From assembly GCF_963921235.1 (NCBI RefSeq), contig NC_086097.1, forward strand, positions 153,886,001-153,950,000: a stretch of 64,000 nt of DNA, written 5' to 3'. This stretch comes from Mobula hypostoma (lineage: Eukaryota). Below are positions 1-64,000 of this stretch, one piece after another. The translations under genes were made by a program, and so were the position numbers. Numbering within the stretch: position 1 is the stretch's first letter; each line of letters opens with the position of its first letter. The notes under the pieces are model-generated. The model saw nothing but the letters and a program-made list of their open reading frames with translations. It had not been told where the DNA came from and did not search any database.

Positions 1-540
1 CCTCTCACTCGGAGATGAGGCAGTAGATGTTGAGCTGGGAGGTGCCCCTCATAACCTTCCTTGTTCTTTTGTTCCTGCTCATCTTTAGGGTCTGCCTGAT
101 GGCCCTCAAGCTCTGAGTTTTGTTCTTCTTCCAACAACAGAGGCTGCATCCTTCATGTGATGTGGCTGCAGGAGATGATGATGAAGAAACCACACATGCT
201 CAGTTTCTGCTTAAGGTACCTCCCCAGTCTGATGGAGGCATTGACATCTCATCCGTAGGAAACTAATGGTGTTTTCCACTCTGGCATTATTTCCATACAA
301 TGTAGGAGAAAGTCATTTAGATCACCAAGTCTATGACAGATCTTTTCACACTGATTTTTCCTAGAGCCTGTTCTCCCAACATTCCCAATAGCAATTCTAC
401 ATTGGCCATTTTATTAATTAACTCACATGCTCTTGGCATTCATGAGGAAACCAGAGCATGCGTGCTTTTGTGGGTTGTGTCTTGTGTGGTATTTGTTCTA
501 TCTACAGTATGTGCAGCTGATTGTAAAGTAAACAAAAGTT

Positions 541-900
541 GTTCAGAAGTTCAATGCAAGATCTATTATCAAAGAACATATATGTCACCACATACAACCC
601 TGAGATTCTTTTTCCGGCGGGCATACTTAGCAAATCTATAGAACAATAACTGTAAACAAGATCAACGAACAACAAACTGTACAAATGCAAATATAAACAA
701 ATAGGAATAAATAACGAGGGCATGAAATAAAAAATAAAGGGTCCTTAAAGTGAGACTATTGGTTGTGGGAACACCAGAAGTAGATTGAGTGTAGTTATCC
801 CTTTTTGTTCAAGAGCCTGGTGGTTGAGGGGTAGTAACTGTTCTGGAACCTGGTGGTGTGAGTCCTGAGGCACTCGTACCTTCTATCTTCTAGCAGCAGC
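541..900 (-). mobile_element. Rex1/Babar-type LINE 3' fragment (end of ORF plus 3' UTR)
   Basis: Same 3' UTR block (aaagtacatatatgtcaccatatacaaccctgag-like) that terminates the RT-bearing Rex copies at 4705-6810 and 12500-13230. Confidence 0.75.
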
Positions 901-1923
901 ACAGATATGGGAATCAGAGCATAGAGGCAGAGTCAGCCAGTCAGCCACTGAGAATGGCTAAGAGTGTGGAAACCCACAAGATGCAGTTCTGTGTGACTTC
1001 TGAAAGCACAGAGTTTTCTATCAGGGACTTATCATCTTGACTCACAGCAACTTGCTGATTGAGGGAGTGGAAATCATTTCATTGATATTAAGGGAAACAT
1101 TTATGGGTTAATGAGGAGTATCAGTGGGTGGGCTTAAATTCATTGGAGGCCAGCCAGTCCATGACCTGGCAGCTACTCCAGAAAATGTCTGGACAGTGAA
1201 TAAAGTGATATGGTAACAACTGGACTGGTGCTAGTTTCAGGCTGGGAGTTGGAAGATTGGGACATAGAGGAGCAGTTGCCCATGGATGGGAAGCTTGGCA
1301 GCTGTGGGGATCAGTAGAGTGAAGGGCTCATGGAGTGCAGATAAATAAACAAAAGAAAAGAAACCTATTTCTGAAGCTCCACAGCTCACAGCAGGCTTCT
1401 CTAAATCCCACTGCTGCAGAGAAATCTTTGCTATTGAAACCTGGTTGTTCTGATACCAGCATGCTGCAGAACTGTATGACCTACTTTCGTTGGCAACAAT
1501 ACAACTGGGTTTGCTTGGGAAATGATGGCATTAAATGTATTCTTGTCATTAGAAATGAATCATTTGCACGAACATCATCCTTAACCTTAAATGGTGGGTC
1601 TAATTTCCTGAGTGGTGAGCTTCAGCATGAAAATATGCATTGAAAAAAAGACCACATGGTGTGTCAATGGTATGAAGCTATTATTTTCAAATGAGACAAG
1701 AAATTTCTTAACTTAGATAATTGTGATTCTATTAATTTTCCGAGGCTCACCTACTGATTTTGTTCAAACCTAATTACAATAGATTTTGGACTCTGTGAAT
1801 TAAAAGATAAGGGTATTAAGCAAGAAAGCTGAATTAAAGACCACCTATGATAGTATTGATTGGTGGAACAAGATCTGTGGGCCAATGATCTTGTGATTAT
1901 AATTTCATTTTCTTTTCTTCCAG

Positions 1924-1984
1924 TTGAGGTAGTGCTGTATGTTTTTTTAGGAAGACTTTTTTTTTGGCAAGCGTTTGACAATGA
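1924..1984 (+). CDS. Candidate internal exon of an unidentified host gene: (x)EVVLYVFLGRLFFWQAFDN(D)
   Basis: Strong acceptor aatttcattttcttttcttccag, donor GA|gtaact. Only one frame is open (phase 1 to phase 2), and it joins in frame to 4085-4130. Confidence 0.55.
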
Positions 1985-2159
1985 GTAACTTAAGTTGTCT
2001 CTCTTTTATTTGGATTTAAGTTTAAAGATCCCATTAACAATCTCTGATGAATATTCATCTGCAGTCACCTGCTATACATTATTAAGGTTTACAGATTTGA
2101 GCCAAGAAATTATCTCATTAGATATACGTATTTAGTTTCATTGTTAAATTATATAGTAC

Positions 2160-2390
2160 ATTTACTTACTTTATTTATTCATTTTGAGATACAGCACAGA
2201 ACAGTCCCCTCCTGTCCAATGAGCCATACCACCCAATGACCCACCTATTTATACCCTAGCCCAATAGCAAGACAATTTACAATGACCATTTAACCTATTA
2301 ACCAGTACAACTTTGGACTGTGGAGGAAGCTGGAGCACCTGTCAGAAACCTACTTGGCCATGGGGAGAACATGCAAACTCCTTAGGGATT
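2160..2390 (-). mobile_element. V-SINE (HE1-like) fragment
   Basis: Reverse strand shows the V-domain-like motif gagtttgcatgttctcccc...cttcctccacagtccaaag, ending in an (aaat)n-type tail. Confidence 0.65.
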
Positions 2391-2939
2391 GATTTAGGTG
2401 GGTTTTTTTTTCACTTTTTATTTCTGAGATAGGCAGCACCAATGTTAAACACAGACCAAATGACATTTAGTTGGCTTAAGAAGACAATGGTTGGTGTTCT
2501 ACTTCACAGGATTTCTTCCACAAGAATCCTTGGTGTTGGCTTCAGAGAGTGTTAATATACAAGCTCACAAAAGTGATCATTTTCCTCCCTAGTAGAATGT
2601 TAGTGAGTTAATAAAACAAATATCAAAGGCATACATTTTCTGAAAAGAATTATAGAATGAATAAACACAGAAGGAAATATTTGGCTGATTGAAGATGTAC
2701 CAGCTCTATGTAAGAGTTATCTGATCAGCTGCACTTCCTTACCTTCTAATTGCAGCCTGCACATTGTTTCCCTTCAGATCTTCATGTAGCTCTGCAAGCA
2801 CAAGTGACTGCAGAAGCTAGAATCTGGAGTAAACCTAATGCAGGTTCCCAACCTGAAACATTGACAATCCCTTAGCTTCCACAGATGCTGCTCAACCTGC
2901 TGTGTTCTTCCAGCAAACTGTTTCTTGCTTCATATAACT

Positions 2940-3250
2940 CTACAGTGTCTAGGACCAGAAGGCATAGCTTCAGAATGGAAGGACTTCCCTTTAAAACAGA
3001 GATGAGGAGGAAATTCTTTAGCCAAAATGGTAGTGAATCTGTGGGATTCTTTACCACAGAAGAGGCCATATTATTGGGTGTATTTAAAGCAAAATTCAAT
3101 AGGTTCTTGATTAGTAAGGGTGTCAAAAGTTACAGGGAGAAGGCTGGGGATTGGGGTTAAGAGGGAAAAGGAATCAGTCATGCTTAAATGGTGGAACATT
3201 CTTGATAGGCCGAATTGGCAAATTCTGCTTCCATGTCTTTTGATCTTTTG
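2940..3250 (+). mobile_element. CR1 LINE 3' end fragment
   Basis: SRTRRHSFR...FKTEMRRKFFSQ translation and a 3' UTR matching the CR1 end at 27100-27450. Confidence 0.8.
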
Positions 3251-4084
3251 AATGTAATAATTAAATCCACCGTCATCACTATTCCCAATCGTGCATTCTA
3301 GAATCTAACTTGGCAGTGTAACAAGGAAATCCCCAATTTATAAATGAAAATACTGCAGATGTTGTATGCTCCAAAGATGCTGATTGACCTGACTATTTCC
3401 AGGATATGCTGTTCTTACATTTTATTTGTATATACACCATTCTGCAACCTCAAAGCATACATTGAATTATCTCCAAAGTATACTGTTATTGTGAAGCAGT
3501 CACACAGCTAGTTCCTAAAGTCAGCAATTTCAGATAATAGCAACAAAATGTCAGAGAAAAATGAAGAGCAGTGAGATTGGTCAAGGTAGTCTCATTCTCA
3601 GCAGAAATCTAACAAGATTTTCAATATCAAAGAGCTGATGAAACTTGGATTTAGTTTGGTGTGTTATGGGTACTGGAGGCATCCCATTGTTATCAGATTC
3701 TTGAATGGTCCTCTCATATACTAAGAGATACAGTCTTGATCTTCCAGTGAACCTTGTAACTTTATCATTTTATCTGTCAATCTGCACTGCACTTTCTCTG
3801 TAACAGTGACACTGTATTTTTCCTTCTGGTTTTTTACTACTTCAGTGTAATTAAATGTGTCATGATCTGTCTGGAAGACGCACTTTTCACTGTGTCTCAG
3901 TACATGTGACAATAAACCAATTCCACTTCCAGTTCCTCCTCCTCCTCTACAATGGGTTATTATTTGTTCATCTGATAGAGCTCACTGTATGCAAACACTC
4001 CTACTGTGTCAGTTGAGATTTTGTCTTTAAACACCTGAACTGGAATCCTCATAACTACAACTAGGTCTGATTCACTGTTAATAG

Positions 4085-4130
4085 TGGGTTTTTACAACAT
4101 CGAGTTGCTTCAAGTCTTTTCTTTCCTAAC
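4085..4130 (+). CDS. Candidate internal exon: (D)GFLQHRVASSLFFPN
   Basis: Acceptor tgttaatag, canonical donor AC|gtaagt. Open in phase 2 to phase 0, which continues the frame of exon 1924-1984. Confidence 0.55.
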
Positions 4131-4577
4131 GTAAGTCCGCAGGTAATTTAATTCTTACACAGATTGTCACAGTGAGATTGTAAACTAACACCACACTTGA
4201 AGTAATTCCATCTTTCTGACAAGTGATCTTTGTGATTACTGCAATTTATTCTTCCTTTATAGTGTGATATGACAGTTTTACAGCCATTATGTTCTGGTCA
4301 AGTCCTGTAGGAAGGCATGTCTTCACCTAAGAAAGGTTTGGTATGGATTGGGTTAAAGTCTGGCATGCTTGGGGTTAAGCAATCACCCTGTAGTAAGAAA
4401 AGAAAGATACAATTAATGATTAACAGCAATCCAGGTCACTCCTCAAGCGAGAGTTGATATGGTTCATGACCAACCTCTCCAAGCAATTCATCATGGAGGA
4501 TGTAAGTGCAACTGGACAATAGTCACTCTGGAATTACCACATTCTTCTTGAGCAATGGTTATTGTATAGGTCTAGAG

Positions 4578-4633
4578 CAGAGGTTCACAACCTTTTCTAT
4601 GCCAAGGGCCCCTATCATTAACATGAACCCCTG
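4578..4633. mobile_element. 56-bp hAT/Charlie-type miniature element
   Basis: Terminal inverted repeats cagaggttc / gaacccctg, flanked by the 8-bp duplication gtctagag (4570-4577) / ctctagag (4634-4641), the NTCTAGAN target typical of Charlie-type hAT elements. Confidence 0.7.
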
Positions 4634-4704
4634 CTCTAGAGTGTAATGAAACACTTCAAATTATTATGCTGAACATGTAGAATATATCCATATTTTACTT
4701 TATT

Positions 4705-6810
4705 TCAAAGTTCAAAGTAAATATATTATCAAAGTACATATTTGTCACCATATACAACTCTGCGATTCATTTACTTGTGGGCATTAATAGTAAATACAAG
4801 AAACACAATAGAATCGATGAAAGACCCCACCCAAAAAGGTGGACAAATGACCAATGTGAAAAAGACAACAAACTGAGCAAATAAAAAAGAAAGAAAAAAG
4901 AAATAATAATAACAATAATAAATAAGCAATAAATATTGAGAACATGAGGTGAAGTGTACTTGAAAGGCAGTCCATAGGTTATGGGGACAGTTGAGAGATA
5001 AGATGAGTGAGGTTGAGTGAATTTATTTGGTTCAGGTTCCTGATGGTTGAGGGGTAATATACATTCCTGAATCTGGTGTTGTGGGACCTGATACTCCTAT
5101 ACCTCCTTCCTAGTGGTAGCAGTGAGAAGAGAGCATGGCCTGGATGGTGGGGGTACTTGATGATAGATGCTGCTTTCTCGTGACAGACAATGGTGTCATC
5201 AGCAAACTTAAATATGGTATTGGAGCTGCATTTAGCCTTGCAGTCATAAGTATAATGTGAGTAGAGCAGGAGGCTAAGCACACAGCCTTGTGGGGCATCT
5301 GTGCTGATGGTAATTGTGGAAGAAATGTTGTTACCAATCTGAACTGACTGGGACCTGCAAGTGAGAAAATCAAGGATCCAGTTGTGCGAGGAATTATTGA
5401 GGCCTAGGTCTTGGAGCTTATTGATTAATTTTGAGGAGGTGATGGTGTTGAATGCCAAGCTGTAGTCAATGAAGAACATCTTGATGTAAACATCTTCACT
5501 GGCCAGATGTAACACAATTGAGTGAAGAGCCAACGAAATGGAGTCTGCTGTTGACCCGTTGTGACGGTAGGCAAAGTAGAGAAAACCCAAATTGCTTCTC
5601 AGGCAAGAATTGATATGTTTCATCACCAACCTCTGAAAGCACTTCATCATCACAGTGGATATGTGTTGCTGGGTGATAGTCATTTAGACAGGTTAACACG
5701 TTCTTCTTAGGCAATGGTATAATTGAAGCCTACTTGAAGGAGGTGGGTACCACAGACTGCCAAAGAGAGAGGTTAGAGATCTCAGTGAACACTCCAGCAT
5801 GTTGATCAGCGCAGGATCTTTAGTACTTGGCCTTGTCTGGGCTGAAGGCTTTCCAGGAGTTCACCCTCCTTGATGAGCTTGAGCTCATCTGGGAACGAAA
5901 CTTTGTTATCACCTCTGTCACTTGCTTTCACTTTGTTAGGGATGATAGAATACAAGCCCAGCTACAGCTGTCGAGCATCCTTCAATGATCCAAGTTTGGT
6001 CCAGAATTACCACTTTGTGCATAGATAGCTTTGTGGAGATTGTACCCAGGCCTCTTGTGTTTTACTTTGTCACCAGACCTGAACACCTGTGATCTGGCCC
6101 TCGGCAGATTGAGGATCTCATGGTTCATCCAGAGCTTCTGGTTGGGAAAGACTCTGAATGATTCTCTGAGGATACATTAGTCTACAACTGTTTTTATAAA
6201 GTTTGTGATAACTGTGGTGTATTTGTTCACATCTATTGATGATTCCTTGCACCCGGCCCAGTCCACCAACTTGAAATAATCCTGTAGCCATTCCACTGCC
6301 TCCTGCGACCAGCTGTTCATTGTTCTTACTTCAGGAGCCTTGGTCTTTAGCCTCTGCCTCTATGCAGATAGAAGGATGGCCAAAGGATCAGATTTCCCAA
6401 AATGTGATCTAGGAATCAAACAGTATACATTCCTTAAGGTCGTATAACAGTAGTTGAGTGTGCTGTGATTCCTGGTGATGCAGGAGATGCGTTGATAATA
6501 ATTGGGCACAGATTTCTTCAAACAAGCCTGATTGAAATCACTGATAATAATTTGAAAGTTGTTGGGGTAGGCTGTTCCTTGTTTGCTGACGGCAGCATTC
6601 AGTACCTTGAGTGCCTCCTTAACATCTGCCTTTGGCGGTATGTCAACTGCAGTTAGGATCACAGAGGAAAACTCTCCTGGTAAGTAGAACGCTTAGATGA
6701 TCCAGGTTGGGGGAACAAGAGTGTGTTAAAACAGCTGCGTCCAAGCACCAAAAGAGTTTCCATGAAACACAGATCCCGATCTTGTGCCTTCTCTGAATCA
6801 GCCGTCCTGG
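4705..6810 (-). mobile_element. Rex1/Babar LINE, decayed and internally deleted (APE and RT remnants)
   Basis: ORF 4979-5683 has FIDYSLAFNTI, APQGCVLS and KFADDT. ORF 6360-6662 has the endonuclease motifs SDFNQA and FGKSD. The RT C-terminal half is deleted just after FADDT. Confidence 0.9.
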
Positions 6811-7173
6811 CCATCTGGTTGTTGTGTATTTAATATTTCAGTAATATTTGAATAATAGTGTAAATACATTTATTGTTTAATTAAGCATTCTTTGTTTGTT
6901 TGCATAATTCATTACCAGTTATATGTAAGGACCTCCAAGAGGACCTCAAACTTGTCATAACGCTTGCGTGCCTCAATGACTGGGAGATCTTCGTTGGCTG
7001 GAGTCTGCGCCTTCTGTTTGGTTCTTGGTAAGGTCACCCATGCCAAACAGGTCAAAATGTAGAGGCCCAACTAAGCAGACACGAGGAATTCTGCAGATGC
7101 TGGAAATTCAAGCAATACACATCAAAGTTGCTGGTGAACGCAGCAGGTCAGGCAGCATCTCTAGGAAGAGGTA

Positions 7174-7211
7174 CAGTCGACGTTTCAGGCCGAGACCCTT
7201 CATCAGGACTA
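7174..7211 (-). ncRNA. Minimal type I hammerhead ribozyme motif (intact core)
   Basis: Minus strand reads tagtc-CTGATGA-agg(gtctcgg)cct-GAAA-cg-TC-gactg, giving stem I, the core, stem II and a palindromic ACGT stem III. Confidence 0.75.
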
Positions 7212-8053
7212 ACTGAAGGAAGAGCTAGTAAGAGATTTGAAAGTGGGAGGGGGAGGGGGAGATCCAAAATGATAGGAGAAGACAGGAAGTGGAGGGATGG
7301 AGCCAAGAGCTGGACAGTTGATTGGCAAAAGGGCTATGAGAGGATCATGGGACAGGAGGTCCAGGGAGATGGAAAAGGGGGAGGGGGGGAACCCAGAGGA
7401 TGAGCAAGGGGTATAGTCAGAGGGATAGAGGGAGAAAAAGGAGAGTGAGAGAAAGAATGTGTGTGTATAAATAACGGAAGGGGTACGAGGGGGAGGTGGG
7501 GCATTAGCGGAAGTTGGAGAAGTCAATGTTCATGCCGTCAGGTTGGAGGCTACCCAGACGGAATATGAGGTGTTGTTCCTCCAACCTGAGTGTCCACATT
7601 TTAATCCCACATCCCATTCCCATTCTGACATGTCTATCCACGGCCTCCTCTACTGTAAAGATGAAGCCACACTCAGGTTGGAGGAACACCACCTTATATT
7701 CCGTCTGGGTAGCCTCCAACCTGATGGCATGAACATTGACTTCTACAACTTCCGCTAATGCCCCACCTCCCCCTCGTACCCCTTCCGTTATTTATATACA
7801 CACATTCTTTCTCTCACTCTCCTTTTTCTCCCTCTGTCCCTCTGACTATACACCTTGCCCATCCTCTGGGTTTTTCCCCCCCTCCCGCTTTTCCTTATCC
7901 CTGGGCCTCCTGTCCCATGATCCTCTCATATCCCCTTTGCCTATCACCTGTCCAGCTCTTGGCTCCATCCCTCCCCCTCCTGTCTTCTCCTATCATTTCG
8001 GATCTCCCCCTCCCCCTCCCACTTTTAAATCTCTTACTAGCTCTTCCTTCAGT

Positions 8054-8091
8054 TAGTCCTGATGAAGGGTCTCAGCCTGAAACATCGACTG
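8054..8091 (+). ncRNA. Minimal hammerhead motif, stem III mutated (GAAACATC)
   Basis: tagtc-CTGATGA-agg(gtctcag)cct-GAAA-ca-TC-gactg; a CpG-type change breaks the ACGT palindrome. Confidence 0.6.
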
Positions 8092-8464
8092 TACCTCTTC
8101 CTATAGATGCTGCCTGACCTGCTGCGTTCACCAGCAACTTTGATGTGTGAGGCCTAACTAAGAGTGGTCCACTGGTCGTCCAGGTTCAGGGGTTCAGCTC
8201 AGGGCTAACAACCCCGAGTGGTCAAAAAACAATTATTATGGAAACAGCAGTGAAGGATCCTTCTATACAGAGATGGAGGACCTTCATTGCTGTCCCAGAC
8301 GCAGTTAGAGTAACGGGCAGGAAATATATGTAAGTGAATGGCCTACATCACCATTTCTTAGGAGCACACCTCACTATACTAAAGTGAAGTACACGATTAT
8401 CTCCCGACTCTTATGTTGTTTTTTTTTCCGATTAGTTTCTGGAGGTACAAAACATAATAGTGGT

Positions 8465-9030
8465 GACTTTTTTTGCGGCTCAGACAAGAGGAGTGTGTAT
8501 CGGAGTCAGAGCCCTACGGAAGTCAGGTGAGAGAGGATAAAAGTAACAGGTTCGGGTAAGGCTGGTCTTTTTGGGCTGCACAAAAAGATCAGAAATTGTC
8601 AGCATCAGAGGCCTTCTGAAGCTAGGAGTACGAGTATAAAAACAGCAGACTTGGGTAAAGCCGGTCTTTTTCTCGATGGCTCAAGCAAAAGGAGTGTTTG
8701 TCAGAGTCAGTGCCCTATGGAAGTCGGGTGAGTGGATAAAGGGGCAGATTTGGGAAAGGCTGGTCTTTTTGGGCTATGCAGACACAGAACATGTCAGCAT
8801 CAGAGGCCCAACCACAGCTGAGAACAACAGGAGTGTAGGCTCAAGGAGAGAGGCCATTGTCAGAGCGTGGCCAGTGATAAATTGTGAAGGCTTTCGCTTA
8901 ACAGTCTTCGACATGATCAGGTGAAGGCACAGTTAAGAAGAGGCAAGCCTTTTTCTTTCTTGGTATAGAGTAGTCAGAATGGAATGCTCCCCCCATCAGA
9001 TGTGGGAATTCAGAATATCTGACTATTTCC
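8465..9030 (+). mobile_element. CR1 LINE 5' UTR with internal ~125-bp repeats and start of ORF1
   Basis: Unit ggagtgt...agagccctacggaagtc...ggctggtctttttgggct...tgtcagcatcagaggcc occurs at ~8490-8613 and ~8691-8810. It is followed by MECSPHQMWE, which resembles the CR1 ORF1 CxxCxMW start. Confidence 0.55.
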
Positions 9031-9034
9031 CTCA

Positions 9035-9408
9035 CAAACAAGATGCTGGAAATCCAAGAAACACACACAATATTCTGGGGGAACTCAGCAGGCCAGACAG
9101 CTTCTATGGAAAAAAGTACAGTCTAAGTTTCAGGCCGAGACCCTTTGGCAGGATTGGCGAAAGAGAGAAAAGGAGCAGGTTGAAAAGCTGAGGGAGGCAG
9201 GAGAGAAATACAAGGAGATAGGTGAGACCGGAAGATTTACTTTGGCGCTGCTTCCTGCACCCATGCGGGGCTTGTTGGCTTCATCAACTTTGCCTTCAAC
9301 TTCCACCCTGCCCTCAAATTTACTCAGTTCATTTCCGATACCTCCCTCTCCTTTCTTAATCTTACTGTCTGTATCTCTGGAGACAGTTTATCTGCTAATG
9401 TCTGTTAT
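9035..9408. mobile_element. Penelope-like fragment: inverted pLTR piece (-) followed by RT C-terminal piece (+)
   Basis: 9035-9230 resembles the pLTR at 7090-7280. 9244-9408 translates as GAASCTHA..FINFAFNFHPALKFT..ISDTSLSFL.L, a PLE RT thumb-like region. Confidence 0.7.
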
Positions 9409-10980
9409 AGGTTTTCTGCGTCTGTATTTACTAAGGAAACTGGCATGAAGTCTATGGAATTGAGGGAATCAAGTAGTGAGATCATGGAAACTGTACAGAT
9501 TGAAAAGGAGGAGGTGCTTGCTGTCTTGAGGAAAATTAAAGTGGATAAATCCCCGGGACCTGACAGAGTGTTCCCTCGAACCTTGAAGGAGACTAGTGTT
9601 GAAATTGCGAGGGCCCTGGCAGAAATATTTAAAATGTCGCTGTCTACGGGTGAGGTGCCGGAGGATTGGAGAGTGGCTCATGTTGTTCCGTTGTTTAAAA
9701 AGGGATCGAAAAGTCATCCGGGAAATTATAGGCCGGTGAGTTTAACATCGGTAGTAGGTAAGTTATTGGAGGGAGTACTAAGAGACAGAATCTACAAGCA
9801 TTTGGATAGACAGGGACTTATTAAGGAGAGTCAACATGGCTTTGTGTGTGGTAGGTCATGTTTGACCAATCTATTGGAGTTTTTCGAGGAAGTTACCAGG
9901 AAAGTGGATGAAGGGAAGGCAGTGGATATTGTCTACATGGATTTCAGTAAGGCCTTTGACAAGGTCCCGCATGGGAGGTTAGTTAGAAAAATTCAGTCGC
10001 TAGGTATACATGGAGAGGTGGTAAATTGGATTAGACATTGGCTCAATGGAAGAAGCCAAAGAGTGGTAGTAGAGAATTGCTTCTCCGAGTGGAGGCCTGT
10101 GACTAGTGGTGTGCCACAGGGATCAGTGCTGGGTCCATTGTTATTTGTCATCTATATCAATGATCTGGTTGATAATGTGGTTAATTGGATCAGCAAATTT
10201 GCTGATGACACAAAGATCGGAGGTGTAGTAGACAGAGAGGAAGGTTTTCAGAGCCTGCAGAAGGACTTGGACCAGCTGAAAAAATGGGCTGACAAATGGC
10301 AGATGGAGTTTAATACTGACAAGTGTGAGGTATTGCACGTTGGAAGGACAAACCAAGGTAGAACATATAGGGTTAATGGTAAGGCACTGAGGAGTGCAGT
10401 AGAACAGAGGGATCTGGGAATACAGATACAAAATTCCCTAAAAGTGGCATCACAAGTAGATAGGGTCGTAAAGAGAGCTTTTGGTACATTGGCCTTTATT
10501 GATCAAAGTATAGAGTATAAGAGCTGGAATGTTATGATGAGGTTGTATAAGGCATTGGTGAGGCCGAATCTGGAGTATTGTGTTCAGTTTTGGTCACCAA
10601 ATTACATGAAAGATATAAATAAGGTTGAAAGAGTGCAGAGAAGGTTTACAAGGATGTTGAGAAACTCAGTTACAGAGAAAGGTTGAATAGGTTAGGACTT
10701 TATTCCCTGGAGCGTAGAAGAATGAGGGGAGATTTGATAAAGGTATATAAAATTATGATGGGTATAGATAGAGTGAATGCAAGCAGGCTTTTTCCACTGA
10801 GGCAAGGGGAGAAAAAAACCAGAGGACATGGGTTAAGGGTGAGGGGGGAAAAGTTTAAAGGGAACATTAGGGGGGTTTCTTCACACAGAGAGTGGTGGGA
10901 GTATGGAATGAGCTGCTAGATGGGTGGTAAATGTGGGTTTTTTTAAACATTTAAGAATAAATTGGACAGATACATGGATG
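9409..10980 (+). mobile_element. CR1 LINE, 5'-truncated and young
   Basis: Continuous CR1 ORF2 sequence from FSASVFTKE through LERRRMRGDLI and TRGHGL to the 3' UTR. Confidence 0.95.
9445..10686 (+). pseudogene. CR1 ORF2 reverse transcriptase domain (413-aa open frame, no endonuclease)
   Basis: KSPGPD, NYRPVSLTS, QHGF, YMDFSKAFDKV, GVPQGSVLGP, KFADDTK and LVRPNLEYCVQFW motifs. Frameshift near 10660. Confidence 0.9.
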
Positions 10981-12499
10981 GCACAAATACACACCACCAA
11001 AATGTAGATCACAGGCTTCAACAGCAGCAGAACACATCTGAAAGGAAAAGATGTAAAAGAAGTGGAAAAAGAGGTTTCATGAACCATCTAAAAGATGTTG
11101 CCCTAGATCGTGTTGTTCACTGGCGCCATCTTCTACTTTCTACTGAGCACCCCAGCTGTAATTGCATTATGTAACTGCTACACTATAGTGCCATCCATAT
11201 TGAAAGCCAATAACTCGGACTGAAAAAAGCATGTTCCTTAATGGATTAACAAACAAATTAAAAGTGATATGAAAGAGAAAAATAATCCTTACCCTGTAAA
11301 TTGAACAAAATATACTGGTATATAGATCAATAGCAGATGAAATTTAATGCAGACGTTTGCAATATTTCATACAAAGTAGAAAAATTAAAGTCGTGTTTAG
11401 TCAATAAACTGTGGAAATAGCTAACGATAAAGTGGATAGAGACTTAGAATTGCCTGTGGACTTGAGATTAAATCAGTACAGCATATCAATGAGTAAAACC
11501 ACAGAAAGTAATATTTGAACTGTAGAGGGGCCTCAGTAAATATTTCTGGATCATTATGTTCTTGCAGACAAAACACAGGAGACATCCAAATATTGAAGAA
11601 AGTGGAAAGCAGGTTGATCATCAGGATTAAAGATCTCAGCTCTGACATGTATGGATGAATGTGTACATTTTAACCTAGGAAACCGGCAATCTGATTGAGA
11701 AAGTAAGTATGATGGGATAAATAAATTTGAATATTGGTTTGTTAAATTGTTTGAGTAGGACTAGGAATTAAAGGCTTAAGCTAGTAAAAATCAACATTAG
11801 TACTAATATAAGAGAATTTGTCTTCACTCAAAATTGATAATCCATGAAAAAAAACTTCAGCCAAAATAATGGAAGTCTAAGCCTACATATAACAACAGTA
11901 GTAGAGCTAAAGAATGCTTAAAGATGCTTCAAATTATATGAATTAAACTGAATAGCAATGCCCACAGAATCATTAAACTTGTAGCATAGAAGTTGACAAC
12001 CACAACTGCTTTGACATTTTGGAAGAGTTAAGAGAACTCCCAATCTTTTTCCTATAATCCAGGAAATAATTTTTTTCAAGGATCTTTCTATTTCCTTTTT
12101 AAAAGCCCCTCCAGGTTGATATTCGACCACCTCTGTAGATTGTGTACTCCTAGACTCAATAGGCCTGTGTGAAAACATTTTCTTCATTTGCTCTTTTTGA
12201 TCATTAATTTTCCATGTCTGATTTCTAGTTACTGATATACCTAACAGAATAAAACACCTGTTCCAATATGCTCCCACAAAGCAATGTACAATCTTGAATA
12301 GTTTCATTCAATATTCCCCTTGATGTTTCTTTGATGTGAGAACAATATTAGCTTCTTTAAATCTTCCCTTATTAGAAAATATGCAATGGTTGAATTACTG
12401 AACTCACAGCCAAAATTCTGGACAATTTATCCAGAGACTTGAATTTGAATCCCACCATGATAAACACAAAATTTAAATTAGAGTAATTAAATATCTGGA

Positions 12500-13230
12500 A
12501 TTGAAAGTTTGAAGTAAATTTATTATGGAAGTATGTATATGTCACCATATACGACTCTGAGGTACGTTTTCTTGTGGACATACTCAGTGAATCAAAAAAC
12601 CATATTAGAGTCAATGGAAGACCACACCCATCAGGATGAACAACCAATGTAAAAAAGACAGCAAATTGTGCAAATACAGAAGAGAGAAAAATAAAAATAA
12701 ATAAATAAGCAATAAATATCAAGAATGTGAGATGAAAAGTCCTTGAAAGTGAGTTCACAGGTTGCGGAAACATTTCAGTATCTGTGCAAATGAAGTTGAG
12801 TGAAGTTACCCCCTTCGGTTCAAGAGCCTGATGGTTGAGAGTTAATAACTCTTCCTGAACCTGGTAGTGTCAGTCCTGAGCCTCCTGTACCTTCTTCCTG
12901 ATAGCAGCAGCAAGAAGACAGCATGACCTGGATGGTGGGGGGTCTTGATGATAGATGCCGCTTTCCAGCAACTGCGTTCTATGTAGATGTGCTCAATGGA
13001 TGGGGAGGCTTTACCTGTGCTGGATTGGACTGTATCCAATATCTTTTGTAGGATTTCCAATTCAAGGCATTGGCATTTCCATACCAGGCTGTAATGCAAC
13101 CAGTCAACATACACTCCATCACACACCAATAGAAGTTTGTCAAAGTATTAGATGTCGTGATGAATTTTTGCAAACTTCTAAGGAAATAGAGGTGCTGTTG
13201 TGCTTTCTTCATAACAGCACTTATGTGTGA
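12500..13230 (-). mobile_element. Rex1/Babar LINE 3' fragment
   Basis: KKAQQHLYFLRSL..., KAASIIKTPHHPGHAVFLLLLSGRRYR, then the family 3' UTR. Confidence 0.88.
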
Positions 13231-13669
13231 TTATATTGCACTTATGTTTAATAACATGTTAGCCTCAGGAATGATAAGCATGAAACTACCAGATTGTTTT
13301 GGAAACCTATAAATGTCCTTCATGGAATAATTCAGTTACCTTGATTATCTTGCTAATATATGATTCCAATCCTATCAATGTGATTGTCTCTTGATTGCCT
13401 TCTTAGTTCCAAGGAAATTAGGGGCGGACAGTAATCTCTGGCATGTTTTTGACATGCAAATCTCATTCAATTTTATTTTTCTAAATCTACCACATCCCTG
13501 AAAAACCAGCTGTGTATTCTCCCTGATATTTAGTTATCTATTCTGAGCTGAAGATGCCAGAATTGTACATAATTATACAGTTTAGAAGCAACCAGAGAAT
13601 AGTAAAAGCTTAGTAATGTTTCTTTGATTTTGCATAGAATACCCTGACCAGCAATACTCAGTATATACT

Positions 13670-14040
13670 CAGTCAACCCCATAATGGGCACTAGCTTCCA
13701 CAGCACCCAGGACACCTTCAAGAAGTGATACCTCAAAAAGGCAGTATCCATCATTAAGGACCACAGCACCCAGGACATCCTCGCTTCTCATTGATACCAT
13801 CAAGCAGAAGGTACAGGAGCTGAGAGCACACACTCAATGATTCATGAACAGCTTCTTTCCCTCTGCAATCAGATTTCTGAATGGACATTGAACCCATGAA
13901 CACTGCCTCACTACTTACTGAAGTTAACATACATATATTTATCTATTTATCTATTATTGTTTTGAATCGTAAGGGTACTGCTGCTGCATAACAACAAATT
14001 TGACAACATAGGCCAGTGATATTAAACCAGATCTTGATTC
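13670..14040 (+). mobile_element. Rex1/Babar LINE 3' fragment
   Basis: aaggcagtatccatcattaaggac...aggtacaggagc and the tail attaaaccagatcttgattctg, similar to 30553-31335. Confidence 0.7.
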
Positions 14041-17000
14041 TGTAACAGATATATTTTTCTTTAATCATTTTATCTTCCTGCACGGCCAAAGATATGTGCG
14101 TTTCCAGCTCTAGCTTCTGCTATGATTGCCCCTATTAAAAATATGATTTTGATTATACTTATTGGTCATGTTAATTCTGGCAGAGTGCATCATTTATAGC
14201 ACATCCAGAAAATATAACACAAGGGATTCTGCAGATGCTGGAAATCTTGAGAAGCACACTCAAAATGCTGGAGGAACTCAGCAAGTCAAGCATCATCTAT
14301 GGAGGGGAATAAATAGTTGAAAGGTCTCTGCCTGACACATTGACTTCTTATTCCCATCCATAGATGTTGTCTGACTTGAGTGTTGCACAAAATGTTTGGT
14401 CTGCTGTATGTCTATAGAGTTTTTCAACCTGACTTGTGGGTATTTTGATCATTAATATTGTATGGTCTACAAACTTCAAGAGGTCCCGTGTTGAGGTATT
14501 TATATTTAACGAAGGAAGTCTTAGATGACAATATCTGAGAATTCAACTATATATTGTTCTCCAGTCAGAAAAGTACCAGTGCACTCTCATAGCTTTGAAC
14601 AATTTCATATCCAGTTGACTGCACCTTTCCTACTTATTGTCTGAAAATATATTTTAAGACAATTTAGTAAATTCCTTTTAAAAGTACCTGGCTGGAAAAT
14701 TGTTGATGCATATTGTCATATCAGTTCCAATGTGGCAATAGGGTCATGTGGGTACTCTTATAGTGAGAGTCACATCATCTTGGTGGTTGACGATCTAATC
14801 TATGCAATATTCATATTTCCCAGAATTAAGCAGAGCAGGCAGATTAAGACAACTTCCCCATCTCTTCAACCCTACAATGCCCTATAAAACAATGAGGAAT
14901 ACTTCACATTCTTCAGCTGTTCAGTCTTCTCATAATCAGCCGACCCCTACTTTGTGATGATTTAACCAAAATCAATTGTTTTACCTCCTGTTCTTTCCAG
15001 TCTCAGCAATATCCTGCTTGGGCATTATTCTGCCTTAGCTTCTTAATGAAAATGTAAAAAACATATACTTTTGTGTTGGTGATATCAGGCCAATAGTGCT
15101 TCTCAGTTGGCTATCTTATATTTCTTCTTCTTGCACTAATGAAAAGGAAACATTCATTAGCACTTTATGCATATAAAGAATGGAAATTGTTGGTTAAACT
15201 TGTTCATTCTTGCTTTTTGCCAAGGACTGATCAGAACCACTAATGGCAAAAAAAAATCACCTGTTATACGCTAGCCATTTGTCATCCTCTATGACTATTT
15301 TATGTAAATATTCAAGCAGCTACTGTTTTGAAGACCACATTCTTTTACATTTTTTCTCTATTATTGAAATATAATTAATAGAATACATATAAGACATTAA
15401 ACGATGGTAATAAATGTTTGAAGAACACAAAAGCACATCTTTAAATTAGAAATGCAAAATGACATTGCTCTCCTTCACCCCAGTTCCTTCAGTTATTGTA
15501 AAGAAAGATCTTGAAGAAACTAACAGATGCTGACCACAATGGTCCCAGTTCCTATACTTGGTCTCTGTTGAGTTGACTGTCATATAACTCAACGCAAACC
15601 TGTGCTGCGAGAAATGAGAAAAATTATTAAAGTTCACGCTCCTGTGTGAAATTATCAGCGTTGGCACTGTGGTGGGGCTCTGGCTGCTGTAGCAAATGTT
15701 CATATGCTCAAGGTTCATTGCAGTAAACTGAATATAAAATCTTGATTGACATTCCATCATACGCAAAACTGCCAGTGGTGCTGCCCTACCAATGAAAGGT
15801 TAAACTGAAGCCTTCCCCTCTCTCTGAAGTGTTTTTGAATGATCACATTACTGTTTCAAAGAAAAGCAGCAGAGATTGCCAATAATGATGAGACATCTTC
15901 CCATTGCTGATTATAAGACCTTACTGTGTAAAGACTAGCTACCATGTTTCTTACTTTATAAAATGACTTCAATAGCTTTAATGTATTTTGTTACATCCTG
16001 ACAATATGGGGGCAAGGTAATTAAATGCATGGTGTATATCATTATGCTCATATATGCAATCAAGAAAAAAAGCAAGAGAATATTTTCAGAAGAATTCTGT
16101 TTATTTCACATATTACTCTGCCAACTTTGCATGTCAGTCACCTTACATTAGAAATCCACTTGTACATTACAGTGGCAAGAATGAATACAAATAAATGAAT
16201 GAATAAGGAGGTTGTGAAAAAGGTAATAAGGCTATCCAATACAGTCTAAGTTAGTAAACTTATGATTAATTACAGCAATGGAGCAAAATGTCAACTCCAG
16301 ATATTGCATTTCTTTGTGTCACTTTTAGCCCTTCTGTTCTTGTGTAGAACAAATAATCATGTTTTTTAATATTTTGAATTTGTTGGTGAGGGCAGAGGTA
16401 CATTGTATTGATGGGATGATTGGTACACCAAAAGAACGGTGAGTTTTTACTGTTGCCAGTTACAACTAGACTTAAGTGAATTTGAGGGATTGCTTGTAAA
16501 GGTGAATCTACAATGGACATGAGTCTTAATCATGGAAAGGGAAGAATATGTTTAGCTGTTATACTAGAAGTGGGATTCAAAGGGTGCTAGCAAATGGGGT
16601 AATAAAAATGGCTTTCTTAAACTAAAATGTGAATGAATACAGGAAAACCCTTTGTTGGCCAAAACCATTACCTTTGAGCTGATGTCAGATTTCAGGAACA
16701 GCTAAATGGTACATGTATTTTTTTCCCTCTTCTGCTTGTTTGATCTCATTTCATGCAGTAGACAATTGTCCCAATGAATCTGTGTTACTCCTGAACCCTC
16801 TATTAAGGAAATAGTTGAGGCCATTATCAATTTACTCAGTGCATAGTCTATTTAAAGAAGAAAAGAAAAACAAAATAAATGCAGGGTCACTTTTCCAGAT
16901 AGTTAATGCGATCTGGAACAATGCTAAGGACAGGTGTGATTGTGCAGCTGAGATTTGCTAACTATTTATCAAAGACAAGCAGAAGAATAAAAATGCTAGG

Positions 17001-17427
17001 AGTGACCGCTCACAGTACTTCCCGCACAACCACAAAGAATGTCACACTTGCTCTTTCATTTTGTGTAAAGTATCCAGGCAGAAATACAGATTTAAAAGTG
17101 TATGACCTAAACTTGGAGAATTTGATATTGCGCGAAGACATTGACAACTCATTACAGTGAAGGTCAAAATATTGAGTTGTCAACATCATCACTCAAAATC
17201 AGGTTGTCTCTAAAGGGTCTCGGCCTGAAACGTCGACTGCGCCTCTTCCTATAGATGCTGCTTGGCCTGCTGCGTTCACCAGCAACTTTGATGTATGTTA
17301 CATTTTTTCTTAATTGCTTTTATTATCCATTACGTTAAAACATTTAATTTGCATATTTTGCTTTAAAACTCAACAAAAACGTTATTATTATTTTGCATGC
17401 TTCTTAAAATATTGTTAATACCAACAT

Positions 17428-17648
17428 TGAAAGTTCAAAGGAAATTTATTATCAAAGTATACATATATCACCATATACAACCTTAAGATTCATTTTCTTG
17501 CAGATATGCTCAATAAAATCCAATAACCATAATAGAATCAATGAAAGACCACACCAGCAGGGTGGATAACCAATGTGTAAATACAAAAGGAAAATAAAAG
17601 AAAGAATAACAACAACTACAACAATAATAGTAATAATAATAATAAATA
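17428..17648 (-). mobile_element. Rex1/Babar 3' UTR, left half of a copy split by the R4 LINE
   Basis: Family 3' UTR ending in (aat)n; the sequence resumes at 26236. Confidence 0.8.
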
Positions 17649-20600
17649 GCAGCAGCACTGAAACCAGTAGTGGCACCAGAACCAGGAGCAGCCAGCAGCA
17701 GCAGCACCACCATGGATGGGATGAGACAACAGTGCCTGCATCTGGCAGCGGGAGGCAGAGTTTGGAGAACTTGTCAGGCGGTGAACCATTCAGCCGCATA
17801 GACTCGGAGAACGGGTGAGGAGCCAGGACTCAGTTTCGGGGAGAAGACATCCACAAATGATAAAATCAGCTGCACCCTCCTCCCCCCAGTCCCGAAACAA
17901 ATCCAGACACGTCTGTACCCGGATTGGGTGGTGCTCGGGTCAGCCTCTGTTCTCCATGTTAGGGGCAGCTGAAACTAAAACCTGGCTGTAGGTATAAAAA
18001 GCAATACCTTTTCACTTGAGAAATGGAGAGATGTCTATGGAACTAAGTGATATGGCCACTGCCTGGGGATTGCCAGGTCATGCTTGGAGCTAGTACAGGA
18101 CATGACAGTAAGCAAGCCACCGATGGTGCACTGCTGAATAGGCGGGCGGGCAACAGGAAACCCAAAAAAAGATACTGTCTGCACTCAAAATAGCCCATCA
18201 ACAGCACAGGCTGTGCCTGCTGCTGGTGTTTCTCAGCAGAGCAGTCGACTTACAACTGAGACCACTCAAGCAGTTAAGAGAAGAAAGACACGTGTGAAAT
18301 GGTCGTTAGAAGTAAACACATTTATAATGTGTGTATGTTACTGAGTAATGGAACTTAAGACTGACACGAGAGGATACAGGGACAGACTTCATTAGCAGTT
18401 TATAGCGCAACATCCCTCCATGCAAGTAAATGCACAACGAATAGCAGGTCAACATAGAGTGACAGCGAAAAAAAAACTTAATCCTTACAGACATGTTAAA
18501 TTAAATAAAACATAAAGTTGCACAAGATGTTAGAAAGAAACCAACGTAAAGACCACAACAATACTATGAAAGAAACACACCAAAGTGCTGATGAAAATAC
18601 AATTATTTCAATTGCTTCACAATCAGACGTTAACAGTAACAACACAGTTTCAGAGCCTCCACAGAATGCTGATGACAAACTCAGCTCATAGACAAGATTA
18701 TCCTAATATTTAACACCACACTAACAGAATATATGGGCATTGACCCAACAAAAAGACTCTACATACCAAAACAAAATACTTCATTAAAATTTGCAAAAAT
18801 TGTTAATACTCTCAAAAATATTATATTACCACAACAGTTAAGAAAACTTGAAGCATTTGAAGAACTACACACATTAACATACTGTGCAGCATTAACAGCA
18901 ATGCAGTGCAATGGCTCCAAAATAAAGGCACTCATTAATAGAAGCTCAAAACTGAGTAATGAGATGAGAATGCTGAAACTGTAGAAGAGATTAAAAAACA
19001 AAATTGTAAACTAAAGAGCAGAAATAGGCTGCCTAATGGAGTATAAACAAGATAACATGGGCAAGAAAGTTAAGAGAAAAGCTAAGGCAATACTGTGGAA
19101 ATACAAGATACGATCAGCCTAACAAAAGCATGATAATGTTTATAGATGCAATAAAACAAAAGCTTGGTGTATACAAAGCCAGACTAAATAGATACACGAA
19201 ATGCACCAAAGAAGACAGAATTATCAGTTCAGAAACAATGATGAAGGTTTATATAGGACATTGAAACTAAATTTGATGCACCAAAATGTCACCAACCCCA
19301 GCACAGAATGACTAACAAACACAGAGATAATGAACTTTAGGTCTAATACCTGGTCAAACGGGATGATACACAATCAAGAACCAAACAAGATTAGGGAGGG
19401 GGGAAAAAACGCACACACGCGACTGAAGAAATGCAAACACTTGAAGTTACAATGGATATGTTGAAAGAGGTTATAAAAATACCCACAAATAAAAAAGTAC
19501 TGGAAGTGATAATATTCATAATTATTGGAACTTGCCTTCATTTGTACCTATTATTCCATATCAACAACTTCCTTAAAAATTCTGAAAAAGTGCCTGAATT
19601 TTTGAAAGAACATAAAACATGTCTTTTACTTGGAGGAGGAATCAAAATATCGTCCTATTACAGGCTTACAAACTATACATAAAATCGTAACATCATGTAT
19701 CTCATAACAAATCACCACTCTCTTACATAACCACAATATATTTACAGAAGAGCAGGGAGGATGCCATAAGGGTATCAAAGGATGGAAAGCACAACTGATA
19801 ATAGATTCTGTAATTCTAAATCAAGCCTGGCAGAAAAGCAGAAATTGTTCATGTTGCTACATTGACTACCAAAAGGCATTTTGCTCTATCCCACTTAATT
19901 GTATATAAATTCTTATTGTATATAAATTATACCCAATACTTGCTAAATTCCTGCAACACTTGATGAAGCATTGGCATGCCATAATCATTGTACCTACTTA
20001 CAATCAAACAAGAACCACCACTGTTGTCAAGATAAACTGAGGCATTTTGCAAGGTGACTCTCTAAATCTACATTTTTTTTGTCTAACTTTAAACCCGCTC
20101 TCTAATTTATTGAATTGGACTAAAATTGGGTATCAAATTAAAACAACAAAATGAGCTGTACCTTAACACACCACTTATATATGGATGATTTGAAAACATA
20201 TGCTCCTTCATCAGTTAAGCTAAAACAATTCAAATAATAGAACTATTTTCAAAAGATATGAACATGAACTTTGGCCTGGCTAAATGCAGAACATTAAATA
20301 TGGTTGTGGTGCGTGTCCATCACGACTGATGAGGACCAGTGAGATCCTTAAGTGGGTGTGTTTATTATTTGTGTGTCCAGAAGTGACTGATGACTCCAAT
20401 CTGGACTAGGAAGTACCTCCCACACATGGGCAAGTGTGTGAAGGATTCTGTAGTTGAGGTGCCTGCTGCTTGTTCTTTCCACTGTTTCCTTTTACTTCAG
20501 CATTGTGATTCTTTTCAGCTTTGGTGGCACCTTTATTGAGAAGGCTGCACCACCATGAACAATTCAAGGCTGTATGTTCCCAAGAAGCGTGATTGATCTC

Positions 20601-22277
20601 AAGGGCCTTGAGCAAAATCTTGAGCGTGATCTTGAATCGTTTTCACTGACCACGGTAAGAACACTTCTCTGTGGACAGTTCCCTGAAGAACAACTGCCTG
20701 GGGAAGCAATCGTCTGACATCTTGACGACATGGCCTGTCCATCTGACTTGATGTTTCTTCAGCAATGTGTGGATTGTGGACATGTCTACTGTAGACAGCA
20801 CTTCCATATCAGAAATTCTGTCTTACCGATTGACTTCCTTGATCTTCTGTAGGTGTGACAAGTGGAAGTGGTTCAGTCTGCATGCATATTTCATGTACAC
20901 TGTTCACGTTTCACATGTGGAAAAGAGGGTGGGTACAATGACATCACAGTAGACTTCCAGCTGGGTCAGAGTAGTTCGCCTTCACCCCCAGACTGTGTCA
21001 CATAGTCTCCCAAAACTGGCACTAGCCTTGGTGATCCTGCATCTGACCTTGTCGTCAATGTGAACTGATCTTCAGAGGGTGCTGCCAAGAGACGTGAATC
21101 TGTTAACTGCCTGGAGCTGCTGGGCATTCACTGAGATGGATCGCTCCTCATAGGGTTGATCTGGGGCTGCTTGGTGCATGACTTCCTTCTTCTTGGTACT
21201 GATGGAGAGACCAAGGTTCTCAAATACAGTGGAAAATTTGTTGATGATGTCCTGCATGTTGGACTCGGAGCTTGCATTGAGAGTACAGTCGTCAGCGAAT
21301 AGGAAATCTCTCAGTACCGTCTCTTTGACGTTAGGAACGGCTTAAAACCTGCACAGGCTGAACAGCTTGCCATTCATCCTGTATTTGATGTGGATTCCAG
21401 GATCGCTGCCCCAGAATGCATCTGTCAACATTGCACTGAACATCACGCTGAAGAGGATGGGCGCCAGTGCGTATCCCTGCTTGTCCCCATTTGTGACTGA
21501 GAAAGAAACAGAATAGTCACCAACATCAAGCACACTGACATCCTGTCATGAAACTGCTTGACAATGGTGATGAATCTGCCAGGGTGACCAAATTTTGCCA
21601 TGATCTTCCATAATCCCTCTCACCTCACGGTGTCGAAGACCTTGGTAAGATCGAGAAACGTGGTGTAGAGCAGTCTGTTCTGCTCTTGGCATTTTTCCTA
21701 GAGTTGTCTCAGAGCAAAGATCATGTTGATAGTTCCTCTTCCTTTCCAGAAGCTACACTGATTTTCCCGGAGATGACTTCATTCCTGATGAGCATTTAGT
21801 CTGTTTAGCAGGATGCTGAAGAAGATTTTCCCAGCTACAGAGAGCAAAGAGATGCCTCAGTAGTTGCTGCATGCTTGGCAGTTTCCCTTCCTCTAGTACA
21901 GGTGTACAATGGATGCATATTCCATTTCTTGCAGAATCTGACCCTTCTCCCAGAAGGACTGGAAGAGCTCCATTAGTTTGCCGGTGATGAGTGAACGACC
22001 TGTTTTGCAGACCTCCGCTGGTATATCATCTGCTCCAGAAGCCTTGCCACTTGACAAATAGCCGATTGCTTTCTCGACTTCCTCTTCTTGAGGAAGACAG
22101 TCCATCTCATGGTTGATGTCCACATGATTGAGACGATCAATTGCTTTTTCATTTATGGTGGATCATCTGTTCAGCACAGATTCAAAATGCTCTGCCATCT
22201 GTCCAGAATGTTGGCCTTCTCAGTGATGAGTGAGGTGCCATCTGCACATAGGAGGCGTGAAATCCCAGAAGAGTGAG

Positions 22278-22880
22278 ATTCCTAAGGTTGTCACAGCCAG
22301 GGGTGTTAGTGGGGATAAGCTCCTACTACCTATAAAGTGCTCCAAATGGCGGGTGACCCTAACAGCCTCTGACAACCAAGTCCAACTCTTGGTCTCCAGG
22401 TGTGGCTTAGCTACTAGGCCCAGCGGAACTGTTTCTACTGCTACGAGCAGGGGCAAAGGCAGAACACTGGTGCCTCAAAACCGGTTGCTTCAGGCAGGTG
22501 GGGCTCATCAGCCTTGGACAGCAGCCCACCTGAGAGAAGAAAAACTCTGATTATAGACTTCTGCTACCTTGCAACCATACCCACCAATGGGAAAGGCTTC
22601 AGGAGTAAACCCCAAGGAAGAAATCAAGAGCCAGGATCCCTAAGGCAGTTTGATGTTGTTTACAACTTCACTCTGCCAGCCTCTGTGATGACACTGGTGC
22701 CAAGATGAGTAGACACTTGCACTTCCCTTGGACTACATCAGTGACGTGGAGAGGGGGAACCCACTGCATGGGCAACAGCCAGTTCTTCAAATCTTCCCAC
22801 GCAGTTTGCACCCTGGAGAGGGCACAGTCCACCAGAGGCACAATCCCATGATCCCTTGGGATCGATGGCTGCCTACTACT
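22278..22880 (+). mobile_element. ~600-bp non-autonomous RTE-related retroposon nested in the RTE ORF
   Basis: Interrupts VYGPQ|SSG of the host RTE, ends in (cta)n, flanked by agtgag / actgag. Confidence 0.7.
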
Positions 22881-24687
22881 ACTGAGGGCCGTACAGTATT
22901 TTGATAGCATTAAAGAATCTCCTCGAGTCACGTCTACAAGCGTAGACCTGAATCTCGTCAGTTTTTTTTGCAGAGCCAAGAAACATGCATCTTTCCAAAT
23001 GCAGGAAGGACCATTCTGATAGGCTCTGTACAGCCTGTGCCTTTCCTGTAGGACAGCTTTTATCTTCTCATCATTCTCTTCGAACCAGTCTTGGTTCTTC
23101 CTTGCTGTATGGCTGAGGACCTCAGAGGAGGCAGAATGAACACGATCTTTGAAAGCAGCCCAGTCGTCTTCTCCATCCCCTCCAAGACCAACATTGGAGA
23201 ACTGTCACTCCAGGCTTTTAACCAGGTGGTCTGCAGTAGTACCTGATTTCAGCTTGCTGATGTTGAGCTTTCTGGGCAAATTTCCTTGCCCGTGGATGTC
23301 TTTTGGGTTGAATGTGGACCTTAAGTTTGGAAACGATCAGACAGTGGTCTGTCCAGCAGTCTGCGCCACACATTGCTTTTGTTACTCTGACATCACGTCT
23401 GTCACACCTTCTGGTGATCACACAGTCAGTCAGATACCAGTGCTTAGGGCGAGGATGCAAAAAGATATCTTGTTATGGTTTGGCAGAGGAAGAGCGTGTT
23501 GGTAATGATCAGGTCATGCATGACACAGGTTTGCAGAAGGAGTTGCTGCTGCACTTGCCTACCCCATAGTGCCCTAGGACTCCATCCCAGGTATTGTGGT
23601 CTCTTCCCACTCAAGTGTTCAAATCTCCATGGACAAGGAGCTTGTCTGACCTTGGTACAGCATAATCAGCGTATCAAGCTCTCCATAGAAGTTGAATTTG
23701 GCTTCCTCTGGGTTGGTCATCACTGGGCCATAGGCGCTGATCACTGTGATGTTGCGTTTGTTCCTCAGGGGTAGTTGCACGGTCATTAGGTCATCGTTGA
23801 ATCCTTTTGGCAGACTGATCAGCTTTCGGACAGGGTGGTTCTTGATAGCAAGTCCGACTCTTGCTCTGCGACGTTTGGTGCTGCTGTGTCCACTCCACAA
23901 GAATGTGTAGCTGCCATCTGCTTCTGTCAGTTGGCCTTCGTCTGCCAGGTGAGTCTCAGAGAGAGCTGCGATGTTAATCTTGTACCTCTCCAGTTCCCTT
24001 GTCACCAAAACAGTTCTTCTCTCTGGTCTGTCAGACCTGCTGTTGTCCATTAAGGTTCACGTGTGCCAGCTGCCGATTCTGAGAGGCGTTACTTTAGTTC
24101 GATTTCTTTGATTTCAACTGCTGAAGTGGGACCCCTGCCAGCTGTGGTTTGCTGACCAGGGTTTAGTCAAGTAGATAATGTTTAACACACTGTTTCTAGC
24201 CCCTTCCTCGTACAGTGTGGTCTTGGAGAGGCCTGCTATCTCACTCAGGTGGCTATCAAGTTCCGCCTCTACGCCTGCCAGTAAAAAACAACACATTGGC
24301 CTGAGCCACCTGTGTGCTGGTCCAGGGGTGCAGCTTCCAGTGTATCCTCACCTGCTGCTTTGTTACTCGCCCATCATCTCAAGACTTGGATTTAGATGTC
24401 ATGACTTGTGTGTGAATTTGATTAAAGTGAGGGTGAGTTGCACAGGTAATCAAACTCACTCTCTCTTCCTAGTCTATCTGGATTCAGTGGCAAGACGACA
24501 GTTAAGATGACTAGAAGTAGGTCAGGATGCAGTGGATGACCAGGGTGATCTATGTTCTTGCAGTGCTCTTCCTGCCCATTGAACCAGCTGGAGGTTTCCT
24601 CCACGCAGTCCGCTGAATCCAGTCTTCACATGCTTTGGGTAGACAAGCCCAAAGTTACTGAGGGTTCAAAGTAAATCCCAATGGCTA

Positions 24688-24882
24688 CTCTCACCTGTTT
24701 TGGCCAGCCTGTTGAAGCCATTGCCCGGGATGTGGCCACTGTCACATGCGAACAGCTTACTTGGAGCCATAGGTGAGAGCTGAGTGCCGGGTGAGTACCA
24801 AAGGACAATAACCTACCTCAGAATGTATGGCAGGTCTTCACACCAGAGGTCTACCCCCCACCACCTGACACGTAAACACCCC
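24688..24882 (-). ncRNA. HDV-like self-cleaving ribozyme at the RTE 5' terminus
   Basis: Minus strand: P1 ggggtgt/acatccc, P2 ctctcacctat/acaggtgagag, P3 ggc/gcc, L3 starting tcc with GG directly after P1', a P4 hairpin, J4/2 caaa. G1 is the element boundary. Confidence 0.75.
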
Positions 24883-25597
24883 ACATTAGACATAAAGAAA
24901 GGTGCAAAAGAGCTAATAAAATACAAAATGTCATAGCAGAATACAATACAACTGATGGATGAATATGTAACAGAACTGTATCTGGGATATCAACAAGGAA
25001 AGAAAATAGATCATTGTACAATAAAGGAAAGACTTTTGAAGGAACTTACCTCAAGGCTAAGAAAATCTGCCAATAGTAAAAATATAACAAAGGCAATTAA
25101 CACTTTTGCTATAAATTATATTAATGTATTCTTTTGGCATAATATCTTGGTCTGAAACTGATCTGGAAAATTTACAAAGAAAAATAAGAACTTAAATGAC
25201 GTACAGCATTTCAGAAAACATTAAATACATTCGAATGTGCTTAGATTAACACTAGGACAGAAGGGGGAAGAGGAATAACAGACATTAAAAATCTACACAA
25301 CAGTCAGATAAAACTTCTAAGGATATACTTTCATCAACGAAAACAGGAATTAACACTCCGTGCAAGCATCTGCAGTTCCAATAAGAAGAATACACCACTT
25401 GATTTAAATGAGACCACAACCCAGAAAAATGAAAACATCATCACTATTGAAGAAAAAGTTAAACAATGGAATAGCATGACTCTCCATGGAAGACACCCCC
25501 AAGATCTGGGCAGATTAGGTGTCAACAAGGAAGCATCGAACACCTGCCTCAGAGGTGGAGACCTCTTCCCAGAAACAGAAAGGTCCCTTGTGTTGCT

Positions 25598-25723
25598 AGC
25601 TCTTACTAGCTCTTTTATCAGTTAGTCCTGACGAAGGGTCTCGGCCTGAAACGTCGACTGTACCTCTTCCTAGAGATGCTGCCTGGCCTGCTGCGTTCAC
25701 CAGCAACTTTGATGTGTGTTGCT
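25598..25723 (+). mobile_element. Penelope pLTR fragment with intact minimal hammerhead (25623-25660)
   Basis: tagtc-CTGACGA-agg(gtctcgg)cct-GAAA-cg-TC-gactg, otherwise nearly identical to 8030-8148. Confidence 0.85.
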
Positions 25724-26235
25724 TATCATTCTCAGGATCTTGCTTTAAAATACAAACTCATAAATGGAATCACACCTTACTATAAATACAAGCCTGATCC
25801 AGTTTTAGAGTCAGAATACCACAAATTATGTTATGATAGACAGGATAATCCATAATAAGCATCCAGTTATAATAATATAGGATAAACAAGCAAGAACAAC
25901 TTACTTACTATATATAACCATTCCAAACACACATAACTTACTGAAATCAATTAGTGAAAAACACCAGAAATATGCTGATTTAAGAGGAAATTGGAAGACT
26001 TTGGAACATAAAGAAGGTATACATTGTCCTGATTGTAATATCTACAACTGGTGTCATCCCAAAGGCACTACACAATAACAATAAACAATTAGGGCTACAC
26101 AGTAATATCTATGTAAATCTTCAGAAAACCACAATACTAAACACCACTAGGATAGTCCGAAAGTTCCAGCAATTGAGAAATGAACGTGCCTGGCTATGCC
26201 CGTGCCTCAGCTTTTACCAGCTTGAGCTGAGAAAA

Positions 26236-26595
26236 AATATAAATAAGAAATAAGAAATAAAAATCAAGAACATGAGATGCAGAGTCCTTGAAAGTGAGTT
26301 CATGGGTTTTTGGAACAGTTCAGTGATGGGGTAAGTGAAGATGAATGAAATTATCCTCTCTGGTTCAAGAGCCTGATGGTTGAATGGTAAGAACTGTTCC
26401 TGAACATAGTGGTGTGAGTCCTGAGGATCCTGTACCTCCTTCCTGATGGCAGCAGCAGGAAGAGAGCATGATGTGGGTGGTGGGGATCCCTGATAATGGA
26501 TGCTGCTTTCCTGCAACAATGTCCCTTGTAGATGTGCTCAATGGTTGGGAGGGCTTTACCTGTAATGGGCTGGGCCATATCCACTACTTTGCTTA
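26236..26595 (-). mobile_element. Rex1/Babar 3' fragment, right half of the split copy
   Basis: GKALPTIEHIY..CCRKAASIIRDPHHPHHALF...TTMFRNS, continuing into the UTR at 17428-17648. Confidence 0.85.
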
Positions 26596-26709
26596 GGTCA
26601 AAAAATGTAATCATCCTTCTCTGCAATGAGTTGGTAATAGTTACAGTGTAATGTGCTGCTGTAGTAATAATCTAATTTTCACTGCATTTATACCTTAGCT
26701 ATTTATGCT

Positions 26710-27450
26710 CCTAATTCAAAGATCTGAGGTGCAAAGGGACTTGGGAGTCCTTGTGCAGGATTCATTGAAGGATAATTTTCAAGTTGTGAAGGCAAATGCA
26801 ATGTTATCATTCATTTCGAGAGGATTATTATATAAAAGCAAAGATTTAATTTTAAGGTTTTATGAGGTGCTGGTGAGGCTTCATTTGGAGTGTTCTGAGG
26901 GGTTTTGGGCCCCTTATCTGAGAAAGGATGTGCTGAAACTGGAGAGGATCAAAGGAGGTTCACGAAAGTAGTTCCAAGATTGAAAGGCTTATCATATGAG
27001 GAGTGTTTGATGGCCCTGGGCTAATACTCACTGGAATTCAGAAGAATGAAGGGGGATCTCATTGAAACCTATCGAATGTCAAAAGGCCTTAATAGCGTAG
27101 ATTTGGAGAGGATGTTTCCTATGGTGGGGGAGTCTAAGACCAGAGGACACAGTCTCAGAACAGAGGGATGTCGATTTAGAATGGAGATGAGGAGGAATTT
27201 CTTTTGCCTCAGAGTGGTGAATTGATGGAATTCCTTGCCACAGGCAGCTGTGGAGGCCAAGTCTGTATGTATATTTAAGACAGAGGTTGTTAGATTCTTG
27301 ATTAGTCAGGGCAAGAAGGGATACGGGGAGTAGGCTAGAGAATGAGGCTGAAAGAGAAATGAGAGATGAAATAGCAGAGCAGACTGGATGGGCTAAATGG
27401 CCTAATTCTGCTCCTATATCTTACTGTCTATGTCTATGGTCTTATGGTTT
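26710..27450 (+). mobile_element. CR1 LINE 3' fragment
   Basis: QRDLGVLVQDSL..LVRLHLEC..FWAPYLRKD, CR1 3' UTR and a tatggtct-type tail. Confidence 0.9.
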
Positions 27451-27774
27451 TATAACAATAAACCTGAAACTTGAACTTGAACTTGGTTCCTTGTGTTGGT
27501 GATGTGGTGTCTGCTACTCCTGTTCTTATAGAATTTATGCTCAGTTATTTCAGGAGGTGAAAATAGGGTGTTTGTTTTGATGGCATTGTTGAATCTCTCT
27601 CTTCATTAGTTCATTGTAGGCTAAACACTGATTACAGTTTCCCTCATCTTTCAGCACAGTTCTGTATCATTGATAGGTGATGTTAACAGGTAACTTTAGC
27701 TGGGTTTCAGTCTGCATAGGTGAATTTTCCATATGCACTATGTGCCCCCTCAGCATATTTAATCATGTTTTCAA

Positions 27775-28370
27775 GTCAAATCATGTGAAGTTGAATTTAT
27801 TTCCATGTGCACAAGTATGATGAGGTACATGTCCAATGAAAACTTTCCTTGCCAGCAGTATCATAGGAGCATAAGTACAGACAACACACAAACCAAATTA
27901 TGCATAAGTGATGCAAGGAGTGAAGAGCAAAATAAAAGATAAAGCTATTTGTGCAAAGAATAACACAATAAGAGGCAGGTCTACAGTATCACAAGAAGCA
28001 TTCTGTGGTGTTTCATTGCCGAAACAGGATTAACGTTGTGCAGGTTGTTTCAAAAACCTGATGGCTGAAGGGAGTTAGCTGCTTCTGAATCTGATGGTGA
28101 AGGACTACAGGCTTCTATATATCCTATCTGGCAGTAACAGTAACAGCGACAAGAAGCCATGCCCCAGATGGTGGAACTCCTTGATGATATGTGCTGCCTT
28201 CTTGTGGCAGTGCCTCATATAGATACTTTCAATGGTGTGGATGGCTGAGCTTGTGATGGACCAGGATGTGTCCAGTACTCTCTGTAGCCTCCTGCATTCC
28301 CATGCATTAGAATTGCTAGACGAGACCATGATGCAACCAGTTAGGATTCTTTCAACAGTCCAACTGTTGA
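27775..28370 (-). mobile_element. Rex1/Babar LINE 3' fragment
   Basis: VERILTGCI...RRLQRVLDT...KKAAHIIKEFHHLGH. Confidence 0.75.
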
Positions 28371-28860
28371 AGCTTGAAGTATTTGGTTGTTGCTGTGTTG
28401 GCTTTGGCTCTCCTGGCCAGAAAGACATTATCTTCTTCGCTGGGTGTTACAGAGGGCACATTTTGTTTAACAAAGTTTTGATCTGATAACTCAGTTAGTG
28501 ATTTCATGTTAATCTTCAGAGGTGTAGCCTGGAATGACAATGTGGCAATGGTGCTGGCTGTGTTGGCTTCATCTATTTGGGACATCCTGGTGAACCACTA
28601 GCTGCGAAAGCGTCTGCAACCTTCTTGTTTTTAGCAGTATCTTCACACCTACATCCTTTTTCTCACACTTCTCTACTGACGAGATATGGCAGTCCATCTG
28701 CTAGCACCGTTTCTTTCCCTTGTAAAGTGTAAACAGAATTAAATCATGACTCTCCATCTTAGAGTAATTTTTACAGTCTTGTGGCTGCCATGTGTTTTCC
28801 GTATAAGATACATCCGATAGTTTGGCCATCACTCTCGACTCTGAATTTTCTTCCATTAGA
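28371..28860 (-). mobile_element. Very old Gypsy pol fragment (RNase H end to integrase Zn-finger region)
   Basis: Frameshifted translations GRKFRVESD, YKGK/ETVLADGL and AKKIMSFWPG occur in the expected Gypsy order. Confidence 0.5.
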
Positions 28861-28959
28861 GTAGTTGTAAAATACCAAGACAGAAATATATTTGTAGCCC
28901 AACTAACTTATGTCTAGAAATATATTTCTGTCTTAATATTTTATATTTGACTTATTTAG

Positions 28960-29037
28960 GTTACCAACACTTCGACGGTAACGCACAAGAAACTACAAGA
29001 TGTGCGAAGTCTTTGCGTTAATATAGAAATTAAAGAG
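28960..29037 (+). CDS. Candidate internal exon: VTNTSTVTHKKLQDVRSLCVNIEIKE
   Basis: Acceptor tatttgacttatttag, donor GAG|gttagc, 78 bp, only phase 0 open. It keeps several CpGs in a CpG-depleted background. Confidence 0.6.
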
Positions 29038-30552
29038 GTTAGCTCTAAGACTATGTAACTTCATGGCTGATGAAACATAATAAGTCAAAAGGCCTGTTTT
29101 TGCGCTATATGAATTTATGACCACCTCTATAGCATTGGAAATATCTCTAGGGCATATCCAAGCTGTTTCTATGGTAACTATTAGCCTGAGTTAGAACAAG
29201 AATCTGTCATGGGGCACATGGACAAAATTACATGTCGGGGATACATTGGGGGGCAATGATACTAACTGCTGTATCAAGTATATGCAGACAGTGAGAATAT
29301 TCAATTTACAGAGCATGTGATAACAAACACAGAAAACTGGAGATAATTGGAGATGATAGGACTGCCCCTGATGCCATCACCACAGTAACCAAGGCCTTAA
29401 TTAAATGATGAGATACTTTAGTCATGATTCTGACCAAAATCAGGGGTCAATGATGCACATAGAGATCATTTTAAGATCATTCTTTTTTTTATTTCACTGA
29501 GTGCTAGATCCAGTCTTTGTTGAAACTTATTCAGTGTGGCAGCAACAAATGAATTGCTGGAGGAACTCCGTGGGTCATGCAGCAACTGTGGAGGTAAAGG
29601 AATGGCCAACATTCTGGTTGAGACCCTGAATTAGGAGTGGGAGTAGAGAATTCTAACCTTTTATTGTTTCCATTTACCATCTTCCTGCCTCAGTCCCTAC
29701 CCCCACCCTCATGTGTCCCAATCTGGATCCATCTGCCATAATCCTCATCCTCATCTATCATCTGCCAGCTCCTGCCTCACCCCTATCCTTCACCTGTTTT
29801 ATTGGCTGTCTCACCTCTACACTCTCAGTTCTGATGCAGGGTCCTGACTATCACATTGCTTCCACAGATGTTGCTTGATACACTGAGTTCCTCTAGTAGT
29901 TTTGTTTTGCTCCTGATAAAGGCTCTGCAGTCTCCTGTGAATTTACCTGGTGCTGTGTCTTCTCCAATAGCATCAAATAGATGGTGTGTTAAAACAGGTT
30001 AAGTAAAAAGTCACAAATCCTTCTCAGGAAGCTTCAATGCTAGAATCTCAATGCACCCATCATAGTAAAATTCTTCCTCACTCATATGTGACTATTATCT
30101 TCAAAGGTCCATTAAGACACAAAAATTGCATTATACCATATAAGAAACTCTAAAAGTACTTTGCAGTGAATGTCATTTACATGAAAGCCCTGATGCAGTG
30201 TTCTGACCTGCAATCTCAACAATTCCTTTCCCCCCTAAGATGCTGCTCAACATGCTAAGTTCCTCCAGTAAACTGCTTGTTGCTCCAGACTCTGGTATCT
30301 ATAGCCTCTTGTGTTTCCTGAAAGTATTTCCCTTTACTCCCATTTGTCTCTCTTTTCATCACATGTACATTCTTCTGTTGGCCATCCATCATTTCTAGGC
30401 TTGATTTAGGTGGCACAGCAAGTCCCCTCATCTTTCATTACCATATACCTCTGCATGTCATGAAGCTATTGGATATTTATCTCTTTTTGTGAACGATGAT
30501 AAATAATAACATTTTTATCTGAGGGAGCACAGGAGCAAGATATTTCAACTAG

Positions 30553-31335
30553 TTGAGTAGTGTTGCAGCAACAATCTTGTAGTCGATGTCAGTAAGACTA
30601 AAGAACTGATTGTGGACTTTAGAAAGAGTAAGATGAGTCCTCATAGAGGGATCAGAAGTAGAAAGAGTGAGAAATTTCAGGTTCCTGAGTGTCAGTATCT
30701 CTGAGGATCTATCCCAGCTCCAACATATCAATGCAGCTACAAAGAAGGCGCAACAGCTGTTATATTTCATTAGGAGTTTGAGGAGATTTGATGTATCACC
30801 AAAGACACTTGAAAATGTACTGTGGAGAGCATTCTAACTGGCTGCAACGCCATCTAGTATGGGGTGGAGCTGCTACTGCACAGGACTGAACTAAGCTGCA
30901 GATACTTGAAAACTTAGTCAGCTCCATCATGGGCACTAGCCTCTGTCATATCCAGGACATCTTCAAGGAGTGATACCTCAAACAGGCGGCATCCATCATT
31001 AAGGACTCCAGTCACCCAGGACATGCCCTCTTCTCATTGCTACCATCAGAAGGACATATTGGGGCCAGAAGGAACACACTCGATGATTCTCAGGAATAGC
31101 TTCTTGTTGTTCATGGGATGTTGAACCCATGAACACTACCTCACTACATTTCTATTATTTTTTTATTTTTGCATTATTATTTAACTATATATATATATAT
31201 ATATATACATTTACTTAATGTAAAACACAGTTTTTTAAAATCCATTATTATGTGTTGCATTATGTGTTGCCACAAAACCAAAGCCAACAACTTTCATGAC
31301 ATATGTCCATGATATTAAACCTGATTCTGATTCTT
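30553..31335 (+). mobile_element. Rex1/Babar LINE 3' fragment with a (ta)n microsatellite at ~31187-31207
   Basis: KTKELIVDFRK, FRFLSVSISEDLS, HPGHALFSLL motifs and the tail attaaacctgattctgattct. Confidence 0.85.
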
Positions 31336-31914
31336 TGGTTATCTTCCTAAGCCAACTCAATATACAGTGCAAACTCCTTCCATTATTCTCACTTGACTCA
31401 TTCTGTCTTGACGCAAGCCCTTGAGCTACCTCACAGCTTGCTGTTTGGTAGTCAAGCACGATAATTATATTTCATAATATTGACCCATTGTTCAGTGTCT
31501 CTATTATTCTTCCTCAAAGACACTAGAAAAAGCTGGTAATTTAAACTGTCAAACAGCCTACAAAGGCAGCTGGCAACTTTACAAGCTTTACTTTCACAAA
31601 CACCTTGTCTGGATCTTTTACTCCATGAACTTTGCAATTGTCTCCCTCAGTTAGCCACAGGAATCAATGTTTAGGTGGATGGCAAAATTAAAGGAACAAT
31701 TATTGTCCATAGACAAATGTTGCACTTGTCATATCTGTAGTCTCAGTGAGCGATCACTAAATGAGTATGGACCATTGCTGTCTATATTTTTGAATGAAAA
31801 ACAACATGGCATAAGAAGGAAAACTAAGAACTAGATTTTACTTTTGTAAGTTCCGACAGCTTTATCTTCTTTGTTCCTGTTGATGGTTAATGATGGCACA
31901 TGGTAATCGTCAAT

Positions 31915-32295
31915 GTTCAATTTGTGCTCCTTGCCAGATGAAATGTTAAAAGATAATATGAGAACTGCGGGAAGAATGGACGGTTATGTGTGAGAAGGAA
32001 TACGTTTCAGGGGTACAGGAAAATATAGAGGGGAAATGAGACTAATGCAATTTCTTTCCTGGGAGCTGTCATGGATATGATAGACTGAATGGCCTTTTTA
32101 CTGTGGTGTTATGAGTATCAGTTATGAGGGAGTTAGATATGGCCCTTGAGGCTACGGGGGTCAGAGGGTATGGAGGGAAGGCTGGGGCAGGGTTCTGAGT
32201 TGGATGATCAGCCATGATCATAATAAATGGCGGTGCAGGCTCGAAGGGCCGAATGGCCTACTCCTGAACCTATTTTCTATGTTTCTATGTTTCTA
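31915..32295 (+). mobile_element. Two adjacent CR1 3' UTR fragments
   Basis: gaagggccgaatggcctactcctg hairpin followed by a (tttctatg)n tail. Confidence 0.75.
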
Positions 32296-32794
32296 TCAGC
32301 TCTAAGTGAATTGTTCTCATTGTTCTTTACTAAGGAAACATGTCCTGTAATGTACTTATTCCATTATAAGAAACAAAATATATACCCTTATCAAAAAACG
32401 TAATATAACTGAAAAGAATCCTTTGCATATAATACATCTGCACTCATACAAATACTGAACTGATGACACTTCTATTGGCTTGAATGGTGAATGACTGCTG
32501 AAGGTTTGTATATTTTATAATTTCTGATGAAGTTTCAATTCTTCCAGTGATCCTACAACAATATCACCCCCGCCACCTTTGGTTGATACAAAAATTATAA
32601 TGTGCATTCTTGACAAAGAGCTTTCTTAAAGATTGTTATGGTGTGCTATATTGCAATGTCAATGAAGGATTTTGTCTCAAAATGTCCAATGGTCATTTCC
32701 CTCCACGAATACAATCTAATCTATTGAGTTTCTCCAGCAGTTTGTTTTTGTGCTTGAGATTCCAGCAACTGCAGTCTCTTGTACCTTCATTCTG

Positions 32795-33075
32795 CACTCA
32801 GTGACCCCTTTATCAGGTACACATGTATCAGCCACTTGCTCGCTAATCCCTAATCAGCCAATCATGTGGCTCCACCTCAATACATAAAAGCATGCAGACA
32901 TGGTTAAGAAGTTCATTTGTTCTTCAGACCGAACATGAGAATGGGGAAGAAATGTGATCTAAGTGACTTTGATCATGGAATAATTGTTGGTGGTTTGAGT
33001 ATCTCAGAAACTGCTGATCTTCTGGGATTTTCATGCACAACACTCTCTAGAGTTTACAGAGAATGGTGTGATAAA
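32795..33075 (+). mobile_element. Tc1-like transposon 5' fragment (left end and paired-like HTH start)
   Basis: Begins cactcagtgacccctttatcagg and encodes MGKKCDLSDFDHGIIVG-GLSISETADLLGFSCTTLSRVYREW. Confidence 0.8.
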
Positions 33076-34169
33076 CAAACTACTCTTGAATCACAGACAC
33101 TGCTCTACAGCAATTACTGAAGTGCCAACTGCAGTGATGCCTGGCTATGTGTCTGTAGTCTCGCAGAGAATACTCGGCTTTGCAATGAACTGTGGCTGTT
33201 GCCTGCTCCAACTGCAGTGATGTATGGCTTTGTGTCTTTCATAAAATTCCAGTTCTGAATGATATTTACTTAATTATACTGCTTGCACAATTTATTTTTT
33301 TTCACTCTCTGCATCGGGTGCTTGTCTTTATTTAATGGGTTCTTTTGTGGTTTCTTTATTTTGTGGCTGCCCATAAGGAGACAAATCTCAAGGTGTGTAA
33401 AGTAAACACACTTTACACAAAATCAGAATCAGATTATCACTGACACATGACATGAAAGTTGTTTTATGGCAGCAATACAGTGGAAAGTCATAAAGATCTA
33501 TAAATTACAAAAAAAAAACTTGCAGGAGAAAAGGGATATCAAAGTAGAGCTTGTGGGTTTATTGAACATTCAGCATTCTGATGATGGGTAGATCTTTTAT
33601 TGCTTTATAAATTTTTGGAGGGCTAAGATGTCAATGTTGTTCAAGACACTGATTGAATTCTTTTAATTTTCTTTGATGAATACAGCAGATCCTTTACGTT
33701 TCCTGAACAAGGAAAAAGGTTACAGTTTAATATATCGTCTTGAACTATTGGGCTCAAATGCAGTCTTGTTTGTCTCCTTTTAAATCTGTTCCAACCTATA
33801 ATAGGTCTTGTAGCACAGACTTCAAAAAGAAAGCCAGCTTTGAGATGTAAAGCAAGATCTTAACATCTGAGGTGGCCTCTCATTCCCACTGAGAGTTTCT
33901 TAAGTATAGTTTCCAAACTGAACTGGTTGCAAAGAGAACAAATGGCTTTATGCACTTTAACATAAACATTCAAAGGCAATCAAGAACCATTAAAAATAAA
34001 CATTATTAAATTATTTTAGTAAATGTAATTATTAACAATAAAAAATCCCTAAAACCACTAGAACTCATCTGAGGCAATTATGTGTATTCAAATTGGTAAC
34101 AAAATGGAAAAAAAGCCTTAAAATTATCCATCAACTTTTATAATTGTTTTTCTCCATTCAAATCAATAG

Positions 34170-34325
34170 GCTGGTTGTTCCAACACAAGGTCATACCTGG
34201 CAAGGGAAGAGCAGGAAGAGCTAAGAAATCTGCAGAAGCTTGCTCTTCACCGCTGGAATATGAAAGAGGTCTATTACCAAACACTCGGCGAAAAATCTTC
34301 ATTGATGAGTTGTGCAGAAATTAAG
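34170..34325 (+). CDS. Candidate exon: AGCSNTRSYLAREEQEELRNLQKLALHRWNMKEVYYQTLGEKSSLMSCAEIK
   Basis: Acceptor tttttctccattcaaatcaatag, 156-bp open phase 0-0 frame, weak donor AAG|gtgttt. In frame with 28960-29037. A second frame is also open up to a stop at ~34322. Confidence 0.55.
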
Positions 34326-34429
34326 GTGTTTCATCCACTCTTGCACATACTTGGGTAGAAGTCCCAGACTTCTGGATGAATATAATTGAAACACAAATTT
34401 ATATAAAACAGAAGAGTATGGTCAAGTAC

Positions 34430-36025
34430 TAAAGACCTATGCAGATCAACTGGCTGGAGTGTTCACTGAGATCCTTAACCTCTTGCTTCAACAGTCTGAG
34501 GTACCCACCTCCCTCAGCAAGCTTCAATTATACCGGTGCCCAAGAAGAACATGGTGACCTGCCTCAATGACTATCGTCCATTAGCACTTACATCTGCAGT
34601 GATGGTGTTTTGAAAGGTTCGTGATCAAACAAATCAATTCCTGCTGAGAAGGAACTGAGATCTGCTACAATTTGCCTACTGGAGGATCAGGACCATAGCA
34701 GATACCATCTCATTAGATCTTCACTCAACCCTGCAACATCCGGATAGCAAAGATACATACCGATGCTATTGCTCTTTATTGACTACAACTCAGCATTTAA
34801 TACTATCATCCCCTTGAAGCAAATTAATATGCTTTTAAACCTTGGCCTCAATACATTTTTATTCAATTGGATCCTCAATTTTCTCACTTGCAGACCTCAG
34901 TCAGTTCAGATTGGTAACTACATCTCTTCCACGATCTCCATCAGCACAGGTGCACCATAAGGCTGTGTGCTTAGAGCTGTACTCATTTTGCACCTATGAC
35001 TATGTGGCTATGAATAGCTCGAATGCCATATTCAAGTTTGCTGTCGACACCACTGTCCTAGGCTGAATGAAAGGTGGTAATGAATCAGCAAATAGGAAGG
35101 AGATTAAAAATCTGGCTGGGTGGTACAATAATAACAATCTCTTATTCAATGTCAGCAAGATGAAGGAGCTGATTATTGACTTCAGGAGAAGGAAACTGGA
35201 GGTCCATGAACCCATCCTCATTGGAGGATCAGAGATGGAGAGGGCTAGCAACTTTAAATTCCTCAGTGTAATTATTTCCAAGGACCTGTCCTGGGCCCAG
35301 CATGTAAATACAATTACAAAGAATGCATGGCAATGCCTTTACATCTTTAGGAGTTCCCGAAGATTTGGCATGACAACTAAAACTTTGACAATCTTCTATA
35401 GATATGTAGTGAAGAGTATATTGACTGGCTGCAGCACAGGCTGGTATGGAAACATCAATGCACTTGAATAGAAAATCCTGCAAAAAGTAGTGGATACGGC
35501 CCAGTTCATCAGGGGTAAAGCCCTCCCCACCATTAAGCACATCTGCATGAAACACTATTGCAGGAAAACAGCATCTATCATTAGGGACCCCTTCCATCCG
35601 GGGCATGCTCTCTTCTCACTGATGCCATCAAGAAGGTACAGGAACCTCAGGATGCACACCACCAGATTCAGGAACTGTTATTACCCCTCAACCATCAGGA
35701 TGTTGAACCTAATGGGGATAACTTCACTCAACTCCACTTGCCATTGAAATGTTCCCACAATCAATGGATTCACTTTCAAGGAATCTTCATCTCATGTTCT
35801 CGATATTTATTGCCTATTTATGTATTATTATTGTTTCTTTCTTTTTGTATTTGCACAGCTTGTTGTCTTATGCACACTGGTTGAATATCCAAGTTGTTAG
35901 GTCTATCACTGATGCTGTTGTGGTCATTATTCTATATTGCCTATGCCCACAAGAAAATGTATCTCAGTGTTGTATATGGTGACATATATGTACTTTCATA
36001 ATAAAATTTATTTTGAACATTGAAA
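34430..36025 (+). mobile_element. Rex1/Babar LINE, 5'-truncated RT to 3' UTR
   Basis: [46 protein letters not shown] and DPFHPGHALF. Confidence 0.93.
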
Positions 36026-36229
36026 CATGACCTTCAGCCCATTGAATCTAGATGCTGCCTGACCTGCTGAGTCCCCCTAGCATTTTGTATGTGTGGCTCT
36101 GATTTCCAGGATCTGCAGGTTTTCTTTTGTTTGTGATTTAACCATCAAGAACTCATTTACATTAATCCTCCAATAATCTCATTTTATTCTCCTCACATTC
36201 CCTTCAACTCCATAGAGATTCTACCTCTC

Positions 36230-36380
36230 AGCTAAACACCAAGGATAATTTACGGTGATCATTTAGCCTACCAACACACACATCTTTGGGATAATGGAGG
36301 AAACACCTGGAGGAAACCAACAGGGAGAACACTCAATCTCCTCACAAATATCAGTGGAGGTCACGATTAAACCCAGGTTG
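36230..36380 (-). mobile_element. V-SINE fragment
   Basis: Reverse strand gagtgttctccctgttggtttcctccaggtgtttcctcc...cccaaagatgtg. Confidence 0.55.
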
Positions 36381-37635
36381 CTGCTAGCTGGGTCCCCATA
36401 CCAATTGTCAATAGCCTTTGCTGAAATTACAGGCCAATCTTTTAACAACTGGAATGGAATTTGAAACCATAACTAGTGCATTGGGGGATAAGAGTTCCAA
36501 AGATCTGAGTATGACTGCACTCACTTCTTTACTAGTTTGATTTCAACAATGTTAGCAATAGCTGCTTTAGGCAAAATTCAATTTCTATGCATTAGACAGA
36601 ATTTAAAGTGGATTACTGCTGAGGAGCAATCTCACCACATTCCTGGCTACTCTGCCAATAACTAAGTCCTCTGGCTCACCTCAGTCCTCAGTGCATGATC
36701 GTTGCGGATAAAGATGCAAGAAGGACCAACAGAATGAGGAAAAATTGAGGCAGATGACATAAAAAGGAAATCAAACTACCCCACAAACATCTAAAGATTA
36801 GAAGGATGGTTTCAAAAACAGAGATAATCATACTAATACCCAGTCGATAAATCTAAAGTTAGTGGCAGGAAACAAGTTAAAGGATAAAATTAACTGCCAG
36901 CTGCTGAAACATGTCTTAAAAGACGACTGTCAGCATGTTCAACTCAAATCAGGTCTGACTAACCTGACTACATCTTTGATTTATTGTTAGTGGGGACTGA
37001 TGAACATTAAGCAATAAATTGCTCTTTTTTATGACATGATTAAATTGGATAACCTTCAATAATTTTACCTTGGTCTAGTTCAATGCAGGCACCAATACAG
37101 CTGTAACAGTCATGAAGTCACAGAGTCATGTAGTCCACACGTATTATTGTCTGTACTGCACTATAATATGTGAATCCTGGATTGGCCTCTACAGCTACCT
37201 GAGGACCCACCAGTAGACAACTCCTTAGGAGATCGTACTCGACTCGCGTGAACACACTACTACTATGAATTATAACTGAAGATAGATCAGAACTGTGGGA
37301 CCAGGAGGTAAAGGCATGCCACTTTGTGAAAAACCTACCCCTACAGAGGCTTCAGAGATGTTATATTTCTGACTCAACTTCACTGAAGAAGAAGATATTC
37401 ACAGGCTTAGGTATTCCAATCCAGTCATCACAGAGATGTGTGAAAACACTGAAGGAATGTTTTCAAGGATCCTGTTGTACATGGACCCACACCCAAAGTT
37501 TTAGGATTAACTTCTTCCACTGAACTATCAGATTACTGAACGGTGCATGAACCCATGAACACTACCTCACTATTTATCTTTTTGCACTATTTGTTTGTTT
37601 TCATAACTTATAGTAATTTTATGTCTTGCACACTA

Positions 37636-38190
37636 TTAGTAGTAGTATGATCACAAGGGTCAGTGTGATATTCTCCTAAACGGTTGTCTATTGGTGGATC
37701 TTCAGGTGACTAATCCAGGGCCCAAATACAGTGGTGCAGTGTGGGTCATCTTTGAGCAATGGGCTTCCAGACCTCACAATCCTACTCCCTTCACCATTTG
37801 CTGATTGCCACAGGACTTAATGCAGGATATTGGGGCGGATCTCATAATAGAGAACATCTGTGCATGACTTGTTTAACTTGGAGAGTTGCATGGGCAGCCA
37901 CCTCATGGGCCTTAATGGATCGGGGTCAGCATACAGTCTCGTAGAATGCAAGACAATTGAGAACCCTTCATAGCTCAGTCTTCCTCCAACTTCACTGCCA
38001 TTATGTGGCGTCGTCATCTTCTGCCAACTCCACCACTGAGGTAGGATCGCTCTTTGTATGAAACCTCCCCCCTGACCACCACCATGGGTGACCCCACCAG
38101 GAGCTAAGCACCAGATGGCTAAACTCCAAAAGACATCACTCTTAGAAACTCACAATCCTTTCTACCATGACAGGATGATGATCCTCAGAG
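37636..38190 (-). mobile_element. Probable RTE-related non-autonomous retroposon inserted in a Rex 3' fragment (37280-38275)
   Basis: (tag)n on + is a (cta)n tail on -. The Rex 3' UTR (cttgcac...) resumes at ~38197. Confidence 0.45.
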
Positions 38191-39194
38191 AATAAACTTG
38201 CACTGTACTACTGCAACAAAACAATAGATTTTATGGCATGCATCAGTGATAATAAACCTGATTCTGATTCTATTCTCTCATTGGAGTTTGTTGTCACAAC
38301 GTCTCAATGCTTTGATATAGTGCATCCTCTTATTTATATGCAGTCTTCAATGCAACTAGCAAGAAGCAAAGACCTTTCAGCTCAGTGAGGAGTTTGCTGT
38401 TTGTCAGTGGCTAGAACTGAGTAAAGCTGGCTGACTTCATTTGAAGTCAAACGGTAACTCTTGAACCTGATGTAAAAAGGCATTTGGGAATTAGAAGAGA
38501 GCTCAAAGATATGTAATAAAGGCACTGTATAAAGAAATCAAGTTACTCAGTTTTGCAAGAGATCATGACACAGAAACAATGAGAAAGGAAAGATTTTGCA
38601 TAAGGCCAGCATTCCTTCCTGATATAGTTGAGAATAAGGGAAGAAGACTATATAGGTTAAATGCAGGAGTCAGGACTCATGTAGTGAGATGCCATCTGAC
38701 AAGAAATTCAAAGACCTCACATAGGCTATTGAGGTCAGAAAATAGCACACACATTAAATTTTGGAGCAACTCGGCAAGTCAGGTGACATTTATGGAGGGA
38801 AATAAAGAGACAACATTTTGGGTCGAGACCTTCAGTGAGGTAGAGTCCATGAAGGCAATGTTGCCTTCAGACCTAATCCTCCTTTCCATCATCACACTTC
38901 CACCATCCCATAATCTTCTTTGATTTATAAGTTGTGGATGGTGGAAGCAGACACCTTTGATCTTTACCTCAACCCCTACCCACCTCACAATGCCCCACAC
39001 TGTTGCTTCCCTCTTTCCAATTGTCACACGATGCAAAAATGAAATAGTATAAATTATGCTTTAACATTCCTCGTCATGAGCTCTCATAATTTATAGATTA
39101 GCACAGAAGTGGCAATTGTACATAGTTTATCGGTCACTTTTGGTCCACAACCAGACCAAGGAAAGTGATAGCTCAAATGCTGGTGGGTGAGGGA

Positions 39195-39450
39195 GGGGCA
39201 CAGCTAGTAGAATAGTAGAACCACTGTCTCACTACTTCAGCAACCCAAGTTCAATGTTGACCTTCTGCGCTCTCTGTGTGGAGTTCATACATTTGCCAGA
39301 GTCTCCTCGATGTGCATCAGTTTATTCCTACATCCCAATAACATGTAAGTTTGTCACTTGACTTTCCACTGTCAGATTGCCCGGTTTATGTATGTGAGTG
39401 ATAGAAACTGGGAAAAGTTGCTGTAAGTGTACAAAGAATAAAATACGTTC
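39195..39450 (+). mobile_element. V-SINE, degenerate
   Basis: tRNA-like head (ccaagttcaatg B-box-like) followed by tgtgtggagttcatacatt...cctacatcccaa. Confidence 0.55.
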
Positions 39451-39529
39451 ACATAGTCTCATTGTTAATGGGTGCTCATGGTTGGCACAGAGCCAAACGC
39501 GTATGATTCCAATGATTCCCCCCCCCCCC

Positions 39530-41528
39530 ACAAGCCAGCTGGTTGGAGTGTAAGTTCAAACACTATTTCTGCAGCAGAAAATGTCGATGAGGACTTTAAA
39601 GGAACAGCTCACAGTGTGATGCGAGTCCTTGACAAGGATGGCTTGGACCTGAATGGTGGAGTATCAAAAGCAAGGATCGAGATATGTTTTCAAATTGGAT
39701 CGAGAACTAAGCACAAAACAAACGTTATACAAAATAACCCCGGTAAAGCTTATGATTGAGCACTGAACCTATGATCAGGTATTCCTTAAATACTCAATTC
39801 TTGGCACCCAAGACATGATTATCAATTAACGGGAGAGTCCTAAACCCTTAAAGAGGCCGCACCAGCTACCCATACTCCAGAGAATTTGAGTGTTTAAATC
39901 CTGGAACCTGGTGTGTTTGGGAGCATCTTGTAACAGGATTCCCTCCCCTATGACTGACTCCTAATGGCCCTGGTTGCTTGGAGAAGCAGTGATGGTAATA
40001 GTGGATGAGAGTCAGATCCAGGATATCTCCGTCCAGCATGAAGCACCTTTGCTCCAGTCCAAATCCCTCTCAGTTCACTAGGTATTGCAGAACACCTTGG
40101 ACACTATGCAAGTCCAGAAGTCCTGACCCCATGAAGATCTGTTCCCCCTCGATAAACCTGGGTGGTGGGGCTAAGGGGCTGGTGCAGACAAGTTTTAATT
40201 TAGAGATATGTAAAGTGAGGTTGATCTTCAGGGTCTTGGGGAGCAGCAAGGCATAAGTCACCAAGTTTACCTTCCTCAGGATCTTAAAGGGACCAATGAA
40301 CTTGGGAGCCAAATTTCAAGATTCCAATCTGAGAGATAAATCATGAGTGGACAACCAGACCTGTTGCCCGGCCTGTAACACAGGTCCCAGGCATCTCCTT
40401 CGGTTGTCCTAGTTTCCACCCTCTGGGTAGAGACCAGCAAAATCTCTCTTGCCCTCATCCATTTGCAGCATTGGACAAGATCTTCTTCCAAGGAACCCTA
40501 ACCTCGGCTTCTCGTTCTGGAAAGAGAGGCGGAGGATAACCAAACTGGCACTCAAACAGTGACATCCCATGCATTGAAAGCTGTAAGATGCTTTGCCTAA
40601 ATTGAGTTTTTGCACCACTCGTCAGGCCTTTCTGAGGCCAGGCATCTCAGGATACATTCTAAATCTTGATTGGTCAGCTCTGTCTGACTGTTGTACTGCA
40701 GGTGAAACCTAGAGGAAAGGCTTGCTGTTGCCCCTATCAGTTTACAGAAAGCCTTCTAGAAATGTGATGAGAGTTGTGGACCATGATTTGAGACAATGTC
40801 CACTGGGAATCAATGGACTCTGAAGACCTGGTCCAGAGCAATCCCGGCTGTCTCTGTTTCGGAAGGTAGCTTCTCCAAGGTAATGAACTTGCAGGCTTTC
40901 AAAAATTGATCAACAATCAGTACAATGACCAACTTCCCTTGGATGGTAGGAGACCCGTGACAAGTCCATGGAGTTGTGTGCTCAAGGTCTCTTCAGAACG
41001 GGCAGGGGGTGGCGGAGCCCTTGGGGTCGGGTGCGGGGCTCCTACTTCCGGGTGTACTCCTTGCATTCCTGCACGTACTGCCAAACTTCTCTCATCATTT
41101 TGGGCTACCAATACCTCCTCTTGATAACCTCGAGGGTCCTGGAAATGCCTGGGTGTGCAGTCATTCTTGACAAATGTCCCCATTGCGTACCTGGGACTGG
41201 AGAGAACTGGGGACGAACAGCTGATCTGGATGACCGTTTTCAGGTATTGCCCCTTGGGCCTTGTGAACAAGAGTGACGATTTCCTCAATGAATTGGCGAC
41301 ACCACTCTGGCTTGGGGCAAAATGATGGTAGTCTGCTTCTCTCATTTCGGTTTGTCAAACTGATGGGACAGGGCATCTGGCTTCTGATTCTTAGACCCCA
41401 GTTGATAGGTCTGATAGGTCAAAGATCACCAGGCCTGCCTGGAATTCAACCTCTTGGTCTCCTGAATATAGGCCAGGTTCTGTGGTCAGGCCATTCTTCC
41501 AAAGCTAACTTTCATTCCTCCAAGGCAG
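39530..41528 (-). mobile_element. Sushi-like chromoviral Gypsy element, 3' part (RNase H end, integrase, chromodomain, PPT, 3' LTR)
   Basis: APKFIGPFKILRKVN (GPF motif) and QYLVN. PPT at 39936-39950, then an LTR starting tgttacaag at 39935 that is homologous to 46380-46600. Confidence 0.9.
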
Positions 41529-41529
41529 G

Positions 41530-41930
41530 AGGAGAAGATGGCAGAGCGACGCAGCGCGCACAGCTCTCACGGTGAAATGATATCATTTTTATTAAATAGG
41601 GAACATGGACAATTCTGATTTGATGAAGACAGATGTGAGAAGCAGAGGAACGTCTGGAGAAATTTCTGAAATGCCTGGTTCGCCGCTGTTGTTACTGTGC
41701 GATCGAGAATCTCCGAAGGGTAGGCCCCAAAATCCCCAGCTTTACCTGCTGCTGGCAACCGAGGCTGAGGTTGAAACGTTTGGATAGAGATGGCGGTTGG
41801 TACTCGGTGTCGGAGGGCTGATCAGAGCTTGAAGTTTTCGGACGACTCAGGGTCGGACTGTGGTCGGGCATGGCAGGGAGAGTTTTCTTCCTTCTCCCAT
41901 CTGCGTGAGATGTGGGACTTTAAAGAAACT
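41530..41930 (+). mobile_element. CpG-rich 5' end of a LINE (probably Rex family)
   Basis: Starts ggagaagatggc, like other Rex 5' ends in the window, and truncates the Gypsy copy. Confidence 0.4.
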
Positions 41931-41939
41931 GGTGAAATT

Positions 41940-42872
41940 TGCTGGTGAATGCAGCAGGCCAGGCATCCATGTCCATTCCCTTGTCCATTGTCCATCCCTC
42001 CCCACTGATCTCCCTCCTGGCACTTATCCTTGTTAGCGGAACAAGTGCTACACATGCCCTTACACTTCCTCCCTTACCACCATTCAGGGCCCCAGACAGT
42101 CCTTCCAGGTGAGGCGACACTTCACCTGTGAGTCGGCTGGGGTGATATATTGCGCCCGGTGCTCCCGATGTGGCCTTCTATATATTGGCGAGATCCAACG
42201 CAGACTGGGAGACCGCTTTGCTGAACACCTACACTCTATCCACCAGAGAAAGCAGGATCTCCCAGTGGCCACACATTTTAATTCCACATCCCATTCCCAT
42301 TCTGACATGTCTATCCACGGCCTCCTCTACTATAAAGATGAAGCCACACTCAGGTCGGAGGAACAACACCTTATATTCCGTCTGGGTAGCCCCCAACCTG
42401 ATGGCATGAACACTGACTTCTCTAACTTCCGCTAATGCCTCACCTCCCCCTTGTACCTCATCCGTTATTTATTTATATACACACATTCTTTCTCTCACTC
42501 TCCTTTTTCTCCCTCTGTCCCTCTGACTATACCCCTTGCCCATTCTCTGGGTTTCTCCCCCCCTTGTCTTTCTCCCTGGGCCTCCTATCCCTCCTGTCCC
42601 ATGATCCTCTCATATCCCCTTTGCCAATCACCTGTCCAGCTTTTGCCTCCATCCCTCCCCCTCCTGTCTTCTCCTATCATTTCGGATCTCCCCTTCCCCC
42701 TCCCACTTTCAAATCTCTTACTATCTCTTCCTTCAGTTAGTCCTGACAAAGGGTCTCGGCCTGAAACATCGACTGTACTTCTTCCTAGAGATGCTGCCTG
42801 GCCTGCTGCATTCACCAGCAACTTTGATGTGTGTTGCTTGAATTTCCAGCATCTGCAGAATTCCTGTTGTTT
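41940..42872 (+). mobile_element. Penelope-like element 3' part: GIY-YIG endonuclease and pLTR, with a short inverted pLTR piece at the 5' end
   Basis: ORF 42109-42435 reads FTCESAGVIYCARCSRCGLLYIGEIQRRLGDRFAEH...VATHFN...LGSPQPDGMN. The pLTR has a mutated hammerhead at 42738-42775. Confidence 0.92.
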
Positions 42873-44215
42873 TAATTTCCCAGGGAACATTTTAAAGCAG
42901 AATTGCATTTATTCCTCTTCCAGTAAGATGGTGGCACTTGCGAACACGGCAGCCTCTCGGGGGCCAACCAAAGGTGCTTTTTCACTTTGTAAAATTGATT
43001 TTTTGTTTATGATTCAAAGACAACTCTACTCCAAGAACACTGAGTACTGCAGGGCTACGCCAGTGAGCTGCTCATTGATCAGAGTAGCTGGATTTGTGTC
43101 AACTGTGGAGCTGGCCGAGGTGTCAAAAGGCCAGCCGAGATGTCGAAGGAGGTGGTCGGAATATCGGAGGATGTGTCAGAGGAGCCGGTTTGGGTTTGGA
43201 GGAGCTGAACTGGCTGCAGTCCGTGCTGCTGCCCACTCAGAAACATCGAAGTTGATGCAGTATAACTGTGGGAGATTGTCTCGGACATTTCACTTGCAAT
43301 CACAAGACTCTGTTGGACAATGATAATGTAAGTTGTCACAGGCCTGTTATCCCTGTCAGGTGGAGGGACAGTCAAAATGGGAGCTGTGCAGCCTTGGTTG
43401 TAGTAAGAGCTAGGCCTCAAGCCTGGGGCTTGCCTCCTGCTGCAAACCAAGTGAGAGACGCAGAAGTGCTACAGCATGGTTGAGCTCAGCTGGTGCCTGG
43501 CCTCGCCTGTCGGTGCTTCCCTCCCATGTTCAAGAGGTGGAGTGACAGGCTGGATTGCGTGTGTCTGTACACTGCAGGGAGACTATACCATCAATTGCTG
43601 GACATTGCCACTCAAGGTCTTGGACTACATATGTTTTATTTTTGAGTAAATATGCTTCTTTGCTCAATATTTTGAATCATGTTACTCACTATTTTTGAAT
43701 GTTTGCTTGCTATTTTGAATGCTTTGCACCATAGCCCCAGAGGAACACTGTCTTGTTCAGCTATACCTATGTATAGTTTGAATGATAATTAAATTTGATA
43801 TGATTTGATTACAATATCATTTAATGTATATCTGATGCTAAATTAGGCCGTTGACTCAAATACAATTCATGACCAGATGTATCTAGTAGAAATTCTGAAT
43901 TGGAGTAATTTATATTAAAAGTAGTTAGAATTGCTTTGTGCCTCGGAAGTGAATGATTGTCATTCATATTATAGTCAGAGTAAAGCTCCATGGTGCCTAG
44001 TCCCTTGAGGAAACAGTATTTTTGAATCATAATTTTTACAGAAATTTAAAAACTGTATTATATTACCTTAGCTCTTTCAACCCTTAATAAATCTTGACCC
44101 TGGATTATTAAAGTTAACAAGCCTTAAATGTGTATGCCAGCTGTGATATTTCATCTGATGCTTCATCAGTATGGTACATGGAACCATATGGTGTAGAACC
44201 TTCTCACTTTTACAG

Positions 44216-44258
44216 TTAAAATTCCTCTTTCTCCCTCTCCCCCTCTCTCCCTCGCAAT
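44216..44258 (+). CDS. Weak candidate exon (LKFLFLPLPLSPSQ in phase 0)
   Basis: Good acceptor ccttctcacttttacag and donor AT|gtaagt, but the content is low-complexity and CT-rich. Confidence 0.3.
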
Positions 44259-44897
44259 GTAAGTGTTTGCACCTCTGTTTTCTTTTTGTCACCATTGTAA
44301 CGCCTGTCTCACAGAACTTACAGCAGTTCATCAAATGTAGTGTACTTAAGTTGCATGGTTCTGATGCTCTGCTTGTTTAAAGTTTGGTTATATTATTCTG
44401 TATACATACTGTATCTTTAAAAGCAGTTTTCCACATGTAGTGTGTGTTGCCCATATATAAATGAGTTGAGACAAGCTGGCATTTGCTAGATTTATCAAAT
44501 TCCATTTTTGAGGAGGGTTACTTCAAACAGACACCAAGGCACCAATTAGACAATGGCACTAATGCCTATTTCAGGATGTATCACATATCACCTAAGAAGT
44601 CAGCTGGTTTGGAATATATCCTTGGGCCACTTGTATGACCAGTATACTTATAAGATATACACTGCTAATTACATCAGCGCTAAATTCCTTCCATCCCAGA
44701 AATGAATCTTATATTCAATTAAAAACAGAACAAAAGTAGGAGACTATAACTGATCACAATCCAATCTTCAGAGACATTCGGCAATTCGCATTAAGTTTAC
44801 CCATGGAATCCTGACTTGCAAATATTTCAGGTTAGCAGATATGAGGTTTTCTTTCAACCTTCCAGTTATATTTGTAAGATGCAATTATTCAAAGCTG

Positions 44898-46268
44898 TCT
44901 TAATGACTATCGTTCAGTGGCACTTATATCCACAGTGATGAAGTGTTTTGAGAGACTGGTGTTGAAACATATCAGCTCCTGTCTGAGAGGTGATTTGAAT
45001 CTGCTCCAATTTGCCTACCAAAGTTACTCAATGGCTCTTCACACAACCCTGAAAAATTTGTTCAGCAAAGATGCATGCATATATCAGGATGCTCTTTATC
45101 AATTACAGCTCAGTATTCAATACCATCATCCCCTCAAAATTAATCAGTAAATTCTATACCCGGGCCTCAATAACCCCCTGTGCAATTGGATCCAAATTGG
45201 ATTTCTTCACCTGCAGATCCCAGTCACTTTAGATTGGCAAAAGCATTCCCTCCACAATCTGCATCAGCACAGGGATGTGTGCTTAGCCCCCTGCTCTACT
45301 CACTTTACACCTGTTACTGTGTGGCGAAGTATAGCTCCAACACCATATGCAAGTTTGCTGATGACACAACTGTTCTGGGCCTTATCAAATGTAGTAATGA
45401 ATCAGCATACAGGAGGGAGAATGAAAATTTGACTGAGTGGTGTAATAACAACGTCTCACTCAATAGACCGAGGAAGTGATTGTAGACTTCATCAGAGGAA
45501 AACCAGAGGTCCATGAGCCAGTCCTCATTGGAGAATCGGGGTGGAGGGTCAGTAACTTTAAATTCTTGGGTGTAACCATGTCAGATGACCAGTCCTGTAA
45601 TTGCAAAGAAAGCTCAATAGCACCTCTACTTCCTCAGGAGTCTGTGGAGATTTGAGATATTAGCAAAAACCTTGTCAAACTTCTATAGGTATGTGGTGGA
45701 AAATGTTCCGACTGGCAGCATTATGGCCTGGCATGGGAGCACCAATGCTTTTGAGTGGAGAATCCTACAAAAGGTTGTGCATTCGACCCAGTACATCATG
45801 GGTAAAGCCCTCCCAACCATTGAGAACAACTACATGAAACGTTGCTACAGAAAAGCAGCATCCAACATCAAAGATCCTCACCACCCAGGAGAGCTCCTTT
45901 CTCACTGCTGCCATCAAGTAAAAGGTACACGTGCCTCAGGACTCACACCAGCAGGTTCAATAAAAGTTACTACCCCTCAGCCATCAAGCTCTGAAATAAA
46001 AGGAGATAACTACACTCGTTTTATTTCTGGTGTTCCCACAACTGATGGTCTCACTGTAAGGACACTTTTTCTTTTTATTTCATGCTCTCATTATTTATTG
46101 CTATTTATTTAAATTTACATTTGCAGAGTTTGTTGTTCATAGATCGTGTTTACAGTTACTGTTCTATAGATTTGCTTAACATACCCACAGGAAAAAGAAA
46201 ATCAGGGTTGTATATGGTGACAAGTATGTGCTCAGATAGTAAATTTTACTTTAAACTTTGAACTTTGA
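44898..46268 (+). mobile_element. Rex1/Babar LINE, 5'-truncated
   Basis: VMKCFERLV, QGCVLSPLLYSLYT, KFADDTT and the family 3' UTR. Confidence 0.92.
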
Positions 46269-46711
46269 CATTCAGCTATAATCTTCATTAAAATGCTAAA
46301 TATCAACCTTACATTTAAAATTAACACAAATCATCCATATATCTCTAACCCAATCACAATCTTCCAATTCTACCATTACTGTTACAAGACGCTCCCAACC
46401 ACACCAGCTTCCGAGATTTAAATGCTCGAACTCTCCGGAGTATGGATTACTGCACGGCCTCCTTAAGGGCTTAGGACATTCCTGTTAATTGATAATCATG
46501 TTTTGGGCACCAAGAGTTGAGTATTTAAGGAATTCCTGAACATAGGTTCAGTACTCAATCAAAAACCTTACCGGAGATTTTGTCTAGCGTTTGTTTTATG
46601 CCAATGGTCAACTTTTGGAGGAGGAAGCCGAACTCGCTTGGGAGAACCAGTCAGTCCCACTCTGGAACCAGTACATCTTCCAACCCTGGAGAGATTTGAT
46701 GGTTTCCTCAT

Positions 46712-49700
46712 TCAGTGCTTGCCAGAAGCTGAAACAAGAGGTGGCCATAGTTAAAATCATATACTCTCGGTCCATGCTACAGGACTGCTTTGACGACGTC
46801 AACTGGAATATCCTTTGTGACGAAGATGTCTCCGTGTTCACGGAAGGGGTCATGAGTTTCATCCAGAAGTGCATCGAGGACGTTGTCCCCCAAAAGTCAG
46901 TCATGGTCGATCCAAACCAGAAACCGTGCATCAACAGTTCTGTGCATGTTGCACTCACCACTCAAGCTTTTGCCACCAGTAACCACCAGAAACTCAAGAA
47001 ATGCAGCAACCATCTATGCAAAGTCATCAAGGCACTGAAATGACAATACAGGGAGAAGATCCAGACACAACTCTCCACCAACAACACGTGCAGCTTATGG
47101 CAAGGTCTGCACACCATCACAGACTTCAAAGCTAAGCGCAGTGGTGTTGCCAACATCGCTGCTTCTCTCACAGATGTGCTAACTCTTTTTTACACACAGT
47201 TTGATGTCACCAACACTGAGCCCCTGAAGAGAGCTGATGAAGCAACCTGCAACTTAGTCATTTCTGAAGCTGAAGTACACAGCTGTTTCCAATGAGTGGA
47301 CAGTCCCAAAGCTATGGGACTGGATGGCACCACAAGGTGTATTCAGAATGTGTGCAGCAAAACTGACTGGCGTGTTTGCAGACATTGCTAATCTCTCCCT
47401 CTCTTAGAGTAGAGTGCCCTCCTGCTTCAAAACATCCACCATTGTCGTGTAACTAGAAAGACCAAGGTAACATTTCTGAATAACCTTGAATTCATTTCTG
47501 AATTCTGTCGCACTCATTCCAATAATAAGCAAATGCTTCGAGAGGCTGGTCAAGGATTACATCTACAGCTTGCTGCCACCCAGACTGGAGCCCCTACAAT
47601 TTACCCACCAAAACAACCGATCAACAGATGATGCAATAGCCACAGCTCTAAAAATGTTCTTACATACCAGGAGAAGAAGGATGCTTATGTGAGAATGCTG
47701 TTCTTGGACTACAGTTCAGCATTCAACACCATAGTTCCCTCCAGGGCTAACAAGAAGCTCAGAGACCTTGGCCTTCATCCTGCCTTGTGCAGCTGGATCC
47801 TGGACTTCCTGTCAGATCGCCAGCAGGTGCTAAGAGTGAGCTCCCTCATCTCTGCCCTTCTGACCCTCAACACAGGAGCCGCCTTCTTTACTCTCTGTAC
47901 ACCCAAAATAGCGTCGCCACCCACAGCTCCAATCTGCTAATTAAATTTTGAGATGATACAACATTGATTGGCCTTATTTCAAATAATATTGAGGTAGCCT
48001 ACAGAGAAGTCATCACCCTGATACAGTGGTGTCAAGAAAACAACCCCTCCCTCAATGTTACAAAAACAAGGGAGCTGATTGTGGACTACAGGAGGAATGG
48101 AGACAAGCTAACCCCTATTGACATCAATGGATCTGGGGTTGAGAGGGTAAACGGCTTTCAGTTCCTCGGTATACACATCACCGAGGATCTCACTTGGTCT
48201 GGACATACCGGCTATGTGGTGAAAAAAGCACAAGAGTGCCTCTTTCACCTCAAACAGTTGAAGAAGTTTGGCATGAGTCCCTAAATCCTAAGTACTTTCT
48301 GCAGGGGCAGAATTAATGGCATCCTGACTGCCTGGTATGGGAACGGAACTTCTACAGAGAGTGGTGCAGACAGCCCAGTGTATCTGTGAATGTGAACCCC
48401 CCACTATTCAGGAGATTTACAGTGACGGGTGCATAAAATGGGCCTAAAGGATCATTGGGGACTTGAGTCACCCCAACCACAAACTGTTCGATGTGCTATC
48501 ATCCAGGAAATGGTACCACAGCATTAAAGCCAGGACCAACAGTCTCCGGGACAGTTTTTTCCACCAGGTCACCAGACTGATTACTTTATGCTGACACAAT
48601 TATATTTCTAAGCTATATTGACTGTTCTGTTGTATATCTTAGTGTACATACCATTTATTACAAATTACAATAATTTGCACATTGCACATTCAGATGGAGA
48701 CGTAACTTCTTTGACTTCTCCAGTGCATTCAACACCATCCGCCCTGGTCTGCTGGGGGAGAAGCTGACAGCGACGCAGGTGGATGCTTCCCTGGTATTAT
48801 GGATTCTTGATTACCTGACTGGCAGACCACAGTACGTGTGCTTGCAACACTGTGTGTCCGACAGAGTGATCAGCAGCACTGGGGCTCCACAGGGGACTGT
48901 CTTGTCTCCCTTTCTCTTCACCATTTACACCTTGGACTTCAACTACTGCACAGAGTCTTGTCATCTTCAGAAGTTTTCTGATGACTCTGCCATAGTTGGA
49001 TGCATCAGCAAGGGAGATGAGGCTGAGTACAGGGCTACGGTAGGAAACTTTGTCACATGGTGTGAGCAGAATTATCTGCAGCTTAATGTGATAAAGACTA
49101 AGGAGCTGGCGGCAGACCTGAGGAGAGCTAAGGTACTGGTGATCCGTTTCCATCCAGGGGGTCAGTGTGGACATGGTGGAAGATTACAAATACCTGGGGA
49201 TACGAATTGACAATAAACTGGACTGGTCAAAGAACACAGAGGCTGTCTACAAGAAGGGTTAGAGCCATCTCTATTTCCTGAGGAGATTGAGGTCCTTTAA
49301 CGTCTGCCGGATGATGCTGAGGATGTTCTACGAGTCTGTGGTGGCCAGTGCTATGATGTTTACTGTTGCGTGCTGAGGCAGCAGGCTGAGGGTAGCAGAC
49401 ACCAACAGAATCAACAAATTCATTCGTAAGGCCAGTGATGTTGTGGGGATGGAACTGGACTCTCCGACGGTGGTGTCTGAAAAGAAGATGCTGTCCAAGT
49501 TGCATGCCATCTTGGTCAATGCCTCCCAACCACTACATAATGTACTGGTTGGGCACAGGAGTACATTCAGCCAGAGACTCATTCCACCGAGATGCAACAT
49601 AGAGCATCATAGGAAGTCATTCCTGCCTGTGGCCATCAAACTTTACAACTCCTCCCTTGGAGGGTCAGACACCCTGAGCTAATAGGCTGGTCCTGGACTT

Positions 49701-49905
49701 ATTTCATAATTTACTGGCATAATTTACATATTACTATTTAACTATTTATGGTTCTATTACTATTTATTACTTATGGTGCAACTGTAACGAAAAGCAATTT
49801 CCCCCCGGATCAATAAAGTATGACTATGACTATAACATAGAGTTTTAATCCTCATGTGTGTGAAGGATGTAAGAAATAAAGCTAATTAAATTCAACTCAA
49901 TTCAA
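46712..49905 (+). mobile_element. Rex1/Babar LINE inserted in Gypsy gag
   Basis: [45 protein letters not shown] and an (aattc)n tail at ~49890. Confidence 0.9.
48707..49833 (+). mobile_element. Second, younger Rex1 family copy nested in the 3' UTR of the previous one
   Basis: FFDFSSAFNTI, STGAPQGTVLSPFLFTIYT, KFSDDSA, then aataaa and a (tatgac)n tail. Confidence 0.9.
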
Positions 49906-52900
49906 TAATATTTGAACTTCAGCCATCCCAGTTCCCTTCGGAGCGTGGAAGGGTGGCTTTCATTATCTTTCTTCCGAATGGAAGAGCCCTGGCCTGGGCC
50001 TCCATGCATTGAAATGCAGGTCGAAGTCTTGCTCAGACTCGGAGAAATTCATGGCCACCACGAGGAAGGTGCTTCATCGCTCCACTGGAACCAGTCAGGC
50101 CTCAGACCACCTGGTAAAGATTCAGCAGGGGAGATGGTCAGCAGCTGACTACGCAATTGAATTTTGGACCTTGGCCCAGGAGAGCGGTCAAAATGAAGGG
50201 GCCTTGGTCATACGATACCACCATGGACTCCAAGACAGACTGAAGGATGCCCTCACCTTGGGAGAGCCGGAGGAACACTTAGATATTCTCATAGTCCAGT
50301 CCATCCATTGTGATCATCATCTGGCGGAATGAAAGTAGGACCACTTCTGGATGTTAAAAGAGCCGAGAGCCGGACTGAGCACTGCTACCCTCAGGGCACA
50401 ACCAGCCTATTGCCAGCTCAAAATCCAGTCGAACCCATGCAGGTCAGTTGCTCTAGACTCGCTACAGATGAAAGGTCACGACATCAGAGTTCTGTTTTTG
50501 CTGCAGGGAAGCAGGTCAAATACACCCAAATATCCAAAGCTGCAGCCACCGGGGGAACTGCTAAACTGTCCCGTGTTGGGAGGGCCATGACGTTAGCAGC
50601 CACTACGCTCAATCCCACTCATTCTCATTTTGTGCTGAAGATGGAGTTCACTGGGGGTAAGACCTTGAGGTAGGTGGCTTTTGTGGACTTGAGGGCAGTG
50701 GATAATTTCCTGTATTTAAAAACCGCCCATCGGTTCAGCATACCACTGCTTTGACCCAGTCCTTGGCCGCAACGATCTTGAACAGCCGACCACTAGATTC
50801 CAGGCAGATCTAGCAACAATGGTGCTGTGGACGAAGATAGGTGATTATGTGGAAGACATTAGTTTCTACATTATTGACTGTCCACTCATACCCCAATCCT
50901 CAAGTACCATTAGCTATCCCAGCATAACCCATCCATGGACTGGAGAGGGGGGAGAATCATTGTTTGGTCCAGTCATTGTAAGAGATTTTGTTTATGGCAT
51001 GATGTTCTGACACCTAGATTCTCTAGTGACCAATGACCTGCAGCGTAAGGGGGCAGGCTTCAGTGCAAGTTCCCTTGAGAACTTTTGGAGACCTAGTCCG
51101 GTCCTCAAAAGTGGACAGGCTGGTTCTGGCCAATGGGACAGTACAAGTCCCGAAACAGTCCAGCTGGAATCCCACTGGATTGAGAGAGAGGGAATTTCTA
51201 GGTCAAGAGAAGATCATGGACATGCTCGAGCAGTCTGGAAGACTTGTCATAAGTTAAAGGGAACCAGGTCTCAAGGAACGGAAAGGCTCCTTTACACCGA
51301 TCCTTGAGGCCTATTCCTGGGAATGTGAGAACCCTTTGTAGCACCTTGCTGCCATTGCCTGTGGATACAGACGGGGAGTCTGACTCTGATTTGGCCACTG
51401 TTTCCAAGGATGATCTTTGTGAGCTCAGGGAGAGGTTTCTGAAGCCCATGTCACCAAAGAAGTCTCAGGTGTCATCCTCAAAGGAAGGTTCGGAGGTGAT
51501 AGCTTCACCCTTACTGGAAGAAATCCCTTCAGTTTACAAGGACTTAGAGGAGGTTTTCAACAAGAGAAAGGCCTTGACTCTTCCACCGGACCGACCCTAT
51601 GACTGTGCCATAGACCTGCTGCCCAGTACTTCCCACCGCAGGGTCATTTGTACGCACTCCCAGGCCCAGAGAGATGCACTGTGAGGAGTATATAAAGGAA
51701 GCTCTTGTCATAGGCTTCATTTGGCCCTCCACCTCACCCACCAGTGCAGGTTTCTGCTTTGTACAGTAGAAAGTTGGGAGCCTGCGGCTGTGCATTGATT
51801 ACAGGGGATTAAACCGCATAACAACCAAAATCGCTACCCCTTCCTCTTATGAATACGGCTTTCAAGATGCTCCAAGGGGCAAGGGTATTCACAAAATTAG
51901 ACCTCCGGAGTGCCTACAATCAGGTCTGTATCAGGGACGTCAATGACTGGAAGACAGCATTCAATACACCAACAGGTCACTACGAGTACCAGGTAATGCT
52001 CTTCAGCCTTGCAATGCCCCAGACATTTTCCAAGCCTTTATAAACAATGTGTTCCAGGATGCTCTCCATAAGTATTTCTTCATTGATTTGATTGATATCC
52101 TAATCTTCTCGAAGTGCATGGAGAGGCACGTCACTCACGTCAGGGACATTTTAAAGAGGCTACTGGACCATGGACCTTACATCAAGTTGGAGAAGTCGAG
52201 TTTCATGTGACGAACGTTTCATTTTTGGGTTTCGGCATTTGTAATTGTAATCTCAAGATGGACCCTACCAAGACCCAGGCGGTCAGAGACTGGCCACCAC
52301 CATCCAATATCAAACAGGTCCCACAATTCCTAGGGTTTGCAAACTTCTAGCAGAAGTTCAACAGGAACTTCAGCTCGGTGGCAGCTCTGCTGATGGCCTT
52401 AACTAAGAAATCCATGGGCCCTATTGTCGGGTTACTGAAGTGGAGGCTGCTTTGCAGAGCTTAAACAGCAGTTTTCTACAGCTCCCATTTTGGTTTCTCC
52501 TAACTCAGACCTTCTCTTTATTGTGGAGGTGGACACCTCAGACATCGGAGTCTTGTCTCAATGATTCAGACAGCAAACTGCACCCATGCGCATTCTTCTC
52601 CAGGTGGCTATCCCTGGCAGAGAGGAACTATGACATCAGGAATCAGGAGCTTCTTATGGTTGAGTTAGCTTTGGAGGAGTGGCATCACTGGCTGGAAAGG
52701 ACCAAGAACCCTTTTCTCATTTGGACTGAACATTGAAACCTGGCCTATATCCAGGAGTCCAAGAGGCCAAGAGGTTGAATTCCAGGCAGGCCTAGTGGTC
52801 TTTGACCTATCAGGCCGATTGACCGGGCTCTAAGGAACAGAAGCCTGATGCCCTGTCCTGCTAGTTTGACAAACCAGTACGGGAGGACCAGTCTAACACC

Positions 52901-54155
52901 GTTTTGCCCCAAGCTAGAGTGGTGTCGCCAATTCATTTAAGAAATCGACACTCTTGTTTACAAGGCCCAACTGCAAGGGGAGATTCCTAAGAATGTTCCT
53001 GCAGATCAGCGGCTTGTCCCGGGTTCTATACGTCCCAGGTACTGCAATAGGGACATTCATCAAGAATGACTGCACACCCAGGGATTGCCAGAACCCTCCA
53101 GTGTATCAAGAGGAGGTATTGGTAGCCCAGAATGATGAGAGAAGTTTGGCAGTGTGTGCAGGAATGCAAGGAGTACACCCAGAAGTAGGAGCCCCGCACC
53201 CGACCCCAAGGGCTCCGCCACCCCCTGCCCGTTCTGAAGAGACCTTGAGCACACAACTCTATGGACTTGTCATGGGTCTCCCGCCATCCAAGGGATCAAT
53301 TTTTGAAAGCCTGCAAGTTCTTTACCTTGGAGAAGCTACCTTCCGAAGCATAGACAGCTGAGATTGCTCTGGACCAGGTCTTCAGAGTCCACAGATTCCC
53401 AGTGGACATTGTCTCAAATCGTGGTCCACAACTCTCATCACATTTCTGGAAGGCTTTCTGTAAACTGATAGGGGCAACAGCAAGCCTTTCCTCTAGGTTT
53501 CGCCTGCAGTACAACAGTCAGACAGAGTGGAACCAAACAAGATTTAGAACGTACCTTGAGATGCCTGGTCTCGGAAAGACCTGTTGAGTGGTGTGACTAT
53601 TTAATTTGGGCAGAGTTCACCCACTACAGTACTCAGCACATGGGATATCACCGTTTGAGTGCCAGTTTGGTTATCCTCATCCTCTCTTTCCAGAACAATA
53701 AGCCGAAGTTAGAGTTCCTTGGCAGAAGATCTTGTCCAGTGCTGCAAGGAGAAATGGATGAGGGCAAGAGAGATTTTGCTGATCTCTACCCGGAGGGCAA
53801 AGACTAAGGCAAACTGAAGGAGGTGTCTGGGACCCATGTTATAGCCTGGGCAACAGGTCTGGTTGTCCACTCATGATTTGTCTCTCCAAGTGGAATCTTG
53901 AAAGTTGGCACCCAAGTTTATTGTCCCCTTTAAGATCCTGAGGAAAGTAAACTTGGTGGCTTACACCTTGCTGCTCCCCAAGACCCTAAAGATCAACCCA
54001 CCTTCCCCATTTCAATATTAAAATCTATCTGGAACAGACCTTTAGCCCCATCACCATCGGCCCTGCCACCACCCAGATTTATTGGGGGGAACAGATCTTC
54101 ACGGTGAATAGACCTTTGGACTGGCATACTGTTCAAGGTGTTTGGCAATACCTCA

Positions 54156-55980
54156 AGATTTACATTACATCTCCCTCTAAATGTGCAATGTGCAATTTAT
54201 AATAATTTATAAATATAACAAAGAAATACTGTTGCATCAGCATGAATTAAGCAGTCTGATGGCCTGGTGGAAGAAGCTGTCCTGCAAACTATTGGTCCTG
54301 GCCTTAATGCTGCGGTACCATTTCCCAGTTGGAAGAGTTTGTGGTTGGGGTGACTCGGGTCTTCAATGGCCCTTTGGGCCCTTTTTACACACCTGTCTCG
54401 TCTTTGCAAATGTCCTGAATAGTGGGAAGTTCACATCTACAGATGTGCTGGGCTGTCCGCACCACTCTTTGCAGAGTCCTGCGATTGAGGAAAGTACAGT
54501 TCCCGTACCAGGCAATGATTCAGCCAGTCAGGATGCTCTCAATCGTGTCCCTATAGAAAGTTCTTAGAGCTTGGAGGGCCAAACCAAACCTCAACCATCT
54601 GAGGTGAAACAGGTGCTGTTGTGCCTTCTTCACCACACAGCTGGTATGTACAGACCACGTGAGATCCTCTGTGATGTTTATGCCAAGGAACTTAAAGCTG
54701 TACACTCTTTCAACCCAGATCCATTGAAATCTATAGGGGCTAGCCTGTCTCCATTCTTCCTGTAGTCCACAACCAGCTCCTTTTTTTTATGACATTGAGA
54801 AAGAGGTTGTTTTCTTGACACCACTATGTCAGGGTGATGACTTCTTCCTTGTAGGCTGCCTCATTATTATTTGAGATTAAGCCAATCAGTGTAGTGTCGC
54901 TAGCAAACTTAATTAGCAGATTGGATCTGTGGGTGGAGATACAGTTATGGGTACATAGAGAGTAAATGAAGGGGCTTAGTACACTGCCCTGTGGGGCACT
55001 TTTGTTGAGGGTCAGAGGGGCAGAGGTGAGGGATCTCACTTTTAACACCTGCTGGTGATCTGACAGGAAGTCCAGGATCCAGCTACACAAAACAGGGTGA
55101 AGGCTGAGGTCTCTGAGCTTCTTGTCGAATCTGGAGGGAATTATGGTGTTGAATGCTGAACTGTAGTCCAAGAATAGCATTCTCAGATAAGCATCCCTCT
55201 TCTCCAGTTGTGTAAGGACGGTGTGTAGAGCTGTGGCTATCGCGTTGTCTGTCGATCGGTTGTGTCGGTAGGTGAATTGTAGGGGGTCCAGTGTGGGTGG
55301 CAGCATGCTGCAGATGTGATCCTTGACCAGGCTCTCAAATCATTTGCTTATTATTGAGGTGAGTGTGACAGGACACCAGTCATTCAGACATGTTACCTTG
55401 GTCTTTTTAGGTTCAAAGACAATGGTGGATGTTTTGAAGCAGGAGGGTGCTCTACACTAGGAGAGGGAGAGATTAAAAATGTCCATAATCATACCTGCCA
55501 GTTGTGTTGCGCACATCTTGAGCACTTGCTCTGGGATGCTGTCTGATCCTGCAGCCTTGCAAATGTCCACCCATTGGTAACACCTGTGTACTTCAGCCTC
55601 AGAGATGACCAAAAGACAGGCAGTCAATGCTCCCTGCTCTGCACTTGCTTCAATGCTTCAATCTCCCTCGTCGCTTTAATTGGTGAAAAATGGTAGCTTT
55701 AATCAGCAAAATGAGCCAAACATCAGCTTGTGCCCCATCCTGCAGCCTGCCTACCACACGGTTTTCAATCGCTGTCTCTGCCTCTCGGAATCCTCTCGGA
55801 GACTGCAGAGATCTGAAGCACCCAAACGATCTCCAAACAGCAAAAGTTCCAACAGTTCCAGAATCACATTCAAGACATGAAACAAATGTGAAAGACATAA
55901 AAGAAGTGAAAAATATAGTTTCATGATCTATCCAGAAGATGTTGAGCAAAGGAGTATGGTATGCAGGTGCCATCTTGACT
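54156..55980 (-). mobile_element. Rex1/Babar LINE with internal deletion, inserted in the Gypsy chromodomain
   Basis: ORF 54824-55306 has LDPLQF..NRSTD..LFLDYSSAFNT..APQG. 5' end aagatggcacc at ~55975. Gypsy YL|VN resumes briefly at ~55983. Confidence 0.9.
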
Positions 55981-56441
55981 TCCTAGTCAATATGAGAGAA
56001 GTTAAAGTACCCCATTATGACATCCTTGTTGTTTCCACACCATTCCATAACCTATCTACATATCTGTTTTTCCACCTCTTTTTAGGTATTGGGAGGCCTA
56101 TAGTATAATCTCATCAGCAGTTGCAACATCTCATTTCAGAACTCCACCCAAATGACCTCTGTCTGTTGATGTCTCTCATCCTCTCTGACTACTGCTGTGA
56201 CATCATCCCTTATCAGTGGGTACAAAGCCTAATTTATTTTACCCCTTTCTGTCATGTCTAAGACATAATCTCCTTTAAACTTTCTCATTTGTCTTAAACT
56301 TATTGCCTCTAGTATTTGGTACTTCCATCCTGGGAAAGAATATTCTGACTATATACACAAGCTGCTTTACCTGGTCTAAAGTTGCAGGAAGAACAATCCA
56401 ATTTTTTCAAACTCTTTTTATTGCTGATACTCTCTAATCAG

Positions 56442-58087
56442 CAGTGCCTATATAAAGTATTCACACCACCCCCCTCCCCCACAGAAGGTTTCATGTTTTA
56501 TTGTTTTAAAACATTAATCACAGTGGATCTAATTTGGCTTTTTTGACACTGATCAACAGAAAAAGACTCTTTCGTGTCAAATTGAAAACAGATCTCTACA
56601 AAGTGATGTAAATTTATTCCAAATATAAAACAAAAAATGATTGATTGCATAAGTATTCACCTCCTTCAAATCAGTATTTAATAGATGCACCTTTGGCAGC
56701 AATTACAGCCTTGAGTCTGTGTGGATAGGTCTCTATCAGTTTTGCACATCTGGACAGTGCAATTTTTCCCCATTCTTCCTTACAAAACACTTCAAACTCT
56801 GTCAGAGTGCATGGAGATCATGAGTGAACAGCACTTTTCAACCCCAGCCATGAATTCTCAATTGGATTGAGGTCTGGACTCTGAGTTGGCCACTCCAGCA
56901 CATTAACTTTGTCATTTTTAAGCCATTCCTGTGTAGCTTTGGCTTTATGCTTGGGGTTATTGTCTTGCTGGAAAACAAATCTCCCAAATCCTAGTTCTCT
57001 TCCAGACTGTATCAGGTTTACCTCCAGGATCTCCCTGTATTTTGCTGCAATTATTTTACCCTCTACCTTCACAAGCCTTCCAGGGCTTGCTGCGGTGAGG
57101 CATCTCCACAGCATGATGCAGCCACCATCATGTTTCAAAGTATGGATGGTTGTTTTTAATGATGTGCGGTGCTTGGCTTATGCCAAACATAGTGTTTAGT
57201 CTGATGGGCAAAAAGCTCAGTGTTGGTTTAATCAGACCATAGAACCTTCATCCAGTTGATTTCAGAGTCTCCCATATGCCTTCTAGGAAACCCTAGCCGA
57301 AACTTTATGTGAGTTTTTTTCCCAACAGTGGCTTTCTCTTTGCCACTCTCCCATAAAGCTCTGATTGGTGAAGCACCCAGGCAACAGTTGCTGTTGGCAC
57401 AGTTTCTCCCATCTCAGCCACTCAAGCTTGTAACTCCTCCAGAGTTGTCGAAAGTCTCTTGGTGGTCTCCCTCACAAGTTCCTCTCTTGCATGGTCACTC
57501 TATTGTTGAAGTCAGCCTGCTCTAGACAGATTTTACAGCTATGCCATATTCTTTCCAATTTTTGATGATTGACTTAACTACTCCAAGAGATATTCAGTGA
57601 CTTCAAAATTTTCTTGTATCTAACTCCTGACTTGTGCTTTTCTATAACTTTTTCACAAAGTTGCTTGTAGTGTTCTTTTGTCTTCATGGTGTAGTTTTTG
57701 CCAAGGTACTGACTCACCAGCAGTTGTACTTTCCAGATACCTGTGTATTTTTACTAAAATCAATTGAAACACCTTGATTGCACACAGGTCTCCAAAAACC
57801 GATTTCCATTTAACTTATAATATGACTTCTCAAACCAATTGACTGCACCAGTGATGATTTGGTGTGTCACATCAAAGAGGGTGAATACTTATGCAATCAA
57901 TTATTTTGTATTTTGTATTTGTAATTAATTTAGATCATTTTGTAGAGGTCTGTATTCACTTTGACACAAGTATTTTTCTGTTGATCAATATCAAAAAAGC
58001 TGAATTAAATCCAGTGTGATTCAATGCTATAAAACAATAAAAACGTGAAAACTTCCAAGGCAGGGTGAATATTTTTTATAGGCACTG
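56442..58087 (-). mobile_element. Complete Tc1 (IR/DR-type) DNA transposon
   Basis: ~210-bp TIRs (56442-56661 and 57879-58087) starting cagtgccta, each with an aagtattcac-type direct repeat at both ends. TA follows the right end. Confidence 0.95.
56671..57687 (-). pseudogene. Tc1 DD34E transposase, disrupted
   Basis: MKTKEH start, KHDGGCIMLW, FQQDNNPKH, WPTQSPDLNPIEN and a KY* end. Contains internal stops and frameshifts. Confidence 0.9.
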
Positions 58088-59197
58088 TACATAGATGACA
58101 TTCAGGTGAGACTCTTTTGCACCCATGACAAAGACTTCAAATTCTTCCTGTAACGCAACAACCAGAACCACATGAAATACTCCTAAAGTGTCCTAACTAA
58201 AGTTATTTAGAGTTGGAACATGATTTTCTAACTTTTATTCTCAATGCCCCATTTGTTGAAGACAAGTAAGCCAAACACTTTCTTCACTACCCTATCTAGT
58301 TGCTAGTTTGCACCCCAAGATCACTCTGTACATTAAAGTTCCTGAGGGTGCTGCCATTTGAAGTATACACTGCTCTTAGAGAGGATTCAGTTGGATGATC
58401 CCATTTTTGGAGGGATTTACTTCTGAGGAAAGTTTGACTTTCAATGAAGTTGGGAAGAATGAGAAGCATACATATTGAAACAGGTTTTCAGAAACCTTGA
58501 CAGAGTAAATGCTAACAGTATGCTTCCCTTGTAAGACAGTCAAAGACCGAAGGGCAACATTTCACAATTTTTGATGACCCACTTAGGACTGGAATAAAGT
58601 AGAAGTTCTTCTCTGAACATTGTACTTCTTTAGAACTCATTGGGCAAAGCAGGTCCAAGAGACCAAAGGACCTCCTCTTGTTCCTATTCTTTATAAATAT
58701 TTGGTAATAAAGACATTGCTTTAACATCTCATTGAAACATTGTACTTCTGACACTGCAGACCTCACTCATTTTCACCTTTTGAAAGCCATGTTAAACTTC
58801 TTCAGATTAAGTTGCATGCTGAAACATTAATGTTTAATGAGCACTCACTTAGGTTTGATTGTTTGGACTGTTTAGCATGAGCAGGACAGCTTTTCATGCT
58901 TACATTGGTTGAACAGTGCAATTGAACTTAAGAACAGAAAATGCTGGAAACACTCAACAGATCAGATAACACCTATGGGAAGTGAAACAGTTCACATTTC
59001 AGGTTAAAGACCTAACCAAGGGTCTTCCAACTGAAATGCTAGGGCTCTTTCTCTTCCTACAGAAGCTGCCTGAACTGCTGAATGTTACCAGCATTTTCTG
59101 ATTTTATTTCAGATTTCCAGCATCTGTGATTTCTTTGATATTCAATGTTATTAGAATAATGGCACAGGGGAAATAAATCTGTAATAATTTTTTCTAA

Positions 59198-59895
59198 TGT
59201 AGCCCCCACGGCCACCCTCAGGATCGCTCGGCTCGCTGTCATCTAGGGAAACAGCCCTCGGCCCCGCCAAACTGGGTAATTAGTTTGTGTGGATGCTGTG
59301 TGATGTAACCCACCCCGCCCAAATAACAGACAATACACCAGATACGACTAAATGATTTACTGTTTATAGATATTACTGGAACTATATAATTAATAGAGAA
59401 TAAAATATAAAAGGAAAATAAAAGGCACCACACTTATCAAAGTTCAATCAATTCGTGCACAAAATAGTTGGAGCTCAAGACCTTTCTGCTTCACCCTACG
59501 ACCTTTTGGGCCACCTTGACTGGTCGCCTGGGACCAACAACAGTGGTCAACCAGCCGCTCCACACGAGTCCGTCTCCGTCTCCTCTCCTCGCCAAACACC
59601 CTCCTTGGGGTCCAACCCCGTTAACAGACTCACAGCACCTGGTCCATCCTCTGTCTTTCTCTCCCGCCTTCTGCCCCAAAACCCTGCGCATACAAATCTT
59701 CCAGATACACCAAAGTCATAACAACTATCTCAATTGGTTCGTAACATCCTCTTATCACCCCCTAACCCACAACAAGCTGCTAACGCAAAACTTTCTCAGC
59801 GTTTAACATAACGAAGAAGCATTCCCAAGTATAACAAACAAAGAAGCTATTTTAATTAGCCTACTCAGTAACATAAAAGATGAAACCCCCTTACA
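59198..59895. mobile_element. Solo LTR (698 bp)
   Basis: tgta...taca termini with an exact 4-bp TSD ctaa (59194-59197 and 59896-59899). CpGs are retained. Confidence 0.8.
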
Positions 59896-60624
59896 CTAAC
59901 TATTTCTTATTTTGTTTTCAAAATATAATCACTTTCCTTTGGGTTCTAGTTACTGCCTTTAGTCAGGGTAAGAGTAAAAGAAATCAGCATAGATACAATA
60001 CTTGATGGTTATGGTCAGTGGATTATAAAATCAGAAGTGATGAAATAAAGTTACATCATAGCATACTGCTAAACTGAAATAAATAGAAGAGGAATTCAGG
60101 AATTCACGTTGGTCAAATGTGCTGGTTGGTTAACTGGCTGTTGTAATTTACTCCATGGTGTATTTAATGGCACATCAGAGTTGATTGGCTTGTGAGAGAG
60201 AGGAAAATATTGAAGAGTTAAGGGGAAGAATGGGATTATTCCCTTTGGAATTGACGTCAGTCCAAAGGGTTAAGTGCCCTTCTGTGTCACTTGAATGACA
60301 AATGGTCAGTAGTTTATTTTACACTCTGCTCAAATCTGAAGTTAACCAAGAGTCGTTTACAGCCATTACTTGTTTAAAGTAATGCAATCAGAAGATGTAA
60401 ATTGCTAGCTTACATGAAGAGAACAACTGGCAGGAGCTAATGAAGTGAAATAACTAGGAATCTTTTGGGTTGTTGCTTCAGTAATTCTAATTGTTCCTGT
60501 TTAATCAAATAGGCACTGAAAATCTACATATAAAAAGTTATTTGCAAATGTCCTGAAATAAACTATACTTCTTTAGAATTTACATATTATTGAAAACTGA
60601 TATCTACAAAGAGAAACACATTGT

Positions 60625-60932
60625 TAGGTATTCTAAGGGACTGAACATACGAGTATTTGGATAGACGGGGAGTGATTAGGAATAGTCAGCATGGCTTTTT
60701 GCATGGTAGGTATTGTCTAACCAATCCTAGAGAGTTTTTCGAGAAAGTTACCAGGAAAGTTGAGAAAGGCGAGTCAGTGGATATTGTCTACATGGACTTT
60801 AGCAAGGCATTTGACAAGGTCTCACATGGGAGTTTGGTCAGGAAGGTTCAGTTACTTGGCATTCAAGATGAAGTAATAAATTGGATTAGTCATTGGTTTT
60901 ATGGGAGAAGCCAGAGAGTGGTAGTAGATGGA
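60625..60932 (+). mobile_element. CR1 RT fragment
   Basis: SQHGF..CLTN..YMDFSKAFDKV..RSQRVVVDG. Confidence 0.9.
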
Positions 60933-61167
60933 AGTTTGGTGGATCACCGAACTTGGCGAAGTGTTTGCAGACATTCCTGCTCTGATCGACTAGCCATCAT
61001 CAGTGCGCAGTTGAGGGTATTGTCTCCTCAGAATGCCAGTTTATATACTCCTCTAGGGTCCAAATGGATATTGATAAGATGTGGTGGTCTGGTTGGCTGG
61101 TTTAGCAATAGAAGATTCTGATTGGCTAACTTCAAGGGAGGTCCGTTAGAAGTGTTCTGTCTGAGAT

Positions 61168-61358
61168 CGTGAGTTTCATCTGGGTTCTCCAGTTTCCTCC
61201 CACAGTCCAAAGATTGGACTGTGAGGTTGGGAGGTTAACTGGCCATTGTAAATTGTCCTGTGTTTAAACTCAGATTAAATCGGGGATTGCTGTGGGCACG
61301 GCTCAAAGGCCCAGAAGGGTATATTTTGCACTGTATCTTGATAAATAAATAAATAAAT
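61168..61358 (+). mobile_element. V-SINE 3' part
   Basis: gggttctccagtttcctcccacagtccaaaga and an (aaat)n tail. Confidence 0.75.
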
Positions 61359-61729
61359 ATGATCAGGAAGCACTTGAAGGTTGTAATGTCCTTTAGGGGA
61401 AGAAAATCTATATAACACTGGCCTTTATCTGACATCTTGATTGTTAATTCTCCTCTGAAATAATGAAGCAAATCAGTCAATTCATGAGATAATTCAGAAT
61501 AGGTGCTAGTGTCAATTACATTCTGTGAAATATATAACATAAAAAAGTGTCAAGTTAGTGCAGTGGATCCTGATTTTTTAATAAAATTGCATAGATATTG
61601 CAAGAGAAAAACCTACCATTCACCTCTACCAATTAATTTATCATTCAATTGGGCAAAAGCTTACTGACACTGAATCTATAACTCTTCAATATCTTCACTT
61701 CTTATCCAAACAAACCATGAATGTTGCCA

Positions 61730-62225
61730 TAGGTTTTCTGTAGGATTTTCTGTTCAAGAGTATTTGGTGTTTCCATACCAGCTGGCTTGCAGCTAGTCAA
61801 TACACACCTATAGAAGTTTGTCAAAGTTTTCAATGTCATACTGAATATCTGCGAACTCTTGGGGGAGTAGAGGCATTGCCATACTTCCTTCATAATTGCA
61901 TTAATATGCTGTGCCCAGGACACGTCCTCTGAAATAATAACACTAAGGAATTTAAAGTTGCTAACCCTCTCCATCTCTGATCTCCTGATGAGGTCTGGCT
62001 TATGGACCTCTAGTTTCCTTCTCCTGAAGTCAATAATCAGCTTCTTGGTCTTGCTGACATTGAGTAAGAGGTTGTTGTTATGACACCAGTTTAACTGCTT
62101 TTCAATTTCCCTCCTATATGCTGATTCATCGCCATCTTAGTTTCAGTCTATGACAGTGATGTCATTAGCAAACTTGAATATGGCACTGGAGCAGTGCTTA
62201 ACCACACAGTCATAAGTGTAAAGCG
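61730..62225 (-). mobile_element. Rex1/Babar fragment
   Basis: MERVSNFKFLSVIISEDVSWAQH. Confidence 0.85.
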
Positions 62226-62544
62226 ATAACCATGTCTACTTGTTGTTACTATGTCATTTAAAGGCAGTAAAATACTGTAATGGAAAAAAAATTATAAAGA
62301 ATCTTCATATATTTATTCCTTTTCTTCATCAACACCTTTCTGATGAAGCTTTGTCATGATTTCTTTGAAGAGTCAAGTGTGGAGTTCAACAGTGCACATG
62401 TACTTCAAGAGATTATTACAAAGGTTTAATGTTGCTTAGTGGAACCAAATGTAGTTTGTCATACTTGTTTTGCCATTTAATTAGATCATGCTTTGTATCC
62501 CTGTATAGCCATACTTACCAAAAATCTCAGATTACAGCTTTATT

Positions 62545-63258
62545 GAATTGAATTGACTTTATTTCTTACATCCTTCACATACATGAGGAATAAAAATCTT
62601 TACGTTATTTCTCCATCTAAATGTGCAATCATAGTAATTTATAATAATTTATGATAAATTGAACAGTCAATGTATCACAGAAATACACTCAAATCAGTGT
62701 GAGTTAATCAGTCTGATGACCTGGTGGAAGAAGCTGTCCTGGAGCCTGTTGGTCCTGGCTTTTATGCTGCGATACCATTTCCCAGATGGTAGCAGCTGGA
62801 ATAGACCGTGGTTGGGGTGACTCAGGTCCCCAATGATCCCTCGGGCCCTTTTTTTCACACCTGTCTTTGTAAATGCCCTGAATCATGGTAAGTTCACGAC
62901 TACAGATGTGCTGGGATGTCCACACCACTCACTGCAGAATCCTGCAATTAAGGGAGGTACAGTTCCCATACCAGGCAGTGATGCAGCCAGTCAGGATGCT
63001 CTCAATCCTATCTGAGGTGAAAGAGGAGCTATTGTGCCTTATTCACCACAGAGCGGGTGAGTACAGACCACGTGAAGTCCTTGGTGATGTGGATGCCGAG
63101 GAACTTAAACCTGTTTACCCTCTCAACCCCAGATCCATTGATGTCAATAGGGGTTAGCCCGTCTCTATTCCTCCTGTAATCTACAACCAGCTCCTTTGTT
63201 TTTGCAACATTGAAGGGGAGGTTGTTTTCTCGACACCTGTGTCAGAGAGATGACTTCT
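62545..63258 (-). mobile_element. Rex1/Babar 3' fragment
   Basis: Homologous to 54160-54850, with an (aattc)n tail on the minus strand. Confidence 0.85.
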
Positions 63259-63268
63259 CTCAGAAGCT

Positions 63269-63400
63269 TTATTGTATGAACATCTTCAGCCTTTTCCTGA
63301 AGAGAATTTCTGATAGCCTGCTTCTCTTTGACGGAAGAGCCTTCATTTCTTCATTATTATTTTTACATACTTGTGGATCTTCCTCTAATTCATTTGAACA
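63269..63400 (-). CDS. Candidate terminal exon of a minus-strand gene: CSNELEEDPQVCKNNNEEMKALPSKRSRLSEILFRKRLKMFIQ*
   Basis: Strong acceptor gttttctgtgttttcttctctaacctttag and 43 open codons. The stop overlaps AATAAA. An alternative donor CAA|gtatgt would instead give a 30-bp exon (63371-63400). Confidence 0.45.
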   Translation of the reverse strand, partial: CSNELEEDPQVCKNNNEEMKALPSKRSRLSEILFRKRLKMFIQ

Positions 63401-63774
63401 CTAAAGGTTAGAGAAGAAAACACAGAAAACATCCTAGTGATATTGGTGAATAATTTTATGAGTATTCCTTTTCCATAAATTATATTTCACGAGTGTTTTA
63501 GGGGAAGAATAGTGAGAACTAATAACTAGTAAATAGGTTTTAGAATAGATTGTGCTAATGTGGTAACAGGGAACCAAAGACGAAGCCTAGAAGTAGAGGT
63601 GTGGAATGCAGCTCGACAAAGTCAAATTAGATTTATCGCTAGACTTGTGGATAATCATTTTATTCTCTAATCAGGACCTAGACTGTTATTTAACTAAGTA
63701 TTTATGTAACCATCATTCTGTTATCAAAAGTTAGTTTTACTGGTAATGTCATCAACTGGAAATGTAAAACTGCC

Positions 63775-64000
63775 TAATGCATCACCCACACCAGCTTACC
63801 CACCAGCAAGAACATACAGGCAGAAAGGTGCCAGGTAAAGGACAGTAATATCATGAAGGATCCCACCCATCTTATTCATTAACTGTTTGTCCTACTCCCA
63901 TCCAGGAGGAGGTTTCGTAGCATTCACGCCAGGGCCACCAGACTCAAAAACAGTTACTTTCCCCATGCAGTAAAGCTGATTAATACCTCCACCCACTAAT
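63775..64000 (+). mobile_element. Rex1/Babar 3' fragment
   Basis: IMKDPTHL...LLPSRRRFRSIHARATRLKNSYFP. Confidence 0.75.

Follow-up and report, generated by a model that had tools for sequence, protein, structure and literature searches.

A candidate HDV-like ribozyme with a hairpin in loop L3 at the 5' end of an RTE-type retrotransposon

A candidate HDV-like ribozyme occupies the first 195 nt of an RTE-type non-LTR retrotransposon on the minus strand of the window (the whole 64,000-nt stretch of DNA analysed here). Helices P1, P2, P3 and P1.1 form a nested double pseudoknot in the order seen in HDV-like ribozymes, P1 starts at the first base of the element, and loop L3 is extended by a hairpin (Table 1). 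We consider it likely that HDV-like self-cleavage at +1 frees the element RNA from host transcripts, and that the hairpin is an accessory helix tolerated by the fold. Release from read-through transcripts had been proposed in a preliminary description of this DNA, and the comparisons given below support it as the likely role. The interpretation as a whole is borne out in part. P1, P2, P3, the GG of P1.1 and J1/2 were all located where they had been drawn. The hairpin described as P4 (24724-24703) is present, but P4 proper spans only 24720-24705, and 24724-24721 form a G-C-A-A junction.

Table 1. Positions of the elements, of their boundaries and of the parts of the folds in the window
Feature	Position	Strand	Comment
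RTE-type non-LTR retrotransposon, family A	20301..24882	-	full length, decayed, 4582 bp including the nested 604-bp insert
Target site duplication, 5' copy	24883..24892	-	10 bp; 8/10 identical to the 3' copy
Target site duplication, 3' copy	20291..20300	-	two transitions relative to the 5' copy
Broken single ORF	20371..24083	-	APE-type endonuclease, reverse transcriptase, C-terminal zinc finger
P1, 5' strand	24876..24882	-	G24882 is the predicted cleavage site and element base 1
P1, 3' strand	24733-24727	-	pairs with 24882-24876, 7/7 including one G-U
J1/2 domain, 96 nt	24780..24875	-	closed by P1.2 in the family
P1.2	about 24873-24864 with 24791-24782	-	about 10 bp in the family; decayed in the window copy
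P2, 5' strand	24769..24779	-	24769 pairs with 24699; 24770 mutated, one pair broken
P2, 3' strand	24688..24699	-	A 24699, bulged 24698, then 24697-24688
P3, 5' strand	24766..24768	-	same in six lineages; orientation reversed in family B
P3, 3' strand	24736-24734	-	pairs with 24768-24766
L3, whole, 29 nt	24765-24737	-	7-nt canonical part and 22-nt insert
L3, canonical part, 7 nt	24759..24765	-	U20-like 24765, P1.1 cytidines 24764-24763, G25-like 24760
L3 insert, 22 nt	24737..24758	-	holds the hairpin 24756-24738
P1.1 GG	24726-24725	-	directly after the P1 3' strand
Junction J1.1/4, G-C-A-A	24724-24721	-	kept, with the GG, in A, A2, L173, L207, L226 and L178
P4	24705..24720	-	24720-24717 pair with 24708-24705
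J4/2	24700..24703	-	predicted catalytic cytidine 24703
Non-autonomous family B element, 604 bp	22277..22880	+	nested in the family A copy
Family B target duplication, 5 bp	22272-22276 and 22881-22885	+	4/5 identical
Second HDV-like fold	22277..22447	+	from family B base 1; decayed in the window copy

The window copy was scored with a relaxed HDV descriptor that was composed after this copy had been seen. Its score of 18.5 was equalled by none of 1000 dinucleotide shuffles (best 13.5). The top score among 318 400-nt tiles of the window is 14.0, and no tile contains the whole fold. A stricter descriptor, able to recover the majority sequences of the family, misses the window copy, most likely because of the substitution at 24770 at the base of P2. 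Compared with the family majority, this substitution breaks a pair, P1.2 is damaged, and G-U wobbles stand in place of G-C pairs in P1 and P4. The window copy is decayed, with a ribozyme that is probably weak or dead. P2 as originally drawn (24779-24769 with 24698-24688) is paired at 10 of 11 positions; the A-U pair and the bulge at its base are also seen in a metagenome relative with a normal L3 (L226).

P1.2 was derived from folds of the family majority sequences and of the metagenome locus L207, where another sequence forms the same closing helix. P1.2-type helices of about 10 bp close J1/2 in families A, A2 and B and in L207. J1/2 also contains the family's second GGGGTGT repeat, within the 5' strand of P1.2. 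As it pairs there, it is not needed as a second cleavage strand, although it may act as one, given that 9 of 29 family A copies start at +7..+15. An alternative P3, giving an L3 of 9 nt, was rejected by eye, as the next strand would have no partner at the 5' end.

The fold had been claimed to start at the exact 5' base of the element. Indeed, 24882 is both the start of P1 and the boundary defined by the target site duplication. The 10-bp duplication was read from the flanking letters, the automatic aligner having missed it. In a public contig, 20297 is joined to 24891 with one letter between them, and the net loss of 4592 equals 4582 for the element plus 10 for the duplication. This empty-site joint is represented by one contig of depth 5.2, with a flank that is probably itself a repeat. 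Many contigs cover both flanks (20200-20300 and 24883-25200), so the element was probably inserted into another repeat. Reverse transcriptase-like LINE fragments are also present in the window at 9226-10686 (+), 4979-5683 (-), 48674-49210 (+), 54824-55339 (-) and 60645-61121 (+); from their motifs, we take them to be CR1-like and L2- or Rex-like.

The ORF pieces of the window copy cover residues 2-1062 of an intact relative with 47-61% identity. They contain pieces of the Pfam domains PF03372 and PF00078 below the cut-off. In the intact relative L151 both domains are above the cut-off and are found in one frame, together with a weak zf-C2H2. Among 19 copies of family A taken at length, ORF sequence is present in four. 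The other 15 match only the first 430-500 bases, eight of them with a scored 3' tail within about 700 bases. Most family A members are 570-bp bipartite non-autonomous elements. The architecture of the element, with a target site duplication, a short 3' UTR and bipartite non-autonomous derivatives, fits the RTE clade, and the clade name is based on this architecture and on motifs that we take to be those of RTE elements. The clade is defined by a single ORF with an APE-type endonuclease and a reverse transcriptase (PMC8501958; here and below, published work is cited from the available portions of the papers), and bipartite elements are described as arising from the RTE, Ingi and R2 clades (PMC5786205).

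A genome search with the 5' region of family A produced 1908 candidates, 40 of which were scored. The starts of A and A2 copies were counted in copies selected by a query downstream of the fold. In family A, 13 of 29 copies (one of which belongs to another family) start at +1..+5, and 22 start within +15. The sister family A2 is younger (about 570 bp, copies about 94% identical, 3791 search candidates), and 27 of its 29 copies start at +1..+5. The hairpin-less sister family D2 (23 loci, L281-L303) has the same core and a sharp 5' end, with 20 of 23 copies, selected by the core, starting at +1..+5. The ends defined by target site duplications, searched for over -4..+14, fall at -3..+5 in all 18 A2 loci scored (mode 0, seven exactly 0; 12 of the 30 loci fell out, five without a tail and seven with low scores) and at -4..+2 in 17 of the 19 scored among 30 family B loci. 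An upstream flank common to both copies was seen in 1 of 435 pairs in family A and in 0 of 435 pairs in both A2 and B. Full-length copies reaching upstream of ggggtgt, which the preliminary description had named as evidence against the fold, were not found in families A and A2. At their 5' junctions, A2 and B copies frequently have a T or an A just before +1. In several of them the target duplication and +1 are separated by 1-4 additional bases, as if added without a template.

Covariation within family A had been suggested as a structural test. It turned out to be unsuitable: the differences between copies look like post-insertion decay, mostly CpG transitions, and the signal is found only between lineages. 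The P1 rows of the within-family comparison are invalid, as MAFFT misaligned the 5' columns. Six lineages were compared, namely A, A2, D1, D2 and the metagenome loci L173 and L207 (protein identity to the query 65% and 54%). In P1, P2, P3 and P4, 143 of 144 cells are paired, the exception being the first pair of P1 in D1, which is represented by a single copy. Two-sided compensatory changes were observed in 7 of 24 pairs (P1 3/7, P2 2/10, P4 2/4), one of the seven depending on base 1 of L207, which may belong to the flank. For these counts the helices were pulled by motif, one bulged base of L173 was skipped by hand, and the MAFFT alignment was left out, as it misplaced the D sequences. A separate count by a tool on five aligned sequences without P1 gave three compensatory pairs, a number reached in 6 of 500 shuffles.

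The unpaired positions are conserved as well. The U and G of L3 (position 1, 24765, and position 6, 24760) are retained in all six lineages, as are the bases of P1.1 and the J4/2 sequence C-N-R-A; the U/G signature of HDV ribozymes is described in PMC3386971. The purine at +1 pairs with the end of P1, as G-C in A, A2, D2 and L173, as G-U or G-C in B, and as A-U in L207. The length of P1 is 6-7 bp across the HDV-like folds considered here. BLAST with L207 as the query matches the core only (about 100 nt, 79-83%), and J1/2 does not match.

L173 and L207 were found by scanning metagenomes, which yielded 71 RTE-like loci, 46 of them with at least 200 bases upstream of the ORF. In six of these 46 leaders the fold scores above the best of 276 shuffled or reversed controls. 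L173 and L207 have the same core with the L3 hairpin, and L202, L241, L226 and L178 have a normal 7-nt L3. The latter folds lie upstream of the RTE-like ORFs (L202:54-148 and L226:75-229), those of L202 and L241 being without P4. L185 and L224 also have a fold with a normal L3; that of L185 is just below the null, and that of L224 was seen by eye only. In viral contigs, no protein relative was found, and none of 17 motif matches has the fold at the motif.

The catalytic cytidine had been placed at 24702. This assignment is rejected in favour of 24703. In family A there are two adjacent cytidines, both of them C in 24 of 30 copies, and thus they are indistinguishable within the family. The sister families keep only the first C (A2 29/30, D1 7/7, D2 22/23, where one row is unmatched), the second position being U, G or A in these families and U in 30 of 30 in A2. 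The first C is preceded by G-G after P4, and a G-C-A-A junction lies before P4. The genomic HDV ribozyme has the same arrangement, with G40 in contact with G74 (bioRxiv 2022.09.22.508989). Conservation in the sister families and this match to genomic HDV make 24703 the predicted catalytic base, and J4/2 then reads C-N-R-A, as in the published descriptor (PMC4870747), with C24703 as its first position. A change at 24702 would probably leave cleavage intact.

The L3 hairpin had been described as atypical and likely to be missed by standard descriptors, and the comparison agrees. In the hairpin-bearing lineages L3 is 26-29 nt long, and family A has a J1/2 of about 95 nt. The published descriptor, in the supplement to PMC4870747, has a fixed L3 of 7 nt (T-Y-Y-H-C-G-Y) and allows J1/2 no more than about 50 nt, and each of these limits would cause it to miss the fold. 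It also requires C as the fifth base of L3, where A, D2, L173 and L207 have an A. The 22-nt insert is present in A, A2, L173 and L207. D1 and D2, two families of this genome, share the core of family A but lack the insert, their L3 being of the normal 7 nt. In D2 the complete L3 is UCCAAG plus C or U and equals the first seven L3 bases of A; the hairpin follows this seventh base and precedes the P3 3' strand. The five outer pairs of the hairpin are retained in A, A2, L173 and L207, while the length and sequence of its loop differ. Hairpins at the same spot are found in the two metagenome RTEs and, with a different sequence, in family B. In the A-type lineages the hairpin has no two-sided compensatory change, only one-sided changes from U-A to U-G, and its folding energy (z -0.4 to -1.5) is not better than that of shuffles. 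For the antigenomic HDV ribozyme, the seventh base of L3 is described as flexible or bulged and as one of the least conserved bases of this loop (PMC3386971). By analogy, a helix could exit the core at this base and spare the U-G pair. We infer that the hairpin is an accessory helix that is tolerated or mildly useful and not required.

In an endonuclease tree (FastTree, 49 rows, midpoint root, many weak nodes), L207, which has the hairpin, groups with L226, which has none, far from family A. L178, also without the hairpin, is found among A2 and C. Hairpin folds are scattered over this tree, a hint that the 5' module may have been gained, lost or swapped.

We found no report of an L3 hairpin in the literature on HDV-like ribozymes. 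This is provisional, as Ruminski 2011, Webb 2009 and Webb and Luptak 2011 may bear on it. No such hairpin is described in the available portions of PMC5786205, PMC6765202, PMC8501958, PMC4908430, PMC3386971, PMC4870747, bioRxiv 2022.09.22.508989, PMC3774820, PMC9901934, PMC4035085, PMC13708176 and PMC10879173.

The second HDV-like fold, in family B, has the same topology as the A-type fold and a different sequence. It has a 6-bp P1, a CPEB3-like L3 core and no P4, and its L3 contains a 7-bp hairpin insert (22404-22420) in the same place as the A-type hairpin. A genome search for family B gave 4486 candidates. Subfamily B2 has 1283 exact motif matches, compared with 0 in the control. Between B1 and B2 there is a compensatory change in P2 and a change from U-G to U-A in the L3 hairpin. 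No autonomous partner was found in 30 B1 or 25 B2 loci. L310, L313 and L317 are single B2 copies with deletions that take most of the L3 hairpin and probably occurred after insertion.

Families C and D1 serve as natural controls. Family C is young (loci 91-97% identical, some ORFs near-complete) and has lost the fold. Its 22 loci start at 18 different positions across 740 nt of a reference, and one position that is shared marks the joint with another leader. By contrast, of the 6 A/A2 loci in this sample, which was picked by protein, 5 begin at +1 or +2. Some members of family C retain only the 3' half of the fold, fused to G+C-rich leaders. In L098, L110 and L118 a captured G+C-rich leader upstream of the ORF contains a stretch similar to methylmalonyl-CoA epimerase (L110:340-498; Pfam PF13669, E 4e-7; PDB 3rmu, E 9e-13), and in L103, L111, L120 and L093 a different leader is fused to the 3' half of the ribozyme. 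In D1 (L274-L280) the first P1 bases are missing in five of seven copies, and these five share an upstream pyrimidine-rich tandem-repeat leader of variable length. The two copies with an intact P1 strand have unique flanks, and the leader is absent. The patterns in C and D1 fit a ribozyme-defined start. They are also compatible with ancestors that had been truncated at the 5' end and inserted behind a host promoter.

HDV-like ribozymes at the 5' ends of RTE elements are known, RTE families have been predicted to carry them (PMC5786205; PMC6765202), and release of a LINE by a ribozyme is not new in principle. The RTE-type HDV-like ribozymes (Ruminski et al. 2011, as cited in PMC5786205 and PMC6765202) share with family A the position at the first base, the RTE-type host element, bipartite derivatives that keep the 5' end, and a proposed release from co-transcripts. 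Family A differs from them in the 22-nt L3 insert and in its host, which is probably a vertebrate. The drz-Agam-2-1 ribozyme of a mosquito (Webb et al. 2016, PMC4908430) has a similarly large, structured J1/2 that P1.2 closes, and it shares the short linkers and the long P2 (12 bp versus 10-11 bp in family A), and P1.2 with the long P2 of the family matches its P1.2 pinch. However, the available text of that paper discusses a peripheral domain only in J1/2 and does not mention an L3 insert. The genomic HDV ribozyme shares the 7-bp P1, the 3-bp P3, the two-pair P1.1, the G-C-A-A before P4 and the G before the catalytic C. Family A differs from it in the first pair (G-C, not G-U), in the length of L3 (26-29 nt, not 8), in a J1/2 of about 95 nt and in one bulge at the base of P2. 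The CPEB3 ribozyme shares with family B the type of L3 core (U-U-C-A-C-G-U) and a one-pair P1.1 with U-U, whereas family B has a 6-bp P1, no P4 and an L3 hairpin insert, and its fold stands at the start of a retroelement. R2 ribozymes (Eickbush et al. 2013, PMC3774820) similarly fix the 5' end of a non-LTR element, and a long J1/2 or a missing P4 occur among them, but the R2 element is site-specific and L3 is short and conserved. Finally, Perere-3 (Liu et al. 2021, PMC8501958) is an RTE whose 5' end is also fixed by a ribozyme, which is a T-variant twister and not an HDV fold.

In active ancestors of the family, host read-through transcription would copy the first 195 nt of the element into RNA. 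This RNA would fold as an HDV-type nested double pseudoknot, in which C24703 would act as the catalytic base for a cut immediately 5' of G+1. Once released, the RNA would serve from +1 onwards as the template for target-primed reverse transcription and, because it starts at +1, new copies would start there as well, regardless of the flank of their parent. No RNA run was listed as containing the sequence. The L3 hairpin, which follows the seventh base of L3, where the loop is least constrained, would point away from the active site.

A sharp start at +1 also fits an internal promoter that begins transcription there, in which case the fold would be non-cutting or too slow and kept for another job, for instance to shield the uncapped end, to start translation or to bind the RTE protein. 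There are precedents: HDV-like folds have been proposed to act in an IRES-like manner and to bind proteins (PMC6765202) and to protect 5' ends (PMC13708176), and trypanosome Pr77 is described as both a promoter and a ribozyme (PMC3383444). Nevertheless, we consider a promoter unlikely to be the explanation. The catalytic C, the U and G of L3 and the A of J4/2 are constant in six lineages while the helices vary, and a purely structural role would not require this constancy. Moreover, P1 starts at the copy-start base in families with different P1 sequences. It is also quite improbable that the core is active only in the hairpin-less relatives, the insert crippling it and +1 being inherited from an ancestor or from a promoter-adjacent parent. 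Such a reading would agree with an L3 of 7 or 8 nt in the ribozymes described in the available literature, with the unremarkable stability of the hairpin, and with family A being richer in starts at +7..+15. However, the hairpin-bearing A2 and B are abundant, as judged by search candidates, and as sharp at +1 as D2, and the hairpin core with its compensatory changes persists in the diverged L173 and L207.

Finally, the pairings could be chance features of a G+C-rich 5' UTR, given that the descriptor used in the shuffle test was relaxed after the copy had been seen. A match to Rfam HDV families was also absent, from the fold region, from the genome (84 of 46579 candidates scored) and from ten loci. 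However, this blank is not caused by the hairpin alone, as five relatives with a normal L3 are unmatched too, and thus it carries little weight. The compensatory changes in P1, P2 and P4 largely refute a chance origin, and the shuffles and the same topology of family B with another sequence further argue against it, leaving it very improbable. Self-cleavage at +1 by an HDV-like fold with a tolerated L3 helix is the reading that we prefer.

We also advance, as possible though not yet probable, that HDV-like ribozymes with the L3 hairpin form a hitherto undescribed structural subclass that is catalytically active. It would have originated two or more times, in the A-type and in the B-type fold, in one and the same position of the loop. 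It would move between RTE lineages as a swappable 5' module, present in thousands of copies per genome and invisible to fixed-L3 descriptors, and its extra helix would have a job of its own, for instance tuning of the cleavage rate or docking of the RTE protein. For HDV-like ribozymes, the length of L3 is generally taken to be a constant 7-8 nt, and the published descriptor hard-codes 7 nt. A natural helix at this place means that HDV-like ribozymes in animal genomes are undercounted. It also makes L3 a new place at which modules could be attached to a ribozyme in wide use as a tool, and A2 and D2 form a matched natural pair, with and without the hairpin, in which its effect is directly testable. 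RTE elements are under development as gene-insertion tools (PMC13708176), so the formation of their 5' ends is of practical use. If this reading is true, the series found in this genome, with the hairpin present, the hairpin absent, P1 broken, and the ribozyme replaced by a host leader, would record how LINEs switch between ribozyme-defined and promoter-defined 5' ends.
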